Positions 1 to 39,062 of a stretch of DNA of 39,062 nucleotides are shown piece after piece. How positions within the stretch are numbered: the first letter of the stretch is position 1; each line of letters begins with the position of its first letter. Made by a program: the position numbers and the translations under genes. The stretch lies in the IMG/VR virus record IMGVR_UViG_3300027820_000018, positions 1 to 39,062 of that record; one strand, given 5' to 3'. Below the pieces are notes generated by a model. The model ran no database searches. It had not been told where the DNA came from and worked only from the letters and a program-made list of their open reading frames with translations. This DNA comes from a virus. Its lineage: Duplodnaviria > Caudoviricetes.

Positions 1-127
1 AAGTTAAAGGCGTGCTGTACACGCTTGGACGGGTGGAAAACGGCTCTTACTCTGTTGTGGCACTCACTCAAGGGCGTGTTTCTACTCCTGCTGTTGACGC
101 TCTTATTCGCGAAAAGATTTCCACGCT
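1..127 (+). repeat. 127-bp terminal direct repeat, left copy (circular assembly overlap)
   Basis: aagttaaaggcgtg...gatttccacgct is identical to 38936-39062. Confidence 0.97.
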
Positions 128-722
128 ATCCGGAAGCACTCAGATATTCACTCAGGTGAAGCTATTCGGGTATCGCGACAAGGGCCGGGATATTCTAGCC
201 GTTACTGTTGCTGACCTGACTCTCTGCTACAACGTCACAGACGGGCGCTGGTTTGAGATGGGTGACGGTGACAAATGGGAGGTCTGCGGCTATGGCACGG
301 TATACGGTCAGGACGTGTTCATTGGTCGGACAATCACTGTCTCTGGTTCTGATATTACTTTCAACATGTCGCAGCCTGATTTAACAATTGGCACGGAGTT
401 TGGCGAGACGGTGGAACGGTATTTTGAGTCCGGAATGTTCAATGCCCAGCAAGCGCCTATTAGGCTGGCTGAACTAGAGCCTCAAGTGCAAGTGGTGGGC
501 AGTGACGCAGAGAACGTATTTGTGTCTGTGTCTACGGATTTCGGAGATACCTACGGAGCTGAACGCTCAAACACTGTTGTTTCTGGAGACCGTCGTACCC
601 GCTTTATGAACTGGGGATTAGTCCGTCAGGCGTTCGTTGTCAAAGTGCGATTCCTGAATGACTACCCGTCAAAAATCGTTCGCCTCATGTCCCGACTGAT
701 AACCGGAGGTCGTGACGCATGA
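1..722 (+). CDS. P22 gp10-like tail hub protein, C-terminal part
   Basis: Continues the 38107 ORF; C-terminal VSVSTDFGDTYG...RTRFMNWG...FVVKVRF resembles gp10-family ends. Confidence 0.8.
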   Translation, partial: VKGVLYTLGRVENGSYSVVALTQGRVSTPAVDALIREKISTLSGSTQIFTQVKLFGYRDKGRDILAVTVADLTLCYNVTDGRWFEMGDGDKWEVCGYGTVYGQDVFIGRTITVSGSDITFNMSQPDLTIGTEFGETVERYFESGMFNAQQAPIRLAELEPQVQVVGSDAENVFVSVSTDFGDTYGAERSNTVVSGDRRTRFMNWGLVRQAFVVKVRFLNDYPSKIVRLMSRLITGGRDA

Positions 723-1228
723 TAAGAGGCCAGATAGAGCTATCAGACGAGTTATTCCGCGCACTAACCAAACTTCCGGATGAAATGATTGAATGGCTCA
801 GGCAAGCGCAGAATCAGCTCAGGACACTGCCGGAGTTCATTCATTACGAAGACCTTGAAAGCTCAGTTTTCCCTACCGCTGACACTGGCACTTTGCTTTA
901 TGTCGGGTTCGATATCTTCATCAAAGACACTGACTGGTATTCACTCAGAGGCGGGCGCTCGTACGCTGTTGGCTCTCCGATTCCGTCAGCGTTTACGGCA
1001 GTTGACTACACGACTCAGCCTGTCGGAACCGTCAGGACTCTGGTTAATGTCTCAGGAGCTACCGTAAATAACGGGGCGACACTGAATGCCACACAGGTTA
1101 GAGGGGCGAGGATTCAGGCGGGAGGAATGACACCTGATGCCGTGCCTACCGTGCCTGTTGGTTCTGTCTGGTATAGCTTCGTCAAACTCAGCAACAACGA
1201 GGCGGGCGATTTTGTCCGGGTGTCGTGA
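719..1228 (+). CDS. Putative virion protein in the tail-needle (gp26) position
   Basis: Lies between gp10-like and gp14-like genes; short N-terminal helix then a beta-rich domain; ATGA coupling. Confidence 0.5.
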   Translation: MIRGQIELSDELFRALTKLPDEMIEWLRQAQNQLRTLPEFIHYEDLESSVFPTADTGTLLYVGFDIFIKDTDWYSLRGGRSYAVGSPIPSAFTAVDYTTQPVGTVRTLVNVSGATVNNGATLNATQVRGARIQAGGMTPDAVPTVPVGSVWYSFVKLSNNEAGDFVRVS

Positions 1229-1698
1229 TTGAGGTTAAGCGGATACCCGCAACAGTTGCGGCTTCGGTAATAGATGACGAGCTATTCGACAGGGTAAGCA
1301 ATAGTCGCTGCACTAAAGAGCACATAGTCACATCTTACACTGATTCTAACGTGTACATTGGCGCCTTCGTTGATGGTCAGATTATCGGTTCTGTCACGTT
1401 CAATCCTGAAAGCTCTTCAACGGTCGGTATTCATTGCAATTTCATAAAAGAACACAGGAAGTACGCGCAAGAGGCCGGAGTATTGATTATGCGGCTGTTC
1501 ATGCAGATGTTTCCGACCGTTGTTAAGTTCAAGGCTGTTATTCCGGTTATCTATCCTGACGTTATTGGGTTCTCAAAGAAGTTCGGCCTCATTGAGGAGG
1601 GCGTTGATAGGAAATCAATATTGAAGGGTGATATCATGGTAGACAGAATCTATTTAGGCGCAACTAAAGAAGAAATTCAGGCGGTGATTTATGAGTGA
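1225..1698 (+). CDS. P22 gp14-like / DUF2824 GNAT-fold virion assembly protein
   Basis: 157 aa; YIGAFVDGQIIG, GIHCNF, KKFGLIEEG pattern; located before the ejection genes. Confidence 0.75.
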   Translation: MIEVKRIPATVAASVIDDELFDRVSNSRCTKEHIVTSYTDSNVYIGAFVDGQIIGSVTFNPESSSTVGIHCNFIKEHRKYAQEAGVLIMRLFMQMFPTVVKFKAVIPVIYPDVIGFSKKFGLIEEGVDRKSILKGDIMVDRIYLGATKEEIQAVIYE

Positions 1699-2446
1699 TG
1701 TAAGTGACGCTCTTTCGAATATCGACCCAACAACGGACGAAGGTCTGACCAATATCGGTCTTGGCGGGCTGGCTGGTGGAGCCACGGGCAAGCCTGCTGA
1801 GTGGGCGGACGAAATAGGTTATAAGCTGTCCGGACAAGAACAACAGGACAAGATGGAAGAAGCCGCAGAAGAAGCAGCAGCAGCTCAGCAGGACATTATC
1901 TCACTGTACAAAGAGCAGTACGCCGACTATGTGAACCGGGCACAGCCTTACGCCAACCTTGGCTCCGATGCCGTTAAACAACTACAGGCATTCATGTCAC
2001 CTGAAGCTCAGGCTCAATACGCTCAAGAGGCGCTGCAAGGTCAGGCATTCCAGAACATCCAAGAGGCTGCGCTTAACCCGCTGATTTCGAATTCTGCTGC
2101 ACTGGGCAATAGGTTGTCATCCGGCATTCAGGAAGACGTTCTGAATACGTCCGGCGCTCTGGCGACTGGCTACGCTCAGGACATGATAAACCAGCGAATC
2201 GCGCAGCTTACGCAGGGTGTCAACACCGGCCTGTCTGCGCTGTCTGGCACTGGTTCCGCTGGCTCAGCAATGACATCTGGCTCAGCTAATGCGATGAATA
2301 ACATTGCGAATATCAACCTTCAGGCGGCCAACGCTGCGGCGATGCAGCCAAACCTTCTTGGCGGACTGGTCGGTGCCGGACTGGGTGCGTTTATTGGTGG
2401 GCCTACTGGCGCGGGAATCGGATACAACATCGGGAGTAACGTGTAA
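1691..2446 (+). CDS. DNA ejection protein, gp7-like
   Basis: Ala/Gly/Gln-rich, QPYANLG motif, Gly-rich hydrophobic C-terminus; first of three ejection genes. Confidence 0.7.
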   Translation: MSDVSDALSNIDPTTDEGLTNIGLGGLAGGATGKPAEWADEIGYKLSGQEQQDKMEEAAEEAAAAQQDIISLYKEQYADYVNRAQPYANLGSDAVKQLQAFMSPEAQAQYAQEALQGQAFQNIQEAALNPLISNSAALGNRLSSGIQEDVLNTSGALATGYAQDMINQRIAQLTQGVNTGLSALSGTGSAGSAMTSGSANAMNNIANINLQAANAAAMQPNLLGGLVGAGLGAFIGGPTGAGIGYNIGSNV

Positions 2447-3378
2447 TGGCTAACGGTCTCGGCGGTAACATGTTTTCTGGATTTCTGGCAAAGCCAATGG
2501 GCCTGAGTAACGCTATCGGTCAGGGTATTGGCGCTTGGGGTCAGGCTCAGCAGCAGAAGCAGGAACGGCACGCGGAGCTGCAAGCGGCTGACTTGCTGCA
2601 ACAGTCCCTGAAAACAGCTCAGAGCGACCCAGAAGGCTCTCAGGCGGCATTCATTCAAGCAATGCAGATGGCTCCGGATTTCGTTAATAACGTGCTTGGC
2701 GGGTTGAAGAAGCAGCAGGCCGGTCAAGCTAAGCCGATGTCTGAGTATCAGCGCGAATCACTCGACCTTCGCCGCCAGCAACAAGAGCTGGACAGACTGA
2801 AGATGGAGCAGAGCAAGGAGACAAATGAGCTTCGCCGGGAGCAGATTCAAGCTCAGATTAATAAAATTGAATCTGACGTAGAAAGCAAAAAGACAGAAGC
2901 CACTCAAAAAGAAGAGCAGGCTGCGGATCAGGTTGATGAGACGATAAACCTTCTTGACCGGATGATTAAGCACCCCGGTCGTGAGTCTGCAACCGGGTTT
3001 AGCAGTTTGTTTTCTGGTATTCCGGGAACCGAGGGCAGGGGCTTCAGGGCGCTTCTTGATACATTGAAAGGTCAGCAATTCCTGAACGAGGTTCAGGCGC
3101 TCAAAGGCATGGGTCAACTTTCTAATGCCGAAGGTGACAAGCTCGCCGCTGCCGCTGCCTCTCTTGATATCTCAATGCCGGAAGATGAGTTCCTTGCGGA
3201 GCTTCAGCGCATAAAGACAGGTCTTGAGACTGCCAGGAAGACAAAGAAAGGTACTTACAATAACGCTCAGTCGCAATCTGGTGGCGCCCCGCAAGCTGCG
3301 CTTGATTACCTGAATGCAAACCCTCAGATGATTGAGCAGTTTGAAGCTAAATACGGGTATCGCCCGGAGGGGTTCTGA
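2446..3378 (+). CDS. DNA ejection protein, gp20-like
   Basis: Gly-rich N-terminus, coiled coil, LKGMGQLSNAEG motif; synteny. Confidence 0.65.
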   Translation: MANGLGGNMFSGFLAKPMGLSNAIGQGIGAWGQAQQQKQERHAELQAADLLQQSLKTAQSDPEGSQAAFIQAMQMAPDFVNNVLGGLKKQQAGQAKPMSEYQRESLDLRRQQQELDRLKMEQSKETNELRREQIQAQINKIESDVESKKTEATQKEEQAADQVDETINLLDRMIKHPGRESATGFSSLFSGIPGTEGRGFRALLDTLKGQQFLNEVQALKGMGQLSNAEGDKLAAAAASLDISMPEDEFLAELQRIKTGLETARKTKKGTYNNAQSQSGGAPQAALDYLNANPQMIEQFEAKYGYRPEGF

Positions 3379-5267
3379 TGGCTAATCCGTTTGATCAGTT
3401 TGACGAAGTCCAGAAAGCTCAGGAAAACCCGTTTGACCAGTTCGATACTGGAGAGCCCAAAAAAAGGGCAACATCTCCGAGAATGGCAAGGGCGGAAGCT
3501 GCAAGAGATGAGCGCACAAGAGCTGTTCGGGAGCTTCCAGAACTTCCGGTGTCTGGCCTGCTGGCTGGCGAAGACCAGTCAAAGATTGCGCTCATTGGTC
3601 AGGTTTTAACAACGGCCACCAAGCCAGAAGAGGTTGCTCAGATTCTTTCGGAGTCGTTTCCGAATATCGGCATTCAATATGACGAGCAAGGAAATATTCT
3701 GGCTGCAAACAATGCAACAGGCGCCAGAGCCGTGATTAATAAACCCGGTTTTACTGTTATGGATGCGCTTCAGGCCGTTGGCATTGGCGCTGCATTCACT
3801 CCAGCAGGCAGGGCAGCAACCGTCCCTGCCGCAATAGCGCGCTCAGCCCTAACGGAAACCGCTATGCAGGCTGGTCAGTCCGCTGCCGGTGGTGAGTTCA
3901 ACGCCGAGGATGTTGCGCTATCTGCTGCCTTTGGTGGTGCAGGTAAGGCTGCTGAAAACCTTATAAGTGGAGGTGTCCGGGCGGCTCGCGGAGCAATACC
4001 AGAAGAGCAAGCTGCGCTTATAGCTGAAGCGGAGAAAAGAGGCATCCCACTGACAACTACCGACGTGGTTCCGAATGAGACTATTGCCGGTAGGATGGCT
4101 CAGAGGGTTGGCGAAGCGATTCCGTTTGTTGGCATGGGTCAGGTTCGGCAGGGTCAGCAGCGCGCCCGAGAGGCAGCGATTGAGGATGTCGTTGCTAGCG
4201 CAAAGCCGCAATATGAGGAAGTTGTCCAGTCCCTCAAGACTCAGACCGACAAGGTTAGGAAGGCTGCCGGGAATAGACTTGATTTAATCACCGGAAAGAT
4301 GGATGAGGTTGGCGAAATCTCCCCAATAAACACGCTGTCAGAGATAGACAAGGCGCTAGCCGACCTTACCGCAAAAGGGCGTGTTGTTGATGAGCAATCC
4401 GTTCGAGAGCTTCAGAGATATAGAGAGGCAATTCTTGAAGGTCAAACATTCAGAAGCCTTGATACTTTGAGAAGTGACTTCAGAGAAGGGGTTAAGGGTG
4501 ACAGGCAATTGCTCCCGACTCGATCAGAGGCAATGATTAATCGTGTATACAACGCAATGACAAGCGACCTAAAGGGAAGCATCCGCTCAAACCTTGGTGA
4601 CAAATCCGCAGAAGGATGGTCTAACGCCAAAGGGATATACGCACGCGAAGCGAACATTATTAAGAAGTCTCGCTTAAAATCCGTATTGGATAAAGGCGAC
4701 GTAACTCCTGAGTCTGTCGGCAATATTATCTTCAGTCAGAAACCCTCAGAGATTCGCAATCTTTATCGCTCCCTAACCCCAGAAGGCAAGGAAGCGATGC
4801 GAGGAACGATACTTGCCAAGGCTGTAGAAAAGGCAACCAATGCAGAAGGTGTTGTTACTCCTACTGCGCTGGCGACCCAGCTAGGTAAGATGAAGAAGCA
4901 AACCGATATTACATTTCGTGGCCTGAAGGGTAAAGAAATCAAAGGTTTGACTGATGTTCTTAATGCCACAAGGCGAGCGCAAGAGGCTCCGGTTCTGACC
5001 CCTACAGGACAGACGTTCACTGGTTTTGCTGGTGGTTATGCTGCGTATACCGATTTAGCCACAACGGCGGGGTTCGGGCTGACTTCAGCCTCTCTTGCTA
5101 GAGCGTATGAGTCGCCGCTGGTGAGAAATGCTCTTCTGCGTGTCGCCAGCGTACCAAAGGGCACTGATGCTTACGATAATGCCATATCAGAAGCCGTAAA
5201 ACTTATAACCTCCTTCGGGCAGGTTGCCAAGGATGAAAACATACGCGAAGCGGCAATGGGTGAGTAA
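3378..5267 (+). CDS. DNA ejection protein, gp16-like
   Basis: 629 aa, helical; repeated NPFDQFD at the N-terminus; GIPLTTTDV and AYESPLVRNALLR segments resemble gp16-family proteins; synteny. Confidence 0.7.
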   Translation: MANPFDQFDEVQKAQENPFDQFDTGEPKKRATSPRMARAEAARDERTRAVRELPELPVSGLLAGEDQSKIALIGQVLTTATKPEEVAQILSESFPNIGIQYDEQGNILAANNATGARAVINKPGFTVMDALQAVGIGAAFTPAGRAATVPAAIARSALTETAMQAGQSAAGGEFNAEDVALSAAFGGAGKAAENLISGGVRAARGAIPEEQAALIAEAEKRGIPLTTTDVVPNETIAGRMAQRVGEAIPFVGMGQVRQGQQRAREAAIEDVVASAKPQYEEVVQSLKTQTDKVRKAAGNRLDLITGKMDEVGEISPINTLSEIDKALADLTAKGRVVDEQSVRELQRYREAILEGQTFRSLDTLRSDFREGVKGDRQLLPTRSEAMINRVYNAMTSDLKGSIRSNLGDKSAEGWSNAKGIYAREANIIKKSRLKSVLDKGDVTPESVGNIIFSQKPSEIRNLYRSLTPEGKEAMRGTILAKAVEKATNAEGVVTPTALATQLGKMKKQTDITFRGLKGKEIKGLTDVLNATRRAQEAPVLTPTGQTFTGFAGGYAAYTDLATTAGFGLTSASLARAYESPLVRNALLRVASVPKGTDAYDNAISEAVKLITSFGQVAKDENIREAAMGE

Positions 5268-5545
5268 TGCTAGACATCCTGACGGTCACTATTTACGGGA
5301 TAATCGCCATTCAATTCGGATTGGCCGCTGGGCATTACCGCACGCGCAACCGTAAGGCAGTCCGGGCGTTTGGCCTGATGATTTTTATCTTTGTTCTGTG
5401 CGCTGTATCTGGGTATCTGGATAACGTCCTGATGATGCCTGAATGGTTGCATGTGTCGGCTCATGGCGCTCTGATATTGTTCTCAGTATGGTTTGTTGTT
5501 CGGAATCAGGCGCTGGTGATAATTCAGGCTCTGCGTGATGATTGA
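5267..5545 (+). CDS. Small three-TM membrane protein (possible holin/antiholin)
   Basis: Three hydrophobic segments in 92 aa; upstream of the endolysin. Confidence 0.5.
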   Translation: MLDILTVTIYGIIAIQFGLAAGHYRTRNRKAVRAFGLMIFIFVLCAVSGYLDNVLMMPEWLHVSAHGALILFSVWFVVRNQALVIIQALRDD

Positions 5546-5765
5546 TTTTGCCGATGCAGCCCCGCAAGTGTTTTTGGCCTATGGCGCCGGGTGTGTGACG
5601 GCCTATGCCTTTGCAATGCGAACCGCAGTACAGAACGCAAAAGACCAGCTCAAGCGCGAAAGGGAAATGTTTATGGAGCGTCTGACTAAGCAAGAGCAGA
5701 GATTCTATGAGCAAATCGAGATTTATAAAGAGCAACTTCGAATCTGTCAGGAGGGTCACAAATGA
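5535..5765 (+). CDS. Small protein with one hydrophobic segment and a coiled-coil tail (possible holin)
   Basis: 76 aa; overlaps both neighbours. Confidence 0.45.
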   Translation: MMIDFADAAPQVFLAYGAGCVTAYAFAMRTAVQNAKDQLKREREMFMERLTKQEQRFYEQIEIYKEQLRICQEGHK

Positions 5766-6250
5766 GTGACGTTACGCAAAAAAAGAAACTCTCAGAGTAC
5801 GATTATATTACTCCGACCGACACCACGAAGGTGCTGGCCTATGACCCGTCAAACCCTGTTGGCTCCCGTGTCGGATTGATGGGAATGACTGAGGCTGTAA
5901 CCGCTGGTTATACGCTTGATGAGATTTGGTCAGGAAGCAAGAACCCAGTAAGCCTGACCAGTGTCACGGACTTTCCCGACGGACTTCCGGGCAAGGGCCG
6001 ATTCGCGTTTAAGATTTCAGGCGTATCGGTTGTTTTTACGGCGGACTTCATTGAAGGCGAAATATCAATTTCTGAGACGTTCATATCAACCACATCTGAC
6101 GGAAGTGGCGGCTATTCGAAGCTGGCATTCTATCGAGGCTACATTACCGGCACCGGCAGTCTGTTTGTCAATAAGTACACGATAAACGACGGCGGAGCGA
6201 TTGACCCGGCTGTCACTGTAACAGTGACGAACATCTACCGAATGCGCTGA
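5762..6250 (+). CDS. Hypothetical beta-rich protein, possibly virion-associated
   Basis: 162 aa Thr/Gly/Ser-rich; RBS ggagg. Confidence 0.5.
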   Translation: MSDVTQKKKLSEYDYITPTDTTKVLAYDPSNPVGSRVGLMGMTEAVTAGYTLDEIWSGSKNPVSLTSVTDFPDGLPGKGRFAFKISGVSVVFTADFIEGEISISETFISTTSDGSGGYSKLAFYRGYITGTGSLFVNKYTINDGGAIDPAVTVTVTNIYRMR

Positions 6251-6260
6251 GGTTTTGACT

Positions 6261-6650
6261 ATGCCATTTAAATTCTCAGCACGCTCAATTAAGCGCATGG
6301 ATGGAATAGACGAGCGCCTAAAGGCGATTGCTTTTCGTGCAATCGAGATAAGCAAGGTAGACTTCGGTGTTCCAGCAATGGGCGGCTATCGCACACCTGA
6401 AGAACAAAAGGCGCTGTTTGATGACGGCAAGAGCCGGGCGGATGGTGTGGACAAGATGAGCTATCACCAGACCGGAAATGCGTTAGACGTATACGCATAC
6501 GTTAACGGAATGGCTAGCTGGGATGAACACCATTTGGCGATGGTGGCAGCTGCAATGCTTCAGGCCGCGTGCGAACTTGGTTATAAACTGGAATGGGGCG
6601 GTCTGTGGCAGTCGTTTAATGACATGCCACACTTTCAGATTAGGGATTAA
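6261..6650 (+). CDS. Endolysin, M15 family L-Ala-D-Glu peptidase
   Basis: FSARS, GGYRTPEEQ, SYHQTGNALD, WGG-W-SFNDMPHFQ zinc-peptidase motifs. Confidence 0.92.
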   Translation: MPFKFSARSIKRMDGIDERLKAIAFRAIEISKVDFGVPAMGGYRTPEEQKALFDDGKSRADGVDKMSYHQTGNALDVYAYVNGMASWDEHHLAMVAAAMLQAACELGYKLEWGGLWQSFNDMPHFQIRD

Positions 6651-6843
6651 TCCGCAGCCTCTCTATTCGCCTCTGTGCCTTCTTTGTGTGGTGCGTCAGG
6701 TGCCAGCGTAGGCAGTTCGGACACTGGTACGCCTGCAACCTGATAGACGGCCCTTTCTTTGTCTGACCTTCTCGAATATATCGTTTTGCATCCGCTTCGG
6801 TCAGGAACTGCATTTTGTTTGGATATGTTCTGCAATCGCTCAC
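6640..6843 (-). CDS. Small phage protein with a zinc-finger-like motif
   Basis: AYQCPNCLRWHLTH; coupled to the upstream gene. Confidence 0.65.
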   Translation of the reverse strand: MSDCRTYPNKMQFLTEADAKRYIREGQTKKGPSIRLQAYQCPNCLRWHLTHHTKKAQRRIERLRINP

Positions 6844-7310
6844 AGCTTATCCCGCACCCACTTCCAGAATGAGCTTGTTTCAGCGGCGTAGTAGACGAAC
6901 CCGCCGACCCTGACCGCCTTATACATCAGGTCAGCTTTCCACGCTGGCACACCCATCTCAAGCAGGACGTAGTAAAAAATCACGTCATTGATAACGCGCT
7001 GCGTCCGGTCTTCGTATCCACGGTCATGCCACATTGAGGCAAGGCGGAACTTCTGCGCTGTTTTCGTACCGATCAGCCAGCGAAACCGCTTAGGGATAGA
7101 CGCGCCATCCCACCAGTATTCCCGCTCGGTGCTGATAGTGTGCGGCATTCCATTAATCACAAACGTGACTTTAATATCCGGCCCAGTCCACTGAAGGCCG
7201 CCGAATTTCTTTACAATCAGCCTTGAGTACCGTTCGAACGTTCCCGGACGGCTTGGACAGTAAACGTTGTACACACTGCCATCATGGCCGTTGATTTGTC
7301 TTGTTTTCAT
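6840..7310 (-). CDS. DUF1353-family protein
   Basis: DGASIP...W, ASMWHD and MYKAVRVGG motifs. Confidence 0.8.
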   Translation of the reverse strand: MKTRQINGHDGSVYNVYCPSRPGTFERYSRLIVKKFGGLQWTGPDIKVTFVINGMPHTISTEREYWWDGASIPKRFRWLIGTKTAQKFRLASMWHDRGYEDRTQRVINDVIFYYVLLEMGVPAWKADLMYKAVRVGGFVYYAAETSSFWKWVRDKL

Positions 7311-7314
7311 GTCA

Positions 7315-7623
7315 TCACCTCATTGCAAATAATATCGCTCTGTCTGCCACGTCAACCGCGACACACTCATTGTAAACGTCGGTCATTTCATCGCCAGTGA
7401 CTGTTTCCTCTGGGTTCAACACGCAGTAATACGGCCTCCATTCTTGGCTCCCGTCGTAAAAATCAGACTCAGGATTGCGCATAACGGATAGTAATGACTG
7501 CTCCACAATGTCAGCGCAGTCTATTTCTAAATCCGCCACACGCTCAGCAGAGAGGCCGCTAGCGATTGAATCTAGCAGCTCAGGCGCAGGGATTACACAC
7601 TCTGTCGGTCGCCACTTATCCAC
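7315..7623 (-). CDS. Hypothetical acidic protein
   Basis: 102 aa in the tightly packed leftward operon. Confidence 0.6.
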   Translation of the reverse strand: MDKWRPTECVIPAPELLDSIASGLSAERVADLEIDCADIVEQSLLSVMRNPESDFYDGSQEWRPYYCVLNPEETVTGDEMTDVYNECVAVDVADRAILFAMR

Positions 7624-7834
7624 GTTTGGTACTCCCTTTCATGTTTTTGAGCGCTTCCGTTGGTTTGGTGTTCTCAATCACAACGCGCCTTGCCAGCTCC
7701 CTGGGATTTACCCGGTTTTGCTTTGCAACGGCTCTCAGCGTCTGCGGTTTCCGGTCGTGGATTATCACTCGGTCTAGCAGTGAGTCAGTGACGATTCCAG
7801 CCAGAATCTTGTCGCGTTCAGTTATAATCATCAC
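7616..7834 (-). CDS. Hypothetical protein, possible HTH
   Basis: TLRAVAKQNRVNPRELARRV; overlaps neighbours. Confidence 0.55.
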   Translation of the reverse strand: MMIITERDKILAGIVTDSLLDRVIIHDRKPQTLRAVAKQNRVNPRELARRVVIENTKPTEALKNMKGSTKRG

Positions 7835-8009
7835 GCACGCTCCTGTAAAAACGTGGGCCAGTCATCAGCAAGTCCATATCGTGCCAGCCAGCTTTCCACC
7901 ACGCCTGCTCAATCAATCTGGCCTTGCCATAAGGGCATTGGTCGGAGCCGTCGATTGCCTTTCTAGCCTCAACCCCCTCCTGATACGCTTTATTTATCCC
8001 ATCTGCCAT
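7818..8009 (-). CDS. Rmf/CrpP-fold (ribosome modulation factor-like) protein
   Basis: AYQEG...CPY...AWWKAGWHD matches the Rmf pattern G..A.....CPY......W..GW. Confidence 0.65.
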   Translation of the reverse strand: MADGINKAYQEGVEARKAIDGSDQCPYGKARLIEQAWWKAGWHDMDLLMTGPRFYRSVRDDYN

Positions 8010-8464
8010 TGTGCCGCCCCTTCAAACGCGCCCATCTTTCGGAATATTGCCTCAGCCTGTGCTTCATCCCATTCATTACCATGAGGATCAGCCAGCCAGC
8101 CTACATTCACAATATGACGGGGGCTGATTTCGTCTTTAACAAAATCCTGATGCAACTGATTCAACTGGTTCGCCAGATTGTATTGCGTGCAGGCTGTCTC
8201 AGTGACCACCTGAAACGCCTTCGTGTACTCCTGACCAGTCTCGGTGCGGCCCATCACTGCACAGTACACTGACCACTTGAACGGTATCTCAGTAACCGCC
8301 TTTACCAGTGACATACCTGCTCGTATTTTCGAACCGGTCTTAATGCTGACCAACTCTGACATGCCGCCATTGCCGCAGATAAAACCTACGGCCAGTCCTT
8401 TAAGTGACGCCAACCCGGCACGCTGAAACCGGGCGTTCATGCTGTGTTTTTTTCGTTTCTTCAT
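7994..8464 (-). CDS. Conserved hypothetical phage protein
   Basis: 156 aa; basic N-terminus; coupled ORF. Confidence 0.7.
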   Translation of the reverse strand: MKKRKKHSMNARFQRAGLASLKGLAVGFICGNGGMSELVSIKTGSKIRAGMSLVKAVTEIPFKWSVYCAVMGRTETGQEYTKAFQVVTETACTQYNLANQLNQLHQDFVKDEISPRHIVNVGWLADPHGNEWDEAQAEAIFRKMGAFEGAAQWQMG

Positions 8465-8694
8465 TTGTCACCAAACCGTTGTCCATTAAAATACAAAATC
8501 CAACTCCCGCCCTCACGAATCCAGCGGGGTGTTTTGTGAACTGCCGTGTCACTCGCTTTATCTGCCAGCTCATTCAGCTCAGCAGGAAACGACTGACCGG
8601 TAGTGCGTTCGTATTCGTCTACGATTTCACGCCGCGCCATTTTTAGCCAGCCAAGGTAAAAATCACCGGGGTTAGAAAGCTCGTCTAGAGTCAT
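8461..8694 (-). CDS. Hypothetical protein
   Basis: 77 aa; ATGA coupling on both sides. Confidence 0.6.
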   Translation of the reverse strand: MTLDELSNPGDFYLGWLKMARREIVDEYERTTGQSFPAELNELADKASDTAVHKTPRWIREGGSWILYFNGQRFGDK

Positions 8695-8942
8695 GGCAGC
8701 ACCCGGCAGGCTTTCTGCACTTCTTCCAGTTCCAACTCACGACGGGCGGTGATGATGTGCGCTTTCTTGTACTTGCTCGGATTCTTCAGCCAGCGCTGAG
8801 TCATTACCGTATTCGTAAACACGCCGATATACACCATAGAAACCGTGTCGTAAAAGAACGATCGCGGACTCTCTTTAGTGCAGAACTGCGTGGACTGTGC
8901 AAAGCGTCTCTGTAACGCCTCTGGTGTGTATGCTTTTGTCAT
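8691..8942 (-). CDS. Hypothetical protein (83 aa) directly downstream of attC-like site A
   Basis: RBS gagg upstream of the ATG at 8942; the longer annotated start falls inside the attC-like site. Confidence 0.6.
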   Translation of the reverse strand: MTKAYTPEALQRRFAQSTQFCTKESPRSFFYDTVSMVYIGVFTNTVMTQRWLKNPSKYKKAHIITARRELELEEVQKACRVLP

Positions 8943-8954
8943 TGTTCTTCCTCT

Positions 8955-9005
8955 TAATAACACATCGTTGCGTGAGACCTTCGGCTCACGAACTCGTTTT
9001 TATGT
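8955..9005 (+). repeat. attC-like site A (51 bp; first base of the R' core is T instead of G)
   Basis: TAATAAC-ACATC-GTT(G)CGTGAG(A)CC-TTC-GGCTCACGAAC-TCGTT-TTTATGT: hairpin with two extrahelical bases on the left arm and 5-bp spacers. Confidence 0.75.
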
Positions 9006-9161
9006 TCTGTAATCTTTCTCTGCCGTCAAGTATGGACAGTGATTTATCGACTCTGGTGTATTATTTAAAATAGACTCAGCCCAAAGCCTTGCTTTTTCCT
9101 CGCTAACTCCGTGCAAAACATACTGCTCTATAGCTTTTTCAATCCACTCCATTCTCTTCAC
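9000..9161 (-). CDS. Cassette-like small ORF (53 aa, MKRMEWIEKAIEQYVLHGVSEEKARLWAESILNNTPESINHCPYLTAEKDYRT)
   Basis: Below the ORF-track cutoff; RBS aagagg, GTG start; stop codon lies in the core of site A. Confidence 0.65.
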   Translation of the reverse strand: MKRMEWIEKAIEQYVLHGVSEEKARLWAESILNNTPESINHCPYLTAEKDYRT

Positions 9162-9184
9162 GGTCAACCTCTTTATTTAATCGA

Positions 9185-9245
9185 ACATAACAAAGCGTTA
9201 AATTTAGACGTTCGCAGGCTCACGCCCATTAACGCCGGGTTATAG
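9185..9245 (+). repeat. attC-like site B (61 bp)
   Basis: ACATAAC-AAAGC-GTTAAAT...TAGAC...ATTAAC-GCCGG-GTTATAG; near-identical to the reverse complement of 19728-19789. Confidence 0.8.
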
Positions 9246-9442
9246 TCGCCACATCACGCTTCGCAGCGGCTTAGGCAATGCGCTAGCTTATCTGCGCTAT
9301 AGCAATCACCTCCGGTTAGATGGTGATTCTTCGTCACAGGGTGCTGTGATGTTAGGTATACGCGCCGTGTTAATGTTAAGTAAGACCCACGACAGTCAAG
9401 CATTAACCCCGAAATAAGGGTATCAGGTGGCGCGTATTCGAC

Positions 9443-9557
9443 TGGTGACTGGCTGGGATTCGAACCCGTTATCCAGACTTGCGCATCAGTGGGTTATCAT
9501 CCCTACCGAAATTTATTTGGCGTGATTAAAGCCGTTGCTCAAGTCGTCCAATCACCA
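9443..9557 (-). ncRNA. tRNA-like structured RNA candidate (acceptor-like stem plus T-loop, non-canonical body)
   Basis: Minus strand TGGTGATTGG...GGGTTCGAATCCC-AG-CCAGTCACCA; internal stem GACTTGAGC/GCGCAAGTC. Confidence 0.4.
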
Positions 9558-9966
9558 TGCTAATACGCCCTGCTTTTGGCCGGAGCAGGAACCAGGAACC
9601 CTCTGTCGCCATCGGCGGGCCTACCGACTTTATCCGGGATAGCTGATACCCCTGACTTGCACATTACTGGGTAAGAAAAGAAGGAGCCTAATCTTTAACC
9701 ACGGGGTGCGAACCCGTTTTTCAGTCCGCATTTCAGCGGCGGCATGTGCCAGACCTGATAAATTTAATGGAGTGGCCACTGGTGTGTTTGTGTGGCTTGC
9801 CGCGTCAAAAGGCACTCATAGACGACTATTTTCAGGTATCACGGATTTCTCTAACCTTCAATTTGGTGCGCATCACCACTACGCCCTCACTCCATAAGCA
9901 AATAGTAGCAAAGCCACGGAACGGCGCACCTTGTATTGTGTAAGGAAGTGTCAAGATGCGTAGGCA

Positions 9967-9990
9967 TAAAAAAGCCCGGACGTACCGGGC
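9967..9990 (-). terminator. Rho-independent terminator
   Basis: GCCCGG-TACGT-CCGGGC-TTTTTT on the minus strand, downstream of 10029..10721. Confidence 0.8.
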
Positions 9991-10028
9991 AAAGAGTTAC
10001 GGAGTCACGAAAACCCCAAGGCATGATG

Positions 10029-10721
10029 TCAGTCTTCAGGGTTGCTGGCAAGCTCTTGCGCTCTGATTGCGCTGGCTACGATGTCTTTCATGTCCTGATC
10101 CAGTGTTTTGTGGCCGCGCTCTCCAGGTTGCAACGCCTTCTTTATCAGGTGCTGTAGTGCTGGGTTTTCTACCTTCCACGCTTTCAGCACATCGTAAACA
10201 TCAACCCAGACCCCCGGAGCAATTTCCCGGTGGTACTTGCTTTTCTTTGGCTTGAACGCAACATCACGCGGGTCGTATTCAGGCGGCGGTATGTCGTAAT
10301 GCTCGCCATCGTTGCCGTTCTGCCCGATAGCGTCGGCGCGTTGTTCGGGCCAGTCTTCGGCGCGACATAGCTTAAATCTTTTGCATATCAACATGCCGTC
10401 AATGCCTCTAGCGCCCCAGTCGAATAAAGACGCTTGGACTGTCATCGACCCACCGATAGAATTGCTTAGCTCTATAATGACCATGTCATCCGGCAATACA
10501 GGACACTCCCCGCCGTTGTGGTCTATCCAGTCGTAGAGCGGGCTGAAGTCGATGCCCTTTGTTATTGATGCCGTGTGATCGTTTGTAGCATTTGACAAGA
10601 GCCAACCCTCATTCCAGAACTGCCAGCCCGTACCTTCGAGCTTATAGAATCCGGTCAGCTCGCCAGAATGAGTCGCCCCAACCCGATGCGCAAAAAGCAG
10701 CTGCTCAGTTGTTAGTTTCAT
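10029..10721 (-). CDS. Multi-domain hypothetical phage protein
   Basis: WIDHNGGECPV segment plus a C-terminal VDVYDVLKAW...HLIKKAL.PG.RGHK domain typical of phage proteins. Confidence 0.75.
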   Translation of the reverse strand: MKLTTEQLLFAHRVGATHSGELTGFYKLEGTGWQFWNEGWLLSNATNDHTASITKGIDFSPLYDWIDHNGGECPVLPDDMVIIELSNSIGGSMTVQASLFDWGARGIDGMLICKRFKLCRAEDWPEQRADAIGQNGNDGEHYDIPPPEYDPRDVAFKPKKSKYHREIAPGVWVDVYDVLKAWKVENPALQHLIKKALQPGERGHKTLDQDMKDIVASAIRAQELASNPED

Positions 10722-10926
10722 TTCCGCAATCCTCGTTCAGATAATTCTCGTGCCCTCGCACATGTTCGATTGGCAGGTGCTTTGTAGCCTCATGCAACGC
10801 AACGCCAGCGCAGTACAACTCCTTCGACTTAACCGCAATGCGCTTATCCGTGTCCTGGTCATAGCATGACAGCGTGGTCAGGCCGACCACGAGAAAGCAC
10901 AGGATTATGATTGTTGATGGTTTCAC
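10705..10926 (-). CDS. Small exported/membrane protein (possible lipoprotein)
   Basis: MKPSTIIILCFLVVGLTTLSC signal-like N-terminus. Confidence 0.55.
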   Translation of the reverse strand: MKPSTIIILCFLVVGLTTLSCYDQDTDKRIAVKSKELYCAGVALHEATKHLPIEHVRGHENYLNEDCGNETNN

Positions 10927-11210
10927 TTGCTCTGCTCCTTAACAATCCTCACAACCGCGTCGTAAAACGCGCTTTCTTCACCTTCTTTGACGCCTTTCAT
11001 ATACTCAATAAGCGCCGCGTCCATAGCATCCAAATCCGCCTCTGTTGCGTTATCGTGGAATACTGACATCAAAGCCATTGGGTCATCGTTCAACGCACAC
11101 TGAACCGCGTGCTCAGCGTCCGCCGTTGTCTGTTCGTCCTTCTGCATTGCGCGTTCCTCATCGTCAGTGATTCTCATGTGTTCCTGCCAGTCGTTTCCGT
11201 TGCGTGCCAT
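10923..11210 (-). CDS. Hypothetical acidic protein
   Basis: 95 aa; RBS aagggga; first gene after the promoter at 11254-11282. Confidence 0.65.
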   Translation of the reverse strand: MARNGNDWQEHMRITDDEERAMQKDEQTTADAEHAVQCALNDDPMALMSVFHDNATEADLDAMDAALIEYMKGVKEGEESAFYDAVVRIVKEQSK

Positions 11211-11253
11211 GCCATCCCCTTCCGGCTATGCCGTTGTTTGTTGGTGTGGGTAC

Positions 11254-11282
11254 ATAATGGGGTATAACCGGCTCAGTGTGAA
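11254..11282 (-). promoter_or_regulatory. Sigma70-like promoter with an AGCCGG motif in the spacer
   Basis: TTCACA-ctgagccggttataccc(17)-CATTAT; a second, inverted motif copy at about 11300-11307. Confidence 0.6.
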
Positions 11283-11324
11283 ATATCAATTATTCATTAG
11301 AGCCGGTGGCGTTATAGCTTTTGG

Positions 11325-11627
11325 TTATAGGTCTTCTTCTTTGACGAAAACCCCGTTACGCATTTCACCCTTGCGGTCTTTGATTTCGTTGTATGCCAGC
11401 TCTACCGCCTGCTGAAAATCAATTCCGAGTTGCGCGCAAAGAATGGTGAGAACCACAACAACGTCACCAACGCTATCTATGATGACTTCAGGCTTATTCT
11501 TTGCTATGCCGCCTGCTAGCTCGCCAGCCTCTTCAATCAACTTCAGCATTTGCGCCTGTGGCGTGGAGCCGTTAACCAGATTTCTGGCTTCTGCCCATTC
11601 TTCGATTTTGCGAATTGTCTCAATCAT
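11325..11627 (-). CDS. MazG-like nucleotide pyrophosphohydrolase
   Basis: WAEARNL, KLIEEAGEL, DSVGDVVV, AYNEIKDRKG...GVFVKE. Confidence 0.9.
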   Translation of the reverse strand: MIETIRKIEEWAEARNLVNGSTPQAQMLKLIEEAGELAGGIAKNKPEVIIDSVGDVVVVLTILCAQLGIDFQQAVELAYNEIKDRKGEMRNGVFVKEEDL

Positions 11628-11899
11628 TCGCCCTTCTCCTCCTGTTGCATCTTGTAAATCTTGCCGTTAATCCAGTTATTAAGCTGTAGAGCAAACATCG
11701 CTGTAATAAACCCTGCCGCGTAACTTCCTGACGGATCAGTTGTAGAAACAAGGCCGCCTGATGTTACAAGCTCGACAATCACAACGATGATGGAAGCAGG
11801 CACTACACAAGCCAGCACAGACAGGAAAAACACAACAAAATCAACAGCGTAGCCAGATAGCCCCTCTGGTTCGTATGAGTCTTTCTTGATGAGCCTCAT
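11624..11899 (-). CDS. Two-TM membrane protein
   Basis: Two hydrophobic stretches; coupled to neighbours. Confidence 0.6.
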   Translation of the reverse strand: MRLIKKDSYEPEGLSGYAVDFVVFFLSVLACVVPASIIVVIVELVTSGGLVSTTDPSGSYAAGFITAMFALQLNNWINGKIYKMQQEEKGE

Positions 11900-12123
11900 T
11901 ACTTAACCCTCCATACTCGCAGGCCGTCATCTACCAGCCTGCACGTGAATTTCTTTTCGGTTAGCTTGTTTCTGATTGATGCGTAACCTCTGACTGAGCA
12001 GTGGCTGCCACTACTCCATGGCACCATAAAAGAATCGCCAACCTCCAATTCGTCTATTGGGTATTTATATTCAGTGGTGCGTCCCTCTATAGGCACATTC
12101 TTCTCTATCGTGAATTTGCTCAT
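11899..12123 (-). CDS. Small putative DNA-binding phage protein
   Basis: IEKNVPI...KYPIDELEVGDSFMV...GLRVWRVK pattern. Confidence 0.75.
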   Translation of the reverse strand: MSKFTIEKNVPIEGRTTEYKYPIDELEVGDSFMVPWSSGSHCSVRGYASIRNKLTEKKFTCRLVDDGLRVWRVK

Positions 12124-12272
12124 TTATTCCTCACTCTATTATTCTGCGCCAGCTGCTCTGGCTCGTTTGGTTTAATCGGCACGCTTGGACTACACACGCA
12201 CCGCTTTTGGTTAATGCTGCTGAGAGTCACTAGGTTGTGACTCCCGCAGGTTGGGCATTTATCAGTAGACAT
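12120..12272 (-). CDS. Small zinc-ribbon protein (50 aa, MSTDKCPTCGSHNLVTLSSINQKRCVC...)
   Basis: Below cutoff; fills the gap between SSB and the next gene with overlaps; CxxC...CxC. Confidence 0.55.
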   Translation of the reverse strand: MSTDKCPTCGSHNLVTLSSINQKRCVCSPSVPIKPNEPEQLAQNNRVRNK

Positions 12273-12753
12273 TGCTTGGCACGCGAGCAAACGGAATATC
12301 GTCGTTAAACCCGCCCGTGCTGTCGCTATGCTGAGGCGCTTGCTGTCGTGCTACATTGCCCGGCTGCGCTGGCTGATAACCAGGCGGTGGCGCTGGTCGC
12401 TGTTGTTGCGGAGCCTGCTGCGCTGGCTGCTGGTTGCCGCCATCAGAAGCGAACTTGATAGAATCAATGCGGCCCGTCAGCTTGAAGCCTTGAGACTGGT
12501 CATTCTTTGTGAACGTCTCAATATGTAAGTCAGATGCGGTGAAGAAAATCTGCTTACCCTTCAACAGGTACGGTGCCAGCGCCTCGGCTTGCTTGCCCCA
12601 TAGTGTCAGGTCATACCACTGCGTAGGCTTGTTCCCGTCCTGCCCCTTACGGCCATAATCAACAGCCACGGCAATATTGCAAACCGCCGTGCCGTCTTGT
12701 GTGTATCTCAGTTCTGTGTCACGGCCCAAACGGCCAAAGTCTGATACAGGCAT
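12262..12753 (-). CDS. ssb: Single-stranded DNA-binding protein
   Basis: GRLGRDTELRYT, LWGKQAE, Gln/Pro linker, DDIPF near the C-terminus. Confidence 0.95.
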   Translation of the reverse strand: MPVSDFGRLGRDTELRYTQDGTAVCNIAVAVDYGRKGQDGNKPTQWYDLTLWGKQAEALAPYLLKGKQIFFTASDLHIETFTKNDQSQGFKLTGRIDSIKFASDGGNQQPAQQAPQQQRPAPPPGYQPAQPGNVARQQAPQHSDSTGGFNDDIPFARVPSNVY

Positions 12754-13424
12754 TACAATTCCTCTTTCTGTTTAATGCCATCCCATGCAATGCCGAATGA
12801 TTCCAGCAATACACGGTCTAGCTGATTAACGAACGCCATAACGCGGCGCTCTAGGTTTTCGATAAACTTATCATCACGCTCAATGCGTTGGATGAATAAC
12901 CGGCCATCACCGTCTATGCGCGGGTCAAAGCTGATGAAGTCACACCACCGGCGGCCATTAATCCAGAGATTTCCCTGCACCTGTGCAATGTGTTCCTTCG
13001 GCATTTCGCCAGCCACTACGGTGCGAACGTGGTTCACAGAGTTGAACGGGCACTTGATTTCAATCATTCCGTCATCGTCCACCAGTCCGTCCGGGCTTGC
13101 GCCGATTTTCCGCGACTCGTGCAGGAAAAACCCGGTTTCCGTCACGTTGTTATCCGTCATTATCTCATATTCGAGACGGGCCAGAGGTTCGTATTGGTGG
13201 CCCCAGTCAGTAGCCGCAGAAGAAAACGACGGCGCTTCATCCGTTAGAATCATGCTCACAAGCTCGTATAAGTACGTTTCAGCCGTTTGCGATAGCTTTC
13301 CGGACTCTTTATCCGCTTTGCTCTTTGGCTCTGTCAGAACGTCTTTAAAGCGGCTGCCGGACACAATGCCAATGCGAGAGCGGAGCCATTCAGCGCCGCC
13401 CTGCTCAAGTTGCAATTCAATCAT
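12753..13424 (-). CDS. YqaJ/lambda-exonuclease family nuclease
   Basis: QGGAEWL, WGHQYEP, GASPDGL, IEIKCP, QVQGNLW, WCDFISFDPR. Confidence 0.93.
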   Translation of the reverse strand: MIELQLEQGGAEWLRSRIGIVSGSRFKDVLTEPKSKADKESGKLSQTAETYLYELVSMILTDEAPSFSSAATDWGHQYEPLARLEYEIMTDNNVTETGFFLHESRKIGASPDGLVDDDGMIEIKCPFNSVNHVRTVVAGEMPKEHIAQVQGNLWINGRRWCDFISFDPRIDGDGRLFIQRIERDDKFIENLERRVMAFVNQLDRVLLESFGIAWDGIKQKEEL

Positions 13425-14121
13425 TCTTAGCCGCCTTTTTCTTGAGCATTGAAATAACTGACTGCGCGTCTTTCTTCAGAAGCTGGTTAAACGCTTCAAT
13501 CTGGCAATTAGCCGCGCCGCAAATCCACGCCATAACCTTCTCACGGTCAGAGCTGGTCTCCTGAATCAGGTTCTCAATCTGCAACACTTGGTCAACCGTC
13601 GCCCATTCCTGCATGGCCTGACCGGCTAGACGGGCGTCTGAGTCCTGATCAGCTGTAACGATACCCATTGCCCCGGTGAATGAATATCGGCGCAGGTAGG
13701 TGATTGTAGAGCCGATGGCCTGCACTGAGTTCTTACTGCCTGACGTGTCTGCCGTTGCGGTTACGGTTGTGCGCTCTGAGTGGCCGGATAGGTGAGTGAT
13801 AACACAAGTCACCGTGATGTTTTTCTCATCCTGATTCTGTTCAAAGCGATAAGACAGACCGCAATCAGTCATTGTGCCTTTAACTTGCGCAATGATGTCT
13901 TCAAGCGGCGCGTATTTGTAGTTGTGACCCTGTTTCAATGAAACGATAGCCGGACAGTTATTCTGAAACCGAGCCATTGCGCCGATAAAATCCGCCTTCG
14001 CATTGCGGTCTGCAATCTGAGTTTGCATTGTCAGCATACGCTCAAGGACGCCAATATCCCCGGATTCCATAGCCTTTGCTATGAGCTGGTTTGTGTCGAT
14101 TGTTGCCAGTTGATTACTCAT
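13417..14121 (-). CDS. ERF-family single-strand annealing protein
   Basis: YKYAPLEDI, HLSGHSE, QAIGSTITYLRRY, DQDSDA. Confidence 0.9.
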   Translation of the reverse strand: MSNQLATIDTNQLIAKAMESGDIGVLERMLTMQTQIADRNAKADFIGAMARFQNNCPAIVSLKQGHNYKYAPLEDIIAQVKGTMTDCGLSYRFEQNQDEKNITVTCVITHLSGHSERTTVTATADTSGSKNSVQAIGSTITYLRRYSFTGAMGIVTADQDSDARLAGQAMQEWATVDQVLQIENLIQETSSDREKVMAWICGAANCQIEAFNQLLKKDAQSVISMLKKKAAKND

Positions 14122-14334
14122 ATCAATTCCCCTTATTAGTCAGCTCAGTATATATAACCGGCTCACAGTGTCGCGGTGTTAATCGTAAAGAATCGTAAAG
14201 CGAATAAATGGAGCTAGTGCTAGCTACCCTTATTGCTATCTAGGTGGCTTTACACTTCTTTACACTTCTATCCTAGCAATGACCGGCTCAGTTGGTAATA
14301 TGAACTCATCAAACAACGACGCGGAGAAAGACAA
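14122..14334. promoter_or_regulatory. Divergent early control region
   Basis: Leftward GCGACA-16-TATACT and rightward TAATAT -10, each with ACCGGCTCA next to it; tandem 10-mers at 14181-14200 and 14248-14267; central palindrome AGCTAG-TG-CTAGCT. Confidence 0.6.
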
Positions 14335-14535
14335 ATGAACAAAGTAATCGTAACCACGAGCGACTTCTTCACTGGCGAAATCGTAAAACGCGAAATCTGC
14401 GCAAGCAACGCAACAATGTACGCACCGACAGTTACTGACGCGCTTATCGAAAGAAACCTTAATGAATGGATAACAAACCGCGCCGAGCCTCAACACGGAA
14501 CATCCTTCAACCTCGTGTCGTGGGAATTCATTTGA
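14335..14535 (+). CDS. Hypothetical protein
   Basis: RBS ggag; first rightward gene. Confidence 0.65.
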   Translation: MNKVIVTTSDFFTGEIVKREICASNATMYAPTVTDALIERNLNEWITNRAEPQHGTSFNLVSWEFI

Positions 14536-14735
14536 ATCAGGGAAAATGCTGCGACAGTCCAGCCGTGAAGGACTTGTCGCAAGGGCTTGGCAGTGAGCGG
14601 CATCTTTACTGCTCAAAGTGCAAGGCGCACACATGGCGCGGCAAGTTCTACAGCCAGAAAGACTGGGAAGCATGGATAAACGGAGAAGATGATGAAAGTA
14701 ACGCTTTTTTACTGTCACAAGACAGGCAAGTTTGA
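14532..14735 (+). CDS. Small Cys/His protein, paralogue 1
   Basis: CC...KDLSQGLG..RHLYC..CKAHTWRG; TTG start overlapping the upstream stop is inferred. Confidence 0.6.
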   Translation: MNQGKCCDSPAVKDLSQGLGSERHLYCSKCKAHTWRGKFYSQKDWEAWINGEDDESNAFLLSQDRQV

Positions 14736-14820
14736 AAACCTAGAAACAGGGAGCCTTTACAGCGTTTCATCGGTTCAGGCATTGCGGGCCGCTGGGTTCG
14801 ATGTGGATATTGAATACTAA
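14689..14820 (+). CDS. Small hypothetical protein (43 aa, MMKVTLFYCHKTGKFEN...)
   Basis: RBS ggag; below cutoff. Confidence 0.5.
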   Translation: MMKVTLFYCHKTGKFENLETGSLYSVSSVQALRAAGFDVDIEY

Positions 14821-14858
14821 CACCAACCAGCCCGCTCCGGAGGGCAAGGGAGAAAGCT

Positions 14859-15065
14859 ATGAAACTTACAAAAGCCGAACTGAAAACGCTGAAAGAAATT
14901 TCCAGCTACACTCGCGCTCCGACAGCGACACGAAGAGGATACAGTGAACTGTGGACTCAAAAGACAAACGAAAAGCTATCAAGTAAAGGGCTTGTTAAGT
15001 TTATGAATGGAAGCGTAGTTATCACAAATGAAGGGATTACGGCGCTGGAGGAAAATGCAAAATGA
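14859..15065 (+). CDS. Small winged-helix-like protein
   Basis: MKLTKAELKTL...KLSSKGLV...ITNEGITAL. Confidence 0.6.
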   Translation: MKLTKAELKTLKEISSYTRAPTATRRGYSELWTQKTNEKLSSKGLVKFMNGSVVITNEGITALEENAK

Positions 15066-15430
15066 ACAACAAAGACTTACCGGCTATGCCTATTCCATTG
15101 ACAGATGGGCAGGGCTTTAGCCATCACACTGAGGCGGACGGCCTAACCAAGCGTGAATACTTCGCAGCCCACGCGCCAGATATGCCGGAATGGTACAGAA
15201 TACACAACCGTTGCAGCATCCTGATGCCAGAGGATGTGCTTTCCGATGTTGAGCTGACCGACTATCAGGAGTATCGGAGGGGAAACTACGGTCACGAGCG
15301 ATACCATGAAGGCGAGAAAGCATCAATTCACTACAATGAGGAGTGCCGGAAGCACAATTACAAGGAAGCAATGCGGGTTTTTGCTGAATGGCGCTGGCAC
15401 TACGCAGACATGATGCTGGAGGGTGAGTGA
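15062..15430 (+). CDS. Conserved hypothetical phage protein
   Basis: PAMP...GLTKREYFAAHA...YADMML family pattern. Confidence 0.75.
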   Translation: MNNKDLPAMPIPLTDGQGFSHHTEADGLTKREYFAAHAPDMPEWYRIHNRCSILMPEDVLSDVELTDYQEYRRGNYGHERYHEGEKASIHYNEECRKHNYKEAMRVFAEWRWHYADMMLEGE

Positions 15431-15825
15431 TGAGAGAGGTTAAGTTTAGAGCGTGGAGCAAATCAAGTGAGAGATTCCACGAATGGAAAGATATTCAACA
15501 TCTTCACATTCATACGGTATTCAATATGTGCAGTGACACTCTGGTGATTGAGCAATACACCGGCCTGAAAGACTGTGACGGCGTTGAGATTTACGAGGGG
15601 GATATTGTTAGGTCGGAGCACTTTATTGATCTTGACGGAGAGCAGCACTATGTCCGACACACTTGTGAGTGGTCAAATAAGTATTCAGGTTGGTATTTTA
15701 GAAATAATGCCGAATCGTTTGATGGAGACGGGGGGCTTCAAGCATTTGTAATGATGAAGTTTTTGAACGCGCGGAAAATTAAAATCATCGGCAACATCCA
15801 TCAGAACCCGGAGCTAATCAAATGA
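15427..15825 (+). CDS. YopX-family protein
   Basis: REVKFRAW, QYTGLKDCDGVEIYEGDIV, IIGNIHQNPEL. Confidence 0.92.
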   Translation: MMREVKFRAWSKSSERFHEWKDIQHLHIHTVFNMCSDTLVIEQYTGLKDCDGVEIYEGDIVRSEHFIDLDGEQHYVRHTCEWSNKYSGWYFRNNAESFDGDGGLQAFVMMKFLNARKIKIIGNIHQNPELIK

Positions 15826-16013
15826 CCAACGCAGCAAAGAACACGCAGAACTACCGCAAGCGCCTGCCTGAAAAGGGCCTATGCCGTGCAAATCCGATTG
15901 TGCCTACCGAGCGCAGAACCGAGCTAAACGAGGTTGCCCGATATATGCGGGACAATCCCGGTATTGAACTAATGGAAATCGCCCGGAGGATGGCGGAGGA
16001 GTGGGATAAGTGA
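15822..16013 (+). CDS. Small putative DNA-binding (RHH-like) protein
   Basis: NAAKNTQNYRKRLPEKGL pattern. Confidence 0.5.
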   Translation: MTNAAKNTQNYRKRLPEKGLCRANPIVPTERRTELNEVARYMRDNPGIELMEIARRMAEEWDK

Positions 16014-16192
16014 ATCAGGCTCTGATAGACCACTGCAACAGCGTGGGCAAAGACAAGCACGGCCTTACCGACTGCCGAAACTGCCCTGCCGGTGTTCGTG
16101 CGGAGTGTTTCAAGCAGGTGCCACTGACGTATCAGGCAATAGCAGAGAAAGAGGAACGGATGAATGAACTGCTGCAACAATCCGCAGATTAA
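16010..16192 (+). CDS. Small Cys-rich hypothetical protein
   Basis: 60 aa; C..CP....C; coupled start. Confidence 0.5.
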   Translation: MNQALIDHCNSVGKDKHGLTDCRNCPAGVRAECFKQVPLTYQAIAEKEERMNELLQQSAD

Positions 16193-16313
16193 AGACCTGT
16201 CGCAAGGTCTGGGCGAACTCCGGCACCTTTACTGTGCGATCTGTAAGGCGCATACATGGCGCGGAGTGTTCTACACACGGCAGGAGTGGGATAACTGGAT
16301 AAATGAGGGCTAG
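16164..16313 (+). CDS. Small Cys/His protein, paralogue 2 (49 aa)
   Basis: MNCCNNPQIKDLSQGLGELRHLYCAICKAHTWRGVFYTRQEWDNWINEG; clearly homologous to 14532..14735. Confidence 0.7.
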   Translation: MNCCNNPQIKDLSQGLGELRHLYCAICKAHTWRGVFYTRQEWDNWINEG

Positions 16314-16315
16314 AA

Positions 16316-16649
16316 ATGATTACAGGCGGCTTCGGCTACACTCTGGACATCGAAAGCGGCCTAGTACGCCGCTGGTATATCGACCGTAACGGCGTTAAAC
16401 GCTGGGTACACAATAAGAAGGAAGTTAAATGAAAATCGCAATCTACATAGACACCGACAACCAGAAGGACATCGAAGAAGCAAAGCGTGTGATTGCTGAA
16501 CTGGAGAAGGGGAAGAAGAGCAAATGACAAGAAACGCTGTAGCTGGATTCCTTGCGGGTGCTGCCGTTGCCGCCTCTCATAGCGGTATGCAATCACTGGC
16601 TTATCCTGCTGCTATTCTGGCTATAGTGATTCTGTTTTCCGATCACTAA
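16316..16649 (+). CDS. Three coupled mini-ORFs: 16316-16432 (38 aa), 16429-16527 (32 aa), 16524-16649 (41 aa, hydrophobic)
   Basis: ATGA overlaps and purine-rich RBSs. Confidence 0.5.
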
Positions 16650-16653
16650 CCCA

Positions 16654-16681
16654 TTGCCCGCCGTAGCTGGCGTGGTATAAT
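16654..16681 (+). promoter_or_regulatory. Promoter for the replication genes
   Basis: TTGCCC-16-TATAAT with extended -10 TG. Confidence 0.6.
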
Positions 16682-16794
16682 CAATGTGCGGCTAGGGGTA
16701 TACATCAGACCGGCCAGTCTGTCCCTGAAGCCTTCCGTCCTTGGGCGTGCCGCATATCATTTCAAAGGGCGCACAATCTAAAGGACACATACCA

Positions 16795-17757
16795 ATGAGC
16801 ATGCTACTCATGGTTGCCGCTATGAAAGCTAAGATAGGCAACCCGACCCGCAAGTTAGTTCTTATCAAACTGGCAGACAATGCAAACGATGAAGGAATTT
16901 GCTGGCCTTCTTACCGCCATGTTGCTGACCACTGCGAAGTAGACCGAAAGACGGTTATCCGCCATGTTCAGTGGCTGGAAGATAATAAATTCCTTACCAA
17001 GCAGTACCGAAAAGACGACGAGCGCGGCAATAAATCAAACGTCTACCGCGTTGATATAGCTGGTGGCGTTGCGTACCTAGGGTTACAGAATGCCCACCCT
17101 AGTACCACAGAGTCACCAGCCCCTAGTACCACAGAGTCACCCAGAACCAGTAACTCTTTTGAACCTTCCAGTGAACCAGTCACTTCTATGTCGCCTACCG
17201 GCTCCGCGTGTTCTGTTTGTGGTGGTAGTGCTTTTATCAGTCAGATGAACCTATCAACACAGCGCAGAGAGATACATCACTGCCACCACTGCAACGGCAC
17301 AGGCAAAGAACCAACCTGTAACGCTGGCTTACCAGTTCCAACCGTCAAGGAATCCTTGACAGTTGAACAACCGCCAAAGGCTGATAAACCGCTAAACGTA
17401 CCGTTTGACGACTTCTGGAACCTGTACAACAAAAAAGTGGGCCGGAAGAAATCAGAGGCCAAGTGGAAGCGCCTAAGCAACAAAGACCGGGCGTCAATCA
17501 TGGAACACCTGCCGAACTACATCCGCAACACTCCTGATGTTCAGTACCGGAAGAACCCGGAAACCTACCTGAACAACGAAAGCTGGAATGATGAGCTTCC
17601 GAACATGGGTAAACCTAAGCGCCCTGACTACCCAGAGAACCAAGGCGTTGACAAATCTATACACACCAAACAGATGACTGGTTTGGCGTCTGAGCTAACA
17701 TCAGAGCAACGAAAAGCGGCGTCAGACCGTATCAGAAAGATGATGGAGAAGGAATAA
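16795..17757 (+). CDS. Replication initiator (N-terminal HTH) with an internal CxxC/CxxCxGxG insert
   Basis: KLVLIKLADNANDEGICWPS; C-terminal FDDFWNLY...NPETYLNNESWNDE; directly upstream of DnaB. Confidence 0.88.
   Translation: MSMLLMVAAMKAKIGNPTRKLVLIKLADNANDEGICWPSYRHVADHCEVDRKTVIRHVQWLEDNKFLTKQYRKDDERGNKSNVYRVDIAGGVAYLGLQNAHPSTTESPAPSTTESPRTSNSFEPSSEPVTSMSPTGSACSVCGGSAFISQMNLSTQRREIHHCHHCNGTGKEPTCNAGLPVPTVKESLTVEQPPKADKPLNVPFDDFWNLYNKKVGRKKSEAKWKRLSNKDRASIMEHLPNYIRNTPDVQYRKNPETYLNNESWNDELPNMGKPKRPDYPENQGVDKSIHTKQMTGLASELTSEQRKAASDRIRKMMEKE
17097..17141 (+). repeat. Two 21-bp direct repeats (iteron-like; probable origin)
   Basis: CCCTAGTACCACAGAGTCACC at 17097 and 17121, inside the initiator gene as in lambdoid origins. 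Confidence 0.7.
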
Positions 17758-19082
17758 TGCTTTACTCACTGGAAGCAGAGCAGAGCGTACTGGGTGCGCT
17801 GATGCTGGAAGAAACGGTTTATGACCAGATACTGGAGACAGGAATAGCCCCGGGTGATTTCTTCAAACCTGAGCATCAGGCCATTGCTGAATCAATCTTT
17901 GCACTTGCTGATAACGGTCAGTCTGTAGATATGATTACCGTAGTCGAGCGTCTGGAAGAAACGCGGGAAATTGAAAATGTTGGTGGTGCTGCGTATGTGT
18001 CGCACCTGACTGACGTTGCGCTTTCGATTGATAACGCTAAGGCCTACGCGAAAATCATCACGGAGCGCAGCCGGTCGCGTCAGTTTAAAACGATGGGCCT
18101 GAATGTCTCAGAGCTGGCTGACGAACGTACAGCGCCTTCTGAGATAGAGGACTACATAGCGCAGGAGGTTGCGCGGATTTCATCAGGCGCGAAGAAAAAC
18201 AACAGTCTGTCGTCTGCTGAGGCGGCAAAAGCTGTCATTGATGAGCTAGCGAGCGGAGAAGTAACACAGATTTACACCAGCGGCCTGACTGACCTTGACC
18301 GCCTATGGTATCCAGAACCCGGGCGGCTTCATGTAATCGCCGGGCGCCCGAAGATGGGCAAAAGTTCGCTGGCTCAGATGTTCCTAGAGGCAAACGCTCT
18401 GAAAGGCATCCCGGGCTATAATGCAACTTTGGAAATGCCAGCAAAGGAGATGGCAAAGCGACACATTGCTAGTCTTGGGCGCATGGATAGAGCTTTTTTT
18501 AAGCAACTCGACAACCACCCCGGGGCCGATGAGCAATACGGAAAGCTGTCAGCCGGTACTAAGATATTTAAAGACCTGCCAATACAGATTGATTTTTGCC
18601 CGGGTGTGCGAGTATCTGAGATTGTAAACCGTGCCCGCACATGGCTGCGAAAGCAGGAGCGATACAGAGACAAAGGTGAAGGGCTGCTGGTGGTTGACCA
18701 CTTGGGCCTGATTAGCCTCCCGGGTAAAGGTAACGCCGTTGAAGAAATTGGGGATATTACCACGCGCCTGAAAAACCTAGCAGGCGAGCTGAATATTCCT
18801 GTAATCCTTCTTTGTCAGTTAAACAGGGGATTGGAGCAACGACCAGATAAACGGCCCGTGACAAGCGACCTGCGCGGCTCTGGACGCATTGAAGAGGACG
18901 CTGACACTATCACGTTTGTTTATCAGGACAGTGTTTACCATGAAGATTCACCAGATAAAGGTGTTGCCGAACTGATTACAAGCGCAAACCGTAACGGGGA
19001 ATCAGGAACTGTCCGGGTGTCAGCAAACCTGCGTTCTAGCCGTTTTGATAACCTGCAATCCGCATACGACTATCAAGATTGA
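17757..19082 (+). CDS. dnaB: DnaB-like replicative helicase
   Basis: EAEQSVLGALM, GRPKMGKS Walker A, VDHL, QLNR, DLRGSGRIEEDAD. Confidence 0.95.
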   Translation: MLYSLEAEQSVLGALMLEETVYDQILETGIAPGDFFKPEHQAIAESIFALADNGQSVDMITVVERLEETREIENVGGAAYVSHLTDVALSIDNAKAYAKIITERSRSRQFKTMGLNVSELADERTAPSEIEDYIAQEVARISSGAKKNNSLSSAEAAKAVIDELASGEVTQIYTSGLTDLDRLWYPEPGRLHVIAGRPKMGKSSLAQMFLEANALKGIPGYNATLEMPAKEMAKRHIASLGRMDRAFFKQLDNHPGADEQYGKLSAGTKIFKDLPIQIDFCPGVRVSEIVNRARTWLRKQERYRDKGEGLLVVDHLGLISLPGKGNAVEEIGDITTRLKNLAGELNIPVILLCQLNRGLEQRPDKRPVTSDLRGSGRIEEDADTITFVYQDSVYHEDSPDKGVAELITSANRNGESGTVRVSANLRSSRFDNLQSAYDYQD

Positions 19083-19091
19083 GAGGACGAT

Positions 19092-19415
19092 ATGTTAAAG
19101 CTATTCAAAAGAGAGAAAGGCGCTGAACTGACTGTTAATGATTCAGTGAAGACAGTTCGATACTCAGTAAGCGATGAGTCTATACAGAATATTCTGGAGA
19201 TGATTCACGAGTTTCAGAGCGTTTACGATGGCGACACCTTCGGCGGATGCAACTTCAGGGATAGAGAGGTCTCACAGATGTCAGATTATCTGATGGGTAT
19301 AGCTGCGACACTGAGAGACCCGAGAGAGCTGGAGGCTATAGCTAGTTTTCTAAACAGGGTTAATTCCAATCTTTCAATGTATATCGAAAGGACTGAGGTT
19401 GAGGGTGTTGAATGA
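19092..19415 (+). CDS. Hypothetical protein
   Basis: RBS gagga; 107 aa. Confidence 0.65.
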   Translation: MLKLFKREKGAELTVNDSVKTVRYSVSDESIQNILEMIHEFQSVYDGDTFGGCNFRDREVSQMSDYLMGIAATLRDPRELEAIASFLNRVNSNLSMYIERTEVEGVE

Positions 19416-19663
19416 AACCGCACCAGCTAATGACAGGCGACAACCCGCACCACTGGATAACCAGAAAGCACGAGCTGATGGCGTCCGGACAGTGCTGTTT
19501 CGTCGCTGGGCGTAGGTTCCGAGACTGGGCTTACTACGATACAACAGAACGGCAAGCGCGGTGTCTTGGTCACTGGCACAAGGCAATGCGGATTGTAAAC
19601 ATTCAGCGCCTACGCCATCGCGGCAACCGGAACCGCTGGGGATTCTTTGATAGGTATTACTAA
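19412..19663 (+). CDS. Hypothetical basic protein
   Basis: ATGA coupling; 83 aa. Confidence 0.5.
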   Translation: MKPHQLMTGDNPHHWITRKHELMASGQCCFVAGRRFRDWAYYDTTERQARCLGHWHKAMRIVNIQRLRHRGNRNRWGFFDRYY

Positions 19664-19727
19664 TCAGGTGTAGAAAATCGGTAGGAAGAACCAATTAGCG
19701 GGATTCTGGCTGGTTGGTATGATTGGA

Positions 19728-19789
19728 GAATAACCCGGCGTTAATGGGCGAGAACCTGCGAACGTCACCGATTAAACGCTTTGTTATGC
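19728..19789 (-). repeat. attC-like site 1 (62 bp)
   Basis: Minus strand GCATAAC-AAAGC-GTT(T)AAT...GTGAC...ATTAAC-GCCGG-GTTATTC. Confidence 0.8.
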
Positions 19790-19807
19790 CATTACTGAGG
19801 ATTTGAA

Positions 19808-20134
19808 ATGGAAATGGAAATTGAAAAGCAGCGATTGGAAGACAGAAGCGTCAATTATGTACAGGCGCTCATACAGACAGAGAGTGATTGCGACCCATCT
19901 ATTGGCGAGTATTCCTTGAGCATTACGGGCTTTATTGGGAGTCTTGATTTATCCAGTGGCGGCGGAACAGACGATATTTCGCTGATCAAAGATGCAATCG
20001 AAAATCATGTTGATTTTACGAGTCTGCCGCCGGAAGGCTGGACTGAAGTACTGCTAAAAGAATCTGGCGAATGGGAAGATTCTTTTTGGCATAAATACTA
20101 TGAGATTGCGAGCGTAGTAATGAATGCGGTATAA
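19808..20134 (+). CDS. Cassette-like ORF 1, acidic hypothetical protein (108 aa)
   Basis: Fills the space between sites 1 and 2; ends GTA TAA C within the core of site 2. Confidence 0.75.
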   Translation: MEMEIEKQRLEDRSVNYVQALIQTESDCDPSIGEYSLSITGFIGSLDLSSGGGTDDISLIKDAIENHVDFTSLPPEGWTEVLLKESGEWEDSFWHKYYEIASVVMNAV

Positions 20135-20197
20135 CCTTGCCATAAGCGGCAAGAGAGCGCAGCGAACGCTGTCCGATTTTTAATGGCGTTGTTATAC
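20129..20197 (-). repeat. attC-like site 2 (69 bp)
   Basis: Minus strand GTATAAC-AACGC-CAT(T)AA...CGGAC...TTCGCTGCGCTC...CCGCTTATG-GCAAG-GTTATAC. Confidence 0.82.
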
Positions 20198-20222
20198 GCC
20201 GACTAACTACAGGTGACAGATT

Positions 20223-20441
20223 ATGAGTATTGAAATTAAGAAGTACCGAAAAAAACAAGAGCAGCCTATGTTCCCTTGGTTTCCAGGTTTTGATATGGGA
20301 GGAGTCTCTGTTTCGGATGCGGATAAACAAAACGGCAGCCCAAAGCCGGGGGACATGATTGCAATTAACCCTAGCAACCATGCCGATCAATGGTTAGTTG
20401 CTGAAAAGTTCTTTCGGGATAATTACGTTGAGAGCGTATAA
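20223..20441 (+). CDS. Cassette-like ORF 2, conserved small phage protein (72 aa)
   Basis: GSPKPGDMIAINPSNHADQWLVAEKFFRDNY; ends GTA TAA C within the core of site 3. Confidence 0.8.
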   Translation: MSIEIKKYRKKQEQPMFPWFPGFDMGGVSVSDADKQNGSPKPGDMIAINPSNHADQWLVAEKFFRDNYVESV

Positions 20442-20495
20442 CCCAGAGCTTTGCTGCCGAAGCGCAGCGAGGTCTGAAACAGTGAATTGTTATAC
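20436..20495 (-). repeat. attC-like site 3 (60 bp)
   Basis: Minus strand GTATAAC-AATTC-ACTGTTTCAGACCTCGCTGCGCTTCGGCAGCAAAGC-TCTGG-GTTATAC. Confidence 0.78.
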
Positions 20496-20510
20496 GAAAG
20501 AGAGGCACCG

Positions 20511-20702
20511 ATGAAGATGAGGCACAAAGACAGTGGTAAATATATTGCAATGAAGCCCGAATTAGTCAAAGAGGGAGCGGATCACCCTTGGGTTTTGGTT
20601 GATAGCGAAGCGGAGGCAACGATAGACCCGGGCTGGATCGGTGAGGATTACACAATGGTGATGCTTTCTGTTTTGCCACGCGGGCAATACGAGTGCGTAT
20701 AA
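20511..20702 (+). CDS. Cassette-like ORF 3, hypothetical protein (63 aa)
   Basis: RBS agagg before the ATG at 20511; ends GTA TAA C within the core of site 4. Confidence 0.7.
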   Translation: MKMRHKDSGKYIAMKPELVKEGADHPWVLVDSEAEATIDPGWIGEDYTMVMLSVLPRGQYECV

Positions 20703-20745
20703 CGCCGCACACACGGGCTATGTCCCGTGCTGGCGTGTGTTATTA
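20697..20745 (-). repeat. attC-like site 4 (49 bp)
   Basis: Minus strand TAATAAC-ACACG-CCA(G)CACGGG-ACATAG-CCCGTGTG-TGCGGC-GTTATAC. Confidence 0.72.
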
Positions 20746-20760
20746 CAGAGAGGATAGGGT

Positions 20761-21159
20761 ATGGAAGAGATAAAAAAATTACGGTTTGGACTAGGCTTTC
20801 AGGTTGAAACCGATAAAGGCCCGGTTGATTTGTACAGCGTCAACGCCGATGAAGATGTATCCGGCACATACGTCCAGTCTTCTGACTACGACGAACTACT
20901 CAGAGAACGCAACGAACTGGCTGCACAGGTGGAGCGGCTGCGGGGTGCTGCAAACGCACTGCTAATGAATAGAATGGGGATGGATGAGTGGTATGCGCTA
21001 GAGTCAGCACTAAAAGAAACCCCGGCTCAGTCGCTAGAGGCGGTTAAGCGGGAGTTAAGGCGCAATACGCTTGATTATGTTGCGCACGCCGTTAGATATG
21101 AGTTTGAAGGGCCATTCTCACCGGATGCGTTTGATGATTTTATAGAGTCTATGTCGTGA
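20761..21159 (+). CDS. Hypothetical protein with a coiled coil (Ead/Ea22-like region gene)
   Basis: YVQSSDYDELLRERNELAAQVERLR...TPAQSL. Confidence 0.7.
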   Translation: MEEIKKLRFGLGFQVETDKGPVDLYSVNADEDVSGTYVQSSDYDELLRERNELAAQVERLRGAANALLMNRMGMDEWYALESALKETPAQSLEAVKRELRRNTLDYVAHAVRYEFEGPFSPDAFDDFIESMS

Positions 21160-21192
21160 AACTCAACATGCAAAAGCAGCCGGGCGGCGTAT

Positions 21193-21543
21193 ATGAATGA
21201 ACAGTACGAATGGCTGAACCAGCTTGAACGGCTAGTTGACGCCTACAGCGACGCAAAGAGCAAGCGGACGTACCTTGAGCACTTCCGCCAATCAAAGCTG
21301 GCTATGTTGGCTGCGCAGGCGGAAACAGAAGACCCCGACAAGTACAAGACAGCTGCAAGCCGTGACGAGTACGCCCGAAGGCACCCGGAGTACATCCAGG
21401 TTCTTGAGGGTTTACGGGATGCTGTGGCAGTAGAGGAAAAATGCCGCTGGAATCTAAAGCAGCGGGAATGGAAGTTTGAAGCGTGGCGCTCTGAGCTTAG
21501 TTGGCAGAAGTCTCAGCAGCCGCGCAATGGGATAGTAACGTAA
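21193..21543 (+). CDS. Conserved helical phage protein
   Basis: YLEHFRQSKLA...ARRHPEYIQVLEGL...FEAWRS. Confidence 0.75.
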   Translation: MNEQYEWLNQLERLVDAYSDAKSKRTYLEHFRQSKLAMLAAQAETEDPDKYKTAASRDEYARRHPEYIQVLEGLRDAVAVEEKCRWNLKQREWKFEAWRSELSWQKSQQPRNGIVT

Positions 21544-21574
21544 CAGGAGCTGATCAGCTTCTTTTGAGGTGTGT

Positions 21575-21913
21575 ATGCAAAGAAAACCAACAAAGAACAC
21601 CCGTGGCCCGAATGCCGACGAAAAGCGGTTTCAGGGCTGGTTGAAATTTCAGGACTGCGTGTGGTGCGGGAGTCCAGGTCCGGGCATTGTAGACCATGCC
21701 AGAGGCGCGACGTTCAAGCACAACAAGGTATTAGTCGGTCACTGGTTCTGCCTGCCGGTCTGCGTAGCGTGCGACAATGAGAAAACCATGGGCGGAATAC
21801 GTCAAGGTAACGAGTCTCAAGCGTGGATTAGCTGCCATGAGCTGTACAACCTTGAAACAGGCGACTTCGCACCTGATGACGTGGTTGATGCTATCGAGGA
21901 CTGGAATAAATGA
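21575..21913 (+). CDS. Zinc-binding HNH-like protein (DUF968/Ref-like)
   Basis: CVWCG...DH...LPVCVAC; adjacent to RusA. Confidence 0.6.
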   Translation: MQRKPTKNTRGPNADEKRFQGWLKFQDCVWCGSPGPGIVDHARGATFKHNKVLVGHWFCLPVCVACDNEKTMGGIRQGNESQAWISCHELYNLETGDFAPDDVVDAIEDWNK

Positions 21914-22278
21914 GCGATTATGAATTTACGCTGCCGTGGCCGCCGTCGGTCAATGTGTGGACGCGAGTGTTTAAAGGTCGGAAGATTCTGACCAAGAGAG
22001 GCCGTGAATATCGCAAGGCAGTGGCTCAGGCTATGGAGGCGCTAAAGCTGACTCAGGAGTCGATACAGGAGCCGCTATCGGTGTCTCTGGTTCTGAATCC
22101 GCCTTCTCTGCGCAGGTACGACATAGACAACTTCACAAAGAGCCTGTTTGACGCTCTGACTCACTGCGGGTTCTGGAGCGATGATGAGCAGGTGGTCAGG
22201 TTGCTGATTGAAAAGGGCGAAAAGACGCCGCCGGGCAATGTGCTGGTGAAGGTTAATCGAATTACAAACAGAAGCTGA
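21910..22278 (+). CDS. rusA: RusA-family Holliday junction resolvase
   Basis: LPWPPSVN, RRYDIDNFTKSLFDAL, DDEQV. Confidence 0.93.
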   Translation: MSDYEFTLPWPPSVNVWTRVFKGRKILTKRGREYRKAVAQAMEALKLTQESIQEPLSVSLVLNPPSLRRYDIDNFTKSLFDALTHCGFWSDDEQVVRLLIEKGEKTPPGNVLVKVNRITNRS

Positions 22279-22291
22279 AGGAGTTGAGAGA

Positions 22292-22459
22292 ATGAATGAA
22301 AATGAAGTAGTGGCTAATCATGAAGATATACAGGTAATGCTTGAGGCGCGAATTGGAAAGCTCGAAGCAGAATTAAAAGAGCGAGAGGCTGAAAAGGTGC
22401 GTTATCTAAAGGAGAATGCGTTTCTTAAGGAGGCTTTGCGGCGTATTATTGGCACCTGA
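22292..22459 (+). CDS. Small coiled-coil protein (55 aa)
   Basis: MNENEVVANHEDIQVMLEARIGKLEAELKERE...; purine-rich RBS. Confidence 0.55.
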   Translation: MNENEVVANHEDIQVMLEARIGKLEAELKEREAEKVRYLKENAFLKEALRRIIGT

Positions 22460-22617
22460 TACAATAAAGAATCACCACGGGCCGGGGGTTCCTAGCTGCC
22501 GGTGATATTCCGCGCCAACGCACAAAAAAGCGCGGTCTTACATATGCGTGCAACACGGCCCCGATTGCCCTACAGCAAGCGCGCAACGCTGTAGCGGTAC
22601 TGAGGGGTTTTTAATAC

Positions 22618-22658
22618 ACCCCGCAAGCCTCTGAATATGCTCAAATCGTCGGGGTTTT
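22618..22658 (+). ncRNA. Large-loop hairpin resembling the skipping-rope RNA motif / terminator
   Basis: ACCCCG-caaGCCTCTGAATATGCTCAAAtcgt-CGGGGT followed by Ts; loop similarity is from recollection and was not searched. Confidence 0.45.
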
Positions 22659-22710
22659 CCTCCTTATGCTTTTCGCTATCAAAACACCTTTTCTTATTAA
22701 TAATCGGTAT

Positions 22711-22739
22711 TTCACTCACATGAGCCGGCCTGTTATCCT
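22711..22739 (+). promoter_or_regulatory. Promoter with an AGCCGG motif, upstream of the methyltransferase
   Basis: TTCACT-cacatgagccggcctgt(17)-TATCCT. Confidence 0.6.
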
Positions 22740-22767
22740 GTGCTTAAACAATCATTACGGAGAATGT

Positions 22768-23499
22768 ATGAATGAGTTGGCTCTTTTCGCGGGCGCTGGT
22801 GGAGGATTGCTCGCAAGTGAATTGCTCGGATGGCGAACAGTGTGCGCAGTTGAGCGTGAAGCCTACGCAGCACAAGTTCTGGCGCAACGACAGAACGATG
22901 GATTGCTCCCGCCTTTCCCGATTTGGTCTGACGTGTGCAGTTTTGACGGAAAGCCGTGGCGAGGAATTATTGATGTCATATCTGGAGGGTTTCCGTGCCA
23001 AGACATCAGCCCCGCCAGAACAAACAACGGAGGTGAGGCAAAAGGAATTGCCGGAAAAAAATCAGGGTTATGGAAAGAAAACCTCAGAATCATTGATGAA
23101 GTCAGGCCAGCTAGAGCTTTTTCAGAAAACTCATCCTGGCTCACAAGGAGAGGGCTTAACGTTGTCATTCAAGACCTTGCCGAGATCGGGTATGACTGTG
23201 CATGGACAACTATTGGCGCAGCAGGATTCGGAGCTGAGCACATACGAGAGAGGGTATGGATACTTGCCTACGCCAACGGCACACAACGCAAAGGAGGGTG
23301 CTTATCCAGCGGAATACACCAGGAATACACCAACTCTAGCAACGCACGCTGGGGGAAAGATAAACCCGGAGTGGACAGAGTGGCTGATGGGATGGTCAAT
23401 AGGGTGGACAGACTTAAAACCATTGGAAATGGGCAGGTTCCAATCGTGGCGGCAGCAGCATACAAGTATCTTGAATCGGTTATATCAAAAATAGAATAA
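22768..23499 (+). CDS. DNA cytosine-5 methyltransferase, main subunit (motifs I-VIII and X)
   Basis: LFAGAGG (I), GGFPCQDIS (IV), FSENS (VI), HIRERVWILA (VIII), RLKTIGNGQVP (X); RBS ggag. Confidence 0.92.
   Translation: MNELALFAGAGGGLLASELLGWRTVCAVEREAYAAQVLAQRQNDGLLPPFPIWSDVCSFDGKPWRGIIDVISGGFPCQDISPARTNNGGEAKGIAGKKSGLWKENLRIIDEVRPARAFSENSSWLTRRGLNVVIQDLAEIGYDCAWTTIGAAGFGAEHIRERVWILAYANGTQRKGGCLSSGIHQEYTNSSNARWGKDKPGVDRVADGMVNRVDRLKTIGNGQVPIVAAAAYKYLESVISKIE
22772..23494 (+). CDS. Nested +1-frame ORF, probable second methyltransferase subunit (TRD and motif IX)
   Basis: 240 codons open within the MTase gene; LPTPTA and INPEWTEWLMGWSIGWTD resemble TRD and motif IX; true start uncertain. Confidence 0.72.
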   Translation: MSWLFSRALVEDCSQVNCSDGEQCAQLSVKPTQHKFWRNDRTMDCSRLSRFGLTCAVLTESRGEELLMSYLEGFRAKTSAPPEQTTEVRQKELPEKNQGYGKKTSESLMKSGQLELFQKTHPGSQGEGLTLSFKTLPRSGMTVHGQLLAQQDSELSTYERGYGYLPTPTAHNAKEGAYPAEYTRNTPTLATHAGGKINPEWTEWLMGWSIGWTDLKPLEMGRFQSWRQQHTSILNRLYQK

Positions 23500-23528
23500 A
23501 AACCTACGTTGATATTCCAAAACGGTAT

Positions 23529-23557
23529 TTCACACTAAGCCGGTCAGGTCGTATTCT
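23529..23557 (+). promoter_or_regulatory. Promoter with an AGCCGG motif
   Basis: TTCACA-ctaagccggtcaggtcg(17)-TATTCT. Confidence 0.62.
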
Positions 23558-23601
23558 TAACACATACCAACGAGACAGCGGGAACGCTAAGGGAGAGAAA
23601 G

Positions 23602-24051
23602 ATGTTTGATTTCAAGATGATGACTAATGTGAAAATGAAACATGACAAAGAATCAAACTCATCTACATTTATTGAAACTGATAATTTCCTGTATGAGGTT
23701 AGGTGGACTGATTCTGGTGCGGATGTGTTTCAGTATGAAAACATTGTAGAGCTGTAAACACCCACCGCCAGGTACGCCGGGCATAAAGGAGAGCGGTATG
23801 AAAGTTATTCACGTCTGGAAGTTCGTATACTCTGATTGCGGATACAGACATGACATCATGTTTGGTGTGGTTCCGTATCGCCACATATTCTGGCGCTTTT
23901 GGGTGAAAGCATGACCTACCACGCAACACTCTACTACACAGGCGGACGCACACAGTCCGCTACCGTGAAAGCAGAATCAAAAGACAAGGCCCGTCAGGAG
24001 CTGAGAAAGCTGCCGGGCTGGGAATGCGTAAAGTTGGAGGAAGTGAGATGA
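23602..24051 (+). CDS. Three mini-ORFs: 23602-23757 (51 aa), 23798-23914 (38 aa), 23911-24051 (46 aa)
   Basis: Strong RBSs (gggag, aaggag) and ATGA coupling. Confidence 0.55.
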
Positions 24052-24326
24052 AAGACGAGACTTTGACGATTATCGAGCCAAGCGTTAACGGATCAGAGCC
24101 AAGGGTGCTTCGATTTGAAGACGGCGAAATGGTTGACAAGGGGACTTACATGGAAGCTCTTAGAAAGGCGGAGCTTCAGCGCGATGAGTTGCTGGAGGCG
24201 TTGAAGGAGTTTGTAAACAACAGCTCTGTTCAGTCTGGCTTCCCGTCGCTCTGTGAAGAAGCTGAGAAGGCAATCACCAAAGCGGAGGGGGGGAATGAGA
24301 GTAAAAACAAGCCGAGAAGCGTTTGA
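24048..24326 (+). CDS. Hypothetical protein
   Basis: QRDELLEALK...AEKAITKAEG phage motif; RBS ggagg. Confidence 0.7.
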   Translation: MKDETLTIIEPSVNGSEPRVLRFEDGEMVDKGTYMEALRKAELQRDELLEALKEFVNNSSVQSGFPSLCEEAEKAITKAEGGNESKNKPRSV

Positions 24327-24483
24327 GGATTTCATCCGAGACAAGTACAAGCGGATGGATGACAGGCATGTAGAAGAGTTCCTGAAGCTGACCGAGTCCG
24401 GAGTCTACGAAGACTTGGATATTCAGGACATGTGGGATGCTTGGCAAGCGTGCTGCAAGTTTGCGGACGGGATGGAGGATTGA
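24295..24483 (+). CDS. Hypothetical protein
   Basis: SREAFE...Y.....QDMWDAWQA phage motif. Confidence 0.65.
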   Translation: MRVKTSREAFEDFIRDKYKRMDDRHVEEFLKLTESGVYEDLDIQDMWDAWQACCKFADGMED

Positions 24484-24559
24484 ATATGACTGTAGCAATC
24501 TGCTACGCGCTGGTTAGTCTGGCTGGTGCGTTTATCGTTGCTGATGTGTTTATCTGGGG

Positions 24560-24808
24560 GTGAACATGAATCACGCTGATTTGATAACAGCCGGATGCGC
24601 GGTGAAGTACGATGCAAAGGAGCATGAGCCTGTGCCGCAATATGCGAGCGTGTGTCCGCTGGGTGAGGCGTTTGCGCACGCTGATAGTCCGAAAGTCAAA
24701 GAAGCGCTTACACGGCTACTCAGGACGCTGGATGGCTATGACGACGTGATGTACGTCCATGATATGCGCGGGGCGATGAGAGAAGCACGGAAGGAGGTGG
24801 GGTTGTGA
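24560..24808 (+). CDS. Hypothetical protein
   Basis: 82 aa, within the operon. Confidence 0.55.
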   Translation: MNMNHADLITAGCAVKYDAKEHEPVPQYASVCPLGEAFAHADSPKVKEALTRLLRTLDGYDDVMYVHDMRGAMREARKEVGL

Positions 24809-24966
24809 TGGGATTTATCGGCAAGGCATTAGTGATGATTCTGGTGTCCGTAGGGTTTGCATACCTAATTTCGCAGTCCTTCGGGTTTCACGCTTCGCTG
24901 ATTCCGTTAATCATTCTTGTTCCTAGCGTTATCGGGTACAAGGTTTTGTTCTCAGAGGGGAGGTAG
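24808..24966 (+). CDS. Two-TM mini protein (52 aa)
   Basis: MGFIGKALVMILVSVGFAYLISQSFGFHASLIPLIILVPSVIGYKVLFSEGR; RBS ggagg. Confidence 0.5.
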   Translation: MGFIGKALVMILVSVGFAYLISQSFGFHASLIPLIILVPSVIGYKVLFSEGR

Positions 24967-24968
24967 GT

Positions 24969-25196
24969 ATGGAGCTGACCAGTAGACAAAAAGATGTTTT
25001 TGCATGGATATGCAGCTACATTGATAAGAATGGGTTTTCTCCAAGCCGGGCAGAGATAGCGTCAGGGTTTGGCTTTCATCCAAATGCAGCTCAGAATCAT
25101 GTTGAGGCTCTTGAAAGAAAAGGGTTCATTCGGGTAGCCCCTGGCATTTCAAGGGGAATAGTTGTTGTAGGCGACCGCTATTGCCTGGACAAATGA
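24969..25196 (+). CDS. Stand-alone LexA-type DNA-binding domain
   Basis: LTSRQ...GFSPSRAEIASGFGF.PNAAQNHVEALERKGFI...PGISRGI; no peptidase domain. Confidence 0.88.
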   Translation: MELTSRQKDVFAWICSYIDKNGFSPSRAEIASGFGFHPNAAQNHVEALERKGFIRVAPGISRGIVVVGDRYCLDK

Positions 25197-25208
25197 ACGT
25201 GATAGACT
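25181..25208 (+). promoter_or_regulatory. Candidate late promoter
   Basis: TTGCCT-16-TAGACT with extended -10 TG, ahead of the late block. Confidence 0.4.
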
Positions 25209-25227
25209 GAAGAAAACAGGAGGCGTT

Positions 25228-25503
25228 ATGCTCAATAAGATTCTGTCATCTGCAACCGCACCAGCGGCAAAGATTGCGCTTAGCGTCCTCGGGCCTGTGG
25301 TCGCGAAAGTATTCTGGGCTCTGCTTTACAATATGCTCCATCTTGCAATCAGTCGGGCTGAGAAGAAGGTTCAGGCTTATGTGGAGTCAACGCCGGGCGC
25401 TGCTGATGATGAAGCGTTTAAAGCATATCTGGACAATCGTCAGCAGGTTCTGACAGCAATCGACAGTCTGTACAGCATGGCAAAGGGGAAATTCAATGGC
25501 TAA
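25228..25503 (+). CDS. Hypothetical protein with a hydrophobic N-half
   Basis: RBS ggagg; 91 aa. Confidence 0.6.
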   Translation: MLNKILSSATAPAAKIALSVLGPVVAKVFWALLYNMLHLAISRAEKKVQAYVESTPGAADDEAFKAYLDNRQQVLTAIDSLYSMAKGKFNG

Positions 25504-25633
25504 GACTAAGACACCACAACGCGGACAGCGTGCGAAGACTAACAAGTCAGGCAAGAAGCCGGTTAAGAAGGCCCAGAAGGTTGCTGTAGGCTTTGACCGT
25601 ACCATTACCAAAAAGCCAAAGATTCTGTCATGA
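25496..25633 (+). CDS. Very basic 45-aa peptide
   Basis: MAKTKTPQRGQRAKTNKSGKKPVKKAQKVAVGFDRTITKKPKILS; RBS aagggga; coupled to neighbours. Confidence 0.55.
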   Translation: MAKTKTPQRGQRAKTNKSGKKPVKKAQKVAVGFDRTITKKPKILS

Positions 25634-26073
25634 GCTTCATATTCTGCGCTGTCTGTCTAGCTATCTTCCTGAAGACTGGAAAGAACCTTGCCGCGTCCGC
25701 TTCGGTGGGGTTTGCTGTTGCTGGCTTTGCTCCTGATCTTCAGAGTTATGAGGCAACAATCACCGCTCTTCTGGCTATCAACTTCACCCTGTTTGTCATC
25801 GCTCTTGCTGAATACTCCATAAACAAAACCCCTCTCTCCCGAGTTCTGATGTGGCTTTACCTGTCCGCTCTGGCTGTTACAGCTTCTTACGTTGTGACAA
25901 CAAGTGTCGTGCAGGGTCATGTTCTTGTAGCCATGTCAGTGATAGAGTTAATCGCACTATCATCACTGGACGGGTGCAAGAGTCTATATGGAGATATTAA
26001 GCTCACTGTTCATTCTGTTCGCCGTGGGGTTGGTCGGGCACTCCATCATGATGACGCTGAGGGCGGAAAATGA
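25630..26073 (+). CDS. Multi-TM membrane protein
   Basis: Four to five hydrophobic segments. Confidence 0.65.
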   Translation: MSFIFCAVCLAIFLKTGKNLAASASVGFAVAGFAPDLQSYEATITALLAINFTLFVIALAEYSINKTPLSRVLMWLYLSALAVTASYVVTTSVVQGHVLVAMSVIELIALSSLDGCKSLYGDIKLTVHSVRRGVGRALHHDDAEGGK

Positions 26074-26288
26074 GCATAGACGAAAGATGGCAGACCGGGC
26101 CAGTGATGCTGATTCTAGGAACGGTGTGGACGTTCGCCGCAAATAATCCGACAGAGTTTGTCGGTGTGTGCGTCAGTATTGGCGGTTTTATTATCATGTT
26201 GGTCAAGTTTCTTGAGGAAAGAGGCCAGCGGAATGAGCGCCACAAACTGAAGATGGAATTGCTACGAAAGCAGTTAAACGACGAATGA
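26070..26288 (+). CDS. Putative holin
   Basis: 72 aa, one to two TM segments and a charged C-terminal tail. Confidence 0.55.
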   Translation: MSIDERWQTGPVMLILGTVWTFAANNPTEFVGVCVSIGGFIIMLVKFLEERGQRNERHKLKMELLRKQLNDE

Positions 26289-26306
26289 GCCGAAAGGCTC
26301 TTTTTT
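26287..26306 (+). terminator. Rho-independent terminator
   Basis: GAGCC-GAAA-GGCTC-TTTTTT. Confidence 0.75.
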
Positions 26307-26343
26307 AGGCTGCAAATTGACAGAAAAACGGGGAAAAGACGGA

Positions 26344-26784
26344 ATGGCGAAGTTTGATTCTGAGAACCAGCCGAAAGAGCGCAGCCCGAGAGGCCGTGAT
26401 AAGCGCCTGCTGATAATTGAGGCTCTGGAGCGTCAGGGGCGGTCTGAAAAAGAATTCTACGACCTGTTGGTAATGGCTGCGCTTGGTATATCCGAAGATG
26501 AGGCGGTAGCTAAATTACAGCCTGTTGCATTCACCGAAATGATGAAGCGCCTGCATCCGATACCAAAGCAAGTTGCCCCGGTTATCGAATTTGATTACCC
26601 GGCAGATGGGACGCTACTGGAGAAAGCCCAAGCTATCGAGGCAGGTATCTCAGATGCAACCATTCCGCCTGACATTGGTATCGGCCTAATTCAGGCATTG
26701 GCGAACGTTGCCAAGGTTGAAGAGGTGACGGAAATCAAAGAGCGCCTTGAACGGCTTGAGCAACTACTGGAGAAAGGGGATTGA
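26344..26784 (+). CDS. Putative terminase small subunit
   Basis: Directly upstream of and coupled to TerL; FDSENQP...PRGR N-terminus. Confidence 0.65.
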   Translation: MAKFDSENQPKERSPRGRDKRLLIIEALERQGRSEKEFYDLLVMAALGISEDEAVAKLQPVAFTEMMKRLHPIPKQVAPVIEFDYPADGTLLEKAQAIEAGISDATIPPDIGIGLIQALANVAKVEEVTEIKERLERLEQLLEKGD

Positions 26785-28391
26785 CCCTATCTAAGCGCCT
26801 TGATGAGCTAGAGAGCCGTGTAGCTGCCAATAGTGGTAGTGGCGAGTCTACGCCTATCGGTGTTTACCGTCCGTCTGATAACGGCCCCGGGTTCGTCAAG
26901 GCCGTCAAGTATCAGAATGGCGAATGGGTAGACACGGACGAACCGCACAAGGCTACGATTCCAGAGGCAATGCTTCCGGCGCTGACTGCTGATAGTCGCT
27001 TCATTGTCATTATCGGTGGCCGTGGTTCTGGTAAGTCTCAGGGGTGGGCGCAAGTCTCTGGAATCAAGATGGCCGACCAAGGCGTAAAGGTCGGTTGCTT
27101 CCGTGAATTTCAGAACAGCATTGAAGACTCCGTTTACTCCATCATAGAAAACCAAGTAAGGCGTATTGGCCTTTCTGGGTTCACGTTTATCAATAACGCT
27201 ATCCGGTCAGCGTCCGGAGGTGAGGCGAAATTCAGAGGGCTGGCACGAAACCCTGATTCGATTAAGTCGATGGATGGGTTTGGTCTGTTTTGGGTGGAAG
27301 AGGCGCAAGCCAGCACAGAAAACAGCCTGAAGCTGCTTACCCCTACAATGCGGAAGGAAGGCGGCCAGATTGTTTTCACTGCAAACCCGGGTAGCTCAGA
27401 AGACCCGTTCAGTAAGCGATTTATAACGCCATTCAAAGACGCGCTAGACCGCGACGGATTCTATCAGGACGAACTACATACGATTGTCCGCGTGAATTGG
27501 AAGGACAACCCGTGGTTCCCTGAAGAACTTAATCAAGAACGATTATGGGACTTAGAGCACCTGCCCCGCGCACTATACGACCATATCTGGGAAGGCGAAT
27601 TTAATGACTCAGTACCGAACGGCCTCATCATGGCCGAATGGTTTGACGCCTGTATTGATGCTCACAAGAAGTTGGGCGGATTTGAGCCTAGAGGCATCCG
27701 GAAAGCAGCACACGACCCGTCAGACTTGGGTGATGACCCTAAGGCGTTCGCGTATCGGCATGGCAATGTTTTCCTTGCTGTAGAAGAGCGTGACGACCTA
27801 GATGTGAATGAGGGCGCAGACTGGGCAACCGGGCTGGCCCTGCAACTTGGTGTTGATGCGTTCGAGTGGGATGTGGGCGGCCTTGGCCTTGGGTTGCGCA
27901 GGGATATCACAAAGGACTTTGACGGGAAACAGGTGGTTGTGTCTCAGTTCAATGGCGCTGAGTCCCCTGATTTTCCTGATGCAATCTATCAACCGACACT
28001 AGCAAGCGAAATCACACATAAGGACAGCAAGACCAACAAACAGGTATTCAGGAACAAGCGGGCGCAGTATTACGCAGAACTCAGAGACAGGGTTTACAGG
28101 ACATACCGAGCCGTGGTGTTTGGTGAGTTGTGCGACCCTGAAGAACTGATCAGTTTTAGCTCTGAGATTAAGCACCTGTCAAAACTCAGGTCTGAAATGT
28201 GCCGTATGCCGATTAAGCCGAATAGCTCTGGGCTGTTCGAGCTGTACACAAAACAGGAGATGCGCAGCAAGTTTAAGGTTAAATCGCCTAACTTGACTGA
28301 TAGTGTTATGATGTGTATTAGGCATGTAGCACTTAAGCGGCAATCACAAACGGTAGCGCCGCCACAGGTAAAACGATACAGGACACGCTGA
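26781..28391 (+). CDS. terL: Terminase large subunit (PBSX/Sf6-like)
   Basis: IGGRGSGKS Walker A, REFQNSI, WVEEA Walker B, DNPWFP, HIWEGE, KSPNLTDS. Confidence 0.95.
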   Translation: MTLSKRLDELESRVAANSGSGESTPIGVYRPSDNGPGFVKAVKYQNGEWVDTDEPHKATIPEAMLPALTADSRFIVIIGGRGSGKSQGWAQVSGIKMADQGVKVGCFREFQNSIEDSVYSIIENQVRRIGLSGFTFINNAIRSASGGEAKFRGLARNPDSIKSMDGFGLFWVEEAQASTENSLKLLTPTMRKEGGQIVFTANPGSSEDPFSKRFITPFKDALDRDGFYQDELHTIVRVNWKDNPWFPEELNQERLWDLEHLPRALYDHIWEGEFNDSVPNGLIMAEWFDACIDAHKKLGGFEPRGIRKAAHDPSDLGDDPKAFAYRHGNVFLAVEERDDLDVNEGADWATGLALQLGVDAFEWDVGGLGLGLRRDITKDFDGKQVVVSQFNGAESPDFPDAIYQPTLASEITHKDSKTNKQVFRNKRAQYYAELRDRVYRTYRAVVFGELCDPEELISFSSEIKHLSKLRSEMCRMPIKPNSSGLFELYTKQEMRSKFKVKSPNLTDSVMMCIRHVALKRQSQTVAPPQVKRYRTR

Positions 28392-28393
28392 CA

Positions 28394-30472
28394 ATGTATG
28401 ATGACGCGGTAGATATCAAAGAGAAGATTGACAAGGCTTTTGATTTTACGCGGGAGCCAAGAGACCGCGCTGCAGATGACTGGATTTTTGCTCACTTCAA
28501 TCAATGGGACGAAGACCTAGAGGATTACTCAGATAATGAGTATCGGGGTCAATTCGACATCATTAGTCGGCAGATTCGTCAGGTTAAGTCTGAGATGCTG
28601 GCAAACCCTATCAGCGTCAAGTATCGGGCTGTTGGCGGGGATGAGTCCAACAAAGAGGCTGCAGAGACGCTACAGGGCATGTATCGAGCCAGTATGCGCA
28701 CGAACATGGCTAAGGAAGCTCTTGATATTGCCATTGACTCTCAGGTGTCTGTTGGCTTTGGTGCGTGGCGTATCTGCACTGAGTACGAGGACCACGGTGA
28801 AAACGATGTAACGACGCAGCGCATTGTCCGAAAGCCAATCCATGAAGCTAACAACACGGTTTACTTTGACCCTGCCGCGACCCGTAGAGACAAGTCAGAC
28901 GCCAAGTGGGGCGGCATTCTTACTCGCTACACAAAAGACTCTCACAAAGAGCTATGCGAGGAATACGGGTGCGACCACCACACAGGAGCAAGTGCGGCCT
29001 CTCCTGCCAACTCTGGTGTGTTTGCTTTCTCTGGTGGCGATTATGTCTGGGTTGCTGAGCACTACGAAGTAAAGACCAAGAAAAAGAAAGTCTTAGTCAT
29101 GTCGAATGGCTATGAAACCATCACCGTCCCACGTAACAAGGGTGATGAGGTAGCGGCGCTGGCAGATATGGGTTACGACGTAACAGCCCGCAAAGAGGTC
29201 AAGGTTCGTGAAGTCAATAAATATATCGTTGATGGCGACGGTGTTATTGATGGCCCCGTCCGCGTTGCTGGTGAGCACATCCCTATCATTCCGGTATTCG
29301 GTGAGTGGCGTTACATTGAGGGACAAGAGTACTGGGAGGGTATGGTTCGCCGCGCTAAAGACCCGCAACGCCTTCACAATATGGGTATGTCGTTTGTTGC
29401 TGACCAAATGGGTAGAAGTCCGAGACGCAAGCCTGTGTTCACTGATGAGCAAATACGCGGCCATGAGTACATGTACACGTCAGATGGTGATTACGCCTAT
29501 TACCTAATGAATGCCCGTGATGAGCAAGGCCAGCCTATCGACCGAACAATTCAGTACATGGAAGGCCCGCAAATCACCGGGGCTGAAGCAACATTCCTAC
29601 AACTGACTGAAAAGGCGGTTCAGGACGTTACTGTAACTCCGGTAGTTGGTGAAAACGCCCTGAGTGATGGTGTGACAGAGGGTCAGCTTCGACTGGCTAA
29701 CAGTCAGAACCAGATGCAGACGTTCGTGTATCAACACAATCTTGCCACGGCGATGCGCCGCGACGGTGAGATTTATCAGTCTATCGCTGCTGAGATTTAT
29801 GTGGATGAGATGGAAGTCCCGTCTATGGGTGAAGATGATGTGACCGAGCTGGTTACTATCAATGAGCCGGGATATGACAGCACCGGGCGCCCGCATATCA
29901 AGAACGAAATCGCTGACATTTCCTTTGAAGTGTACACAGACATTGGCCCAGCGTTCCAAGACCAGAAGGACGCAGCAAAGGCGACACTACTGGAGACCGC
30001 ACAAGCACTTGGCGCTCAAGACCCATTGGGTAGACTGGCTTACCTGCAATATATGACCATGCTGGACGTACCGGGCGGACAGGACTTTGAAGAGTACCTG
30101 AAGGCAGAAGCGCTGAAGGCTGGTATTCGCAAGCCGAAGACAGAAGAAGAGCAGATGTTCTTGGCTCAGCTTCAGCAGGCTGCTGCACAACAGCCACCAT
30201 CCGCTGACCAGATGATTGGTCAGGCTGAAATGATGAAAGCCCAAGCTGATGTAATGACGGCACAAACCAAGCTCAATTCAGCCCAGTTTGATGCGGCCAA
30301 GTCTGTTGCTGATGCTGAGTATAAGCAAGCGCAGACGGCTGAGATTCTGTCACGACTCCAGCAGGTAGACCTTGACCGACTGAACAAGGTTCTTGAACTT
30401 GTGGAGAAAGAGCAGCAAATTAAAGGCAATGCAGCCGACCGGCTAACACAGCAATACGGCGCAATGCAATAA
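28394..30472 (+). CDS. P22-like portal protein
   Basis: 692 aa; QWD...YRGQFDI, GFGAWRI.TEYE, GEHIPIIPVFG, AKDPQRLHN; Gln/Ala barrel tail. Confidence 0.93.
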   Translation: MYDDAVDIKEKIDKAFDFTREPRDRAADDWIFAHFNQWDEDLEDYSDNEYRGQFDIISRQIRQVKSEMLANPISVKYRAVGGDESNKEAAETLQGMYRASMRTNMAKEALDIAIDSQVSVGFGAWRICTEYEDHGENDVTTQRIVRKPIHEANNTVYFDPAATRRDKSDAKWGGILTRYTKDSHKELCEEYGCDHHTGASAASPANSGVFAFSGGDYVWVAEHYEVKTKKKKVLVMSNGYETITVPRNKGDEVAALADMGYDVTARKEVKVREVNKYIVDGDGVIDGPVRVAGEHIPIIPVFGEWRYIEGQEYWEGMVRRAKDPQRLHNMGMSFVADQMGRSPRRKPVFTDEQIRGHEYMYTSDGDYAYYLMNARDEQGQPIDRTIQYMEGPQITGAEATFLQLTEKAVQDVTVTPVVGENALSDGVTEGQLRLANSQNQMQTFVYQHNLATAMRRDGEIYQSIAAEIYVDEMEVPSMGEDDVTELVTINEPGYDSTGRPHIKNEIADISFEVYTDIGPAFQDQKDAAKATLLETAQALGAQDPLGRLAYLQYMTMLDVPGGQDFEEYLKAEALKAGIRKPKTEEEQMFLAQLQQAAAQQPPSADQMIGQAEMMKAQADVMTAQTKLNSAQFDAAKSVADAEYKQAQTAEILSRLQQVDLDRLNKVLELVEKEQQIKGNAADRLTQQYGAMQ

Positions 30473-30569
30473 GGTGTTTGCTATAAGAAACCCAATTCTT
30501 ATAGAATATCGTTATGGCCTCCGCTGGCTTTAATAGCGCGATTATCTACCCTACCATGCAGGAGTTCGC

Positions 30570-31553
30570 ATGAGCACAAACGACGTGATGCAAGATGACG
30601 AGTACGAAAACGAACCGGAAGCCGTAGAGGAAGCCACAACCGATACGGAAGAAGTGGAAGAATCGGAGCCTGTGGCGGGCGAGGATTCAGAAGCCGAAGA
30701 AGGTGAGGACGAATACGAAGTTGTTGAGCGTAAGCCGGAACCGTCACCGGAAGCGAAGAAGCAAAACGCAGCATTTGCAAAACAGCGGATTGAAGCAAAA
30801 GAGGCCAAGCGCCGCGCTCAGGAAGCTGAAGAGCAATTGCGTCAGATTGAGCAGGGTTATATCCCTGAGAGTCTGAAAGAAAAGCTGAGTGTGCAGCCGT
30901 CTCTGCCTGAGCAACCGAAGTGGGAAGACTATTTCTCTGATTCGGCTCTGGAAAAGTACGGCTATGACCAGTCACGAGCGCAGGCGGCGTTTAACGCTGC
31001 TCAGAGCCAATGGCTCTTTGATGCGCAAAATGCCCGGTCAACCAGTCAGGTTCAGGAAACGCAAAAGCGCCAGCAGTTTATTGAACAGGAGCGCAAGCGT
31101 ATTCAGGCAGTGCAGAAGGTGGCTAAGGCCGCTGAATCACTGAATCTGGAAACGTTCGATGATTCTGCAGGTAAGCTGGACAAGATGATTCCGGGGTCAG
31201 TTGACTACATTGCGGGATTCTTTGGTGCTGATTCGAGAGAGGCTGCTGCCGTGATTAACTTTCTGGGTCGGAATCCAGAACGGGCACGGGAGATTAACAG
31301 CTTGTCCGCACCTGAAGCGTTGAATGAGCTGGCAAAACTTGGTTATCGCGAGTTGCTGATTCAAAAGAAAAAGCGTGTTGTTCCTGATGCTGATTCAGGT
31401 CTTGAAGGTGGTGCTCCGGCCCCGGTCAATACCACAGCGTGGAAGAAGGAACTCAGCAAGCTTATTGAGTCTGATACTGCTGAATATCGAAAGCGTAAGG
31501 CTGAGATTGAACGGCAGATCGGGCGAAGAATTGAAAATCATGAACTCCTGTGA
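30570..31553 (+). CDS. Scaffolding protein
   Basis: Acidic N-terminus, NAAFAKQRI, helical; between portal and coat. Confidence 0.82.
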   Translation: MSTNDVMQDDEYENEPEAVEEATTDTEEVEESEPVAGEDSEAEEGEDEYEVVERKPEPSPEAKKQNAAFAKQRIEAKEAKRRAQEAEEQLRQIEQGYIPESLKEKLSVQPSLPEQPKWEDYFSDSALEKYGYDQSRAQAAFNAAQSQWLFDAQNARSTSQVQETQKRQQFIEQERKRIQAVQKVAKAAESLNLETFDDSAGKLDKMIPGSVDYIAGFFGADSREAAAVINFLGRNPERAREINSLSAPEALNELAKLGYRELLIQKKKRVVPDADSGLEGGAPAPVNTTAWKKELSKLIESDTAEYRKRKAEIERQIGRRIENHELL

Positions 31554-31561
31554 GGTGACTT

Positions 31562-32842
31562 ATGTCTCTTAATACTGCAAAACAAGTCAAGGTGATGTTT
31601 AACGACGTCCTTGACCAGATGGAAAAACAGCAGGCGCTTGCCGTCAAAGCTGAAAAATACAACGTGTCAGGTGCTGAGCTGCAGAATGCTCAGAATCAAA
31701 TCTGGCGTCAGATTGAACAGCAACGCGCTGTGAAAGAAGGCTGGACGTTCACTGACTCTGATTTCGGTGACATTATCGAGCTGTCCTACCCGGCTGCGCT
31801 GGGCGACCCTCAGAACAGTCTGCACTCTCTCCGTGCTGACGACTTCCGCGACCGCTCCTTTATGGAACGTGCGGCCCGTGCTGCTTCTTCTCGCCTGCTG
31901 GCAGACCAGAATAGTCGTATTGCGTCACTGGTGAAAGACACTGGCTCTATCTACTACCGTTCTACTGTAGATGGTTCTGTTGGTAATACTGGTTACGATG
32001 CAATCAAACTGGCAACCACTATCCTGTCTGAACGTCAGGCTGACATGTCCGCTGGTGTTACCATGTTCCTGAATGACCGCGATGCTCAGCGCATTAGCTC
32101 TGACGTTGCGAACCGTTCGAACATGAATGGTATGCCTGAGACTGTTTACAAAAACGGCATGATTGCATACAACACTGCTGGTCTTGACCTGTACGAATCC
32201 TCAGTGATGCCTGCAATTACCGGTGGCGCTTCTCCGTCAACCACTGTTGCAACTACTGTGTCGCAAGGCCCGGTAGCGAATCAGACAGTTGCTGGTCAGG
32301 TTCTGCCGGTTGATTACCGTATCTCTGACGACATCGCTATTACTGACGCTTCTGGCTTCAATGTTGGCGACTGGGTAGAGTTCACTGGTGTTAACTCTGT
32401 TGGCCTGCACGACAAGACTCCTACCGGTCAAACGATGACCTTTAAGATTGTTGCGAAGTCTGGCAACAACATTAAGGTTTATCCGCGCCCGATTGCAGCT
32501 GATGATGCCGGCCTCACTGATGATGAAAAAGCGTTCGCGAACATCGATACTCAGATTACCTCTGGCACTGCCATTGTTCGTCTGAACACCGATACCAGCA
32601 AGCGCGGGAACATCTTCTGGACTAACGATTCAATCGAAATCCTGAACGCAGATGCTCCTATCGACTATCTGGGTCAGCTGGACGGCATGACCGTTATCCG
32701 TGAGACTCTGTCTTCTGGTACTACCGTGTACATGGCTTACCAAGGCTCTATCAATGACATGAGCCTGAAGTGCCGCCTGTTCACTTGGTACGGACTGACA
32801 AACCGCGACCCAAGCCGCAACGGCATGTTTGTTGTAGCTTGA
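31562..32842 (+). CDS. Major capsid protein, P22 gp5 family
   Basis: 426 aa; LRADDFRD, VDYR, GVNSV, AFANIDT, KCRLFTWYG. Confidence 0.93.
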   Translation: MSLNTAKQVKVMFNDVLDQMEKQQALAVKAEKYNVSGAELQNAQNQIWRQIEQQRAVKEGWTFTDSDFGDIIELSYPAALGDPQNSLHSLRADDFRDRSFMERAARAASSRLLADQNSRIASLVKDTGSIYYRSTVDGSVGNTGYDAIKLATTILSERQADMSAGVTMFLNDRDAQRISSDVANRSNMNGMPETVYKNGMIAYNTAGLDLYESSVMPAITGGASPSTTVATTVSQGPVANQTVAGQVLPVDYRISDDIAITDASGFNVGDWVEFTGVNSVGLHDKTPTGQTMTFKIVAKSGNNIKVYPRPIAADDAGLTDDEKAFANIDTQITSGTAIVRLNTDTSKRGNIFWTNDSIEILNADAPIDYLGQLDGMTVIRETLSSGTTVYMAYQGSINDMSLKCRLFTWYGLTNRDPSRNGMFVVA

Positions 32843-32849
32843 TGACTGG

Positions 32850-32872
32850 GGGGGCTTCGGCCCCCTTTCTTT
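32850..32872 (+). terminator. Rho-independent terminator after the coat gene
   Basis: GGGGGC-TTCG-GCCCCC-TTTCTTT. Confidence 0.85.
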
Positions 32873-32886
32873 AACGAGGAAGGGTA

Positions 32887-33159
32887 ATGATTCGACTATA
32901 CAAGAAAGGCACGCAGTACGACTTTCATGGCATTAAACTTGATGCTGTCGTAATTGATGAATCAGAAGCGGATAAATACCGGTCAGAAGGCTGGGGTGAC
33001 GCTTGGGATATCCTCAAAGCGGAAAAGTCTGATAAAATTGACACAAACGATTCGGGCGCTCTTTCTGCTGATGAAGTACGTCAGGCGGCAAAAGAAGCCG
33101 GAATTGAAGGCTGGGACACGAAGCGGATTAAGACGCTCAAATCTGAATTAGGTGTGTAA
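32887..33159 (+). CDS. Hypothetical protein in the P22 orf186-like position
   Basis: LYKKG...EGW; C-terminal AKEAGIEGW...IKTL helical hairpin. Confidence 0.7.
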   Translation: MIRLYKKGTQYDFHGIKLDAVVIDESEADKYRSEGWGDAWDILKAEKSDKIDTNDSGALSADEVRQAAKEAGIEGWDTKRIKTLKSELGV

Positions 33160-33656
33160 TGGCTACTAACCGTGAAATCATCACAAAAGCGTATCGTCGG
33201 ATTGGTTATTCTGATGTCTCTACTCAGGATTACGATGACGCCTTGTCTGATTTCAAGAATATGGTTTACGGCCTTGAGGGCGGATTAGGCCCGCTTGGGT
33301 ATCACGACAATTCCACGATTGACCAAGACACTGGAATGGATCAGCGATACAACGAAGGGCTTATCTCAATGCTTGCCCTGAATCTTGCTGAATCACTTGG
33401 CCTTGCCACTACGCCGCGCCTTGCTTCATCTTCTGCCGCTGGCCTTGCCGCTATTCGCAAACTGTCGGCACTTCCAATTAACTGGAAACACCCAAACAGA
33501 ATGCCCTTTGGTTCTGGGAACCAGCGCCAGCCATACCGCGACCGTGGGCGCTTCTATCGTGACTCACTGGTACAGCGCAGCATTAACGGAGCTATCAAAA
33601 TTGATGGCTCTTACATCACCCTTAACGGCTCTTATATGACGATAGGTAGCAGCTAA
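33159..33656 (+). CDS. P22 gp4-like head-tail adaptor
   Basis: IITKAYRRIG, LALNLA, PNRMPFGSGN. Confidence 0.85.
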   Translation: MATNREIITKAYRRIGYSDVSTQDYDDALSDFKNMVYGLEGGLGPLGYHDNSTIDQDTGMDQRYNEGLISMLALNLAESLGLATTPRLASSSAAGLAAIRKLSALPINWKHPNRMPFGSGNQRQPYRDRGRFYRDSLVQRSINGAIKIDGSYITLNGSYMTIGSS

Positions 33657-34069
33657 TGAAAACTTTCGTAATACCGCCAACAAATGGCACTTATCAAGAG
33701 GCAGACGTTACTGTTACCGGAACAAACACAGCGTCAGACCACTACATAAAACTGGCCTTCTCTCAGTTCACTGCCGGGAAAGTTGCCGTGCAATACAAGC
33801 CCGACGGCAAGCCGTGGGAGCCTGTAGGTTTTGCTGAGCTGACTTCGCCTGATGTTGCTGAATTTTATTTCTCTGAATCGGATGTGACTGACTGGCGCTT
33901 TGTCGTATCAGGCATTTCCGGCGGTGGCTATATTCAGATGGTTGATTCTGGCGTTGACACCCAACCGGGAATTAACAGTGTCAGCCTGAATAATGCAGTT
34001 GTCCTGACCGACGCTCAGTATGCGGCCACAACGCCATCTGACGACGTTCTTTACATCACCACGGGCTGA
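33656..34069 (+). CDS. Hypothetical beta-rich virion-like protein
   Basis: C-terminal VLTDAQYAATTPSDDVLYIT resembles tail-fibre junction motifs. Confidence 0.6.
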   Translation: MKTFVIPPTNGTYQEADVTVTGTNTASDHYIKLAFSQFTAGKVAVQYKPDGKPWEPVGFAELTSPDVAEFYFSESDVTDWRFVVSGISGGGYIQMVDSGVDTQPGINSVSLNNAVVLTDAQYAATTPSDDVLYITTG

Positions 34070-34078
34070 GGTGCTGAA

Positions 34079-35281
34079 ATGAGACTTTCAGACGCTACAG
34101 GCGTTTACATTGGCTCCACTCCGGTAAGCAAGCTATATGTCGGAATGCAGGAGGTGTGGAGTTCTGGTGCTGGATATGTTGAAACCGTCGCGGCGTTCGG
34201 CGAGTCTGGTTATCACGCCAGCACTCGGACAATTGGCAGTTCTCAGCAGGCTATGAGCCAGACTATTTTCACAGTTCAGCAAGAGCAGACGCATATGCGA
34301 CTGTTTTTTGACAATGCGTATTACGGCTCTGGTTCGTCTCCGAACATCACCAAAAATTCACCGGGATGGTCTGCGACTATATCCGCGTCAATCGTCGATA
34401 ATCTGGGTAATTTCACTCGGATTACATTCGGCGGCTCAAATGACGCTGTAATTGCTGATGGTGATGCGGTTATTTCTGACGAAGTGGAACTTACAGCTCC
34501 GATTGCTGCGGGCGCTACTCATTTTGTCCGGATTTATTACCGCTCTGCAACAGGCATTATATACAGTGATAAGGTTACTCAGTCAGTAGGAAACCGAATG
34601 GAGTTTGGCGCAACCGTTACGGATAAAACGATGTCGGGGACCATTGCAGGTTCTGACGGTCTTTCGCTTCCTCCGTTTGCACTGCTTGGTCGTGCTAGCG
34701 GCTCTGTTCGTGGCGCGCTGCTTATTGGTGACTCTATATGCTGGGGTGAAACTGGGGATGAACGCAGGGTTGATGGTGATTACGGCATTCTGTCGCAAAG
34801 CCTCACGGGCGCTCACCCTAACGTCATCATGGCGATGCCTGGCTCTCAGGTTCAGACGTTTCTTTCAAATCGCAGCAATATAGCCGACCTTGATCCGTAC
34901 ATTGATGTGGTAATTACAAACTACGGAACAAATGACCTTGGTGGCGGCGGACGCACTGTTCAGCAGGTTTTTGATGACCTTACGGCAATGCGCAACCTGC
35001 CAGCATATGCCGGTAAGGATTTCTACATCTGCACAATGTGCCCCCGGACAGACACAAGCAATAATCCGAACACTGTCACCCCGAAAGTTGTCGATTTCAA
35101 CACGCGACTGCGCTCAGGTGAGTTCGATTCAGTGTTTACCGGATGGTTTGACGTTGCCGCACCATTGGAGAGCGGAACAACTCCGGGAACTTGGGCTGAT
35201 TTCTCCGACACGAACGACGGACTACACCCGAATCAACAGGGTTACGATAAAGTGGCCGCAGCGGGCGTGATAACACTGTGA
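34079..35281 (+). CDS. SGNH/GDSL hydrolase-containing putative virion protein
   Basis: IGDSI (block I), PG, YGTND (block III), DGLHP (block V); N-terminal VYIGSTPVSKLYVGMQEVW. Confidence 0.85.
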   Translation: MRLSDATGVYIGSTPVSKLYVGMQEVWSSGAGYVETVAAFGESGYHASTRTIGSSQQAMSQTIFTVQQEQTHMRLFFDNAYYGSGSSPNITKNSPGWSATISASIVDNLGNFTRITFGGSNDAVIADGDAVISDEVELTAPIAAGATHFVRIYYRSATGIIYSDKVTQSVGNRMEFGATVTDKTMSGTIAGSDGLSLPPFALLGRASGSVRGALLIGDSICWGETGDERRVDGDYGILSQSLTGAHPNVIMAMPGSQVQTFLSNRSNIADLDPYIDVVITNYGTNDLGGGGRTVQQVFDDLTAMRNLPAYAGKDFYICTMCPRTDTSNNPNTVTPKVVDFNTRLRSGEFDSVFTGWFDVAAPLESGTTPGTWADFSDTNDGLHPNQQGYDKVAAAGVITL

Positions 35282-35309
35282 CAAACGACGAAATAAGCGC
35301 AGGTGAAGC

Positions 35310-35939
35310 ATGAGTGAAATAGAGTTTAAAGACCTTACGGCAAGGCCGACAACGGCGGGTGATAGCTTTGTCGGAATTGATTCGGCTGGGGAAGCTGCGC
35401 GGATTACTATCCCGTCTTCGTTCTCGGTTGGTACAGCAGCATACGCCAATCTTGGAACAGCAGGCGATGAGGTTCCACTTAACGGCGACTTGGGAACAGC
35501 TGCCAGTGTCGATACCGGCACAGACCCCGGTGACGTTCCTCTTAATTCAGACCTTGGCACTGCAGCGTATGTGGACACTGGCGCCGGGGCTTCTGATGTT
35601 CCACTAAATTCAAGCCTCGGGACGTTCGCCTACGAAGACTTTGACGCCGGTCCTTTTACGGCTAACGGGTATATACAGTTTCCGGGCGGTTTGATTCTGC
35701 AATGGGCCACGCAAACGGTATCGGCGACGAATGGAAGCTCTCATGTTCTGAATTTCCCGATAACTTTCCCTACTGGAACTTTGCAGGCGATAATGTCAGC
35801 AACAGCCGGAACCACTGCGACAGGCACCGCTGATGAGGGTACTGTGGTTGCATCTGTTACGGCATCTTCACTGACGTGGGAGCACCGCTGGAACACGCAG
35901 TACGCTCAAGATTACCGCTTTTTTATGATAGGGCATTGA
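35310..35939 (+). CDS. Short tail fibre (gp53-like C-terminal domain)
   Basis: Repeats LGTAA..DTG...GDVPLN; NGYIQFPGGLILQW...FPITFP...IGH. Confidence 0.82.
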   Translation: MSEIEFKDLTARPTTAGDSFVGIDSAGEAARITIPSSFSVGTAAYANLGTAGDEVPLNGDLGTAASVDTGTDPGDVPLNSDLGTAAYVDTGAGASDVPLNSSLGTFAYEDFDAGPFTANGYIQFPGGLILQWATQTVSATNGSSHVLNFPITFPTGTLQAIMSATAGTTATGTADEGTVVASVTASSLTWEHRWNTQYAQDYRFFMIGH

Positions 35940-35940
35940 T

Positions 35941-36480
35941 ATGAAATATTGGCGCGATGGATTCAGGGACAGCAATATTCACGGCAATCCGGAAGATTCT
36001 GATATTGTCCTGACTGATGAAGAATACAGTGATTTGCTTTCTGAACAGTCGGCAGGAAAAGTGATATCCGTAGTTGACGGTGCGCTTGTTTGTGTTGAGC
36101 CTGTGCAGAGCTTTACTAAAGATGAACTTTGTCTCTCTATTGACGCTTTGGCAGGTTCCGTTGCTGAATCGTTTGCCCCTTATTCGCTTGCTGATCAGGA
36201 ATACAAACTGACACAGGCACAGGTGGCTGAGTGGCGTTCTAACGGCTCTCCTGCCAATGATGTGCCATCTGCGCTGCAATCGTGGGTGGACGCCTCTGGA
36301 CTCTCTGTTGAAGACGCAGCGGCCAGCATTGAGGCAAGTGCCGATTCTCTGAACTATGCGCTTCTGGAAATCCGGCGGATTCGCCTGAAGGCAAAGCGCG
36401 ATATAATGGACGCAGAAACAATTGAAGCGGCTGTTAATATTCGTGATACCGCCCTGACTGAGTTGGAGTCTCTGAAATGA
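35941..36480 (+). CDS. Tail fibre assembly chaperone-like protein
   Basis: GF.DSNIHG...LTDEEYSDLL..QSAGKVI; directly after the fibre gene. Confidence 0.75.
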   Translation: MKYWRDGFRDSNIHGNPEDSDIVLTDEEYSDLLSEQSAGKVISVVDGALVCVEPVQSFTKDELCLSIDALAGSVAESFAPYSLADQEYKLTQAQVAEWRSNGSPANDVPSALQSWVDASGLSVEDAAASIEASADSLNYALLEIRRIRLKAKRDIMDAETIEAAVNIRDTALTELESLK

Positions 36481-36854
36481 GTAAGAAGACCTATTTCAAG
36501 GTTAATGGCACTGGCTCTGAGGCCCTGCCAATTACGGGCGGAACGGATGAATTCCAAGCCCTGAATCTTGACGAAAAGTACGAGCGGGTATATTTCAGTA
36601 TCGTGTTTTACACTGATGCCACACTGTCAACCTTGGCGACGCCTACAACTGGCACGGTCACTTTCTCCGGCAAGGATGGCGACGCGACTGTTGCCATTGA
36701 TTCCGGTGAATTTAATGCGGCTGATACATATCTGGCGACCACACTGCAGCCTGCTGCGACCGGTAATTTCACAGGCGCAACACTAGAGCTATCTGGTGTT
36801 GACTCTGGGCTTTATGCCCGGGCGTGGGCAATGCAGAAAGGTGCTGACCAATGA
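36477..36854 (+). CDS. Hypothetical beta-rich virion-like protein
   Basis: 125 aa Thr/Gly-rich; coupled to neighbours. Confidence 0.6.
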   Translation: MSKKTYFKVNGTGSEALPITGGTDEFQALNLDEKYERVYFSIVFYTDATLSTLATPTTGTVTFSGKDGDATVAIDSGEFNAADTYLATTLQPAATGNFTGATLELSGVDSGLYARAWAMQKGADQ

Positions 36855-38107
36855 AGGCTAACTGGCTGCGATTCAATTCCGGCGATGGTCGCTTAGCTCC
36901 GATTTACGACACTATTGTCCGTGTATCCGAACCGTCAGACCTGTCCGGCACGCTGTCCAGCTCTGTGATTTACGAGCTTGATGGAATTATTGACTTTACC
37001 GGAACCGGCCTGAATATCACTGTCCCTGCTGGTGGCCTGTCAATCCGTGGTCAGTCGTTTGATATCTCGGGGCTGGTGTGTAGCGATGACAATTACACGC
37101 TGTTTGAGTCTGAACTGGGCGGTTCAGGAAACGTGCTTGGCATGGAATATTATGTCGAGGTCACAGGCGCTAACTCACAGGTTTATGACCTGACTGACGC
37201 TACTGGTTTCAATGCGTTTGAGTTCGACAAAATAAACTACAACAACTGTACGTCTCTGGGTGAGATTAACGGCTATCGGCAGGGTCTGGAAATCGGTACG
37301 GGGCGACTCGGTGGAACTCCTACTCTGACGCTGTCAGGAACGTGGGTTGGTGGTTATCGAATCACTACCTCAATTGTGCGCGGGCTGGATGCGGCTATGA
37401 ATGCTCCACTGTTCGAAGCTGGCGCAGGTTTCTCTATGTCGGGTCGATTCCTTACTGACATTAACGCGGATTTGGGTGCTACTGCATCTCTATTTGACTT
37501 TGCCTCATCGCAGTTTCCAAACCCGTCTACAGTGCAAGTAAACGGCGCTCTGCTGCAGCGTAACGGTGTGTTTGACCCTGACGACTCGACGATTATCCCG
37601 AATATGTCTGGCGCTGATATTTGCGCTCTGTTTCAGGATTGTGTGGGCATTGACAACACACATGTTGGTGGGCGCCTAACTGTTACAGCTGAGACAACCA
37701 CGACAATCTCAGCCGCTGGGACATATGTTGATTTGGCGGGCACGTTCACAGCATCTGACCTCCAGCACTTTGATTCACCGGCTAACGGTCAGCTACGAAA
37801 TATCGGCAACACGCCACGCGAGTTTGTGGCTAGTCTGTCTGTTAATATAGCAGGCGGTCAGGGCGATGAAATCGGTCTGAAGCTGGTAAAATGGGATGAC
37901 TCTGCGTCCACTTTTGTGGATATCGAAGTCCCGCAAGTCCAGACGATTAATAACTTTATCATCACTACCGATAAAGCTAACTTCGTTAATATCGCCCCAT
38001 TTGAGCTTGACCAGAACGATTACATTAAATTTCAGGTAGCAAACCTGAGTGACACGACGAACGTAACAGCTGAAAACGGATCATACATTTTCGTGAGTGA
38101 GCGCTAA
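36851..38107 (+). CDS. Putative tailspike/receptor-binding beta-rich protein
   Basis: 418 aa rich in Gly/Thr/Ser/Asn/Asp, possible beta-helix with a C-terminal beta-sandwich. Confidence 0.55.
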   Translation: MKANWLRFNSGDGRLAPIYDTIVRVSEPSDLSGTLSSSVIYELDGIIDFTGTGLNITVPAGGLSIRGQSFDISGLVCSDDNYTLFESELGGSGNVLGMEYYVEVTGANSQVYDLTDATGFNAFEFDKINYNNCTSLGEINGYRQGLEIGTGRLGGTPTLTLSGTWVGGYRITTSIVRGLDAAMNAPLFEAGAGFSMSGRFLTDINADLGATASLFDFASSQFPNPSTVQVNGALLQRNGVFDPDDSTIIPNMSGADICALFQDCVGIDNTHVGGRLTVTAETTTTISAAGTYVDLAGTFTASDLQHFDSPANGQLRNIGNTPREFVASLSVNIAGGQGDEIGLKLVKWDDSASTFVDIEVPQVQTINNFIITTDKANFVNIAPFELDQNDYIKFQVANLSDTTNVTAENGSYIFVSER

Positions 38108-39062
38108 TGCAAGAACTGCCGCTGAACGGGTTTTACGAATCAACTACGACAAAGAACAGCGTTCGCCGTTGCGTTAACCTGATTCCCATCAATGAGCCGT
38201 CGGGCGGGCTGTCTCAGAACATGCTGGAATGCCCGTCTGGGTTGTCTCAGATTGGGCCTGTCGAGGCTGCAAGTGTTACAGCTACGCAGGATTATTCGAC
38301 TGCAGTATCTGGAGAGATTACCTCTCAGGTTTCCAGTGTTGCGGTGTCGCCTAATGCCGCGGCTTCTGGTTCCGCGGGGTCTCAAGTTATTATCCCTTTC
38401 CAGACATTTGCTATGTTTTACGACGGAAGCACCGGGAAGCCGACAAAACTGAATTTTTCTGATGGTTTTGAATATGCGCGTGTGACATCGTCACAGTCAG
38501 ACATTATTATCTGCTCCCCTGCTTATGCTGGTGGCAACGTTGGAGGCAATGGTTCGTACTGTCAGATTTCATTCCCGGGAACACTTGCTACAACGATAGA
38601 TGTTCTATCTGAATTTCCGCTTAACCCGACATTCCATGATGTTGCCTACGCCGGAGGGCGTATGGTATGGGTCAATTATGACATTACAGGCTCTGATCGG
38701 TTCCGCTGTTATTACTCGGATATTGGTGATTTAGTTCCGCTTAATACCCAGTTTTTCAGCCCTGACACTTCGGTTTCGCAGCTTACCGGGATTCACAACC
38801 TAAACGGCTCTCTATGGGTGTTTGATTCTGACAATGCCTTCCTGTTTACCATTACCTCATCTGTAACCACTCCGTTTCAGTGGCAACGTGCCGCTACTCA
38901 GGCGGTTGGTTGTGCCGGACCTCATGCTAAAGCGGAAGTTAAAGGCGTGCTGTACACGCTTGGACGGGTGGAAAACGGCTCTTACTCTGTTGTGGCACTC
39001 ACTCAAGGGCGTGTTTCTACTCCTGCTGTTGACGCTCTTATTCGCGAAAAGATTTCCACGCT
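38107..39062 (+). CDS. P22 gp10-like tail hub / packaged-DNA stabilization protein, N-terminal part (continues across the junction to 722; about 516 aa in total)
   Basis: ATG at 38107 overlaps the upstream TAA; reads MQELPLNGFYESTTTKNSVRRCVNLIP...; in frame with ORF 12..722 once circularised; beta-rich; size and position match gp10. Confidence 0.8.
   Translation, partial: MQELPLNGFYESTTTKNSVRRCVNLIPINEPSGGLSQNMLECPSGLSQIGPVEAASVTATQDYSTAVSGEITSQVSSVAVSPNAAASGSAGSQVIIPFQTFAMFYDGSTGKPTKLNFSDGFEYARVTSSQSDIIICSPAYAGGNVGGNGSYCQISFPGTLATTIDVLSEFPLNPTFHDVAYAGGRMVWVNYDITGSDRFRCYYSDIGDLVPLNTQFFSPDTSVSQLTGIHNLNGSLWVFDSDNAFLFTITSSVTTPFQWQRAATQAVGCAGPHAKAEVKGVLYTLGRVENGSYSVVALTQGRVSTPAVDALIREKIST
38936..39062 (+). 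repeat. 127-bp terminal direct repeat, right copy
   Basis: Identical to 1-127; lies inside a continuous ORF, consistent with a k=127 overlap rather than a physical terminal repeat. Confidence 0.97.

What the first reader, a model, noticed from the sequence alone, without database searches (positions are those of the whole stretch)
8955..20745. All six attC-like sites are inverted relative to their ORFs
Seen: the asymmetric attC hallmarks (AAC-AAAGC/AATTC/AACGC spacer, extra base in the L'' arm, conserved GAC after it) read correctly only on the strand opposite the genes, in both arrays. Established: in ordinary integrons the ORF is co-oriented with the attC top strand, and the bottom strand recombines best when it is the lagging-strand template. 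Inference: here the recombinogenic bottom strand is the coding strand. If replication is bidirectional from the iterons at about 17.1 kb, both arrays have it on the lagging-strand template. This suggests a phage-specific cassette class built with reversed polarity, which would be silent from a host Pc promoter.
Basis: inference. Interest (0 to 1): 0.8.

Follow-up and report, generated by a model that had tools for sequence, protein, structure and literature searches.

The report
Backwards integron cassettes in a phage
This marine phage keeps four small genes between integron-type recombination hairpins that face the opposite way to those in bacterial integrons, and related phages swap such gene units at the matching cut point, so phages likely borrow the host's integron enzyme to shuffle their own accessory genes.

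Summary
Observation confirmed. The window is a complete P22-like phage with no integrase. It has five intact attC-like sites and one decayed one (GTT core changed to TTT), in two arrays bounding four ORFs. Models trained on bacterial integron sites (134 of 135 held-out sites oriented correctly) put the top strand opposite the ORFs at all five intact sites; the sixth leans the same way. Related phage arrays are inverted in 33 of 43 intervals (1 co-oriented), bacterial ones in 5 of 88. Shared units between related phages mostly end at the antisense G|TT crossover, and cleanly swapped units carry the site upstream of the gene; two cases break this rule. The published Pseudoalteromonas phage PH101 sites, which IntI1 recombines best on the bottom strand, are also inverted against the annotated genes. 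So the layout has a precedent, unremarked in the text I read. The lagging-strand argument is geometrically right but untested: GC skew follows gene direction, not the iterons. The recombinase is inferred (host IntI). This scan already noted such arrays on other DNA (66 word-matched findings, at least 65 genomes). New variant of phage attC clusters; interest 0.55.

The parts
8955..9005 (+). attC-like site F, top strand +, R' core decayed (GTT to TTT), predicted unable to pair its core
9000..9158 (-). cassette ORF, 52 aa from GTG (ORF finder: 9000-9167), unknown function; its stop codon lies in the R' core of site F
   Evidence: (4 proteins incl. itself)
9185..9245 (+). attC-like site E, top strand +, 88% like site A
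12753..14121 (-). phage exonuclease and Erf-like annealing protein (possible integrase-independent route of exchange)
16741..19082 (+). O-like replication initiator and DnaB-like helicase
17097..17141 (+). two exact 21-nt direct repeats (24-nt period) inside the initiator gene; candidate iterons
19715..19723 (+). extended -10-like motif (TG-N-TATGAT) just upstream of site A; seen by eye, not listed by the promoter scan
   Evidence: sequence; similar hexamers precede two first sites in L117; absent
19728..19789 (-). attC-like site A, top strand -
19808..20134 (+). cassette ORF, 108 aa, conserved phage protein of unknown function; TAA in the R' core of site B
20129..20197 (-). attC-like site B, top strand -
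20223..20441 (+). cassette ORF, 72 aa, widespread phage family (363 viral stretches), unknown function; TAA in the R' core of site C
20436..20495 (-). attC-like site C, top strand -
20511..20702 (+). cassette ORF, 63 aa from ATG (ORF finder start 20487), no family hit, no homologue search run; TAA in the R' core of site D
20697..20745 (-). attC-like site D, short (49 nt), top strand -
20761..21159 (+). ORF downstream of site D; probably travels with D, but no closing site was found after it
   Evidence: loose end at 20699 in run X7

Best explanation
These are genuine attC-type sites forming inverted-polarity cassettes, each unit being a site plus the phage gene downstream of it and ending at the gene's TAA|C, and they are likely excised and inserted by a host integron integrase acting on the coding (bottom) strand. 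Shown: site anatomy, inverted orientation, absence of an integrase in the phage, unit boundaries in relatives, and complementarity of the two ends of each cassette. Inferred: the enzyme is host IntI supplied in trans; genes are read through from phage promoters, so no Pc is needed; the inversion lets genes stay co-directional with transcription and forks while putting the recombinogenic strand on the lagging-strand template. New units may arise because a stop codon followed by C (TAAC) is a GTTA secondary site on the other strand, so a site placed in front of a phage gene could capture it.
For: Orientation: (63 of 63 reference sites by structure alone). L-box covariation across 28 phage sites: 6 of 6 pairs with two-sided changes, 84% of cells paired; slid controls of the whole structure pair 30-41% against 82% (the structure was set by me). 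Circular-cassette signature: the three bases outside the core match the cassette's other end (2.67 of 3) better than the site's own end (1.60), better in 29 and worse in 3 of 42 intervals; bacterial values are 2.79 vs 1.59, 61 and 5 of 85. Breakpoints: of 52 alignment ends not at a contig edge, 18 lie within 10 nt of an antisense G|TT crossover and 1 within 10 nt of the other core. Clean units: L003/L115 (241 nt, 98%) and L113/L128 (257 nt, 100%) run from G|TT to G|TT, and L105 vs L106 is a filled/empty pair cut at TAA|C. In run X7, three contigs join the window at 20699, keeping site D with the downstream gene. PH101: the published bottom strands lie on the strand of the annotated CDSs, and Qi et al. 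report that IntI1 recombines them, bottom better than top. Cargo is ordinary phage genes: 1 of 79 loci of the 72-aa family and 1 of 12 of the 108-aa family (plus one degenerate case by eye) sit in arrays, all inverted.
Against: No host is identified and no recombination was measured for these sites. Two cases keep an ORF with both cores but neither site body (L105/L107; the window's left cassette vs L220), which one-core recombination does not explain. Runs X5 and X6 lack the whole left array including both sites, which is not a cassette excision. Site F is dead at its core, and site C pairs its core better on the top strand (0.69) than the bottom (0.45). The exact A/E motif was found in 0 of 185,579 bacterial species genomes. 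The comparison loci were picked with motifs from this phage and some share a contig or ancestry, so counts are not independent events. Orientation counts use a longest-ORF rule.
Confidence: 0.68

Rival explanations
1. Same cassettes and polarity, but the enzyme is not IntI: another host or helper-phage tyrosine recombinase acts on the folded sites.
For: No IntI in this phage or in 7 related viral records (the only tyrosine recombinases are lambda-type). The phage sites differ from bacterial ones just before the core: G in 69% of 55 vs C in 97% of 134. An earlier scan note (e1-5628842) reports Xer-type enzymes in Bacteroidota phages (not tested here).
Against: Site geometry is that of IntI substrates. 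The nearest references are Vibrio and Shewanella integron sites (27-28 of 33 arm positions for A, B and E). Inverted PH101 sites are IntI1 substrates.
Confidence: 0.13
2. The hairpins work mainly in the mRNA (processing or pausing signals between early genes), and genes are exchanged by Erf/exonuclease recombination at shared site sequence.
For: The coding strand folds slightly more stably at all six sites (site F was folded with ends one base off). The phage encodes Erf and an exonuclease. Two swaps replace both site bodies. The whole left array is absent in some relatives.
Against: Breakpoints sit at one core even when the neighbouring sites are unrelated. End-to-end complementarity of cassettes is as strong as in integrons. 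The invariant AAC/GTT and the extra-base geometry have no reason in an RNA signal. No Rfam family matches.
Confidence: 0.1
3. The arrays are relics of past cassette capture and are no longer shuffled in this phage.
For: Site F has lost its core. Scores are below typical bacterial sites. The near-identical contig L001 (99.85%) aligns without a break across the right array. No joint at a cassette boundary of the right array is among those listed (75 more joints not shown).
Against: Five of six sites keep intact cores with predicted core pairing of 0.45-0.93 on the bottom strand, against a bacterial median of 0.82. Units 98-100% identical occur in different arrays of related phages, which means recent movement in the family.
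Confidence: 0.09

Closest known systems
CALINs (attC clusters lacking an integrase) in phage genomes: Qi et al. 2023, PMC9892861 (phages TJE1, PH101, P12002L)
   Same: attC arrays in a phage with no intI. PH101's four sites are top-strand + while the three annotated CDSs between them are on -, and the two tested bottom strands are on the CDS strand. P12002L attC1's published bottom strand is also on the CDS strand.
   Different: The text I read calls TJE1 and PH101 typical and does not mention ORF inversion. TJE1 is co-oriented. One unannotated co-oriented ORF also lies in the PH101 array. Here there are two arrays, every bounded ORF is inverted, and relatives show whole-unit swaps.
Sedentary chromosomal and mobile integron cassette arrays (IntI, attI, Pc, attC)
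   Same: R''/L''/L'/R' boxes, extra bases on the 5' arm of the top strand, crossover at G|TT, complementary cassette ends. Nearest sites are Vibrio (VCR-type) and Shewanella.
   Different: No intI, attI or Pc. ORFs are antisense (33 of 43 intervals) rather than co-oriented (67 of 88). Cargo is ordinary phage genes. If forks are bidirectional the bottom strand is on the lagging template, whereas most sedentary integrons have it on the leading template (Loot et al. 2017, PMC5371416, passages).
'Reverse' or inverted-integrase integrons (Treponema type; Cury et al., bioRxiv 10.1101/030866, passages)
   Same: An orientation exception in the integron system.
   Different: There the integrase gene is flipped relative to the array. 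Here no integrase exists, and the ORFs are flipped relative to attC.

Membership tests
attC site | R''/R' cores (AAC...GTT) closing a 45-140-nt imperfect hairpin | tested here: met
   5 of 6 sites; site F has TTT
attC site | L''/L' pairing with extra bases on one arm, unpaired central spacer | tested here: met
attC site | Covariance-model match to bona fide attC | tested here: met
   own model from 36 bacterial sites: 25.3, 23.5, 21.6, 17.3, 15.8 bits; site F not hit. IntegronFinder's model was not available.
attC site | Recombined by IntI as a folded bottom strand | not testable with these tools
   indirect only: PH101 sites
Gene cassette | Unit moves between G|TT crossovers; ends complementary as in the circular form | tested here: met
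   in related phages, with two exceptions; no precise single-cassette deletion seen for this phage itself
Canonical integron cassette | ORF co-oriented with the attC top strand (usual, not absolute) | tested here: not met
   4 of 4 intervals inverted
Complete integron | intI gene | tested here: not met
   record 100% complete with terminal repeats
Complete integron | attI and Pc | tested here: inconclusive
   no attI model run; both arrays begin on the top strand with a short hairpin site rather than an attI; promoter scan at chance level (17 vs 15.2)
CALIN | At least two neighbouring attC sites, no integrase | tested here: met
   right array 4 sites; left array 1 intact plus 1 decayed

The most novel reading that the evidence does not exclude
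Phages run their own inverted branch of the integron system: they mint cassettes from ordinary phage genes by using stop codons (TAAC) as crossover sites, orient them so that host IntI shuffles them at a high rate on the lagging strand during phage replication, and so feed silent new cassettes into bacterial integrons. This would be a testable route for the unsolved origin of cassettes.
Probability: 0.25. Interest if true: 0.85.

Novelty: new variant of a known kind. Interest (0 to 1): 0.55.

Why it matters
Integron cassettes are thought of as bacterial, with gene and site co-oriented so that Pc can drive them. Arrays built from phage genes with the opposite polarity imply that cassettes are made and shuffled inside phage genomes, probably with a borrowed host enzyme. 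That bears on how cassettes arise and on how phages vary their early accessory genes. The sites are short, and the standard strand-specific assay applies directly.

Tried and rejected
No Rfam match and no tRNA or tmRNA. Strict RYYYAAC/GTTRRRY and strict box scans missed the window's sites, because the cores are xxATAAC/GTTATxx and the stems are imperfect. blastn of the right array or of site A against cultured phages and plasmids gave only chance hits or none. The inverted repeat at 11262-11317 was considered as a seventh site and rejected (scores -1.3/-34); it carries a GAGCCGG motif shared with promoter-like elements. GC skew as an origin locator was rejected. The 375-aa recombinase inside related arrays was considered as the enzyme and rejected: it has a lambda arm-binding domain and no IntI similarity. 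A model of the phage sites over 121 genomes of a marine gammaproteobacterial order hit 13 genomes; the arrays there gave 33 co-oriented, 6 inverted and 7 unclear intervals (overlapping loci), so no bacterial reservoir of inverted arrays was found in those searched. Four other published phage CALIN records gave no hit at E<=0.05. Host not identified: the nearest cultured capsids are from Vibrio and Pseudomonas phages at 41-43%. No RNA holder listed. Eight literature searches listed no paper describing inverted phage cassettes as a class. I recall, unverified, that the term 'PAIRs' (phage arrays of inverted integron-like recombination sites) has been used for vibriophages; one search did not retrieve it, and the library lacks most subscription papers.
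Full report
Context. The window is a complete 38.9-kb phage record with a 127-nt terminal repeat. It has P22-like head and ejection genes, an O-like initiator, a DnaB-like helicase, Erf, an exonuclease and SSB. It has no IntI and no tyrosine recombinase. The runs that hold it fully are marine sediment. The nearest cultured capsids are from Vibrio and Pseudomonas phages at 41-43%, so a marine gammaproteobacterial host is an inference.

Calibration. I drew 80 intI loci from bacterial genomes and used 61 of them plus two fetched integrons (L009, L011); the 19 left out mostly had little DNA on the cassette side. A strand-blind box model found 63 sites in 24 of these 63 loci, and in 63 of 63 the arm with the extra bases defined a top strand opposite intI. 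A profile trained leave-one-locus-out oriented 134 of 135 sites correctly, with 0 hits in 133,791 shuffled bases. A covariance model was built from 36 short bacterial sites.

Observation. Both models place the top strand opposite the genes at 9185-9245, 19728-19789, 20129-20197, 20436-20495 and 20697-20745, and these are the model's five best hits in the window. Markov resamples gave 8 hits in 25, against 5 in the real window. The sixth site (8955-9005) has the extra base and GAC on the same antisense strand but has lost its GTT core. It is a decayed relative of an intact site in L105; one control shows no strand preference for it. Three of the four bounded ORFs have homologues on the called strand (31, 44 and 4 proteins, the last two counts including the window's own). 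The fourth was not searched. Each ORF's TAA lies in the crossover core of the next site.

Is it general? In 17 loci of this site family including the window (found with motifs or proteins from the window, so not an unbiased sample) 33 of 43 intervals are inverted, 1 co-oriented and 9 unclear. In bacterial integrons 67 of 88 are co-oriented, 5 inverted and 16 unclear. In nine other viral loci 9 of 16 are inverted, 4 co-oriented and 3 unclear (longest-ORF rule). Across 28 phage sites the L box covaries with the extra base on the antisense arm.

Are the units mobile, and with which polarity? Cassette ends are complementary to each other rather than to their own site, as in integrons. This shows passage through a circle but not polarity. 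Polarity comes from breakpoints. Among 28 high-identity alignments between loci, 52 ends are not at a contig edge; 18 lie within 10 nt of an antisense G|TT and 1 within 10 nt of the other core; most of the rest are far from any site (eight site coordinates were added by eye, and events are not independent). L003/L115 and L113/L128 share whole units from G|TT to G|TT; in L003/L115, inspected at the junctions, the unit keeps the site at the gene's 5' end, and L105 has one more unit than L106, inserted at TAA|C. For this phage, three contigs of run X7 join at 20699, keeping site D and what follows, and a 78% homologue of the 108-aa gene keeps a degenerate A-like site upstream (by eye). Against the rule: L105/L107 and the window's left cassette versus L220 share the ORF and both cores but neither site body. 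Runs X5 and X6 lack the whole left array and carry a lone GTT there. That fits seeding at a secondary site followed by trimming, or block transfer by homologous recombination. I cannot tell these apart.

Cargo. None of the cassette ORFs hits PHROGs, Pfam or NCBIfam. The 72-aa family occurs in 363 viral stretches; 1 of the 79 examined lies in an array, inverted. The 108-aa family lies in a clear array in 1 of 12 loci, inverted. So cassettes hold ordinary phage genes, which points to cassette formation in phage genomes (inference).

Enzyme. No IntI was found in seven related viral records. One has two lambda-type integrases, each with a small upstream ORF that looks excisionase-like by position, carried as a unit between inverted sites. 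Host IntI in trans is therefore inferred, not shown.

Replication claim. With forks leaving 17.1 kb both ways, the + strand is the lagging template on the right and the - strand on the left; these are the coding, bottom strands. Loot et al. 2017 (PMC5371416; abstract and passages) show that this orientation favours excision and that most sedentary integrons have the other one. But the origin rests on two repeats in the initiator gene. GC skew is positive on both sides of them (0.087 and 0.129) and flips with gene direction. The claim is conditional. Its useful form is that inverting the sites is the only way to keep genes co-directional with the fork and have the bottom strand on the lagging template.

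Literature. Qi et al. 2023 (PMC9892861): I read the abstract, introduction, methods, start of results, section 3.4 and part 1 of 2 of the supplement; figures and the Dryad annotation file were not visible and may show ORF direction. They report 17 phage CALINs and IntI1 recombination of five of six tested sites, bottom strand above top. I located their sites: TJE1 is co-oriented; PH101 attC1 and attC2 and P12002L attC1 have the bottom strand on the annotated coding strand; P12002L attC2 is co-oriented. P12002L attC1 is the one that failed in their assay. PH101 gene strand rests on GenBank annotation, since none of those ORFs hits PHROGs. Nivina et al. 2016 (PMC5027507, passages) support the use of extra-base position as the strand marker and note that some sites recombine on the top strand at low rates, which could explain the two exceptions. 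Passages only were read of 10.1101/2024.07.02.601686, 10.1101/030866 and PMC13676570; none describes this layout. Eight searches listed no paper on inverted phage cassettes as a class. I recall an unverified prior name for such arrays, so novelty in print is uncertain. This scan's own notes hold 66 findings with these words in at least 65 genomes; these are unchecked AI notes, not independent support.

Verdict. The feature is real and well supported: an integrase-less, inverted-polarity attC cassette system, a variant of known phage CALINs. The enzyme, the replication link and silence under Pc remain untested. Interest 0.55.

Noticed in passing
L125 774-2111; L128 2821-3948; L105 1362-2489: A lambda-type integrase with a small upstream ORF lies as one unit between two inverted attC-like sites, twice in one contig: a possible lysogeny module packaged as a cassette.
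   Followed up: partly
L253 1501-1994 (G083): An inverted cassette with a phage-like site (GG before the core, 9-nt complementary ends) sits inside a bacterial cassette array; possible capture from a phage.
   Followed up: partly
L256 4265-4312 vs L115 943-991 and L128 4198-4246: A closely similar short site occurs co-oriented in a bacterial array and inverted in phage arrays.
   Followed up: no
NC_029094 75919-77987 (L219): The published PH101 CALIN is inverted relative to its annotated genes; two of its four sites are near-identical, with duplicated flanks.
   Followed up: yes
window 11254-11282 (-), 14147-14174 (-), about 22713-22742 (+), 23529-23557 (+): Promoter-like elements share a GAGCCGG/AAGCCGG motif in the spacer, a candidate regulator site; an inverted pair of it lies at 11262-11317.
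   Followed up: no
window 14544-14680 and 16167-16303: 137-nt direct repeat, 71% identical, in the early region.
   Followed up: no
window 9250-10000: Mostly non-coding 750 nt with several hairpins and a tRNA T-arm-like stretch near 9445-9470 on the - strand; no ARAGORN or Rfam hit; relatives skip blocks within it.
   Followed up: partly
window 24969-25196: Stand-alone LexA-type DNA-binding domain protein (PF01726); the phage has no integrase, so its lifestyle is unclear.
   Followed up: no
window 22772-23494: DNA methyltransferase-like gene between two promoter-like elements.
   Followed up: no

Follow-up and report, generated by a model that had tools for sequence, protein, structure and literature searches.

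Three mobile cassettes of an attC site and a reversed small gene in a phage without a recognisable tyrosine recombinase, likely moved by a host integron integrase

A small-gene array in a phage genome

Here, we describe an array of hairpin sites and small genes in a complete 39-kb phage genome (127-bp terminal repeat, CheckV 100), held as IMG/VR record IMGVR_UViG_3300027820_000018; "the window" below means this whole stretch of 39,062 nucleotides. Its virion genes are P22-like (portal, scaffold and coat), and the array lies in a + strand operon, flanked by a DnaB helicase gene and a RusA resolvase gene. Its own recombination genes encode Erf and a YqaJ exonuclease. None of its 75 ORFs was recognised as a tyrosine recombinase by Pfam or PHROGs, a six-frame search of the window gave no PF00589 match, and tblastn of IntI against the window gave nothing better than E 1.1, all in agreement with the original prediction that the genome has no recognisable tyrosine recombinase. 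The whole stretch is present in three runs, all of them marine sediment metagenomes and possible sources of the phage DNA, and no RNA dataset is listed among these runs.

Close relatives and hosts were sought in reference collections. By blastn against 50,697 GenBank phages, the array had only chance matches of 26 bp, and no DnaB relatives at 60% identity or above were found. In a search for the host, the portal protein was absent from 190 genomes of one family, and a motif of the s1 site family had matches in 24 of 401 genomes. Inspection of 20 loci showed mostly chance matches and two canonical attC sites (L380 and L382), L382 coming from a genome with 28 matches to the motif and an intI elsewhere. 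Other features of the window include a ribosome modulation factor-like protein (7818-8009, - strand; Pfam RMF, E 1e-8) and a 137-bp direct repeat (71%; 14544-14680 and 16167-16303) that spans a duplicated small Cys-rich ORF. Two long + strand ORFs overlap in different frames (22666-23499 and 22772-23494), the first a C5 methyltransferase and the second also matching PHROGs labelled as methyltransferases. A short intergenic element (21155-21192) is conserved in related loci L008 and L010 and in many contigs of other runs, and the 132-aa ORF in front of it varies in patches.

The array consists of four sites bounded by TAAC and GTTA, s1 to s4, that alternate with three small ORFs (Table 1). This layout had been noticed in the original prediction, and its core-to-core coordinates were confirmed; the site lengths of 49-69 bp given there equal 43-63 bp from core to core plus 3-bp flanks. 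All three ORFs end GTA TAA C, as had also been noticed, with the TAA of the following site's core serving as stop codon. A fifth site, s5, which the earlier account overlooked, lies upstream of, and antisense to, a - strand ORF (9167-9000), with no matching closing core within 900 bp.

Table 1. Sites, cassettes and ORFs of the array and the solitary site s5 (positions in the window; "grammar" is L-box pairing with the antisense strand taken as top against the sense strand taken as top)
Feature	Positions	Length	Strand	Observations
s1, attC site	19731-19786	56 bp	-	R1 32.9 bits; grammar 6/7 against 3/7
s2, attC site	20132-20194	63 bp	-	R1 21.3 bits, E 0.003; grammar 5 against 3
s3, attC-like site, irregular L box	20439-20492	54 bp	-	R1 12.4 bits, E 0.71; grammar 5 against 3
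s4, short end site, irregular	20700-20742	43 bp	-	no R1 match; grammar 6 against 3
s5, solitary attC site	9188-9242		+	88% like s1; R1 28 bits on the + strand
Cassette 1 (s1 + ORF1)	19734-20134	401 bp	+	ends 7/8 complementary
Cassette 2 (s2 + ORF2)	20135-20441	307 bp	+	ends 9/9 complementary
Cassette 3 (s3 + ORF3)	20442-20702	261 bp	+	unit found in another contig
ORF1	19808-20134	108 aa	+	no Pfam, PHROG or NCBIfam match
ORF2	20223-20441	72 aa	+	common unnamed phage family
ORF3	20511-20702	63 aa	+	from ATG behind an RBS; no Pfam, PHROGs or NCBIfam family match

The cargo received no function from Pfam, PHROGs, NCBIfam, Atlas, Foldseek or VIA. ORF1 has 44 homologues, nothing in Atlas, and a homologue between such sites in two of nine other viral loci (L092 and L098). 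The ORF2 family occurs in 363 stretches of IMG/VR, and its Atlas clusters are 80-89% viral and unnamed. Homologues of ORF2 with visible flanks, in an inspection that excluded L033-L052, are mostly ordinary phage genes without sites, and one, in L016, sits inside an array with the polarity described below. Among the loci that were fetched, ORF3 was confined to near-identical versions of this phage. Structure models of the cargo are confident (pLDDT 87 and 83) and had no Foldseek match; a likeness to an ATP-grasp subdomain (best VIA Z 5.5) was uninformative and was set aside. No sigma-70 promoter was called on the + strand in 19000-21300. A -10-like hexamer, TATGAT, stands directly upstream of s1 (19698-19723) and of an s1-like site in L002 (9817-9845), and the promoter scan did not call the one upstream of s1. 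Directly upstream of s5, the window has a stretch without family-matched ORFs (9250-10030). L002 shares about 200 bp of it at 78% identity, and L006 has shorter pieces; the stretch is possibly a structured non-coding element, and Rfam had no match anywhere in the window.

Sites of attC type read backwards relative to their genes

A scan of GTDB with a motif based on the s1 sequence in ORF sense returned 164 loci, many of which are arrays. Nine of these loci have an integrase candidate, and all eight candidates tested passed TIGR02249. At 186 of 207 distinct bacterial sites the adjoining right-hand ORF is on the opposite strand, so the ORF-sense motif of s1 corresponds to the bottom strand of attC. 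A covariance model, R1, was built from 14 of the GTDB attC sites in top-strand orientation and served for the covariance search that had been suggested as a check. On the window, it matched s1, s2 and s5, and s3 weakly, each antisense to its ORF, and missed s4, with a best score of 9.5 bits elsewhere in the genome outside attC-like sites. The scores of s1 and s5 are partly circular because a motif derived from s1 selected the training sites, and that of s2 is less so; R1 found no site in three of five phages checked from the set of Qi et al.

Structure was also assessed independently of R1. All five sites have R''/R' cores (AAC...GTT) with 5-bp spacers, and in all five the L boxes pair around an extrahelical base at 5-6 of 7 positions with the antisense strand as top and at 3-4 of 7 with the sense strand as top. 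Applied to the whole genome, this structural attC grammar passes s1-s4, s5 and two probable false calls, and on ten simulated genomes it gave 0-4 scattered calls each. By R1 for s1 and s2, and by the grammar for all four, the array is a group of nearby attC sites in one orientation, which, together with the lack of an integron integrase, is how a CALIN is defined. On the + strand, s2, s3 and s4 fold better than their shuffles (z-scores -2.0, -3.5 and -2.7), and s1 folds no better than its shuffles (-0.2). The minimum-energy fold of the ORF-sense strand pairs the cores in s1-s3, and for s2 the core-paired fold is the minimum-energy fold on the + strand only.

In attC sites, the extrahelical bases on one arm set which strand recombines (PMC5027507). 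For s1, the canonical top strand is accordingly predicted to be the - strand, and the folded, recombining strand the + strand, in the sense of the ORF. The extrahelical base on the folded strand is A in both s1 and s2, and G is the conserved extrahelical base of classical sites (PMC5371416). The sites are of attC type and are read backwards relative to their ORFs. The ORFs are read on the attC bottom strand and follow their site, and the classical order of ORF before attC is not the one found here.

This polarity alters what a cassette is. Because the G|TT crossover is at the left core and on the strand opposite to the ORFs, the cassette is the upstream site plus its ORF. The original prediction of attC-type sites and of a crossover footprint stood, and its polarity was inverted, with the order of attC and then ORF having been missed. 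The complementarity of unit ends that it claimed (7/8, 9/9 and 8/8) was found as described; ends of a unit match better than the two ends of one site in two of the three units, and unit 3 is a tie. The end matches of units 2 and 3 are not unique to their unit, as both share the same 9-bp end. As in classical cassettes, the cassette ends rebuild a complementary R box in the predicted circle, and the predicted circle junction is more stable than the site in the array for cassette 1 (-8.8 vs -6.6 kcal/mol) and cassette 2 (-17.8 vs -14.8 kcal/mol).

The polarity of units was then compared between viral and bacterial loci, where a closed unit has at least 4 of 5 complementary bases at its ends and the bacterial side comprises 80 loci with full flanks. 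Among 52 closed viral units, which include copies of this phage's own units and are not independent, 36 are inverted, 13 canonical and 3 without an ORF; among 110 closed bacterial units, 107 are canonical, 2 inverted and 1 without an ORF. As the loci were selected by motifs or proteins derived from the window, these fractions are not genome-wide frequencies. The inverted units come from about two dozen fetched loci, with long inverted arrays in L016, L098, L318, L330, L365 and L367; 30 of the 36 terminate precisely on the TAA of the core. Units of this kind are shorter than classical ones (median 293 vs 528 bp). Calling polarity by the longest flanking ORF proved too crude, labelling the window's own s2 canonical, and was abandoned. 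In some inverted cassettes the ORF starts inside attC (L010, reverse strand, 2231-2503; L016, 2782-3057), such that the site encodes the N-terminus of the protein. ORFs that look like DNA methyltransferases by eye lie behind the last called site in L318 (2373-2993) and L330 (4133-4831), a parallel to methyltransferase cassettes that Qi et al. mention.

Movement of whole units among phages

The complementarity of unit ends is symmetric, so the two polarities are indistinguishable by it, and breakpoints between relatives can tell them apart. Contig breakpoints were compared in four runs, plus four more. A 7885-bp contig of run X6 carries 20438-20703 of the window with 3 differences (99% identical) between flanks that are both unlike the window; the match comprises s3 and ORF3, including s3 and excluding s4. 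In a contig of run X10, the match ends at 20703 too. Two related loci, L008 and L010, share an upstream gene and an s4-like site, and L010 has 295 extra bases. Read directly from the sequences, the extra segment consists of a further site and its ORF that entered at the left core; the junction overlap is 5 bp and the ends are 11/11 complementary. L294 has the filled form of this locus. The exact gain or loss of units at the core among relatives, which had been put forward as a check, is thus seen in the L008/L010 pair and in the X6 contig.

A flank test extended this to 209 distinct viral sites, which gave 29 pairs sharing one flank only. In 18 pairs the site is shared together with its right flank, in 7 the left flank is shared and the site differs, in 3 the right flank is shared and the calls of the site differ (one of these is an artefact), and in 1 the left flank is shared with the site. 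A single cassette family accounts for 15 of the 18; it is preceded by a different left neighbour in each of six phage contigs. Canonical arrays contribute 2 of the 29 pairs. A bacterial control of 40 pairs was noisier (17, 6, 9 and 8 in the same categories, the 8 being left flank with site). Over 103 viral neighbour pairs, bases beyond the core are complementary between unit ends at 3.2 of 5 positions, vs 1.9 of 5 between a site's own ends; for 198 bacterial pairs the values are 3.5 and 1.8 of 5.

From phage to phage, units of an upstream site and its ORF thus have different surroundings, and homology stops at the left TAAC; as with classical cassettes, they move whole, with breakpoints at the R' core. 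No excised circle or excision joint was found in the likely source run, which contains the stretch in one piece, although contigs drop rare forms. Related sites are also found with other cargo: those related to s3 precede other ORFs in L002, L366 and L367, and in L002 an s3-like and an s4-like site enclose a different ORF. The s4-like site of L008 has no cassette before it, and those of L010 and L002 have one each. A closing core is missing for 4 of 5 sites with an s4-type end vs 9 of 42 others, in a sample that is small and biased by the search motifs. Site s4 is possibly a fixed platform in front of which cassettes insert, at the attI position of a mirror array.

The moving enzyme, and what the cassettes mean

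We propose that these three cassettes, each a mobile attC site with a reversed small gene, are moved by the integron integrase of a host, with a probability of roughly two in three. A host integrase is proposed because the phage itself encodes no tyrosine recombinase. Of 40 viral records that contain such sites, only 3 have a PF00589 gene (2 of the 19 near-complete ones), so the activity must usually come from outside; by eye, the three genes are ordinary integrases. The enzyme is most likely the IntI of the host, which is assumed to have one, and the phage likely borrows it to swap accessory genes.

The proposed mechanism draws on integron biology, in which a site folds as a single strand, cleavage occurs in the AAC of R', a circle is formed and the product is resolved by replication. 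Single-stranded during phage replication, the ORF-sense strand would fold into the recombining hairpin. IntI would cut the left core and excise a circle, whose two ends would rebuild the R box, and the circle would enter either ahead of a further site or at a TAA-C stop; such a stop would offer, on the other strand, the GWT target of attG insertion. Since the crossover would fall at the stop codon and the new gene would read with the operon, the upstream gene would be left intact, the new gene would lie in operon direction and no integron promoter would be needed. LexA represses many intI genes. The window encodes a 75-aa protein that is entirely a LexA DNA-binding domain (24969-25196, + strand; Pfam E 2e-22), which could conceivably affect expression of a host integrase and could equally be a plain phage regulator.

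Clusters of attC sites in phages have already been published: a survey of 10,705 genomes counted 17 phage CALINs (Qi et al., 2023; PMC9892861), and the same inverted layout is present in one of them. Like the window, Pseudoalteromonas phage PH101 (NC_029094) has an attC cluster, small ORFs and no integrase; its attC top strands are on the + strand and its annotated ORFs on the - strand, and one unit has 10/10 complementary ends. IntI1 recombined five of six phage sites tested in that study, including the bottom strands of the two PH101 sites tested, which recombined as well as the attCaadA7 control (PMC9892861). An inverted-type site of a marine gammaproteobacterial phage is therefore a proven IntI substrate. 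Phage TJE1, unlike the window, has canonical polarity. The text of Qi et al. calls the PH101 and TJE1 arrays typical, without mention of ORF-to-attC polarity, and proposes capture by phages through off-target or illegitimate recombination; shuffling between phages does not figure in that text, whereas relatives of the window show it (PMC9892861). A literature search that took in few subscription journals returned no account of ORF-inverted attC cassettes as a phage class or of their shuffling between phages, and the figures and Dryad file of Qi et al. may show the polarity of PH101.

The window can also be set beside other integron systems. It shares with classical cassettes the AAC/GTT cores, 5-bp spacers and L boxes with extrahelical bases, as well as interlocking unit ends and crossover at the R' core of the site (PMC5027507, PMC5371416, PMC8352920), but its ORF is reversed, attC precedes the ORF, and the stop codon lies in the crossover core and not in R''. 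Unlike a complete integron, it has no intI next to the array; no attI or Pc was recognised, and s4 may take the place of attI. In SALIN/attG insertion, IntI directs cassettes to GWT-consensus targets that lie beyond integrons (Loot et al., bioRxiv 10.1101/2022.09.11.507474); the TAA-C stop likewise gives GWT on the other strand and s5 is solitary, while that work, in its available text, concerns bacterial genomes and does not treat phage arrays or inverted cassettes. The reverse integrons of Treponema are, like the window, an orientation variant of integrons, in which it is intI that has the reversed orientation with respect to the array, and each ORF keeps its stop in R'' ahead of its attC (PMC7691350); in the window, by contrast, the ORF is flipped relative to attC, there is no intI and the cassettes are not canonical.

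An unlikely alternative, though the best placed, keeps the same mobile cassettes and has them moved by another tyrosine recombinase, either Xer-like from the host or from a helper phage. The irregular structures of s3 and s4 and the tyrosine recombinases in 3 of the 40 viral records are in keeping with such an enzyme, but s1, s2 and s5 fit a bacterial attC model, some of whose training sites lie beside IntI genes, IntI1 works on the inverted sites of PH101, and 37 of the 40 records (17 of 19 near-complete) have no PF00589 gene.

It is improbable that the array is an inert remnant of a bacterial integron that the phage took up on a single occasion. Canonical polarity in 13 of the 52 viral units, some in apparent fragments of bacterial arrays, would suit that history, as would the proposal that CALINs are degraded integrons (PMC9024848); only 2 of 110 bacterial units, however, have the inverted polarity, and the ORF2 family is mostly viral. 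The reading is already weakened by the flank pairs, with one cassette next to six different left neighbours in six phage contigs, and by the 99% identity of cassette 3 in another context. Slightly more improbable is gene swapping by homologous recombination between conserved hairpin sites, for which the phage has its own Erf and YqaJ and for which recurring site families, such as the s3-like and s4-like sites around a different ORF in L002, would provide homology. In the 7 left-flank pairs, however, the site changes right at TAAC with few shared bases, and complementary ends specific to each unit are not predicted by this process, which may nonetheless contribute where sites are alike. That the hairpins are instead RNA elements such as terminators or processing sites is very improbable. 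Their intergenic position, sense-strand folding and one weak terminator-like call inside s2, at chance level, would suit such elements, but Rfam had no match, and an RNA function would leave the 5-bp spacers, extrahelical bases, interlocking unit ends and exact breakpoints unexplained; a secondary RNA role could accompany recombination.

With movement by a host integron integrase as the preferred reading, this case adds three things to the published phage clusters: its sites fit canonical proteobacterial attC, they can be tied to sites tested by experiment, and one of the phage's own cassettes is seen to have moved. Phage attC clusters have been reported as rare and interpreted as bacterial DNA that phages had captured; in this case, they behave as a working, phage-polarised system for gene swapping. 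Recurrence of the same cassettes in different phages and in different orders points to a site-specific route to phage mosaicism. If host IntI is the enzyme, phages would be exploiting an enzyme that belongs to a host store of anti-phage genes.

A broader model, for which the odds are distinctly less than even, is that phages of Proteobacteria hold their own pool of mirror cassettes, formed by joining attC in front of an ordinary phage gene with the stop codon as core, and shuffled among unrelated phages by host IntI. If true, the flipped cassette would be read in the phage operon and would be silent behind the host Pc promoter, and the free and cassette-bound copies of ORF2 would be snapshots from before and after the creation of a cassette. 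Gene families that are both free and cassette-bound in phages offer material on how integron cassettes are first created.
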